Shown one piece after another: positions 1 to 64,000 of a stretch of DNA of 64,000 nucleotides (the first letter of the stretch is position 1; each line of letters begins with the position of its first letter). The notes under the pieces are model-generated. The model was not told the DNA's origin. It saw nothing but the letters and a program-made list of their open reading frames with translations, and ran no database searches. Location of the stretch: positions 12,896,001 to 12,960,000 of the forward strand of contig OZ024755.1 of assembly GCA_964016885.1 (NCBI GenBank), in the 5' to 3' direction. Position numbers and translations under genes: made by a program. Source of the stretch: Eledone cirrhosa. Taxonomy: Eukaryota.

Positions 1-3000
1 CTGTCGAGATCGTGAAGAAAATGAAGATATTGCATACATACAAGAAAACCTAGCAAGATATATAATGGAAAATGTTGCCAACATCACTTATCCAAAACCT
101 AGTGATCTTATAGGAATTGGCTATAATTTCGTTGACACTAACAACGATCCAATAGAAAAGGCTTTTAAGAGCCACTGTCATGAAATGTATAAAAACACGA
201 AACAATCGTCTTCGAATTCGTCCCCCGATATTTCAGATAGTGTTAAAAACTCCTCTAAAGTCACCCCATTCCACAGAACCGTTGAGAATCGTCTGGATTT
301 GGTTAAAATGGATATTACAAATGTTTCTAAAGCAAGAATCGGCGTAAAAGACTGTGTGACGTGTCTGGCGATAAATGTTGGTGACAACAGATGTTATATT
401 CAGAAAAATACAATACAAGCTAAATTGAAAATGGCCAATAATACTACCGAAAAACTGTTAGTGAACATCTCTGATTTTATTAAAGAGCAAAACGATGATG
501 ACGGTAATAATAATGATGTTGATGGCCGTAATACATCTATCAACGACCAAGATGGAAACAGTTTGTGTTTTAAGGCAGTTTCGGAGAGAAAACCAATACA
601 AGAATTACCTGAAACCCTCTCAGAGAAGTTTTTTGAACAAAAAGAAAGGTTGGTTGCGGTGGTTACGGCGGAAAAGGCCGAAAAGATTTACGAAATATCA
701 GAGGAAAATACGATCGAAGTTGAACAAAATGTAAATGGGAATGTAAAAGTTTATAACAAGAAACAAGCAAATTGTATTGAACAAAACCTGGAAACTTCTA
801 GCGAAGAAAAAACACAAGAAACGTCAAATAGTGAAGTTGTATCAGAAAGGACTAGCTCGACTGAGTCTCCTGGGAACAATACTGCTACTCTGTACTCAGC
901 TGTGGAAACTGATACTTCTTCAATACAGGCATCGAATTCTCAATTTGATTCTAATCAAAAACAAAAAGTTTCCGAAACAAAACAAGCAAAGGTTATTTCT
1001 GATTCGAAGACTAAAATCACAATTGAATCTGTATTGATTGATACTAACAGAGCTGCTCTTCCGAATAACGATAGAAACATGTGTGATCCGAACATTAAAT
1101 CTCAAATTATACAGAAGGATTCATCTAGTGGTATGGCGTCTAACATAGTTACCCTTCTGTCTACAAAGATCCCAAATTTAAATCCGTCAACAAATATTGC
1201 AAGACAGTTTACTATTGATGAAAATATAAAGGGGAAACCACCATTTTCTGTTGTAGCCGATGAAGCAGAACATAATGGAAACGAGGCTCCAAAATCTAGA
1301 AAAATGGAAGGAAATCCTGATAGTTTTAAATCTCTCCATATAAATATTTCTAACCCGGAGAAGAGAAACGGTGAAATAGAAACGGGAAATGTCGAAAAGG
1401 ATTTTGTAAATATCTTAAAGACAATTACAAGAAAAACATCAAGTTCAAACGACAATTCAGTTCCGTTGGAAGAATGTGCAACAGAAAATCCTGGTCTGGT
1501 GAAACGGATCTGGGTAAATACTGTACAGAACCGAGCAGACGGTGCGGATAGCAGTCAAGGAATTTCAAATATTTGCGATGCTAAAAAGTCAACTATTATA
1601 TCTGTCCATAGAAATGTTTCGACGTCTGGTCATGAAAATACTTCCATGAGAAGCGCAATGAAGGAAGTCGTGGAGAAGAAGGAAATCTTACAAATTTCTC
1701 GTAACGAGGCCAGTAGCTCTAAATTTAAGTTTGATAAAGAAATTCTGGATCAAATTATCGAAACCAACACAGTACCTCTGTTGTCAGAGAACGGCTTAGT
1801 ATATAGTTTCAGTTCAATTTTAAACCCATTGGGGGCTATAGTTATAAACTCTTCAAATCCTTCACCAGGAAATGGTAGTAGCAATCCAGAGCTAAATAAA
1901 AATACAACTAATCCAACAAAATGTGAAGAGGGGAAAGAATGGTCAGATGCTGTCCAATCGAATGGACAACAATCAGAATATACGACCAGTATACCGAGAA
2001 CAGTAGGACAGCAACGACAACAACCAAATCAACAACAATCAACGACTGTCTCAGATGGAAAACTACCGAATGTTTCTGGGAGAAGAAAAAGTTTCAATCA
2101 TTCATCAAAATATAATCAGTTTCCGGAAAATAATCCTGAAAAGGAAAAAATTGTCACAACGCAACATCAATTGAAAAACGAAACAATGAATTATTTTACC
2201 AAATCTCACGAACAAACTAACAGAAAACCCATCATGTTTTCACCCTGTGAAAATATATCGAACGAACGCAGCGCATTTCTTTTGAATTCTCCCAGATCTT
2301 CAACAAATGAGAGTGAAAACTCTCAGGGATTGTGGCAGACGACCAAATTTCATAGCAAGGTATTTCAAAATAGTGAAGTCATTCATTTAAAAAATGTTAA
2401 AAACATGTTAAAAGTTAAAAAGAATCCGGGCAAAGTGGAAAGTGCCATTAAGTTGGAGAAACCCGCATCCACTTTAAAACATTTCCCAAGAAACTCCGGA
2501 CATTATTTAAAACCCCAAAGTAATACTCCAAATCGAAACCCAATAGTCACTTGCAAGGATAAACTCGCCAATTTAAACACAACAAATTGTATCGAAAATA
2601 TATATGCAGTATCTGATGCAAATAAAAATAGAACAGTCTTCTCTAAACCAATCAATAAAATTCAGATATCGATGACCGATAAACTGTTAAACAACAAACT
2701 ATGTCCCATTAAACAAACCAAATGTAGGAATTGTGACAAAAGTAATCCATCGTTTTTACCCCTTATTGGTTCAAGTACATCAGAATCAGGATTGAAAAAA
2801 CGAAGCAATATTCCAGATAACGATTGCAAATTATCTGATAATCAATCCAGAAATTGTAAAGCAAAATTCAAATCGAAGAACATGCTTACAATCGATACTA
2901 TCTCGACGAAATCGCCAGTAAATAAAAAGGATTGTTTTCCTAGCTGTAAAACTAAACCAGTCTCAGATGAAAAAACTATGAGATCGAATCTAAACATTGA

Positions 3001-3965
3001 GTCTAGAATCGAAATATCCCGGCGACGAAATATGGTGATTATTGATCCAGTCAGTGAAGGTTTGGCAAGAGAGATTGAAACGTGTGTTAATAGAAACACT
3101 TCTTATTTAAATACTGAAGACGAAACGAAATCCCTTTTATGTACAGCTAGTAAAAATGGTAGTAAAGTGTATTACCAAAGTTTACCTTCGTTATACAAGA
3201 GTGGAAAATTACCAACCCTCATATGTCCTTCATTTCAGGAACTACCGCCAAGCACAACTGTGCCGCCGAAGAATCACTCCAAGAATGCTGCTGATTACAA
3301 ATCATCATCGAAAGGTTTTACTGATTCAGATGGTAGGGATTCTTCAAAGCGACGATTTTCAACCCAGTTAAACAGTTCGCCACCGACGAATGCACTCACA
3401 CCAGCACACATGCATGCGCTTAAAAACGGCAAAGAGAAACACTCAAATAACTCCAAACTAAATACCATTAATCAAAATAATTGTAGGAACAACAAATGCA
3501 ACTGCATACGTAACCGATACCTTGCTTCACCTAAAGAAGATTTAATCGTCAATCAAAAAATATCTTTTACTGAAATGTCGTCTGCTACAGAACATAAGAC
3601 GAACGCTGTCCATTGTAGCGGCCAACAGCAGCTTTGTCGCCGAGAAAAAGCGCTGTCTTTGGTTAGTAACTTCAAAACAATGTCAGAAAAAAGTCTAAGA
3701 AAGGAACAAACTGGTTCGACCAATTGTAATTTGATGAAAAGAAAACTGCTAAAGTCTTTGGGCGGTTCCAGTGATTCTACACGATCTACATCAAATAATG
3801 AAAATAGTATTGGTGAATGCCACAGAGAATGTCTTCTGAGGAAAGAAGTGAGAATTAAGAAAACGTGTCTGATGAAAGAAACAAAATCTGAAAAGGTTAT
3901 CTTAAAGCTTCGTAAACAACAAAAGAGTCCTCCTTCTAAACCAAAATTAAAGTCTTTTGGTAAAG
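1..3965 (+). CDS. Uncharacterised gene, very large coding exon (5' end outside window); S/N/K/T-rich, probably disordered
   Basis: The ORF 65..4048 frame is also open from position 2 (CRDREENEDIAYIQENLARYIM...), so the exon starts upstream of the window. Phase-1 donor AAAG|gtaaaa after 3965 fits the downstream exons. No recognisable domain. Confidence 0.75.
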
Positions 3966-5721
3966 GTAAAACAGGACTGGCGTTTTATAGCATGCAGCAC
4001 TATAACAGCACATGGCAGAGATTAGTACGGACAATCGGAGCATTGTAGAGCACGCTAGTAGAACACATTGTTATAGAAATGTCTGATAGAACATATTAGT
4101 GTAACACATTTGTGTAACACAGTAATGTCATATCTGATACAACATATTAGTGTAACACAGTAATATCTGATACTACACATTAGTGTAACACAACACAGTA
4201 ATGTCTGATATAACATACTAGTTTAACACAGTAAAGTCTGACACTACACAATTGTGTAACACAACGCTGTAGTTTCCAATAGAGCAGGCCTTCCCCAACT
4301 ATTTCAATTGTGATTCCTTTTCTTTAAAAAGCTCTTGCAGATTCCACACCAAACCCTACTTGTTTGCTAAAAAAAAATTCTTTGTGTCAATAAGATGGGA
4401 TTTTTCGACAGCTTATTATTGAATATTAAATTTGTAAACTTATTTTTATAATGAATAATGGTAAAGTATTTATTGCAGGAAAAAATTTGCTATAACCAGC
4501 AAATAAAGCTAGAATCTTAAATAAAATTGAAATTCTTAATTTTTCTCGCGACCTCGCTATCCTTTGAATTTTTATGCAAACCCTAGTTTGGAAAGGCCTG
4601 TAATAGAGCACATCAGTGCAATACATCACTATAGTGTCTGATAGAGCATGATACAGCACTCTAGTGTGTGATAGAGCATGGTATAGCACCATAGTGTTTC
4701 GTAGAGCATGGTTCAGCTAGCTCAGTAGTCCTTCATAGAGCATGCTTCAACTGAAAAATAGTTCAGTGACTGTAATGTGTGCGTGTGTGTGTGTCTCTAT
4801 GTGTCTGTGTGTGTATTGGACCTCCCTTGGTTACGACGATAGTCTTCCTGTGGTTCAATCAACAGCCTGCTCATGGAATTAACATATAAGTGTCTGAGCA
4901 TTCCACAGATACGTACACCCTTAACGTAGTTCGTGAGGAGATTCAACATGACATGGTATGTGACAAGGCTGACCCTTTGAATCACAGGTACACCCCATTT
5001 TTACCAATTGAGTAGACTGTAGCAAGATAAAGTGTCCTCTTCAAGGGGACACAACTGAAGGCCTTACGATCATGAGCCGGACACCCTGTCTACTAAGCCA
5101 TGTGCTTTCACAGTGTAATAAAGCTTGTCATTCATGGTAGAACATGATATAGTACAGTAGCTAGACCCTAGTAGTCTATACTAAAGCACTCGGTTAAGTT
5201 ATCATGTCACATTACACATCTTGTCAGAACACACATATTCGCAATCGTGAGGTTGCGATTTCGATTCTTGGACCGGGCGATGCGTTATGTCTTTGAGCAA
5301 AACATTTTATTTCACGTTGATCTTTCTGCCAGGGGTTGCGACCGCTAGATAGTATCAGCAATGGGAAAAAAAAACAATGGAAACATTGTTTCCTAGGTCC
5401 AATTTGACAAGTTGCACTCCACTTATTAAGCGAATGGGATCTGGGATTTTGTCGATTGAGATGTTTACATTCTGAGTTTAAATCCCACTGAGGTTAACTT
5501 TGCCATTCAACTTTCTGGGCTCGATAAAATATACTAGGGTTGATTTAATCAACTTTGACCTACCCCAAAAATTTACTGGCTTTATTCCTAAATTATAAAT
5601 CATTATCATAGCTGGTGTAATATAGGCTCTCCACAAAAAAATCTTCCAACAGGTTATCATGTGGTTTTCTATACATTTTATTTCCAAATTTGTCCCGTCA
5701 CCTTCTGTCAATCTTAACCAG

Positions 5722-5747
5722 TTGATTATAGGATGGCCTGGCATGAG
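5722..5747 (+). CDS. Uncharacterised gene, 26-nt microexon (V)DYRMAWHE
   Basis: Pyrimidine tract plus ttaaccag| acceptor and GAG|gtgaga donor; phase 1 to 0 bridges the donor at 3965 to the exon at 6910 in frame. Confidence 0.6.
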
Positions 5748-5749
5748 GT

Positions 5750-6400
5750 GAGATGATGTGTGGTATCATATAGTTGTGATATGATGTGGGATGTAACATG
5801 GTGTGTGGTGTGATGTGGTGTATAGTGTTACATATGTGTGGTGTGATACGGTGTGTGTGTATGTGTGTTGTAAAATAATCTGTGATGTGACATGTCTGTG
5901 ATATGGTATGGTGTGCCAAGATGTGTAGTGTGACAGTGTGTGGTGTGACAATGTTGTGTGACATGTGCTGTGACATTGTGTGGTGTGACTGTGTGGTGTG
6001 ACATATAATGTGTGACATGTGTTGTGACATTGTGTGGTCGACATATAATGTGTGACATGGTGTGGTATGATTGTGTGTGGTGTGACATGATAACATATGG
6101 TGTGGTGTGACATAATTGTTTCTACTATTGGCACAAGGCCAGAAAATTACCCAGTACATTACTGGTACTTTATTTTATCGACCCCGTAAGGATGAAAGGC
6201 AAAGTTAACCTCGGCGGGATTTGAACTCAGAATGGCAAGGGCCGTAACTCTATGCGTCAAAGCATGGCGTCCGAACCTCTACCGATACTGCCAAATGCTG
6301 TGTGACATGGTGTGGTATGACATTGTGTGTGGTGTGACATGATATGTAACATATGGCGTGGTGTAACATAATGAGTGTTATGTAACATGGTGTGTTGTGA
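5750..6400. repeat. Degenerate (TGTGG/TGACA) pentamer repeat interrupted by a SINE
   Basis: Directly visible; gives His/Thr-rich spurious ORFs. Confidence 0.85.
6114..6293 (-). mobile_element. tRNA-derived SINE (Nin/Deu-domain type), family 1
   Basis: A box TGGCAGTATCGG, B box GAGTTCAAATCC, body CTTTGCCTTTCATCCTTACGGGGTCGATAAAATAAAGTACCAG; several copies in the window. Confidence 0.8.
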
Positions 6401-6909
6401 CTTGTTGTTGATGATGATGGTGATGATAATGACTTAATTACTGCTTGCTGGGTGGGCTCCTTAGAATAGAATAGAATGCCTTGCTGTATTTGTTTCAGTT
6501 ATCCACGCTCAGACTTCAAATCCCACCGAATGTACCTTTGCCATTCATCCTTTCGGAGTTGATAAAATAGCAGTTTTGTCCTGGGTTCATTTCTCCCTCT
6601 TTCTAAGATCCATTCTCGTCACAATGTTAAGACCAGTCATAAGAACCATGCCAAGATAGAATATATGTAACAAGATAATGTCATCTGATTTATCATAGTC
6701 AGAGAACATGGTGACCCATCCAACTAATATCAGCATGGGTTGTTTGATGTTCAGTTGTTTCAGTTGTTTCTGTTGTTTGTTGTGTTATTGTATTTCAGTT
6801 CAGTTGCTTTCTAGTTTTTATTATATTTGCTATTTCTGTTTTGTTTTGTTTTTACTTTGTTTTGTTTTGTTTTATTGTTGTTGTTTTGTTTGTTTGTTTT
6901 CCTTGGCAG

Positions 6910-6940
6910 AGGTACAATGATGTCCAGGTATTCTATGGAA
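6910..6940 (+). CDS. Uncharacterised gene, 31-nt microexon RYNDVQVFYG
   Basis: Long T-rich tract plus ttggcag| acceptor and GGAA|gtaatc donor; phase 0 to 1 matches the next exon at 12661. Confidence 0.55.
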
Positions 6941-7062
6941 GTAATCATATATTTTGAGATACATAACAAAATATTTGGCAAATAGAATATGATCTCTGTA
7001 GATTTTCACTAAACTAGAATTTTCTTGATTATTTTTCTTCAATGCAAAGTATCAAAGATAAA

Positions 7063-7226
7063 CAATTGTTTCTACTTTTGGCACAAGGGCAGCAATTACC
7101 CAGTGTATTACTGGTACTTTATTTTATCGACCCCATAAGGATGAAAGGCAAAGTTAACCTCGGCGGGATTTGAACTCAGAATGGTAAGGGCCGTAACTCA
7201 ATGCGTCAAAGCATGGCGTCCGACCC
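7063..7226 (-). mobile_element. SINE family 1 copy
   Basis: Close match to 6114-6293. Confidence 0.8.
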
Positions 7227-7379
7227 ATTTATCAAAGATAAATAATAATGTTGGTTTTGTGCAGTGGTGAAATAATTAAGAGAGAATCAGAGTTTCTAAC
7301 TCTTAAAACATCACCTTGCACCACTGCTTCCTGTCTTAAAGAAGACTGTGAAACACAGGAGAGTAAAAGAGTGGAGCAG

Positions 7380-8045
7380 TGACTGTGTGTTCGACCTCCA
7401 TTGGTTTCAACAATGATTCCTCCAGTTGTTTGGTCAATGGAACAGCTTCCTCATGAAATTAATATGCACGTGGCTAAGCATTTCACAAACGTGTGTACCC
7501 CTGGCATAGTTCTCAGGGAGATTCAGCATGACATACAGTGTGTGACATAGCTGGCTCTTTGAATTACAAGTACAGTCCATTTTGTATTATAGTGTAAGTG
7601 GCTGAGTATTCTACAAACACATACATGCTTAACACAGTTCTCAGGGAGATTCAGTGTGTGAAAAGACTGGCTCTTTGAATTACAAGTACAATCCATTTTG
7701 TATTATAGTGTTATAGTGTAAGTGGCTAAATATTCCACAAACACATACATGCTTAACAGTTTTCAGGGAGATTCAGTGTGACATACACAGTGTGTGAAAA
7801 GACTGGCTCTTTGAATTACAAGAACAGTCCATTTTGTATTTTAGTGTTAACATGGTTCTCAGAGATTCAGCGGGTAACAAGGCTTGCTTTTGAATTACAA
7901 GTACAACTGATTTTTGCAAGCCAAGTGGACTGCATCAACATGAAATAAAGTGTCTTGCTCAAAGACACAATGTAGGGCCAGGAATCGAGTTTGCGACCAT
8001 ATGATCATGAGCCAAATGCCCTAACCACTGTGTCACTTGCTTTCA
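7380..8045 (-). mobile_element. SINE family 2 copy with an internal segment repeated about four times
   Basis: Repeated ttctcagggagattcag...ctttgaattacaag blocks followed by the CORE/tRNA head. Confidence 0.65.
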
Positions 8046-8081
8046 GAACAGTGAGAGTGATAATGGATAAATGAAGAAACT

Positions 8082-12521
<4,440 letters not shown>

Positions 12522-12660
12522 GTTGATCTTCAATATTGTGGTGGTTGAATCAAATTAAAGAGTTGAATGTCCACGGGGACAGCTAGTATTAATGAATATC
12601 AATTTGTTTATCATATGAAATATATTTTATATATTGTTATCGATCTCTTTCTTCTGACAG

Positions 12661-12742
12661 TCAACCAAAAATATATTCAAGAATTCAAAGAATTGGAAAA
12701 AATCCTCAAAGAGACAGCATCTAAGATTTCTAAACCACCACA
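12661..12742 (+). CDS. Uncharacterised gene exon NQKYIQEFKELEKILKETASKISKPP
   Basis: ctctttcttctgacag| acceptor, CA|gtaaga donor, open frame, phase 1 to 2. Confidence 0.7.
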
Positions 12743-12799
12743 GTAAGATATATGAAATTTTCATTTTCATTTTTTGGGTTTATCACATTCATTAACATT

Positions 12800-13550
12800 A
12801 TCACACTATATTTCTTAGTCATCACCATCACTCTCTATTTCTTAGTCGTCACCATCACTCTCTATTTCTTAGTCGTCACCATCACTCTCTATTTCTTAGT
12901 CGTCACCATCACTCTCTATTTCTTAGTCGTCACCATCACTCTCTATTTCTTAGTCGTCACCATCACTCTCTATTTCTTAGTCGTCACCATCACTCTCTAT
13001 TTCTTAGTCGTCACCATCACTCTCTATTTCTTAGTCGTCACCATCACTCTCTATTTCTTAGTCGTCACCATCACTCTCTATTTCTTAGTCGTCACCATCA
13101 CTCTCTATTTCTTAGTCGTCACCATCACTCTCTATTTCTTAGTCGTCACCATCACTCTCTATTTCTTAGTCGTCACCATCACTCTCTATTTCTTAGTCGT
13201 CACCATCACTCTCTATTTCTTAGTCGTCACCATCACTCTCTATTTCTTAGTCGTCACCATCACTCTCTATTTCTTAGTCGTCACCATCACTCTCTATTTC
13301 TTAGTCGTCACCATCACTCTCTATTTCTTAGTCGTCACCATCACTCTCTATTTCTTAGTCGTCACCATCACTCTCTATTTCTTAGTCGTCACCATCACTC
13401 TCTATTTCTTAGTCGTCACCATCACTCTCTATTTCTTAGTCGTCACCATCACTCTCTATTTCTTAGTCGTCACCATCACTCTATATTTCTTAGTCGTCAC
13501 CATCACTCTATATTTCTTAGTCATCACCATCACTCTATATTTCTTAGTTA
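12800..13550. repeat. 24-bp minisatellite (CACCATCACTCTCTATTTCTTAGTCGT-type unit, ~27 nt as read), degenerating to ~13915
   Basis: Near-perfect tandem copies; the VVTITLYFL 9-residue ORF period shows the true unit is 27 bp. Confidence 0.9.
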
Positions 13551-14135
13551 TCACACCATTTTTTAATCACCGCCATCATACTTCATTTCCTTTCTTAGAC
13601 TCCATCATACTCAATCTCTTAATCATTACCATCACAATTCATTTATTAGCCCTCACACTCCATTTCCTTTCTTAGCCAGCACCACAATACTCCATTTCTT
13701 AATCACAGCATCACACTCCATCTGTTAGTCATCACCATCGCACTCGATTTCTTAGCCAGCACCACAATACTTCATTCCTTAGTCATCACCATCACACTAT
13801 ATTTCTTAGTCATCAACATCATACTCCATTTGTTAGTAATCAACATCACAAACCATTTCTTAGTCATCACCATTATACCCCATTTCTTAACTATCACCAT
13901 CACACTCCATTTGCTTTCGTTTGAAAATAGGACCCTAACATTGAAATATCAAGAAATACAAGGTTATTTTGTTTTGGTACCTTTAATTGTCATTGCATCA
14001 ACTTTCCCAAAACAATCATGGCCACAGAAATCACAGTACCGAACTAAAGAGTGGCCCGTGAATGACTTTACCATTTACATTATTAAATCTTTAAATACTG
14101 GACTCCAGAAAAATTTCTTTAGATTGGAAGTTTAA

Positions 14136-14352
14136 CCCTTTAACATTTACATTATATATATACTATTGTATTTTGTGGTAAAGGCTTTACCTTACATAAT
14201 TATCTCACATAATATTGAATCTATAAGATTTGTATGTTATTTATTTTGAAAACAATACCTTAATATCAGTATGAGTGACTGGTTACGGCCGGTTTGAACA
14301 GAAAGAGATGAGAGAATTCTGGTCGGATACAACCGGTTTAAATTCTAAAGGG
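14136..14352. mobile_element. TTAA-target (piggyBac-like) MITE
   Basis: TTAA-CCCTTTA...TAAAGGG ends; homologous to 34858-35335. Confidence 0.6.
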
Positions 14353-14412
14353 TTTAAATAATTCTCAAACTAATAATATCTCTTTTTCTTTTCTCTTCTG
14401 TTATGTTGTTAG

Positions 14413-14491
14413 TGTCCAATACCAGCCATATGTATTCTCATCATTGAAACCTTACTATGACACCAGTTTGGTTCGTTACATGATCAAACAA
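14413..14491 (+). CDS. Uncharacterised gene exon VQYQPYVFSSLKPYYDTSLVRYMIKQ
   Basis: ttgttag| acceptor, CAA|gtaaga donor, phase 2 to 0. Confidence 0.7.
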
Positions 14492-14689
14492 GTAAGACGG
14501 TCTTTTTTCTTTTTCCCTTGTGTTGTTCATTATTTTGGAGGTTTACGGTTTATATTAGTATATTATATAATTCTCATTTAGGGCAGAATCGATTGGCAGA
14601 ATCGTTAGAGCACCAAACAAAATGTTTTTCGATAAGTATTCTGGCTCCTTACGTTAATAGTGGAGTGGGGGTCACATATTCTCTGAAGA

Positions 14690-14920
14690 GGTTGATGATG
14701 CGGTGAAGTATTCCCTGAAGGGATTGATGGTGTGGGTGAAGTATTCCATGAAGAAATTGATGGGGGAGGGTGTTATTCCATGAAGGGGTTGGTGAAAGGA
14801 GAGTATTCCATGAAGGGGTTGATGGTGGAGGCGAAGTAATCCATGAAGGGGTTGATGGTGGATGCGAAGTAATCCATGAAGGGATTGATGATGTGGTCAA
14901 GAATTCCCTGAAGGGGTTGA
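14690..14920. repeat. ~33-bp degenerate minisatellite
   Basis: Repeated gaagtaatccatgaaggggttgatggtgg units. Confidence 0.8.
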
Positions 14921-14975
14921 CTGTCTGAAATGTTTGGAGATCCCTACTCTATTACATTTTTGTTTGTTTTTCCAG

Positions 14976-15121
14976 CCTCGGGCCCCTTTCCCTAGCTACC
15001 GGAGCCGCCAGACAGCCACTGGGTTATGTGACCCCATTGAGGACTTAAAGCTTGATACATTAATCTTACCAGAAATATCTTCCAAGACAATGATGAAAAT
15101 ACAGAAGCGATATAAGAACGA
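14976..15121 (+). CDS. Uncharacterised gene exon PRAPFPSYRSRQ...QKRYKN
   Basis: tttttccag| acceptor, GA|gtaagt donor, phase 0 to 2; within ORF 14934..15125. Confidence 0.75.
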
Positions 15122-15345
15122 GTAAGTATTGTTGTTGTTGTTCGTGGTGGTGGTGGTTGCGGTGTAGCTGGAGAATTTCTAATGGGTACCCCATGTCACG
15201 GAGCCCACAAGTTTAACCCCTGCTTTAGGAGACGGGCGTGGACGGAGGGGGGACGGACGTGGACGGAGGGGGGGGGGGGGGGGTTATATTGTTGTTTGTT
15301 GTGTTGTTATTTGTTTATATTAAATGATTTATTCATTATTTACAG

Positions 15346-15586
15346 AAAAGAACTCTTCCGCAAACACAACTCGAATGCGCAGAAGAAGGTCAGTGAAAAC
15401 TATAAACGTACAGAAAAGGACTTCTATAGATTGGAATTGAAGCGTTTAAATGAAGTGAATCGCGTGTACAGACCGCATACAGAACTGCGATCATCCTGCA
15501 ACACATATCTTCAGAGTTCAACTGGTCTCCGTAAGGTTAACTCAGATTGCAGCAACAAATTCTCTCAATCTTCAAAAAAAAGATAA
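15346..15586 (+). CDS. Uncharacterised gene, last coding exon KELFRKHNS...DFYRLELKRL...SSKKR*
   Basis: tttacag| acceptor, phase 2, stop TAA at 15584-15586; within ORF 15182..15586. Confidence 0.75.
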
Positions 15587-15702
15587 AATAATCCCCCATG
15601 TCCTGTCTTCGTACGATAAAGAAAAAAATAATCCAAAAGCAAAAGCGTAAATTCAAAATATGTAGTCTCTTAAACGATCTCTTTACTTATATATTATATA
15701 TC

Positions 15703-15886
15703 GGTGGATTGGCAGTATCGATAGAGGGTCGGACGCCATGCTTTCCAGCATAGTTACGTCCCTTTACGATCTGAGTTCAAATCCCGCTGAGGTTGACTTT
15801 GCCTTTCATCCTTACGGGGTCGATAAAATAAAGTACCAGTAATGCACTGGGTAATTGCTGGCCTTGTGCCTAAAGTAGAAACAATT
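15703..15886 (+). mobile_element. SINE family 1 copy
   Basis: Full head and body, reverse complement of the 6114 copy. Confidence 0.8.
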
Positions 15887-16554
15887 ATATATTTATACGT
15901 TTACTTTTATAATTTAATCAATTTAAACACCCGTATAGAGCTAGTAAACCATGACAAACTAGGAGATGTATCTAATACCCGTCACAATTAAGAAACAAAA
16001 ATACGAGAGAGAGAGAGAGAAAAATGTAGGAAAAAATAGGAAAAAAAGTGAAAAACAAAGGCCGTGATAAAATAGCTAAAAATTCCTGTTGAATCTTTTC
16101 GCAGCCTCCACGGACTGGAAGATCTTGTTTATGGTTAGCAAATCCTCGACAATATATTGCACCTCCAATCTTGTTAGAGACCAGTTTGCTCACGACGTTC
16201 TCTCTCTCTCTGACCGATAGTTTTTACATTGGAACAAATAGTGACAAAGAGTTTCTGGGTAGTCTCCACAAGAACATAGAAGTGATTCTATCCGAACAGA
16301 TTCATGATAAAATATAGTTTAAGGGTATATGACCCCTTTCGAAGCCAATACATTTTAAAAGTTGACAGATCTGATTGAGATAATGAAAGATTAAAATTTG
16401 TTTGCTTTTTTCTAGATTTTTCCCCCAATTTCTCCTACCCTTGATTAATTATGTTTTTTTACTGAATGATTTGACGTGATAGATTTAGAATGTAATCTAT
16501 ATCTATTATTTCCCTTTATGCTCCTTCTTTTGCTTTCCTGTTTCCTTTAATATA

Positions 16555-16752
16555 CGAGGGTCGTTTGAAAAGTTCATAGGATAATCAAGACACTCTCATG
16601 GAATAACCAAATAAGATTTATTTTTCAACATAGTTCCTGAAAAGAAACAATGCCGTTATTAATAAGAAGAGTTGGAATTAATGCATGCAAGATTTCACAG
16701 CCCTAGCATCATTCCTGCATAGTCACCCTATGAACTTTTTAGACTACCCTTG
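16555..16752. mobile_element. Tc1/mariner-type MITE
   Basis: TA-flanked imperfect TIRs CGAGGGTCGTTTGAAAAGTTCATAGG / CCTATGAACTTTTTAGACTACCCTTG. Confidence 0.7.
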
Positions 16753-17344
16753 TATTTATGGCTTAGTATTAAAATCATTATTTGTTTATTTTCTAGTAGA
16801 TAATCTATTTTAGCAGAACCTTCCCAATATCTCTAGCCCGACGTTTTTACTTTGATTGAAATAGTTCTAGGGTTGCTAAACACGTATGGTAATAGAATTA
16901 GATCCCGAGATTAACAAGTAATTTTTATTTCAATTTGGATTAAAACAATATAACATTTTATCTAAAATAATCTTTCTATAGTCAACTATAATAAACAGAC
17001 ATTTTATAACACGACGACGCCGACGTCACATTTTGCATATGAGTGTGTTTGTGAGTGTGTGTGCATGTGTTTGCGCGTTCGTTACGAAAGTTAGGACTTA
17101 GTAAGTTACATACACACACATCCTCACGTAAATGTTTAATCAGATTCACAGATAATTAAACACACACACATCTACACATTTGATGACAAGGAATAGTGTT
17201 TACCCTGAGGTGCTTACAGATTTTCATTTCTAAATTCTATTATCGTTACAATTTTGATATTTTTTTAATAAAATATAGATATTTTGAAATATACATGAGA
17301 AAAAAAATATATCTTCATATTTATTGTTTACTAATCTGAATAAG

Positions 17345-17384
17345 AACAGCAGTAACCCGAGCAGCGCCGGGACATTCAGCTAGT
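17345..17384 (+). mobile_element. Putative Helitron 3' terminus
   Basis: GC-rich hairpin CCCG-AGCAGCGC-CGGG followed ~9 nt later by CTAG|T; 5' end not defined. Confidence 0.45.
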
Positions 17385-17574
17385 TTATTATATTTCACTT
17401 TCATTATACATGGAAAAATAACACTAGAATTCCAATTTAAGGGAAATAAGTCATCGTCGATATATATTTTACGAACATAAACCACGACTTTATACAACAT
17501 TCTAATGTGTTCTACATTGAAACACTGCGAAATTATTTTTGTATTTTTCTACAGTTATTATATAGAGGGGTAGG

Positions 17575-17734
17575 GCGATGGATTGATAGTATTGGTAGAG
17601 CGTCAAACAAAATACTTTGTGGTATTTAGTTATGAGTTCAAAATCAGCCATGGTCAAATTTGCATTTTATCCTTCTGGGGTCCATTAAATAAAGCAGCCA
17701 TTATGAACTGGGGGCCTTGTGCCTGAATTTGAAA

Positions 17735-17737
<3 letters not shown>
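17575..17737 (+). mobile_element. SINE family 1, diverged copy with a TA-microsatellite tail
   Basis: gagttcaaaatc B box and ggccttgtgcc end. Confidence 0.6.
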
Positions 17738-17782
<45 letters not shown>

Positions 17783-18409
17783 TATGTATATATATATATG
17801 TATACATATATACATATGTATACATATATATATACATATGTATATATATACATATGTATACATATATATATACATATGTATACATACATGTATACATACA
17901 CATATGTATACATACACATATATGTATACATATATATATATATACATACACATATGTATACATATATACATACATATACATATACATATACATACATGTA
18001 TACATATATATATACATACATGTATACATATATATATACATACATGTATACATATATATATACATACATGTATACATATATATATACATACATGTATACA
18101 TATATATATACATACATGTATACATATATATATACATACATGTATACATATATATATACATACATGTATACATATATATATACATACATGTATACATACA
18201 TATACATGCATACATACACATGTATACATATACATACATGTATACATACACATATATATATACATATACATACACACACACATATATACATATACACACA
18301 TATATATACATATACACATATATATATATATACATATACATACACATGCATACATACACATGTATACATATACATATACACATGTATATACATATATACA
18401 TATATTTAT

Positions 18410-18464
<55 letters not shown>

Positions 18465-18506
18465 TACACATATACATACATATATATATATACATGTATA
18501 TATATA
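17738..18506. repeat. (TA)/(TACA) plus (GATA)n microsatellite
   Basis: Directly visible. Confidence 0.95.
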
Positions 18507-20320
18507 AGGCCGACTAAGCTGAACCTTTGAAGCCCGCGAGGACTAAGACCTGACGATATTTTTGGTTGTATTAGTGTGAAAGATCGAATTGGCAGAGATG
18601 GACCCAAAATACCTGAGACCCTAAGGTACCTGCCAAGGATTTACCAAGCCCTTAAATAGTTTTCTAATTTGGCACTTGTAGATAGATTTGTTTTCGTTAT
18701 TTCCTAGATCACACAGAGCCTCGAAATGATTTTTTTTAATTATCAGCCGTTTGTATTTATCATTAATATATAAATATATTTATCAATAAACGAACATAAA
18801 TAATTGTTGTTTTGTTTGTTTTACTGGGTATCCCCAAAGAAAAAAAAATTAAACAGCGAAAGAAAGAGATGTTTTGTGCTATCCACTGAGGACTGTGTGC
18901 AGAGGATCTAGTTGGAGAGAGGAAGGAAGACCAAGTGATCTTGAATATGAGTCACAAAAATGAACAGGTGGTTTCGGTCATGCAGACTGTTGATGTTAAG
19001 CACCTGGTCGATGGACGACACTAGCGCTTTACATGCGAGAGTGCTTGGGATCTTGATGATCACTCTACGCGACTGCCTGAGGTGGGAGATAGCTATCCAA
19101 ACCTCACTTAGATTGGGAGAGGCCAGGCCACTGTTGTGTCGAGCACCCGAGTCTTCGTGTGGTATTGAGGGAGGCAGTGTGGACAGTACCACCAGTGCAG
19201 GGATTCTGAACTCATCTAGTAAGTTTGATGCAAACTAATCTCTAATCTGGCCGAGTTTACAGTCGCAAATAAGAAAAACCAGGGCCACCCTTCAGAGCAT
19301 TGGATTTGGTGTACTTCATATTTGTTTCGGTTGCTGAATACAATCAGGGGAAGCTGATTCTCCTGAAGGTCAATAGTTCTCTTCTAACTCGAGCAGGAGC
19401 TCCTTTCCATTGTCAATATGCATTGATCATCTGCAAAGCCGCATTGTTCTCAGAACGACTACACGAATCTTTCGATGCTTGCAGCTGGAACTACTGTCAC
19501 CCATTGATTTGACAGGAATGCAACTCATTTCTACAATTTAGTAAACTGGAGCAACGTGAAATAAATTGTCTTGCTCAAGAATACATCACCCGGTCTGAGA
19601 ATCGAACTCATAACCTTTCGATTGCAAGCCCAATGCTCTAACCACTAAGCCATGAGCCTTGATGGAAGGTGGAAAAAATTGTTATGGTTAGATCAGTGGC
19701 ATAGATCAGCCTCCTGTAATGTGAAGGAGCTCCTGATATTACTAGAGCTGGGAGTAAGCGATGTGATTAGATAGGACATTCTGGTTTTCTACCCATACTG
19801 GGTTTAGGTAACAACCAGGGTTTGGAAAACAGAAGTATATATACACATATATGATGGCTGCAAACTCTAAGAATATTGCAATCGCTTGTCAGGTTATAGA
19901 GTTTGGTGCACCTTTAGGCTACAGCCAGCCACACGAACCTGTAACAGATCCTGAACAAGCAATGCCTGTGCTTTGAAAGTTTGTTTTTTTAAGTGGAGAA
20001 AGGCCTTGCACTCGACCAATCCCACTCTCTGAGCATTGAAAACACTATCCGAAAAGGAGAACTGGTCAACATCATCGGATGCTTCCAAAGCCACGGGGTT
20101 TTTTGATGTTTTTTTCAGAGTTTTCCCCTCCTAGAAAGGTGTTGTTACAACAACTGGGACCCTTTCACTACTGGGTGGAAAGAAAAGTACTATTTGGATA
20201 GCCGTTGACTCTGCTAGGTTCCTGTATTTCATCCCGCAGGGTGTAGAAATATCCCGCAGGTTCTACTAGGTTAAATGTTACCATTAGCATTCGAGAGCGA
20301 CCTGACATAACATACATATA

Positions 20321-20362
<42 letters not shown>

Positions 20363-20719
20363 CACACACACACATATCAAATGCGTTTGCCCAAAAATAA
20401 CTGGTCTATATCATTGGATACAAATGAAGTGGCAGATTTTACACAAGAGTGACCTTGGAGATGTCTTAATGAAGACTAGAAATATCTCGCTCTTCAAAAA
20501 AAATTGATTGGCGATTGACTCTCCTGGGTTCCTCCGCCATTTGACGAATTTTGTTTTACATCCCGTATGGTGGGTGTCCAAAACCACCCTCCTCAGCAAG
20601 CAATCTTGGTGTGGATGCCGGTTTAGTCGCCGGCGACCCGACTATGATCAGGTCCTAGATGTGTCCTTTTATTTGTAATATGATGACTTTTATGTTGACA
20701 AATAAAGTTTACAATAAAC

Positions 20720-30870
<10,151 letters not shown>

Positions 30871-30989
30871 TCTTACACATTTCAATAAGGAAACTCAGGG
30901 AACTTACCTTGGATGTATTCCATCATAACAGCATCTTGTATAATCAAATGTAAGTAGGTATATCCATTTATAAATGTCTATATGTGTGC

Positions 30990-31027
<38 letters not shown>

Positions 31028-31529
31028 CAGGTCAAAATTCGCATGCTGGTTAATCTATGGCAATCCATGTTCAGGGTAATTATCTAGTTGTGAATGGGAG
31101 GTAGGCCGCGTAAGCGTGCAAGAATGGTTGACAGACCTGTCAACTCTCCTCGTTGGACAGGGAGGCGTTTCACCCATTCGGGGGTGGGTAAGAGATCTCT
31201 TTTCTTGTGAAAATGGGGATAGCTTTCATTATGTTAAATCTCCCCGTTTTGGGGCACTTTTTTTCATGGTACTCCCCGTTTAGATTTTTATGGGTTGGTA
31301 GGTCTGAGATTATGCTTACATTTTTGGTGGATATTCGCATGTGACTCAATTGCTGCTGACCTTTGTTGTACCCTATAAAGATCACGTGTCTACAGTGGTC
31401 TTAATATTTATATAAACATATGTTTATATAAATATTTATTTAATATTTCTTTTTTTGTGAACCATATAATATATATCATTTATTGTTATACTTTGGGAGG
31501 GTCATCCTGCTAATAAAAACACACTCACC

Positions 31530-31621
31530 TGTTGATTTTAACTTCAATTTATTATAAATTTCCGGTTGGTTGATTCGATAACCAACCGGAAATTTATAAT
31601 AAATTGAAGTGAAAATCAACA
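31530..31621. repeat. Fold-back palindrome, 42-bp arms
   Basis: TGTTGATTTTAACTTCAATTTATTATAAATTTCCGGTTGGTT / 8-nt loop / reverse complement with one mismatch. Confidence 0.9.
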
Positions 31622-31837
31622 ATATGTTTCAACACACGTTTTCAGATAAGAAATCTTGCAAAACAAATTCAAAAGCGAAATATATCATCTAGTTTTAAAT
31701 AAAGTTTGATCGATATAAATAATCTAGTTACTTCCCTTGAACCAACCCTCCATGTGTACTTATAATGGGTTAGAGTATAATAATAAATATATTCATAAAT
31801 ATGTCTATATGATAAGACAGCAAGCATTTACTTTATA

Positions 31838-32000
31838 ATAATTATTCTACTTTTGGCATAAGGCCAGCAATTATCTCAGTGTATTACTGGTACTTTATTT
31901 TATCGACCCCGTAAGGATGAAAGCCAAAGTTAACCTCGACGGGATTTGAACTCAGACCGTAAAGGGAAGTTACTATGCAAGAAAACATAGTGTCCAACGA
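31838..32000 (-). mobile_element. SINE family 1 copy
   Basis: Same body as the 6114 copy. Confidence 0.75.
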
Positions 32001-32004
32001 ATAA

Positions 32005-34300
32005 TATACAAATGTCAGGGAAGTGAAAAGTGTGAGTCATGATATGGAGGGGGAATATTAGGTGTAGTGTTGGCGAATCTCAGGAAGCCTGGAGGTTTTA
32101 AAGGATGCAGTGTCTCGACAGCTATTAACTGATGCAGGTAGTTTGTTCCATGCTTCAGCAACTCTGAGCGTGAAAAAAATGTCTCCGAAAGTCAGGGGAG
32201 CTGTGCTGTTTTCTGACTTTGTTGGCATGCCCACGTGTTAGACACATGGAAATCAAAAAGGTACTCAGGGTTGTTGTTGGCAAGATGGTTAATAATTTTG
32301 TGGGTGTTTACCAAGTCAGTTGCCAGACGTCGGAGCTTCAATGTATCCATTCCCAGGGAAGCAAGGCATTCAGAGTATGGTAGATGCCTGATGGAGGGTT
32401 TTTGCTTGGCTGCATGTCTGAACAGTTTCCAGGCGGTCAATGTTCTGAACAAGATAGGGGTTACCTACTGGTGGTGCAAATTTTAAATGTGGCCGCACCA
32501 TAGCTATATACAGCTTTAAATAGATCGCTGGAGAGCGACTGACAAAGTCTTGCTGAGTGATGCGAAGACACCATCGGCCTTCTTGACAATTATACAGAAG
32601 TGCTTCGTCCAACGCAAATCGCTGTTGACAGTAATGCCCAGGTCACGTTCACAAGAAGACTTCTTGATATTAGTGTGGACGCTGGGTTTTTACTCCCAAA
32701 ATGCATGGTGGTACACTTGTCCACAGCCAGCTTGTTGCATTGTGTCCAGGTCAGATTGCAGGCAAGATCTACAGTGTTCAGGATCTGTCCTTTTTATCTC
32801 AAGGTACAGCTTGATGTCATCTGCATATTTCAGTACGGTGGCATTCTTTAAGTTGGCATCTATGTCATTAATATATGCCACAAACAAAAGGAGGCCAAGA
32901 ATGGCATCTCATACGGTTAGGAATGCTGTCCTAGAACCGTGACTACCTCTTTTCGACTGAGAATGAAAGACTTCAACCAGTTAAAAAGATCAACCTTCAC
33001 ACCCATTACAGAGAGTTTTGTCATGTCTTTTGTGTGGCAAAGAATTGAAAGCTTTAGCAAAGTCAACGTAAATAACATCCACCCATGAGCCGCCATCGGT
33101 GATCCGGGTGATATCTTCAAGAAACTCCATAAGTTGATGACAGCAGCTGGAGTTAGAGATAAATCCAAATTGCGAGGGCCGGATAAGACAGAGTTCCAAA
33201 GTGTTTCTCTGACACAGGATTCCTTCAATTTGGCAATGCAGCTAGTAAGGCTGGACGATAGTTCACAGGTGATGTGCAGTCACCCTTTTTGAACAGAGGA
33301 ATGACACTGGCAGTTTTCCACTGTTCTGGAGTAGCACCGTTGTTCAGACAGAATTAGAAGCGTGATACCTGGTGCAGAAGTAAGAACCCACCACGTTTGA
33401 GAAGCAGGTATGTAACACCATCAAGACCAGGCGAGGCATGATTTCGTTTATTTTTAAGGTGACGTCGCAGCATTGCAGGTGTAAATTCCACAGTTGTAAT
33501 AGAATCCGATGTCGGAGGTGGTACACTCTGGTCTTCAAGTGAAAATGTTGCCCACTGTCAGGGTTGGCTGCTCAAATTCAAGCACTGCCTTTTTTGTCAC
33601 CTACTTGATGGTTGGATGATTTATTTCGCTCTTTTCCTATTAATATCTGATTTATGCAGTCTGTACTCACATTCAACATTACGTTCTTTCCTGGCAAGAT
33701 GGACTGCTGCAGTCCAAAAATTGCACTTTTGGGATGTTTTTTCTGCTTACGTGGCACCGATGCTGCACATGCTGTCCATATGGAGTACAGTGTTGTCATC
33801 GCGAGAGTCGTAAAACTCAAGCCAGTTTGGACGTTGCAGCAACAGTTCCAGTCAAAGTGAACAGTTTGGAGATGGTCGTGGTTTTTGTTACTGCCCATGA
33901 GGGACAGATTGGAATGATCAGTCACATAAAGTTTCCTCAGTAGTAACAATAACCGTTTCAGTAGTGGTGAAGAGTAGATCCAAAGTGTTGTCACCTCTCG
34001 TTGAGGAGGTGACTACTTGGGACCAGTTCGAGTCCAGCACTAGCTCAAGGAAACGTTGTGTAAGAAAGAAAAAAAAAAAAAAAAATCACCGAATTACCTG
34101 CAGGAACTTTCTAATTAGTATGTCGAGAAACCACGGAGAGCTTCCCTCGTACGTGGGGAAAATAGCAGAAGGGCTGCAGTGTGATTTGAGGGAAATGTCG
34201 CTGTTATTTCTAGTATACTGGAAGACCACGTTGAGGTTCCCTCATTAGTTGGTGAGAAATAGCACATCACAACGACGAGGTAGATATGTTGAGAGATCCT
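32005..34300 (-). mobile_element. Decayed CR1/L2-clade non-LTR retrotransposon (ORF2 remnant)
   Basis: Frameshifted RT motifs QFGF, VDVIYVDFAKAFNSLPH, FVAYINDI, LKYADDIKLY, LKLYIAMVRPHL, LKLRRLATDL. Confidence 0.85.
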
Positions 34301-34857
34301 GCAGGCTCATTCTTCAAAGAATACAAATTCCTTAACCTTTGTTTGGACATCAGATAATTCAACATGTTTGTTCCATCATAAAACTGGCGGGCTAAGCTTT
34401 TCAGAGCTAGAGGAAGATTGTAGAAAGTCTTTGCTCCAAGTAACTCACCGAATTATATAAATCTTGTAAAATTTTCAGTCCAGACCCATGCAGCTGTACA
34501 GGTCATAAAAGGTTTCTTGGGCATTCTATTAAAGAATTGAAAGCCCACTTTTATGAGTCCAGCATCTTAACCTCTAGTTATGTGAAGCAGTGAAATTAGG
34601 GGGGAGATTTAACAGAACTACCAACTAAATGTTTTGCTAATGTAGTTATAGGACATTAAAAATTAACAAATGGTTCTAATACCAAATGGTAACTCATGTA
34701 TTGAGAGTTAACCCTTGTGCTACCATATTTCCAATGAAAGATGTGATTTTGAAAATAAATCAAGAATTTGGAGAAGTAACTTTCTCATTAAGCCAGTGTT
34801 AAGAATATATGGTAGCTTTGTAAAACAAGCCAGGGAGCGTTAATATCAAAGGATTAA

Positions 34858-35335
34858 CCCTTTAGCATTTACATTACTCTAAATATACTATTGTATTTTT
34901 GTGGTAAAGGCTTTACTTCATATAATTATCTCTCATATACATGTGCTGGCTGCCTATCTCTGTAAATATTATTCTCCTTTCTCGTAGATATCTGCTGTCC
35001 TTTTCTCAATTTCAAAATGCCCCGTTCACACTGGTCATTTTTACTGTTAACAATTTTTCTAACTACACCACGTTGGCTATTAGATCTCTCCCTTAACCCA
35101 TCACATTTCGTACTCTCTCTCTCATTCATTCATTCCAGTTTATTTTATTGCTGTTTATTCCTAAATCTCCTATGATGATATATGTGCTGGCTGCCTATTC
35201 ATATCAAATCTGAGATTTAGATATTTATTTTGAGAACGATACCTTAAAATTAGTGTAAATGCTGGTTACAGCTAGTTTGAACAGAAAGAGGTGAAAGAAC
35301 TTTGGCCGGATATGACCAGTCTAAATGCTAAATAG
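34858..35335. mobile_element. TTAA-target MITE, same family as 14136
   Basis: ttaa|ccctttagcattta ... taaatgctaaatag|ttaa; internal sequence shared with the 14136 copy. Confidence 0.6.
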
Positions 35336-35993
35336 TTAAAAACCAGTAGAACAAGTACTATACTCAATATAAATCATACCTTTTTATTTCTTTCAACTTG
35401 AGACCTGGAGCCAAAAGGAAGCTGAAATGCTTTGGATCATACATAGATCTGCTAAATCAGGGTCCACCTGGGTGGATCTAAACATTCTAGGATAATATAA
35501 ACACTTTAAAAAAAAAAAGCAGCTGAGTAATCTTCTTCCCTTCTTGTCATGATACATGCACGATGATTAGAGAGACAGATTGAGATTGGTGAGCCAAACT
35601 AAATTGTCATTTGTAGTATTATGGATTACCTCTACGCCACCAGAAAAACGTCTGTGAGGGGCAATTCCGAACACCATGCAGAACTGTCTGATTAGGACAC
35701 CCCCAGTCGCATGCTGGAATTAGTAATGTAAAGCAAGAGCTAGTTTCACGTGGTTTGTTCTGAAAAGAGTTAAAACTCCTTTCTCCATCTAATGCTGAAG
35801 CACCTGTAACTTCTCAGGAAGATTCACTGCGACAAAGCTAGCGTCATGAATTTAAGATACAAATCACTTTTACTGAATGGACTGGAGCAATGTGAAATAA
35901 AGTGTCTTGTTCAAGGATACATGTCACCTACTCCACCACTCACCTTTACATGATGGTGAGGAAGAAAAAAGAAAAACAAACAAAATATAATTA

Positions 35994-36003
35994 TTTATTT
36001 TAT
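35994..36003 (-). terminator. RPL11 polyadenylation signal(s) AATAAA
   Basis: Overlapping AATAAA hexamers on the minus strand 13-22 nt after the stop, followed by a U/GU-rich tract. Confidence 0.65.
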
Positions 36004-36015
36004 TTCATGTGTAAA

Positions 36016-36045
36016 TTATTTGCCAGGGAGGAGGATACCATCAAA
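36016..36045 (-). CDS. RPL11: RPL11 exon 6 (FDGILLPGK*)
   Basis: cag|TTT GAT GGT ATC CTC CTC CCT GGC AAA TAA; total CDS 543 nt = 180 aa. Confidence 0.93.
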   Translation of the reverse strand, partial: FDGILLPGK

Positions 36046-36867
36046 CTGTAAAGAGAGAAAAGTTCATAGTTATATTTAAGTTATATTTCTCACATCAAAA
36101 AGTAATATAAAATATATTTATTACATCAAAAGGTAATATAGAATATTATATTTATCACATACATATGAAGCTTTATGAAATATCTTTGTATCTTTGGAGA
36201 GAAAATATAAAATATACAATGAGCTGTTTAGGTGATTAAAGCTAGCTATAACTCTTCAGTCGTGTCAATTACACAACAATCTCTCTCTCGTGTTTGATGG
36301 CGTGATAAAATGCATCCAGTATACTCAAGTTGTGTCAAAGACATGACAACCTTCCTAATGCTGGTACCATGATAATATGAACCCAGTATGGGAATGTACA
36401 AGCAAGAGGCTCATCTCAGAGATCAGAACCATCATCTACCATGTGAGGATGTTTAGTGCCATCCGCAGGCCCTGTCACAAGCAATAGATGACAGAAAGAG
36501 ATGGAGAAGGATAGTGATGACAATGAGGGAAATACAAACTTGTAGACCAAAATTAGCTTACAACACAGTTTTCACTTTTAACACATCAAGCACAGATTTC
36601 CTTTTTACTTAAAAACATTTCAGTTTCACAGATTTATATATATATATATAATGGGATGAACTTAATTTGGACAAATGTGTACTTCTAGAAAACCATCACT
36701 GAATACCCTTCATCCTGAAAACTATTTAATAAGGACTTAAGTTTATTTCTCAGCTACAGCTTATACAGAAGTCAAGCAGGCTTCCTGAGGCTGCATCTCA
36801 TAAAAGGTTTTTGAGTCCCAGTCCTATCATGAAAAAACAATAAATAAAAACTGAATAAATAATTCAC

Positions 36868-36962
36868 CTTCTGTTGGAACCACTTCAAAGCTTCTTCTTT
36901 TGTAACTTTATGTTTGACTCCTATCTTGTTCTTCTTTCGTCGACGAAGACTCACGTTGTAAC
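36868..36962 (-). CDS. RPL11: RPL11 exon 5
   Basis: GYNVSLRRRKKNKIGVKHKVTKEEALKWFQQK; 95 nt. Confidence 0.95.
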
Positions 36963-37647
36963 CTGGAAAACAAAGAAATATATTAAGACAATGAGAAATG
37001 CTTGGTATAGTGGATAAAAAACTAGATAACATTTTCAGCTCACACCTATGCAGCTTTAGCTAGCCTGCTACAAAGTTGCATTATAGAGATTTCTTGGGTG
37101 TTCTAATGATAGGGGACCCACCCCCACCATGAAATAAAGCATCTAGTTCAGGAATAGAACCCACGAATTTGGAAAAATTATTAATTGTCATAACTAAGTA
37201 ACTTAATATATGGTTCTGATATAATTATGTTGGGACCTTTTAATTTAAATAGGAACCTTTTAAAATGGATGGTTTTGTATCAATTTCAATTCCTTTTGTT
37301 TAAAATTAGAACCAAAAATGTTAAGTGACATTAACCCCATAATATTTATCTAAAAACCTTCCATTATAACTTTATATAAGAACCTTTCTTAATGTTCCAA
37401 ACACCAGCTTAACCCTTTTAATACCAATCCATTTTTGTCAAGTAATGATACAAACATCAGCTTACTAATTAAATGGTTAGCCATTTATTTTTAAAATTCC
37501 CCCAAATTGATGCAGATAAGCAGTGTATTTCATAAAAAATACAGTAACCTAATTCTTGATTATTTTCAAAATCATTTGTAAATCATGCAAAGTATATTAC
37601 ATTAGAAATACAGTAAGGAAAGGGTTAAAAAAGGGACTGGCAGTGAC

Positions 37648-37774
37648 AAATGTACCATAAATGAAGTAACTGAGGCCAACATAAAGTTGGAACAGTGTTG
37701 CAAAATATGGAATTACTTTAGCAATGGCAAGTCATAGTATATGAAGTTAACATATACTAAGTGTAACATTGCTT
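37648..37774 (-). ncRNA. Box H/ACA snoRNA copy A (RPL11 intron 4); predicted 18S guide; extra 5' hairpin to ~37836
   Basis: Hairpin AGCAATG..CATTGCT, H box AAAGTA, hairpin CCATA..TATGG, ACA plus 3 nt; pockets complementary to 18S GGCAAGUC-U-G-GUG and GAAGUA-U-G-GUUGCAAAG. Confidence 0.85.
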
Positions 37775-38521
37775 TCACTAAATCTTAAACCAACTGACAT
37801 ATTAACACTGGAATATAATGTCCTTTGTGCCAAGAGATATTCTTTTACTGACTTTATTTATTAAACTGTGACTATGCTGAGACTGTGTTGTTAAACCACA
37901 AAGGGTTAACATACACACCAGGTTCTCAGGCGGTTGAGAAAACTCAGCAAAGAAATGATAGTAGTAGGTGAAGTAGCTTCATATGGAACAGGACAGTCTT
38001 ACAGATTTTTATGAATTTCTGAAAAAATAACTTTGCAACCAAGGATGTTCCAAACAACACTATTTATAGTTAAAACAGCATAAGATGCAAGCACACTATA
38101 CATATGTACCCCAGGTACAAAAGCTTCCTTCAAGATATCAATTTTAACAATTAATATCACATTTTCTTTATTTTCTGACGGAATCTATACATGACACCCC
38201 AAGTTGCTAGAAATAGTGCAAATTGCACCCTACTTCAAGAAAAGACTCATTTCACTGTGCACAGGGAGGAAAAACAGGATGGTCTATCTATATGGAACAG
38301 TTGAACATAAGTCTATTGAATCAAGGCCAACTTGGAACTATATTACAATATGGTACTACTTTACAGCTAGTTTGACTGGGCTTATTTTGAGGGATAAATA
38401 TACTGATCAGACCAAATATAGAACCAATCATCATACAAAATGTGAACTCTGACCTTACTGATCCACTCAAATAGGATAACATCAATATCTCTTTATATCA
38501 GCGACAATTTTTTTTATAGGT

Positions 38522-38648
38522 AATTGTACCATAAATGAAGTAACTGAGGCCAACATAAAGTTGGAGCAGTGTTGCAAAATATGGAATTACTTTAGCAATG
38601 GCAAGTCATAGTATATGAAGTTAACATATACTAAGTGTAACATTGCTT
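38522..38648 (-). ncRNA. Box H/ACA snoRNA copy B (RPL11 intron 4)
   Basis: Near-identical to copy A; boxes and pockets intact. Confidence 0.85.
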
Positions 38649-39682
38649 TCACTAAATCTTAAACCAACTGACATATTAACACTGGAACATAATGTCCTTT
38701 GTGCCAAGAGATATTCTTTTACTGACTATATTAAGTGTTAATTTTCGCAGTAAGGGCCTAATCTCGCAGCAGCCTTGAATTGAAGAGATTTTGATGATGT
38801 TTTGTTTATTTTTAGAACGATTATTTAGTGTGGGTGTTTTCAGGCGATTTGAACACTAAAGGGTTGGTCTTGAGGGTGTTCCAAATCAAGCTTCACCTGT
38901 TTCCTGTTTTTATTTCCTCCTCAACATTTTGAGCCATATCCTTCTTGGTCTCCTGCCTTGCAGTCATTTTCATCACTCCTCTCAAACCACTTTTAACCTT
39001 CAACACACAACTTAGCCACTCCATTCCATTTCTCTACAAAACATGACTGACTATACTTTTTTCACCATCATATCCTCCCTCAACGCATAGTAAATATTTT
39101 ATGTCATATAATCCATGTAATCTATAAATTATACATGATTTACTTATTTACACATGATTGCTACTTTTGATACCCACACACCCTAAATAAATCTGGTCTA
39201 AAACTGTCCAAATTTAGTACATATATAAATAATAACTGAAATCTCATTACAATTCAAAGAGTAGTTCAGTTAATTCTAGTGTCGGAAATGCAACAGATCA
39301 CACCCATGGAAGTTTAGTTAGCTTCATATGAGGGTGCATTCCATAAGTTCCTCATATGTTTTAACACTGAACAGTCTCTAATGATTTGTAGAAAATGGGT
39401 TTGTTAATTTAAATGTTTACACTATCTTTATTAGTGGACAGATCAGAGAAAGTTTACAGTAGAATAATAACTAATTTTTAATATGATGGATGTTTTGCTC
39501 ATGTGGTTTCATTTGGTATAGACTAGAGAATTAATGATATGGGTACACCAATCCTACCACGATATTAAGAACCTTGCTCAAAAATACAATCTGCCACTCA
39601 GTCCAATTCAAACCCACAAGGCCATGCTGCTGACTTTCTGATGAATAAAAAAAGAAAAGAAAAGATAAAAATAACACTATAC

Positions 39683-39830
39683 CTGGTCGCCCAAGAACAA
39701 TGTAGAAATCCATGCCGTAGATTCCAATATTGGGATCATACTTAATCCCTAAATCAATGTGTTCTTGAATACCAAATCCAAAATTACCAGTCTCAGAAAA
39801 GTTTGACTTCCTCAATTCATATTCTCTAAC
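39683..39830 (-). CDS. RPL11: RPL11 exon 4
   Basis: [49 protein letters not shown]; 148 nt. Confidence 0.97.
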
Positions 39831-40383
39831 CTGTAAAACAATAAAGATTAATATCACAATTAATAAAATGCAGAAGAAACAAACCAGCCACGACCGTTTC
39901 TAATCCCAAATTACCTGAGACTGCCCCCAGTGTCACAATACAAAACCATTTGTCTTAAAGTATTGGCACTTATTTTAAAACCTTCCATCAAAATTTTATG
40001 TAAGAATATTAAATGTAAAAAAAAAGAAGCTGGTTATCAGATCAGACTAAGGAAACAATGTTTCCATTGCTAATACATCAAACCCTAACTAAAAAATGAG
40101 GAAATTAACCAATTCTTATTTGAAAATTATATAACAAAAGGGTTAAACTATTTGGATACAAAATCGTTCTTTGTTCTATGATAGAAAATTGTTTTATTTT
40201 AACTTTTACCACCCTGTAATGATTTACCAGAAAATATATTTAAAGATGGTAATTAAAATGTTTATAGTATTTTTACTAGTGGACAAATTGCGAAATATTG
40301 TCAGTGCTATTTTGTACTTTTTAAGAATGTTTTGCTTATATGATCTTGTGTTGTTGAGGATGTTAAAGAGTTAACTGATAAAT

Positions 40384-40508
40384 TACTGTACCATAAACGA
40401 AGTAACTGAAGCCAACAAAGTTGGAGCAGCGTTGCAAAATATGGAATTACTTTAGCAATGGCAAGTCATAGTATACAAGGTTAACATATACTAAGTGTTA
40501 CATTGCTT
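40384..40508 (-). ncRNA. Box H/ACA snoRNA copy C (RPL11 intron 3)
   Basis: Diverged copy; changes fall in loops or give G-U pairs; boxes intact. Confidence 0.8.
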
Positions 40509-41849
40509 TCACTAAATCTTAATAAACCAACTGACATATTAACACTGTAACATCATGTCCTTTTTTCCAAGATATTCTTTTACTAGTTTTACTTATTAAA
40601 CTGTGACCATGTAGAGACCTCTGCGTTGTTAAACCAAAGTTACAGGACATTAACACATACACATGTATGTTGATATTTTAAGACAGATTCTCAGGAGGTT
40701 GAGAAAACTCAGCAAAGAAATGATAGCAGATGATGTAGCTTCATGTGGAACAGGGCAGTTTTACAGCTTTTTATAAATTTCTTAAGTAACTTTCCAATGT
40801 AAGATGCCAACCAACTGCACATATACAATCGAGATACAAAACTTCAATTTTTACCAGCTGATTTAAGATCCACATGTCCTCATCAAATTAGGTTCAATGA
40901 GAATTCAACACAAACTGAAGTGATTTTTCCAACACCACCCTTTCTCTACTTTCATTTTAACATCCAGTGAAGAGTTAGCATAAAATGCCCCAAAATAGAT
41001 CTGCTAATTCATATGTTTATATCTTTACTAAGGGACAAATCAGTATCAAAATTCGCAGTAAAGTCTTTCACATTTAACATGATGCAGTCATAGTACTGTT
41101 CCATACTTTTCAAGAATGTCTTGCTAATAGTTTCATATGGTACATATTTTAAAGTGATGAATATTTGAGTATGAATGATTGTTTCCTGAGGAACTAGCAC
41201 CAACATTGAGCTAGGCCAGACCTGCGTATTAAGGAATTATTATAGCAGTATTTTGTCAAAGTATGACATACAGTCAAATACTTTGTTGTACACTGCTACT
41301 ACCAGTTTAAAACATTTTTTTTAAATGATTCATTAGTTTAACTGTACATACGGGGGCCTATTGCATGTGTAGTACATAATGTCTGTATGCATATTTACCA
41401 CATAAGCCTATAGGTGACTCCGATGTCACTTTATCAGCTAGAAATAATAACCACATCACCATCAATCAACTCACATTATATTGTCTGAATCCTTTTCATA
41501 CCAAGAGCCATACTCCCATTAAATGACAACTTAAGCCTTTTGATACTAAACCATCTGGAGCAATCCTTAGTTCTATTTAGAGACAGAATGGTCACATGAA
41601 AAAAACGTAATCTACCAAATCAAGATCAACTTGGCACTACACAACACAATATTGTTCTGAAATCAGGGTACCACACTTTACAGTAAGTTTGACAGCTTAT
41701 TTTAAAAATTATGTATGTAAAGAAGATAGATGCTATGAATTCTGACCTGTTTTAGACCAATCACTCAAATATGACACCCACTCTCTTTCACATATATATC
41801 ATACGAAATACTCATGCATAACAAGACGTAGTGACAAATTTGTATAGAA

Positions 41850-41976
41850 AAGTGTACCATAAACGAAGTAACTGAGGCCAACATAAAGTTGGAGAAGTGT
41901 TGCAAAATATGGAATTACTTTAGCAATGGCAAGTCATAGTATATGAGGTTAACATATACTAAGTGTTACATTGCTT
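41850..41976 (-). ncRNA. Box H/ACA snoRNA copy D (1503-bp array)
   Basis: Boxes intact; one substitution (ACTG>ACTT) breaks a pair in the upper stem of the 3' hairpin. Confidence 0.75.
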
Positions 41977-43352
41977 TCACTAAATCTTGAACCAACTGAC
42001 ATCTTAACACTGGAAGATAATGTCCTACTTTCCAAGATATTCTTTTACTGGTTTTAGTTATTAAATTGTGACCACGCTGAGACCACTGCATTGTTAAACC
42101 ACAAAATTACAGGACATTAAAACATACACGTGTATGTTGATAATTTGGTTAAGACACAACACCAGGTTCTTAGGAGGTTGAGAGAACTCAGCAAAGAAAT
42201 GACAGCAGTAGCCAATATGAATTCATGTGAAACAGGGCAGAGTTTTACACCTTTTTATAAATTTCTTAGGTAACTTTCCAAACCATTCTATTTAAAATCA
42301 TGTAAGAGGCCAACTCACTGCACATATACAATCTAGATACAAAACTTCAATTTTTACCAGCTGATTTAAGATCCACATGTCCTCATCAAATTAGGTTCAA
42401 TGAGAATTCAACACAATCTGTAGCAATTTTTCCAACACCACCCTTTCTCTACTTTCATTTTAACATCCAGTGAAGAGTTAGCATAAAATGCCCCAAAATA
42501 GATCTGCTAATTCAAATGTTTATATCTTTACTAAGAGACAAATCAGTAACAAAATTCGCAGTAAAGTCTTTCACATTTAACATGATGCAGTCATAGTACT
42601 GTTCCATACTTTTCAAGAATGTCTTGCTAATAGTTTCATATGGTACATATTTTAAAGTGATGAATATTTGAGTATGAATGATTGTTTCCTGAGGAACTAG
42701 CACCAACATTGAGCTAGGCCAGACCTGCGTATTAAGGAATTATTATAGCAGTATTTTGTCAAAGTATGACATACAGTCAAATACTTTGTTGTACACTGCT
42801 ACTACCAGTTTAAAACATTTTTTTTAAATGATTCATTAGTTTAACTGTACATACGGGGGCCTATTGCATGTGTAGTACATAATGTCTGTATGCATATTTA
42901 CCACATAAGCCTATAGGTGACTCCGATGTCACTTTATCAGCTAGAAATAATAACCACATCACCATCAATCAACTCACATTATATTGTCTGAATCCTTTTC
43001 ATACCAAGAGCCATACTCCCATTAAATGACAACTTAAGCCTTTTGATACTAAACCATCTGGAGCAATCCTTAGTTCTATTTAGAGACAGAATGGTCACAT
43101 GAAAAAAACGTAATCTACCAAATCAAGATCAACTTGGCACTACACAACACAATATTGTTCTGAAATCAGGGTACCACACTTTACAGTAAGTTTGACAGCT
43201 TATTTTAAAAATTATGTATGTAAAGAAGATAGATGCTATGAATTCTGACCTGTTTTAGACCAATCACTCAAATATGACACCCACTCTCTTTCACATATAT
43301 ATCATACGAAATACTCATGCATAACAAGACGTAGTGACAAATTTGTATAGAA

Positions 43353-43479
43353 AAGTGTACCATAAACGAAGTAACTGAGGCCAACATAAAGTTGGAGCAG
43401 TGTTGCAAAATATGGAATTACTTTAGCAATGGCAAGTCATAGTATATGAGGTTAACATATACTAAGTGTTACATTGCTT
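43353..43479 (-). ncRNA. Box H/ACA snoRNA copy E (1503-bp array)
   Basis: Intact structure, boxes and pockets. Confidence 0.82.
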
Positions 43480-44855
43480 TCACTAAATCTTGAACCAACT
43501 GACATCTTAACACTGGAAGATAATGTCCTACTTTCCAAGATATTCTTTTACTGGTTTTAGTTATTAAATTGTGACCACGCTGAGACCACTGCATTGTTAA
43601 ACCACAAAATTACAGGACATTAAAACATACACGTGTATGTTGATAATTTGGTTAAGACACAACACCAGGTTCTTAGGAGGTTGAGAGAACTCAGCAAAGA
43701 AATGACAGCAGTAGCCAATATGAATTCATGTGAAACAGGGCAGAGTTTTACACCTTTTTATAAATTTCTTAGGTAACTTTCCAAACCATTCTATTTAAAA
43801 TCATGTAAGAGGCCAACTCACTGCACATATACAATCTAGATACAAAACTTCAATTTTTACCAGCTGATTTAAGATCCACATGTCCTCATCAAATTAGGTT
43901 CAATGAGAATTCAACACAATCTGTAGCAATTTTTCCAACACCACCCTTTCTCTACTTTCATTTTAACATCCAGTGAAGAGTTAGCATAAAATGCCCCAAA
44001 ATAGATCTGCTAATTCAAATGTTTATATCTTTACTAAGAGACAAATCAGTAACAAAATTCGCAGTAAAGTCTTTCACATTTAACATGATGCAGTCATAGT
44101 ACTGTTCCATACTTTTCAAGAATGTCTTGCTAATAGTTTCATATGGTACATATTTTAAAGTGATGAATATTTGAGTATGAATGATTGTTTCCTGAGGAAC
44201 TAGCACCAACATTGAGCTAGGCCAGACCTGCGTATTAAGGAATTATTATAGCAGTATTTTGTCAAAGTATGACATACAGTCAAATACTTTGTTGTACACT
44301 GCTACTACCAGTTTAAAACATTTTTTTTAAATGATTCATTAGTTTAACTGTACATACGGGGGCCTATTGCATGTGTAGTACATAATGTCTGTATGCATAT
44401 TTACCACATAAGCCTATAGGTGACTCCGATGTCACTTTATCAGCTAGAAATAATAACCACATCACCATCAATCAACTCACATTATATTGTCTGAATCCTT
44501 TTCATACCAAGAGCCATACTCCCATTAAATGACAACTTAAGCCTTTTGATACTAAACCATCTGGAGCAATCCTTAGTTCTATTTAGAGACAGAATGGTCA
44601 CATGAAAAAAACGTAATCTACCAAATCAAGATCAACTTGGCACTACACAACACAATATTGTTCTGAAATCAGGGTACCACACTTTACAGTAAGTTTGACA
44701 GCTTATTTTAAAAATTATGTATGTAAAGAAGATAGATGCTATGAATTCTGACCTGTTTTAGACCAATCACTCAAATATGACACCCACTCTCTTTCACATA
44801 TATATCATACGAAATACTCATGCATAACAAGACGTAGTGACAAATTTGTATAGAA

Positions 44856-44982
44856 AAGTGTACCATAAACGAAGTAACTGAGGCCAACATAAAGTTGGAG
44901 CAGTGTTGCAAAATATGGAATTACTTTAGCAATGGCAAGTCATAGTATATGAGGTTAACATATACTAAGTGTTACATTGCTT
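44856..44982 (-). ncRNA. Box H/ACA snoRNA copy F (1503-bp array)
   Basis: Appears identical to copy E. Confidence 0.82.
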
Positions 44983-46358
44983 TCACTAAATCTTGAACCA
45001 ACTGACATCTTAACACTGGAAGATAATGTCCTACTTTCCAAGATATTCTTTTACTGGTTTTAGTTATTAAATTGTGACCACGCTGAGACCACTGCATTGT
45101 TAAACCACAAAATTACAGGACATTAAAACATACACGTGTATGTTGATAATTTGGTTAAGACACAACACCAGGTTCTTAGGAGGTTGAGAGAACTCAGCAA
45201 AGAAATGACAGCAGTAGCCAATATGAATTCATATGAAACAGGGCAGAGTTTTACACCTTTTTATAAATTTCTTAGGTAACTTTCCAAACCATTCTATTTA
45301 AAATCATGTAAGAGGCCAACTCACTGCACATATACAATCTAGATACAAAACTTCAATTTTTACCAGCTGATTTAAGATCCACATGTCCTCATCAAATTAG
45401 GTTCAATGAGAATTCAACACAATCTGTAGCAATTTTTCCAACACCACCCTTTCTCTACTTTCATTTTAACATCCAGTGAAGAGTTAGCATAAAATGCCCC
45501 AAAATAGATCTGCTAATTCAAATGTTTATATCTTTACTAAGAGACAAATCAGTATCAAAATTCGCAGTAAAGTCTTTCACATTTAACATGATGCAGTCAT
45601 AGTACTGTTCCATACTTTTCAAGAATGTCTTGCTAATAGTTTCATATGGTACATATTTTAAAGTGATGAATATTTGAGTATGAATGATTGTTTCCTGAGG
45701 AACTAGCACCAACATTGAGCTAGGCCAGACCTGCGTATTAAGGAATTATTATAGCAGTATTTTGTCAAAGTATGACATACAGTCAAATACTTTGTTGTAC
45801 ACTGCTACTACCAGTTTAAAACATTTTTTTTAAATGATTCATTAGTTTAACTGTACATACGGGGGCCTATTGCATGTGTAGTACATAATGTCTGTATGCA
45901 TATTTACCACATAAGCCTATAGGTGACTCCGATGTCACTTTATCAGCTAGAAATAATAACCACATCACCATCAATCAACTCACATTATATTGTCTGAATC
46001 CTTTTCATACCAAGAGCCATACTCCCATTAAATGACAACTTAAGCCTTTTGATACTAAACCATCTGGAGCAATCCTTAGTTCTATTTAGAGACAGAATGG
46101 TCACATGAAAAAAACGTAATCTACCAAATCAAGATCAACTTGGCACTACACAACACAATATTGTTCTGAAATCAGGGTACCACACTTTACAGTAAGTTTG
46201 ACAGCTTATTTTAAAAATTATGTATGTAAAGAAGATAGATGCTATGAATTCTGACCTGTTTTAGACCAATCACTCAAATATGACACCCACTCTCTTTCAC
46301 ATATATATCATACGAAATACTCATGCATAACAAGACGTAGTGACAAATTTGTATAGAA

Positions 46359-46485
46359 AAGTGTACCATAAACGAAGTAACTGAGGCCAACATAAAGTTG
46401 GAGCAGTGTTGCAAAATATGGAATTACTTTAGCAATGGCAAGTCATAGTATATGAGGTTAACATATACTAAGTGTTACATTGCTT
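46359..46485 (-). ncRNA. Box H/ACA snoRNA copy G (1503-bp array)
   Basis: Appears identical to copy E. Confidence 0.82.
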
Positions 46486-47906
46486 TCACTAAATCTTGAA
46501 CCAACTGACATCTTAACACTGGAAGATAATGTCCTACTTTCCAAGATATTCTTTTACTGGTTTTAGTTATTAAATTGTGACCACGCTGAGACCACTGCAT
46601 TGTTAAACCACAAAATTACAGGACATTAAAACATACACGTGTATGTTGATAATTTGGTTAAGACACAACACCAGGTTCTTAGGAGGTTGAGAGAACTCAG
46701 CAAAGAAATGACAGCAGTAGCCAATATGAATTCATATGAAACAGGGCAGAGTTTTACACCTTTTTATAAATTTCTTAGGTAACTTTCCAAACCATTCTAT
46801 TTAAAATCATGTAAGAGGCCAACTCACTGCACATATACAATCTAGATACAAAACTTCAATTTTTACCAGCTGATTTAAGATCCACATGTCCTCATCAAAT
46901 TAGGTTCAATGAGAATTCAACACAATCTGTAGCAATTTTTCCAACACCACCCTTTCTCTACTTTCATTTTAACATCCAGTGAAGAGTTAGCATAAAATGC
47001 CCCAAAATAGATCTGCTAATTCAAATGTTTATATCTTTACTAAGAGACAAATCAGTATCAAAATTCGCAGTAAAGTCTTTCACATTTAACATGATGCAGT
47101 CATAGTACTGTTCCATACTTTTCAAGAATGTCTTGCTAATAGTTTCATATGGTACATATTTTAAAGTGATGAATATTTGAGTACGAATGATTGTTTCCTG
47201 CAATGAGTAACTGGCACCAACATTGAACTAGGCCAGACTTGCATATTAAGGAATTATTATAGCAGTATTTTATCAAAGTAGATGACATACAGTCAAATAC
47301 TCCGTCGAACACTGCATCTATCAGTAGAAGACAGTCAAATACTAACCCATTTGCTGGCTCTCATAAAACTGCAGAAAGGCCAACATCTCATATGGGAGAG
47401 AATTAAAATACACAAACACAGTATAGGGCCCTCCTTACCCCGGCAGTGATGATGGTGCAATACAATCAACCTAACCATAAAACACCATACAGACACAAAG
47501 ATTGTTTTGTTTGGGGCTTGGTAAGTAGTAGTGTTTGTATGCATATTACCCATATAAGCCTATAGGTGAGCCCAGTGTCACTTTACCAGTTAGAAATAAA
47601 AACCACATCACCTTCAACTCACACCATATTGTCTTAATACTTTTCATACTAAGAAGCCTGAACAACCATACTCCCATTAAATCACAACCATCTGAAACAA
47701 CCCTTAGTTCTATGACAAAACTATTTAAAGACAGGGTGGTCATAAGAAAAAACTTATTTTAAAAGTTAAGTGTTTAAATGAGACATGATATGAACTCTGA
47801 CCCGTTTTAGACCACCCACTCAAATATGATGCCCACTCTCTTTCACACATATATATCATACAAAATACTCATGCATAACAAGACTTAGTGACAAATTTGT
47901 ATGGAA

Positions 47907-48033
47907 AAATGTACCATAAATGAAGTAACCGAGGCCAACATAAAGTCGGAGCAGTGTTGCAAAATATGGAATTACTTTAGCAATGGCAAGTCATAGTATA
48001 TGAAGTTAACATATACTAAGTGTAACATTGCTT
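47907..48033 (-). ncRNA. Box H/ACA snoRNA copy H (RPL11 intron 3)
   Basis: Two A>G changes both give G-U pairs; two-hairpin core intact, upstream third hairpin truncated at ~48075. Confidence 0.8.
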
Positions 48034-48289
48034 TCACTAAATCTTAAACCAACTGACATATTAACACTGGAATATATATACTAAGTGTAACATTGCTTTA
48101 ACTAAATCTTAATAAACAAATCCTCATCATTTTACATCCACTTTTCCCTGCTTGCAAGGGTGGGACGGGAACTGATTCTGGCTTGATTTCTACAGCTGGA
48201 TGCCCTTCCTAACACCAACCTCATTTACAGTGAGTGTTGGGTGGGTTTTTTTCCGTGGAATGATAGGGACCCCAGTCCTATCATCTCAT

Positions 48290-48428
48290 TTCTACAGCTG
48301 AGTAAACTGGAGCAATGTGAAATAAAGTGTCTTGCTCAAGGAAACAACATATCACCCGGTCTGAGAATTGAACTCACAACCTTTCGATTGTAAGCCCAAT
48401 GCTCTCACCACTAAGCCATGTGCCTCCA
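48290..48428 (-). mobile_element. tRNA-derived SINE family 2 (CORE-like domain)
   Basis: Head GGAGGCACATGGCTTAGTGG...GAGTTCAATTC and CCTTGAGCAAGACACTTTATTTCAC; related copies at ~4800-5110, 7380-8045, 19400-19660, 35690-35925. Confidence 0.75.
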
Positions 48429-49009
48429 AATACATATTTAAACTGTAGATATATATTAATATCCACTAATGAAGTCAGTTTAATAAACACAGCAATAAAA
48501 CACCATACATACACTAAGTCCAAAACAATCATCACTATAATTTTTCAGGGATAATTAGATGTAAAGACATTATAATGGCGTCAGCACATTAAAACAATCG
48601 CCTCAACAAACCATCTAAACCCATGCATGCACAGAAAAAGTCAACTTAAAAAACGAAACAGCCATGTGATAGAATCTCAATTTTAAATCACCCACCAGTC
48701 TTAACATCCAGTACCACATGAAATCTGCATTAACCAAACATTCTTAATACGTTCTGCATCACATTAAATATTTAAAGTCATTACTCTAATATTGCAAATT
48801 TCTACAATTTGTCCACTTGCGAAGATACAATTAAACATTTTAATTAACAAAAATACACTCTGCTTATACAGGTTTCTTTATAAATAACTAGTTTGTGTTT
48901 TTTCCTATTTTGTTTCATTTACTATATTTTTTAACATACCTGAACAGTTTTTTACACATTCTTGTATAACTATGAAAACGTCAGTTATAATAAAAAGGTA
49001 AAAATATAC

Positions 49010-49116
49010 CTTGAGACCTCTCTCCAGAATTTCTTCAGCTTTGGCACCACGAACAGTGCAATGGACTGCAATCTTTTCATTTCTCCTTATACCAAAGGAT
49101 CTGACGGTGTACCTAG
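49010..49116 (-). CDS. RPL11: RPL11 exon 3
   Basis: [36 protein letters not shown]; 107 nt; canonical splice sites. Confidence 0.97.
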
Positions 49117-49706
49117 CTGGTAAGAAATAAAAACAACCTCACAATAGAATATAAACTAGACCCTATTATGATGATATAAAAAGCATGGCAAAGAAACTGG
49201 ATTTGAAATGCTTTCAACTAAGCTGCTTATATCAAGTCAACTATACTAAAATAATAATGATGCACCTATACGTCCAACCCATGCTAGCATGGAAAAGCAG
49301 ACATAAAAACGTCAACGATGACACCAGAAATGTTCATAAACGCCTCAGTCGTTCATTCATTCATAAACACAAATATAAGAATTTGAAAAACAATTCACTG
49401 GTGATATTACTAAAAAAGATAAATCTCCAGATAGTGGCACAGCTGGAGCTAACTTAGAGAAAGCCTGATCACCACAGCTCTCCATTCTGATACTTACAAC
49501 CATGAAGAGTCCATTGCCACTGGTGACTTTAACAAAGTCAGTTCACAAATGTATCAAGCAGGAGCAAGCCCATGTAAAGCTCTGAATATTATTCAGGAGT
49601 TTACAAGAAGCCAAAGTAGTGGCCTAATGTGTTCAGAGATATTGCCATCTTACTATTTCCACAATTATCATCAAATCAAGAGTTCTTTTGATACAATTTT
49701 ACTTAC

Positions 49707-49863
49707 CTTTTGAAAATACAGGCTGCTGTCCAGTGAGTTGTTCCAACACTTTGGCAGCACGAGTAAGCCTATCACCAGATTCTCCAACACAAATATTCAA
49801 ACATAGCTTCTGGATGCGAAGCTGTCGCATCTGGTTGTTAGCCCGCTTGTCGTCCTTGTCGAC
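49707..49863 (-). CDS. RPL11: RPL11 exon 2
   Basis: [52 protein letters not shown]; ttag| and |gtaagt; 157 nt. Confidence 0.97.
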
Positions 49864-52042
49864 CTAAGTAGGAAAAACACCATCACAATACTACAAATAA
49901 ATTAAAACTTTCGCAACAGTTACATATTATCAGCATTTGGTAAGCCATTGAGGAATGAGGGAGTTACACAGCTACTTTCATTTGTAGCACCTCCCGACGG
50001 CATGATTATAAAAGGAAAGGAAATTTCCGTGGTCACGTGTGCAATTATTTATTCCTTGAATCTTATGTTTTACATTTAGAATGTTCATCTGGGATCAGGT
50101 CAATATTACTACCAGTTTAATACCGATCTTACAAAAATTAAAAACAGGTCGAACCGAGAGTATGGTAAATGATAGTAGAATCTAACCCGGGGGCCACACG
50201 ATGGTGTGGCGAACTACTCAGCCATGTTTGCACCAATTCTTTTAGTAAAATATATATATATAGGGAAAGAGAGAAGGCCCTTCAAATCTTCAGATTAAAA
50301 TTAGAAAATGTTACGAACAAAACACTAAAGAAATTAACAAACATTCACACAGAATCATAAAAGGAAATATATATATATATCTAATCACTGATACTGGTTT
50401 TACTATACCCATGCGGGCGTTAAACGATGGTGGTGTGGTCTAGAAACTGATTATTTTACCATCCACATGTCGAGATAACATTAGTTGGTGATTTTAATCT
50501 TAATTTCCAAAGGATTTTTAATCACAAATACTACGATTTTTAAGTTGAGTTTACTAAAATAATATCTAACTGAAGGGACACGAAATTTAATTAAAACCTT
50601 ATTCACAAATCCATTTACGATATTCACAATTCTATTTACAACGGCAATGTCTTTCTGCAAACACATACACCTTCAGTAATAATTAACAGGTACGCCAAAT
50701 CCCTGAATGGTCTATAAAATCAAGCTTTAAAAGGGCCCTATAATGTGTGTATATATATATATAAATAAAGATTGTTATGGTGCCTTCGAGGCCAATCCTT
50801 GCTTAAGAGAAAAGTGGCCATAAAATTCAAGATTGTCCAACAATATCCACTAATCTATTTAAAGGATAATATTGATATATTGTTTATTCTGCCAACTTGG
50901 TGATCCTTCAGCAATAACGTACATTTTCACAACACATGAAATAAAGTTTAACTAGTGAAGATCGACTTCACACACACAAAAAAAAAATGACAGTAATTTA
51001 CATGTGAAAGAAATGAAATCTACATCTCGCACCGATGTAGATTTAGTTCATCTATAGCGTTATAACTCACAGGTTTCTTGGATGTTTTAATAACAAGGCC
51101 TTCAGTCATCCCATGAAAAGCAACACCACGGGCCGCGAGGTCCTAGATTCTAAGTCACAACCTTATGATCGCCAGTGAAATAACCTAACTACTAAACCAT
51201 GTACCGCCACACGTGGCAACATTCGATGCATAGTGAATAATTGCATAAAATAATATATATTGTGGACAATAAAAGAAATGTAGAGCACGTGGAATAGAAA
51301 AAAATCGTACTAAAACTTACGATCAGATTTAATACAACATAATATTCGATAAATTTTCGATTTTAGTGTTATTTTCGTTTAATGAAATCTAGTTTCTAAG
51401 TTTAGTAATTTTAATCAAAATGATGCAATTAACGAAGTGCTTTTGGGCCTGATTACCTCCAAATTGATTCGTCAAAACTACGATCGGAAGAGGTTTAATT
51501 TTACTTTCTTATTAAGAAGGCACCAAAATATACTATCAACTATCAAGTATATATCTTAAATATGATCATTTGAACCTAATATAAATGAAATAAACATATG
51601 GCCATGGCAGATCTACATAGATATAACATACATCTTATATTTTTTAGGCGTCGAATAAGTTTTACATTTTCCTTAATACAAGTATCTATATAATTTAGTA
51701 ATATTTCTAGGTGTGCTGAGGAAAATCATTTTATAATTTTAAACAAATCAGTTCATATCAGATCGTATAAATAAAAGATTAACTAATTCCTGAGATTAAA
51801 GCTTAATTTGTTGGCAAATGGGTGAAAATATGATAAACACGTATTTTAGTAAGTCATGGGTAAAGAGAGGAGAGTCAAGAAATATTTATTTTCTAAGAAA
51901 TAATATATTGAACTTTAAAATCTACTTGAGAGTAAAAACATACTGTTGTATATTAATTTCAACATAAAAATATCGAAAACTAATACATTTTAATGATACG
52001 ATTGAATAGATTTTACACAGAAAAAAAGAAGTAGCAACTCAC

Positions 52043-52048
52043 CGTCAT
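52043..52048 (-). CDS. RPL11: 60S ribosomal protein L11 (uL5) exon 1 (ATG ACG)
   Basis: Minus strand reads aaaATG ACG|gtgagt just after a pyrimidine-rich initiator; vertebrate RPL11 also has a two-codon first exon. Confidence 0.85.
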
Positions 52049-52058
52049 TTTGTTTTAA

Positions 52059-52069
52059 CCGGAAAGGAA
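52059..52069 (-). promoter_or_regulatory. TCT initiator / 5'TOP tract of RPL11
   Basis: Minus strand TTCCTTTCCGG about 12-20 nt upstream of the ATG; fits the YCTYTYY motif of ribosomal protein genes. Confidence 0.75.
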
Positions 52070-52070
52070 T

Positions 52071-52099
52071 GCAAAGTGCAGTATGGGTAATATGTAGTT
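52071..52099 (-). promoter_or_regulatory. ACTACA + Staf/ZNF143-type binding site
   Basis: Minus strand AACTACATATTACCCATACTGCACTTTGC resembles the composite ACTACAnnTCCCAnnATGC element. Confidence 0.6.
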
Positions 52100-52250
52100 C
52101 AATTTTGTTTTCGTATTTAAATTGCTTTTTGCTTACAAACTTATCAAAATATTATTTAACTACTAAATAAAATTAGTATATTTTTACAAAAAAAATAATA
52201 TAACTCAATGTGTGATGACATTATTGTTTTCTTATTTTCGAACTTTAATT

Positions 52251-52264
52251 GTTGCCATGCCAAC
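52251..52264. promoter_or_regulatory. RFX X-box upstream of DRC1
   Basis: GTTGCCATGCCAAC, one mismatch from the palindromic X-box GTTGCCATGGCAAC, 27 nt before the ATG of a motile-cilium gene. Confidence 0.7.
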
Positions 52265-52291
52265 AGGATATATACAAGATAGACAATAAAT

Positions 52292-52431
52292 ATGTCGACG
52301 GTCTCTAAATTTTTCACTTTGGAACGGGATTCTAGCGATATGCAGAAGCTATTTGAGCCTGACATCAATTCAGAGGATCCTGATGAAAGGATACTCGCGA
52401 GAAGATTGAGAATTGAAAAAACGATTGAACG
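52292..52431 (+). CDS. DRC1: Dynein regulatory complex protein 1 (CCDC164) exon 1
   Basis: MSTVSKFF...[25 protein letters not shown]; matches the DRC1 N-terminal ERIxARRLRI motif; CG|gtatgg donor. Confidence 0.85.
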
Positions 52432-52492
52432 GTATGGACATAAATGAGTGGGTGTGATTATACAAAATAACGTACTTGATCTATGGCGAGTG

Positions 52493-52500
52493 CGTGTGTG

Positions 52501-52553
<53 letters not shown>

Positions 52554-52692
52554 ATATATATATATATGTGTGTGTATATATATATGTGTGTGTGTATATA
52601 TATATATATGTGTGTGTATATATATATATGTGTGTGTATATATATATATATGTGTGTGTGTATATATATATGTGTGTGTATATATATATATA

Positions 52693-52752
<60 letters not shown>

Positions 52753-52790
52753 GTGTGTATATATATATGTGTGTGTGTATATATATATAT
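52493..52790. repeat. (TA)/(TG) microsatellite in DRC1 intron 1
   Basis: Directly visible. Confidence 0.95.
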
Positions 52791-53794
52791 AATGTTGAAC
52801 AATGAAAGAATAAGTAAAAAGGTGAAGTCGTTTATTCATCCATAAATGATCATCATCATCGTTTAACGTCTATTTGTCGTGCTTGTGTGGATTAGATAGG
52901 TTGTCATGTTATGAAACAGGTCGGGTCTGGTGAGCACGTTTTGCTCATACAGATCTGTATTTTGATGTGGTTTCTGCAGCTGGGAGCCCCTCCTAACGTC
53001 AACCTTATTTACAGTGTGGACGGGTGTTTTTTCGTCGTGTCACCAACACAAGCGCATTACAGGGTGGTCTGGAAACTCTTTCGTGTCTCCAACTCGTCCA
53101 CACTACTTGGTGGACTGGAAGCTTCTTGTGTCACTAACACGATCACCTTAAAGGGTGGATTAGGTGCTGCCTCTTCTATTACCAGCACAACTACCTTATA
53201 GAGTGGGCAGAGTGCTTTTTGTCGTGTCATCAGCACGACCATTTCACAGGGTGGATTGAGTGCCTTTGTTGTTTCAGTGCCATATCACCATGTAGGTTAA
53301 ACTTAGTGCTTTTTTGTCATGGCAGCAACATTGTGGAAGAACAGATTTGGAGCATGTCCAGCTTTACATGGTTGTATGAATGGGTTGGGCAGTACAAGAG
53401 TATCAGGGTTTGAAGGAAACAACTAAGCAAGTTCGACATGATGAGCAGAGTGGGATATATATATATATATATGCAAGAGATGTCAACATGAATGGACCTA
53501 TTATTTTTATCTAAAGACATTTTTTCCAATTCCATCCCGCCCGTCCCCTTAATCTATCTTATTTCTCATTCTTTCTTCTAATGAAGGACTAGCGTCTGAA
53601 ACGTTAAGACCCTCTTCCTGCTATATCAAGTGTTAACCTAATATATACCTTCCATATACTGTACCGATTGTGTTGTTATTTCTGTTTACCTTTTACATAT
53701 ATATATATATATATAACAAAGGAATTGTGGTAAGGCACCAGATGGACCATAACGCACCAAAGTACTCAATACTTAGGGTAGTAGAGTGGGAAAT

Positions 53795-53932
53795 AAGAAA
53801 AAGTATGACCCCGACGGCAGAGCTCAAGCCGTTTCGAGGGCGATTTCTGGACTAAATTAGAATTTTCTAATTTAGTCCAGAAATAGCCGTGGAAATGGCT
53901 TGAGCTCTGCCGTCGAGGTCATACTTTTTCCT
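53795..53932. repeat. Fold-back palindrome, ~67-bp arms
   Basis: GAAAAAGTATGACC..GAGCTCAAGCC..GGACTAAATTAGAA / TTCTAATTTAGTCC..GGCTTGAGCTC..GGTCATACTTTTTC. Confidence 0.9.
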
Positions 53933-53995
53933 ATATATATATATATATATATAAATGGAGAGAGAATAACTAAGTTATACTTAAAACATCATTTT

Positions 53996-54082
53996 AATTC
54001 TACATGTTTCAATGTATAATGGCGGGCCATACCACAATATATGCGAGGCATCCATCTGCCACTCTACATATCTTCAGGAATT
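53996..54082 (-). ncRNA. Type I hammerhead ribozyme motif (Penelope-like element terminal repeat type)
   Basis: Minus strand AATTC-CTGAAGA-[long stem II TATGTAGAGTGGC...GCCATTATACATT]-GAAAC-AT-GTA-GAATT; 5-bp stem I, palindromic ACATGT stem III, GUA cleavage triplet. Confidence 0.65.
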
Positions 54083-54811
54083 TATAGTTATAAGCTTCAA
54101 TAGTAATACATACAAAAGTAATTCATACCATAGATGAGGCTCATAGCATGTCAATCAATGGCCTGCCGTTATACATTGAAACATGTAGAATTAAAATTAT
54201 GTTTTAAATATAACCCTCCATCTATTGAATTTTGAGCTCTGCAGCCTGTGACCTAACAATCTGCAACAGAATCTACAACAGCTGAGAACAACCTCAGCCT
54301 TTTTTAATTACTGCTGGATGAAGGAAACTGGTTAACATAGAGCTTCTCTCAATTTTACTAGGATCGATATTGGTAAACCAATATGAAAATTTGCAGTAAA
54401 GTCTTTCATATTTAACGTGACGTGGTCATAGTGCTGGTCCATACTTTTCAGAGCTTCTGATCTTTCAGATAGGTCAAGGACTGCATCAAACTTACATACA
54501 TTCCTGAATTCTATAGGGTGCAGTGGGTGAATTTTATCATGGCACCAGCACAGAGTAAGTTGTTATATTTTTAACACAACTGAAGGGTCCTCTCATTTCT
54601 TTGTTTGGCTAGTTTTCTATGACCGGTTGCTCTTACTACCAACAACTTTACAGAGTATATTGTGTGTGTTTCACAAGCACTTTAAAAAATACAGTTTAGT
54701 ATTCTAGAACCAAGGATGGTTTGGTATGAGAAGGGTTAAGACGCTTGTTGTACATCCGTGTATTGTCTGCAAACAATATTTTTTATTCTACTGTGTATTT
54801 TCTGTTGTCAG

Positions 54812-55015
54812 AGAAAAGAAAGGAGAAGACCTAGCACCATGCCCAACAGCAATCAATGAAGAAATGAGTAAAGCCACACAACAGATTGAAATAAGCCGTC
54901 AACGGTTGAAAAAGCTGGAGTATGATGGCTCACAGCTAGTGACTAACATCCGCACAGCGGGAGATTCCCGAGAAAGTCAACGGAGGTTAGAGTATGAGGA
55001 ATGTTCACGACAAAG
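54812..55015 (+). CDS. DRC1: DRC1 exon 2
   Basis: EKKGEDL...QQIEISRQRLKKLEYDGSQLVTNIRTAGDSRESQRR; phase 2 to 2. Confidence 0.9.
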
Positions 55016-55147
55016 GTGAGTGGAGGACATCTTAGTGAAGCTTGAAGCTTTAACCCTTTAGTCAAAGAAAGTATGTTATGTAAATATTATTTTCCTAGTG
55101 ATGGTGGTGGTCATCATCATAAACATCTCATCTTTCTTACTATTGCC

Positions 55148-55535
55148 ATCATCATCATCATTTTACCTCCACTTTTCCTTGCTTGCAAGGGTGGGACAGG
55201 TCCTTTTCAGCACAACATCTCTCCATTTGACACAGTCCTTCATCATCTCCTCTGTGAGCTTCAATGATCTGAGGTCAGCTCTCACCACCGTCGCCCATGT
55301 TTTTTTGTGGACTTCCTCTACTGCGTCTTCCTTCCACCAGGATTTCTTGGCACTTCTTCACCCAGTGGTCATCTTCCATGTGCATCACATGGCCATACCA
55401 ACGCAGTCTTCTCTCATGCACACTACAGTTTATCCATTTTATACATAGTTTCACTCTCAACTCATCTATGCTTGGTCGTTCCCGCACATTGACATTGCAC
55501 ATCCATCGGAGCATGCTTGCTTCATTTCTCTCCTG
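55148..55535 (-). mobile_element. RTE-clade LINE 3' end with (GAT)n tail
   Basis: MLRWMCNV...RRLRWYGHVMHMED...GRRSRG is a typical RTE ORF C-terminus; short tandem tail. Confidence 0.8.
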
Positions 55536-55649
55536 TGAATTGGCAGTATCAGTAGAGTGTTGTGAATTAATTATATTTATATATTCATTATAGATAAATA
55601 GCCATAATTGTAATTTACCTTTTTGTAAAAAGATTGATAATTCTTGCAG

Positions 55650-55701
55650 AAAGGAAAGAATAGACCAAGAAACTAAAACATCAGCTGAAAGATTTGAAGA
55701 G
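55650..55701 (+). CDS. DRC1: DRC1 exon 3
   Basis: KERIDQETKTSAERFEE; cttgcag| and |gtgagt. Confidence 0.85.
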
Positions 55702-57445
55702 GTGAGTGTTGTGAATATTTCTATTGTAAGAAACTAACCCAGCTTTCACAATAGGTTATCAGCTTTTGATTGGTGAGGAAGCAAAGAAAAGATTTCTTTA
55801 TGCTGCATATTTAGGGCAAATTATATTGTATACAAACAATTTATATAATGTTTACAGTTTACAAAAAAAAAAAAAATCCGAAAGAAGAAAATAATGTGGG
55901 GTGGCATACACACTGAGTTTTTATTATACAGAAACTGCTGCTTGATAATGTCTGTCTTCCCCATTCTGGTGGCTGACATGATCCATGGTTGGTTTATGGA
56001 ATATAAGGGCATATGTTGGAGGTTGGTTTTGCATGAGTTATGTGGGCAGGCTAGTGGTTGGTTTATGGTATTTTCTGAGTGTTTTGTTTATCGGTTAAGG
56101 TAATCAACGGTCTTATTTACATATAACAGGAAATGCTGGTGTTGTCTTCTAATAATGTTTGAGGTAAGTCAAGACACACATGGCCTTTCCACAGGTGATA
56201 GAGAGGCTGAATCACTGAAATAGCCAAGCACTCTATGAGCTTTATCTGATATTTGAATAAGACAAGCCATCAACGATAACAAAATCCCATTGTCAGCAGC
56301 CTAGATCTTTTCAAACATCTAGAAGGCCAGATATAAAGATGTAATTTACCAATAAAACGTGGTATTTCAGTATTATATTCCATTTAGTTATGGATATTGT
56401 TGCCACTATCACCTCCATTACAACAGTAGCTAATCTTTCTTCCAGTTGACCTCATTATAAGATTATAATTTCAGCACATCATACTAATGAAATACTAGTT
56501 GGTTATTTAGGAGTGAATAAAAGGTGGCTCAGACAGTAAATTGCCTGGGGTGGGGTAATTGTGTTTAATATTAAGATCTATGAAAGAAAGTAACTAATTG
56601 ATTTAAATGAATCATCATCATCATCATTATTTTACATATACTTTCCACAACTGGCATGGGTTGAATTAGACTGGACAGGTCAGAGAGACCTTGTCTTGCT
56701 CATACATTCCATATTTTGACATTGTTTCTACAGTTGGGTACCATTCCTAATGTTAATAACCTTGCAGAGTGTACCAGATGCATTTTTCATGACACCAATT
56801 CTACCACTTTTCATAGAGGGCTGGGTCCATTTTAATGTGACACTAATATTAATACTTTACCAAGTGCACTGGGTGCATTTTTTCATGACACCAACACTAC
56901 CACTTTACAGAGAGGGCTGGGTGCATTTTTTCATGACCATCATTACCACTTTATAGAGTGGGCTGGATGCATGTTATCGTGGCAGCAATACTAACACTTT
57001 ACAGAATGTACTAGGTACATTTTATTGTGGGACCAACATTAACACTTTGCAGGGTGTACTACATGGCACCAGTATTAGGGAGGTTGTCATATGCTAGACC
57101 AGACTGAAGAATTCTCACAAACCATAAAATGTCTTTATTTATTATTTGTTATTCACCACACACTGTAGCCTCTGTCTTTCATCATATTTATTTTTAGAAT
57201 CAGAGAAAACTTCTTACATAAAATTATGACGTAAGGTTTTTAGTTAAATATAAACACTTTAAAACAAAATATTACATGTCATAGAACCATGGCTGGCTTC
57301 AGGGGATCTGGTGGGGGGGGGGGGGGGGTGTAAATATTAATTCAATGAATTTCTTTTTTTTTTAAAGTAATTGTATTATTCTGCAGTTAATATTTTGTTT
57401 CTTAATTTCATTTCCATATGTGATATTGTTCCTGAATTGGATAAG

Positions 57446-57502
57446 ATCAACAAAAAATGGGAAACAGCTCTACAAAAGGACCTCCCTCATTCACTGCACG
57501 AT
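57446..57502 (+). CDS. DRC1: DRC1 exon 4
   Basis: INKKWETALQKDLPHSLHD; phase 0 to 0; weak ataag| acceptor. Confidence 0.8.
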
Positions 57503-58050
57503 GTAAATTGTTTGTTTTGTTTTTCTTTTTTAAATCTTAACCTCCTGTACCATATGAAACTGTATTAGCAAAACATTCCTGTTTGTACAAAAGAGCATTA
57601 CAGGTGTACCATGTTGAAAACTAAAGTCTTTACTCTAATAAAGTAAATTTCTACAAAGATCTGTCAACAAGTAAAGGTACAATAAACATTTGAATGAAGA
57701 AAAATGTTTTTAGATATTTTCTGCTGAATGTTAAGAGTTTATATAATATCACTCGTTTCATTAATTAATCAGTTTTAATAAGCTACTTAATTATCTAATA
57801 GGCTGTTCTTGCCTAGTTGTTTAGAAATCAAAATAATTTAACAAGAAAGGTAACCAAGCATCATGTTAATGTTGTTGTTGTTGCTGTTGATGATGCTGCT
57901 TACAGATGTTTTTTTGTTTTTTTTTCATTATTCATGATTCATGAGTTAGACATTCAGTTGACAAAATGACTGAATACTCATTGACAAAACCAACATAGGA
58001 TCCATCAGGAACCTATTTAAAATTGTCTCTTCTTTCCGCTATTTTCCCAG

Positions 58051-58125
58051 GCTCTGGAAGAACAGAGAAAAGCCTGCGATGTTTTGTTAGAAGAAAAAAA
58101 TAAATTGACTAATGATTTCCAACAG
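58051..58125 (+). CDS. DRC1: DRC1 exon 5
   Basis: ALEEQRKACDVLLEEKNKLTNDFQQ. Confidence 0.9.
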
Positions 58126-58217
58126 GTGAGGAAAAATTTCTTCTTAGGAAAAATAACAAAACAAAAACAACTGCTTAACCCTGCAAATTCTTCATCTTCA
58201 AAATGCAAACATTTTAA

Positions 58218-58822
<605 letters not shown>

Positions 58823-59227
58823 ATATATATTATAAAAAAGAGAGACAGTTTTAAATGTATATCCTCTGTTATACGTATTTCGAAGACATCAAAGTGATTG
58901 CATAATAACCCTTTGACATGTTCTCTTCAGACAGGTGCAAAGTTGTGGTATTTTTGTTTTTGATATACTACTGGAGTTATGAGCGTTATGGCAGCAGTCC
59001 CCTCCAGTAGTCATATGATTTGGATGGCTATTATAGTAGGATAGGATGCGGGATATTATTCTTGCTGAAATTCTTAGGATGGTAAGAAGATTAAGGCATC
59101 AAATTACCAGAGGGCTCAGTTGCTGCCTGTTCATAAATGCTAAAGAATGTGTTGAAGCTAATAACTATAATGTACATCGCATAGAGCACTGTTCACTTTA
59201 TCTGTTTGACAGAGTCTTTCAACACTA

Positions 59228-59292
<65 letters not shown>

Positions 59293-59693
59293 TCCTTCAG
59301 GCACAGGCCGAAGCTGAAGCATATATATAGTATGCACTATCCCACCCCACTCTCCCATACATCTCCCATGAGGACAGGCCAAAGTATATATCTAGTGAAG
59401 TCCCCAACCCACACTGTAAAGTGGTCATGTAGGCCGTGTAGGTGACAAAAAGCACCCAGTCTCACTGTTGGCATTAGGAAGGGCATCCAGCTATAGAAAC
59501 CAAGCCAAAAATCTGTTCTGTATGAGCAAGACATGGTCACCTGAACTAGCATTGCCTACAACAGAACAACTCGTCTAACGCATGCTAGCATGGAAAAATA
59601 GACGTAAAACGGTGATGATGATATATATATATATATGTGTGTGTATGTATGTATATATATGTATGTATATCAATATTGTTTGTTATATTTTAG

Positions 59694-59903
59694 AGAGTCT
59701 ATCTGAGAGAAAGGGAGGACATCATTAAACTACATAATGTGAAATGGCACAAGAAGATGAAACAACGTCGAGAGAAGGAACTGGAATATCTTGAGATTAG
59801 TCAACAACATGTGAGTGAATATGAAGACTTGATCCACGAGGTTCGGATCCAGGATGCTGAGGAGTACCAAAAGGTGAAGCTGAAACTTGAGACTGAAGTC
59901 CAG
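59694..59903 (+). CDS. DRC1: DRC1 exon 7
   Basis: RVYLREREDII...KW...DAEEYQKVKLKLETEVQ. Confidence 0.92.
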
Positions 59904-60316
59904 GTAGGAGCTTTTTCTCTGACAAAAGAAAAATATTTTAATATTGTTTTATATTAAAATATTTTTTTACATTTAATCCTGTTTTGATAACAACCCACCC
60001 AAAAATATTTCTGGTTTTATTAAACAAAACAACCCAATATAAAGGGTTCCTATTTAAATCAATATTTTCCAACATAATTTCAGATAAGAACCCTATGTTA
60101 ACCCTTTAACTACTATCCTGACCAAAACCGTCTCTGGTTCTATGAAACAAAATCATCCATTTTAGAGGGTTTCTATTTAAATTAAAATCTTCATACATCA
60201 AGTTACTATCTTAGTAATGAAATAATTGATAATTTTAGTAAATCCCTCAAAATTCTTAATTAATCTTGCCTTCATATGCCAGGAGTTGTGACTTGCAGAT
60301 AATATCAGAAATGTAA

Positions 60317-60616
<300 letters not shown>

Positions 60617-61155
60617 TGATAATATTATCACAGTCCAAGACAAGATATGGTCAGATAATCATGTCTTGCTCATACATTCCTTATTTTGGCATGGTTTCTA
60701 CAGCTAAATACCTTCTCTAACACTAACTCCTTTACAGAGTGTACTGGGGGTGCATTTTATCATGGGTATCAGTACTACCACTTTACTATATAGGTTTATT
60801 TGCAAGAACAAAGGTAGCACATACAGAATAAAGTACTCAATATTTCAAGAAGTTGAGTATAAATTATTATTTATTTGAAACCTCAAGGAGTATTTGAAAG
60901 TAAGATGAATTCATTAGATTTTGTCATTGATTAATGCTACCTCTAGATTATCTCCCTTGCCAAGAAAACTGTTTACAACCACAGGACTCTATATACAACC
61001 AGGTGGCAAACACCGTAATACAGGGAGGAGGTGGAAATGATATTAGATTTAGTGATATGGTTTCAAACTCAGTTTGCACTCCACCTCTTTTTTTATGTTA
61101 CTATTATAGTTGTGTACTTTTTTCCTTAATATATACATATGTCTCTTTCTTTCTC

Positions 61156-61198
<43 letters not shown>

Positions 61199-61269
61199 AT
61201 TTTTTGTCTATCTATCTCTCTTTCCTCAATGTTAATTTAATGGGTTTTGTGTTACCATGAATTTTTCAG

Positions 61270-61329
61270 GCTTCAAGATACTCTAAATAACATAAAAGCG
61301 AAGTTAGCTAAACAAGAAAAACATTACAA
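61270..61329 (+). CDS. DRC1: DRC1 exon 9
   Basis: LQDTLNNIKAKLAKQEKHY; phase 2 to 2. Confidence 0.88.
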
Positions 61330-61892
61330 GTATGTATCTATGGTAACTTATTGTCTGGCAGATTCCTATTTCTTCGTTCATGTCTTATATTGGATTTATC
61401 TCTGATCTTCTAAACACTGTAGTACCTTGAGTTGATTATCAACCTTATCAACTTCGTTTATATCTTATAATTGATTTATCTCTGATCTTCTTAATGCTAT
61501 AGAACATGGAGTTGATTAGCAATCCAATCAACTTTGTTCATGTCTAGTAATGGAATTATCTCTGATCTTCTCATTGCTATAGAAGCCGGAGTTGAGTAAC
61601 AATTCATTCAACTAACTAAGGTTCAAGAAAAAATCAACTTAAACAATACTATGGAAATTTTTATGAAGTGTGTGAGAGATTGAAATTTCAAAGTATGTTT
61701 TTGCTATCAAGCAAAAACCACACTGTATGTATCGTTACATTAAAATAGTTGAACAAATAAAGGAGTTATATCCCTGGTTTATTCACAACTATTTTATAGT
61801 GTTATTTCATGCATTGTGGTTCTTTGCTCGATAGCAAAAACATACTTTGAAATAACTTGTAAAATTAATACAAATGTAGTTTCTACTTTCAG

Positions 61893-61967
61893 AGAAGAAA
61901 ATCAACAACTAACAGATGACTACAAACGCCTTACAGAGCAGTTCCAAGATTTGGAGAAACGGGCAAA
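61893..61967 (+). CDS. DRC1: DRC1 exon 10
   Basis: EENQQLTDDYKRLTEQFQDLEKRA. Confidence 0.9.
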
Positions 61968-62019
61968 GTATTTATTGATGTCATTTGTTGATCCTCTAAT
62001 TTCTTGTATTGCATTTTAA

Positions 62020-62305
62020 CATACATTGGTGCCTTACATTTGGTGGACATACAGTAGCATCTTATGAATGGACATACATTAGTATCTCACTTTGGGTGGA
62101 CATGCATTGGTATCATATGCTTAGTGGACACATAGTGGTATCTTATAGTTGAACATAACTTGTACCTTGTGTTTGGTGGACATACAGTGATATCCTATGC
62201 TTGGTTGATATACATTGGTAACTTATTATGGGTATGCATATATTGGTACCTTATATTTGATAGACATACTGTGGTATCTTATGTCTGGGAGACATACAAT
62301 GGTAG
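62020..62305. repeat. ~32-bp degenerate minisatellite
   Basis: Repeated catacattggtatcttatgtttggtgga-like units. Confidence 0.7.
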
Positions 62306-62461
62306 TTTACAGATGTGTATCTGTCATTTAGGACCTTAGAGGTGTTTTTATTTATGAAGAGGTAAGAGGAACATGGATCTTCAGTTGGATGCTATCTTTT
62401 TACTCTGCGTACTACCTTCTCTTTTATCTGAAATGTAATATCTATTTCTATGACTTTCTAG

Positions 62462-62611
62462 ACATTTCATGGCCATTGATATGAAGAAATTCTATGATAT
62501 ATGGTGTATGAACGAAGATATTTGTAAAGACTTGCTATTGAAAGGAATTCTGAGTGCCCAGCAGATTATCTACACCCAGCAGCTGGGGTTAAAATGGAAA
62601 GAACCAAACAT
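62462..62611 (+). CDS. DRC1: DRC1 exon 11
   Basis: HFMAIDMKKFYDIWCMNED...IIYTQQLGLKWKEPN. Confidence 0.92.
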
Positions 62612-62642
62612 GTAAGTATTAACAACTACATTCATGACATTA

Positions 62643-62806
62643 TAGCAGTATCGGTAGAGGGTTGGATGCCATGCTTTGCAACATAGAGTTACGGCTCTTT
62701 ATGAATCCCGCTGAGGTTAACTTTGCCTTTCATCCTTACGGGGTCTATAAAATAAAGCACCAGTAATACACTGATGTAATTGCTGGCCTTGTGCCAGAAA
62801 CAATTA
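62643..62806 (+). mobile_element. SINE family 1 copy
   Basis: gcagtatcggtagaggg head; same body. Confidence 0.75.
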
Positions 62807-63146
62807 TGACATTTTCTGTTTTTGACATGGTTTTTGTTGTTTTGTTTTGTTTTTTGTTACTGTTTAGTCAACAGTTCATATTCTACAAGCTTGCAGGCAT
62901 TGCTCTACAATGGAAAGTTTCCAAATAAATATAAATACTTTAAAATAAACAATTTTCTGTCATAGAACAAGGAATGGTTTTATATGGTTTCATATGAAAA
63001 AGGTTAAAACAAGTCATGTATCATACAACCAAGGGTAGATTGAAATAATACAGGGGGCTGGTGGTGGTATTAAAGGAGTTGAAACATATGTACAGAACAT
63101 ATAAGAAAATACAACTTGTTGCTATTTAAATTTTCTAATCCATCAG

Positions 63147-63241
63147 AGCATTTACTGAAAATAAAGGTCCAATAACTTTCACTCAAATAAACCCCAGTTT
63201 TTCTGCTACCCAAATATTGAGCCATGTTTTACTGACAAAAG
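63147..63241 (+). CDS. DRC1: DRC1 exon 12 (gene continues beyond window)
   Basis: AFTENKGPITFTQINPSFSATQILSHVLLTK; G|gtaag donor. Confidence 0.8.
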
Positions 63242-63676
63242 GTAAGATTTAATAATGTTTCTTTCTATTAGTTCTTTTAACTTTTAACATCTTGTACTGC
63301 ATGAAACCTCATTAACAAGACATTCTTGAAAAGCATAAAACATCATTATAACTGCATCACATTACTCTAATTGTGCATATTTTCACAATAATCTGTCCAC
63401 TAATAAAGTTATTATAAACATTTGAATTAGCAAACCCATTTTTAGATATTTTCTGCTAAATCGTCACTATAACTGCATCACATTAAAAAATGATTTATTC
63501 TAATGCTACATAGTTTCACAACAATCTGTCCACTAATAAATTGATTATAAACTTTAAATTAACAAGCTTATTTTTATTCAATTGAAGAAAGTTGGTTGAT
63601 TGAAAATCTGCCGACTTTTTCTTAACATAAGTGAAGCACTCCATGGTTTATGTCCATCTGGAGTTTTATTATAATA

Positions 63677-63751
63677 ATAAACAAGAAAGAAGGTTTCATT
63701 CGTACATCCCTATTTTAGGGATGTACGAACAAAACTATCTTTCTTGTTTAT
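63677..63751. repeat. Imperfect palindrome, ~35-bp arms
   Basis: ATAAACAAGAAAGA..TTCGTACATCCCT / AGGGATGTACGAA..TCTTTCTTGTTTAT. Confidence 0.85.
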
Positions 63752-64000
63752 CCTTACAACCTTATTTTTAGATATGTTTTGCTGAATCATTACAAGATCT
63801 TAAGAGTTAACTAACAACCATGCTTTCACAACAATATTTTTAACAAAATTGACTTCAGCACCTTAAAAATTAGTCTTTACTCTAATACTGCAAATTTTCA
63901 CAATGATCTGTCCACGAATAAAGATGCTATAAACATTTAATTTAACGAGCATGTTTTTAAATATTTTCTGCTGAATTATTACAGACTATTAAGAGTTTAT

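Follow-up and report, generated by a model that had tools for sequence, protein, structure and literature searches.

In Eledone cirrhosa, the third and fourth introns of RPL11, a ribosomal protein gene, harbor eight copies of a ~129-nt hairpin-H-hairpin-ACA unit, here designated element A, which is very probably an H/ACA guide RNA with predicted targets at U760 and U1849 of 18S rRNA. The favored reading, held with somewhat better than even confidence, is that A is an intron-encoded H/ACA snoRNA guiding at two 18S sites and likely released singly by cutting between the copies. The analysed window comprises 64,000 nt, and RPL11 was located on its minus strand as follows:

52043..52048, minus strand: exon 1, coding part with the start codon
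49707..49863, minus strand: exon 2 (Pfam PF00281)
49010..49116, minus strand: exon 3
39831..49009, minus strand: intron 3, 9,179 nt, GT..AG, with six A and five B copies (B' included)
39683..39830, minus strand: exon 4 (Pfam PF00673)
36963..39682, minus strand: intron 4, 2,720 nt, GT..AG, with two A copies
36868..36962, minus strand: exon 5
36016..36045, minus strand: exon 6, coding part up to the stop codon

Exons 3, 4 and 5 are directly joined in one contig of run X4; run X4 looks like RNA, since its contig is spliced. Element A lies in sense orientation inside introns of an expressed host gene, of which exon 2 gave a single match in the genome search. No contigs of run X4 were found over the A copies, which is evidence neither way. 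High-copy repeats are numerous in the introns, with very high read depth in several bins. The elements of both introns and the associated features are:

37648..37776, minus strand: A, 3′ copy of intron 4
38522..38650, minus strand: A, 5′ copy of intron 4, the reference copy (pockets 14 and 15 nt from their boxes)
38651..38695, minus strand: leader of ~45 nt preceding A, with 88-100% likeness among the copies and no significant fold
40384..40510, minus strand: A, 3′-most copy of intron 3, the most diverged A, pockets intact
40797..47190, no strand assigned: recent tandem array of four 1,503-bp units and a partial fifth, with one A and one B per full unit
41177..41300, minus strand: paralog B, unit 1, strongly folded, with H box AUAAUA and ACA+3; its 3′ pocket lies just 10 nt from ACA, and no target was found for it
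41850..41978, minus strand: A, tandem unit 1, where one change breaks a pair of the 3′ upper stem
42680..42803, minus strand: paralog B, unit 2
43353..43481, minus strand: A, tandem unit 2
44183..44306, minus strand: paralog B, unit 3
44856..44984, minus strand: A, tandem unit 3
45686..45809, minus strand: paralog B, unit 4
46359..46487, minus strand: A, tandem unit 4
47189..47319, minus strand: paralog B', 84% alike to B, whose 3′ pocket lies 15 nt from ACA
47907..48035, minus strand: A, 5′-most copy of intron 3

These coordinates bear out the preliminary description, which had assigned two sense-strand copies to RPL11 intron 4 and six to intron 3; it missed, however, the five copies of a diverged H/ACA-like paralog that bring intron 3 to 11 elements. 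The proposed fold of hairpin, AAAGUA, hairpin and ACA plus 3 nt was recovered in the six of eight copies that were folded (z between −1.86 and −4.54; for one A copy the reverse strand was folded too and had z −2.03). A has the H/ACA layout of two hairpins, a hinge H box of the type ANANNA and ACA+3, with the 3′-end predicted from sequence. The combined pattern of pockets and H box matched eight times in the window and not once in 100 shuffles.

With local numbering, the 5′ pocket of A pairs by 8+3 bp with 18S U760, equivalent to human Ψ609, and the 3′ pocket by 6+9 bp with 18S U1849, equivalent to human Ψ1174; the mere 3 bp on one side of the 5′ pocket were counted against the guide reading. 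Both sites ranked first among 2,138 uridines of the 18S, 28S and 5.8S rRNAs of this genome for the six A copies tested, and both were identical in three of three rDNA units. The pockets had been chosen from the fold by the analyst, not blind, and their scores were attained by 3 and 0 of 100 shuffled pockets for copy 38522 and by 1 and 1 of 100 for copy 43353. The pockets of A lie 14 and 15 nt from their boxes, and a bipartite pocket at 14-16 nt is the canonical H/ACA arrangement. The context of U760 matches human Ψ609 oligonucleotides (PMC6776443) and that of U1849 matches human Ψ1174 (supplement of PMC6182160). In human 18S rRNA Ψ609 is modified to 90% and Ψ1174 to 100%, and one of the two sites affects decoding in human cells (PMC6776443). 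Two predicted targets at sites that are pseudouridylated in human strengthen the H/ACA identity put forward in the preliminary description.

In vertebrates the same two positions are served by different RNAs. SNORA24 (18S Ψ609 and Ψ863) shares with A the predicted target Ψ609 in helix 18, but the second pocket of A is directed to Ψ1174 and not to Ψ863; SNORA40 (18S Ψ1174 and 28S Ψ4546; RF00561) shares the 18S target in helix 27, which is highly conserved (PMC6984369), but A couples this pocket to the one for Ψ609. Humans thus use two separate snoRNAs where A combines both pockets, and A has no Rfam similarity to either. In the Rfam scan suggested earlier as a check, no snoRNA anywhere in the window reached gathering score, and at E≤10 there was nothing for A and weak matches only elsewhere in the window; A did not reach the gathering thresholds of the SNORA24 and SNORA40 families, RF00561 yielded nothing among 49 candidates scored on this genome, and no additional Rfam match was obtained in 47100-52200. 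In metagenomes the strict A pattern found 0 loci and a looser pattern 68, none of which was scored by model R1, the best value being 16.4 bits (E 1.2). Because A and B had both gone into building R1, its own scores for them are circular and it was used for counting alone. A custom H/ACA finder gave 17 minus-strand matches (13 A/B and four singletons) versus six on the control strand, and in view of the latter the singletons were discarded as chance.

The preliminary description held that differences between copies lie mostly in loops or preserve pairing through G-U, and this agrees with the eight variable positions of the seven gap-free A copies: four are in loops, one in the tail, two preserve pairing as G-U and one breaks a G-C pair (copy 41850). 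Copy 40384 has further changes to G-U and lacks 2 nt of a loop. The copies can be distinguished at positions 12, 32, 85, 89, 106 and 115 and in the 3-nt tail. None of the 32 guide (26) and box (6) positions varies among the seven gap-free copies, and the same holds in the eight-copy alignment, whereas 69 of 234 far-flank columns vary, a figure inflated by a misaligned end. The claim that flanks diverge faster than the element is correct in direction, with significance in one of three pairwise tests (p 0.0014, 0.075 and 0.16), and fails for the near-identical 1,503-bp units, which hold four of the six intron-3 copies. Part of the element-versus-flank conservation could be explained by gene conversion, as copy 47907 has a 3′ flank 93% alike to the unit copies, yet bears intron-4 variants. 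Covariation adds a weak signal: in the A and B alignment 94.2% of positions assigned to pairs were paired, the three double-change pairs all separate A from B, one of them being an alignment register shift, and the count was matched by 51 of 500 shuffles.

B and B' each form two hairpins and possess both an H and an ACA box (z −4.43 and −2.74). Their pockets found no match to rRNA beyond shuffles (23-74 of 100 shuffles with equal score) and no good match to the U2 of this genome in a target scan that covered 18S, 28S and 5.8S rRNA and U2; the 3′ pocket of B' shows a weak 5+5-bp pairing with the 18S U1849 site that is not above chance. Identification of B as PsiU2-38.40.42 (Rfam 21.3 bits versus a cut-off of 88, E 2.2) was dropped because the B pockets misfit U2 of this genome. 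Most probably B represents a paralog that is in decay or orphaned.

The spacers between the RPL11 elements measure ~550-750 nt. Those of fly clusters are much shorter, and copies in fly clusters mature as separate small RNAs. Drosophila H/ACA snoRNAs as a rule occur in clusters inside introns (PMC3089462), and in the supplement of PMC11028025 Arpc2 hosts 17 (Psi18S-525a-j, Psi18S-640a-g) and RpS5a 13 (Psi28S-1135a-f, 1192a-d, Psi18S-1854a-c), flagged as intronic cluster; these counts are per gene, as the supplement gives no copies-per-intron figure. Such clusters resemble RPL11 in that a repeated H/ACA guide and a second family occur together in introns of a host gene that codes for a protein, often a ribosomal one. 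They belong to a different lineage, and their host genes and targets differ as well; RpL11 of the fly holds one mono-intronic snoRNA, Psi28S-2444 (same supplement). At least two H/ACA genes in one intron, as in Drosophila, are present in intron 4 (two A) and intron 3 (six A and five B). Drosophila had been rightly named as precedent, and since its per-gene copy numbers equal or exceed that of RPL11, it makes the RPL11 array less surprising. The arrangement is of a known kind; what is new are the two predicted 18S targets of A.

As foreseen in the preliminary description, internal copies pose a processing problem: no A copy is alone in an intron, and single guides would therefore need cutting between copies. 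By analogy with Drosophila-type clusters, A would be transcribed with the host pre-mRNA, cut between copies and trimmed exonucleolytically to single ~130-nt RNAs, which would bind dyskerin and pseudouridylate U760 and U1849. Monomers would probably be the main product. Nothing on the cutting of fly clusters was found in PMC1821038, PMC3412847, PMC10557570 and PMC2246290, and neither a cleavage signal nor a processing hairpin emerged from the upstream flanks of seven elements, whose folds did not surpass those of shuffles (z between −0.73 and +1.09).

Trimming of the introns from their ends alone would leave one snoRNA-ended RNA per intron, 1,003 nt long for intron 4 and 7,652 nt long for intron 3, rather than the previously proposed long RNAs in multiples of 1.5 kb, and the B elements between the A copies would halve any ladder step. 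That these long RNAs, the one of intron 3 with nine internal H/ACA domains, are the main products and act in guiding or in scaffolding dyskerin is unlikely. Two snoRNAs per intron do yield such RNAs in human and other vertebrate cells, among them the H/ACA-ended SLERT, as described in PMC11028025 and PMC4696412; neither cleavage nor splice signals were found between the copies, and U17 in this genome follows one-per-intron. RPLP0, whose two U17 copies are separated by an exon, was the single additional snoRNA locus inspected in this genome and gives no support to clusters as a general feature here. According to the same sources, sno-lncRNAs (PWS sno-lncRNAs, SLERT, SNORD102-SNORA27) arise where two snoRNAs share an intron, as here, but carry two snoRNAs, one per end, whereas RPL11 intron 3 has 11 elements and its long RNA is hypothetical. 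Against end trimming, every A copy, internal ones included, has retained its guide and box positions unchanged, as expected if each forms its own RNP; the linkers are not conserved, the spacers being full of indels and repeat insertions; and Drosophila is an animal able to host H/ACA clusters. Quite unlikely is a lineage without any cutting, in which intron 3 would be kept as a 7.65-kb poly-snoRNP of eleven H/ACA domains, modifying 18S helices 18 and 27 from within the long RNA or scaffolding nucleolar dyskerin, its length shifting by tandem duplication.

Half of the A copies are of recent origin. As read from the alignment, tandem duplication of a 1,503-bp unit, a very recent event, gave rise to four A and four B copies; among units 2-4 there are differences at 1-2 of 1,503 positions, and unit flanks do not diverge faster than the elements. 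Old cis-duplications would have produced about five A copies and the diverged paralog B, followed by the expansion of one A+B unit to four. Homology links the spacer of intron 4 with that of the units (blocks of 84% and 79%), and repeats adjoin two copies. RNA-mediated copying, considered as identity stops at ACA, was rejected given the lack of a poly(A) tail, the homologous spacers and the repeats abutting two copies. The dosage amplification proposed earlier is unsupported, as half of the copies stem from a duplication that also copied B with its damaged 3′ pocket; the tandem expansion probably proceeded without selection for dose. There is a slim chance that the assembly over-expanded the array and the real count is lower, given the near identity of units 2-4 and the possibility that the DNA runs are the source sample of the assembly. 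However, contigs with unit 2-4 variants had depths of 23.1 and 16.4 versus 7.84 and 4.9 for unit-1-specific ones (runs X1 and X2), about three-fold, although depth is not copy number and the read-contig comparison covered 36600-42290, which does not span the array; and even a single unit leaves two A in intron 4 and three A and two B in intron 3.

Hidden splicing, through recursive sites or non-coding exons that split the introns to one snoRNA per piece, has a very slim chance: it would restore the one-per-intron rule, given as predominant in animals in PMC11028025, and contigs drop rare isoforms, but the dominant contig joins exons 3-4-5 directly, AG|GT-like motifs occur at two places, both outside the cluster and with weak pyrimidine tracts (6/15), so that the recursive splicing suggested earlier lacks a convincing site between copies, and no 3′ splice site with at least nine pyrimidines was detected in a scan that did not treat the near-identical units 2-4 separately. 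A is almost certainly not a small dispersed transposon or other repeat with fold and boxes by chance, the refuting case named in the preliminary description, since, although the introns are rich in high-copy repeats and the genome search passes over very common words, all nine A matches (eight full and one 35-nt fragment) and all five B matches lie in RPL11 with none at unlinked loci, DNA-run depth over the A copies is low and not repeat-like, and two independent pockets match known Ψ sites.

Under the favored reading of singly released dual guides, a guide RNA missed by Rfam gains a precise predicted function at two 18S sites, with the pockets for Ψ609 and Ψ1174 in one RNA that are distributed over two RNAs in vertebrates, and multi-copy intronic H/ACA clusters are extended beyond Drosophila to Eledone cirrhosa. 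The fly is still the easier system for finding the nuclease, and the copy-specific variants in RPL11 would let reads tell which copies mature.

The H/ACA snoRNA A (~129 nt) is present in eight copies, all on the sense strand of RPL11, whose intron 4 holds two of them and intron 3 the other six, as the preliminary description had proposed, and the order hairpin, AAAGUA, hairpin and ACA plus 3 nt claimed there was recovered in all six copies folded (z -1.86 to -4.54). Searching the genome DNA with A, with very common words skipped, returned the eight copies and one 35-nt fragment at 48076, with no match outside the RPL11 locus, so that A is not the dispersed high-copy transposon that had been named as an alternative. 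Read depth in the DNA run is low over A, and repeats nearby reach thousands. Additionally, at 48076-48120 the 5′ part of A is duplicated as a short direct repeat just upstream of the last A copy.

Coding exons of RPL11 (window coordinates)
52043-52048, minus strand: exon 1
49707-49863, minus strand: exon 2
49010-49116, minus strand: exon 3
39683-39830, minus strand: exon 4
36868-36962, minus strand: exon 5
from 36045 downward, minus strand: last coding exon

Exons 2 and 4 of the host gene were matched by Pfam ribosomal L5 domains, exon 2 has a single match in the 3.0-Gb genome, and introns 3 and 4 measure 9,179 nt and 2,720 nt. Exons 3, 4 and 5 are directly joined at a depth of 961 in a contig of sequencing run X4, which, its kind not being on record, is taken as RNA because this contig is spliced. 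The abundant X4 contig of RPL11 continues from exon 5 into intron 5 (36657-36867) and not into exon 6, which may reflect a retained intron, a different 3′ end or the path taken by the assembler. Exon-like open stretches were seen on the plus strand at 52260-52440 and 54810-55015, and the gene containing them begins head-to-head with RPL11, ~200 nt from the RPL11 start.

Differences between copies had been described as lying mostly in loops or preserving pairing through G-U, and this largely holds for the eight variable positions among seven gap-free copies (four in loops, two keeping the pair through G-U, one in the tail, one breaking a G-C pair); copy 40384 carries extra G-U changes and loop changes. 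For the comparison of column variation three copies sharing homologous upstream flank were used, in which 0/32 guide and box columns, 8/124 element columns and 5/45 leader columns are variable, against 69/234 in the far flank, a figure inflated by what looks like misalignment at the far end. The faster divergence claimed for the flanks is visible by columns, but pairwise element-versus-flank tests were significant in only one of three. Selection on A is likely, and gene conversion may contribute. The ~45 nt located 5′ of every A copy (38651-38695 and equivalents) are more conserved than the flank beyond, lack a stable fold and may represent a conversion tract, a longer 5′ end or a processing signal.

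The pockets of A were scored against all 2,138 uridines of 18S, 28S and 5.8S rRNA from one rDNA unit of this genome. 18S U760 ranked first for the 5′ pocket (8+3 bp) and 18S U1849 for the 3′ pocket (6+9 bp), each in 6/6 copies tested, with pocket-to-box distances of 14 and 15 nt; shuffled pockets matched these scores in 0-3/100, and both sites are identical across three rDNA units. The context of U760 is that of human U609 according to oligonucleotides in PMC6776443, and that of U1849 corresponds to human Ψ1174 in the numbered sequence of the PMC6182160 supplement. Human modification at the two sites is 90-100%, the human guides are SNORA24 and SNORA40 (PMC8881200), and pocket exchange between unrelated guides is known (PMC6984369). 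The Rfam search matched A to no family; A would work like SNORA24 and SNORA40 while being filed under neither. Guides unrelated to A may serve U760 and U1849 elsewhere in the genome. The rRNAs are greatly expanded (18S, 2,860 nt, L013:4573-7432; 28S, 6,347 nt, L014:839-7185; both loci from the same genome), lengths that fit coleoid cephalopods, and this 18S lacks the short motif expected near the position of human U866.

The four near-identical 1,503-bp units in intron 3 contain four A copies and four copies of a paralog, B. Differences amount to 1-2 positions among units 2-4 and to 12-13 for unit 1, a near-identity due to recent duplication; the cluster is enlarged by recent tandem duplication. 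Contigs with unit 2-4 variants are ~3x deeper than the unit-1-specific contig (short reads, two runs, one sample). This ratio fits a real array, although it is no measure of copy number and the assembly may have been built from that very sample.

B, overlooked in the preliminary description, has five copies, all in intron 3, is ~62% like A across 77 nt, carries both boxes and folds well; its differences from A include some pair-preserving changes, a weak signal. In the four unit copies the 3′ hairpin is 5 nt shorter and the pocket lies 10 nt from ACA. In the fifth copy, B′ (47189-47319), this distance is 15 nt, and B′ shows a weak 5+5-bp match to the second target of A, third in rank. No rRNA target above shuffles was found for B pockets, scanning U2 gave no good target, and none of four short B target words occurs in U11. 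The similarity of B to B′ is 84%, about the level of the surrounding flanks (79-90% alike), with changes also inside pockets. B is read as an old duplicate, decaying or orphan as to target.

Other RNA genes and repeats
L092:7936-8167 and L092:9445-9676 (G000:C4:182840435-182842175): two U17/SNORA73 copies, one in each of two consecutive introns of a gene resembling RPLP0 (RPLP0-like gene)
L093:8606-8739, minus strand: U11 snRNA gene (96 bits), ~3 kb downstream of the RPLP0-like gene
G000:C3:307349256-307458009: tandem array of the U2 snRNA 5′ motif, which recurs ~49 times, once every 2,219 bp
window 19595-19652 and 48361-48418, minus strand: tRNA-like heads slightly above the tRNA cut-off, probably SINEs
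window 8082-12519 (4.4 kb) and 20720-30870 (10 kb): exceptionally long (TA)n and TA/CA microsatellite tracts

The U17/SNORA73 copies are 98% alike with unrelated flanks and score 68.7 and 69.8 bits in Rfam, slightly below the 74-bit cut-off; later introns of the RPLP0-like gene gave weak SNORD22-like and SNORD59-like matches.

The genes of A, their folds, geometry and complementarity and their confinement to two multi-copy introns are shown directly, and A is a real and probably functional H/ACA guide with two well-supported predicted 18S targets. It would be transcribed together with RPL11 and bound by dyskerin, and 18S U760 and U1849 would be modified through it. As no A copy is alone in its intron, end-trimming by itself would yield snoRNA-ended RNAs of 1,003 nt and 7,652 nt and no monomer. 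Neither recursive splice sites nor a structured leader 5′ of A were found. The RPL11 cluster is of the Drosophila type, multi-copy and intronic H/ACA, and fly clusters mature into single RNAs. One snoRNA per intron prevails in animals (PMC11028025), but in flies the H/ACA genes as a rule lie in clusters (PMC3089462), and the intronic-cluster flag in the PMC11028025 supplement counts 17 for Arpc2 and 13 for RpS5a. Among the matches listed, with few subscription journals covered, no publication on mollusc or cephalopod snoRNA clusters appeared, and prior annotation is possible; a metagenome search for homologues found none.

Because an internal copy keeps intact pockets and Drosophila hosts such clusters, the favoured and fairly probable release route is a cut, specific or not, in the 550-750 nt spacers, after which trimming would proceed down to each protected RNP. 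Against spacer cutting count the U17 pair in RPLP0, the sole other locus checked, where an exon separates the copies, and the sno-lncRNAs produced from vertebrate two-snoRNA introns, as described in PMC11028025, PMC4696412, PMC10557570 and PMC10948791.
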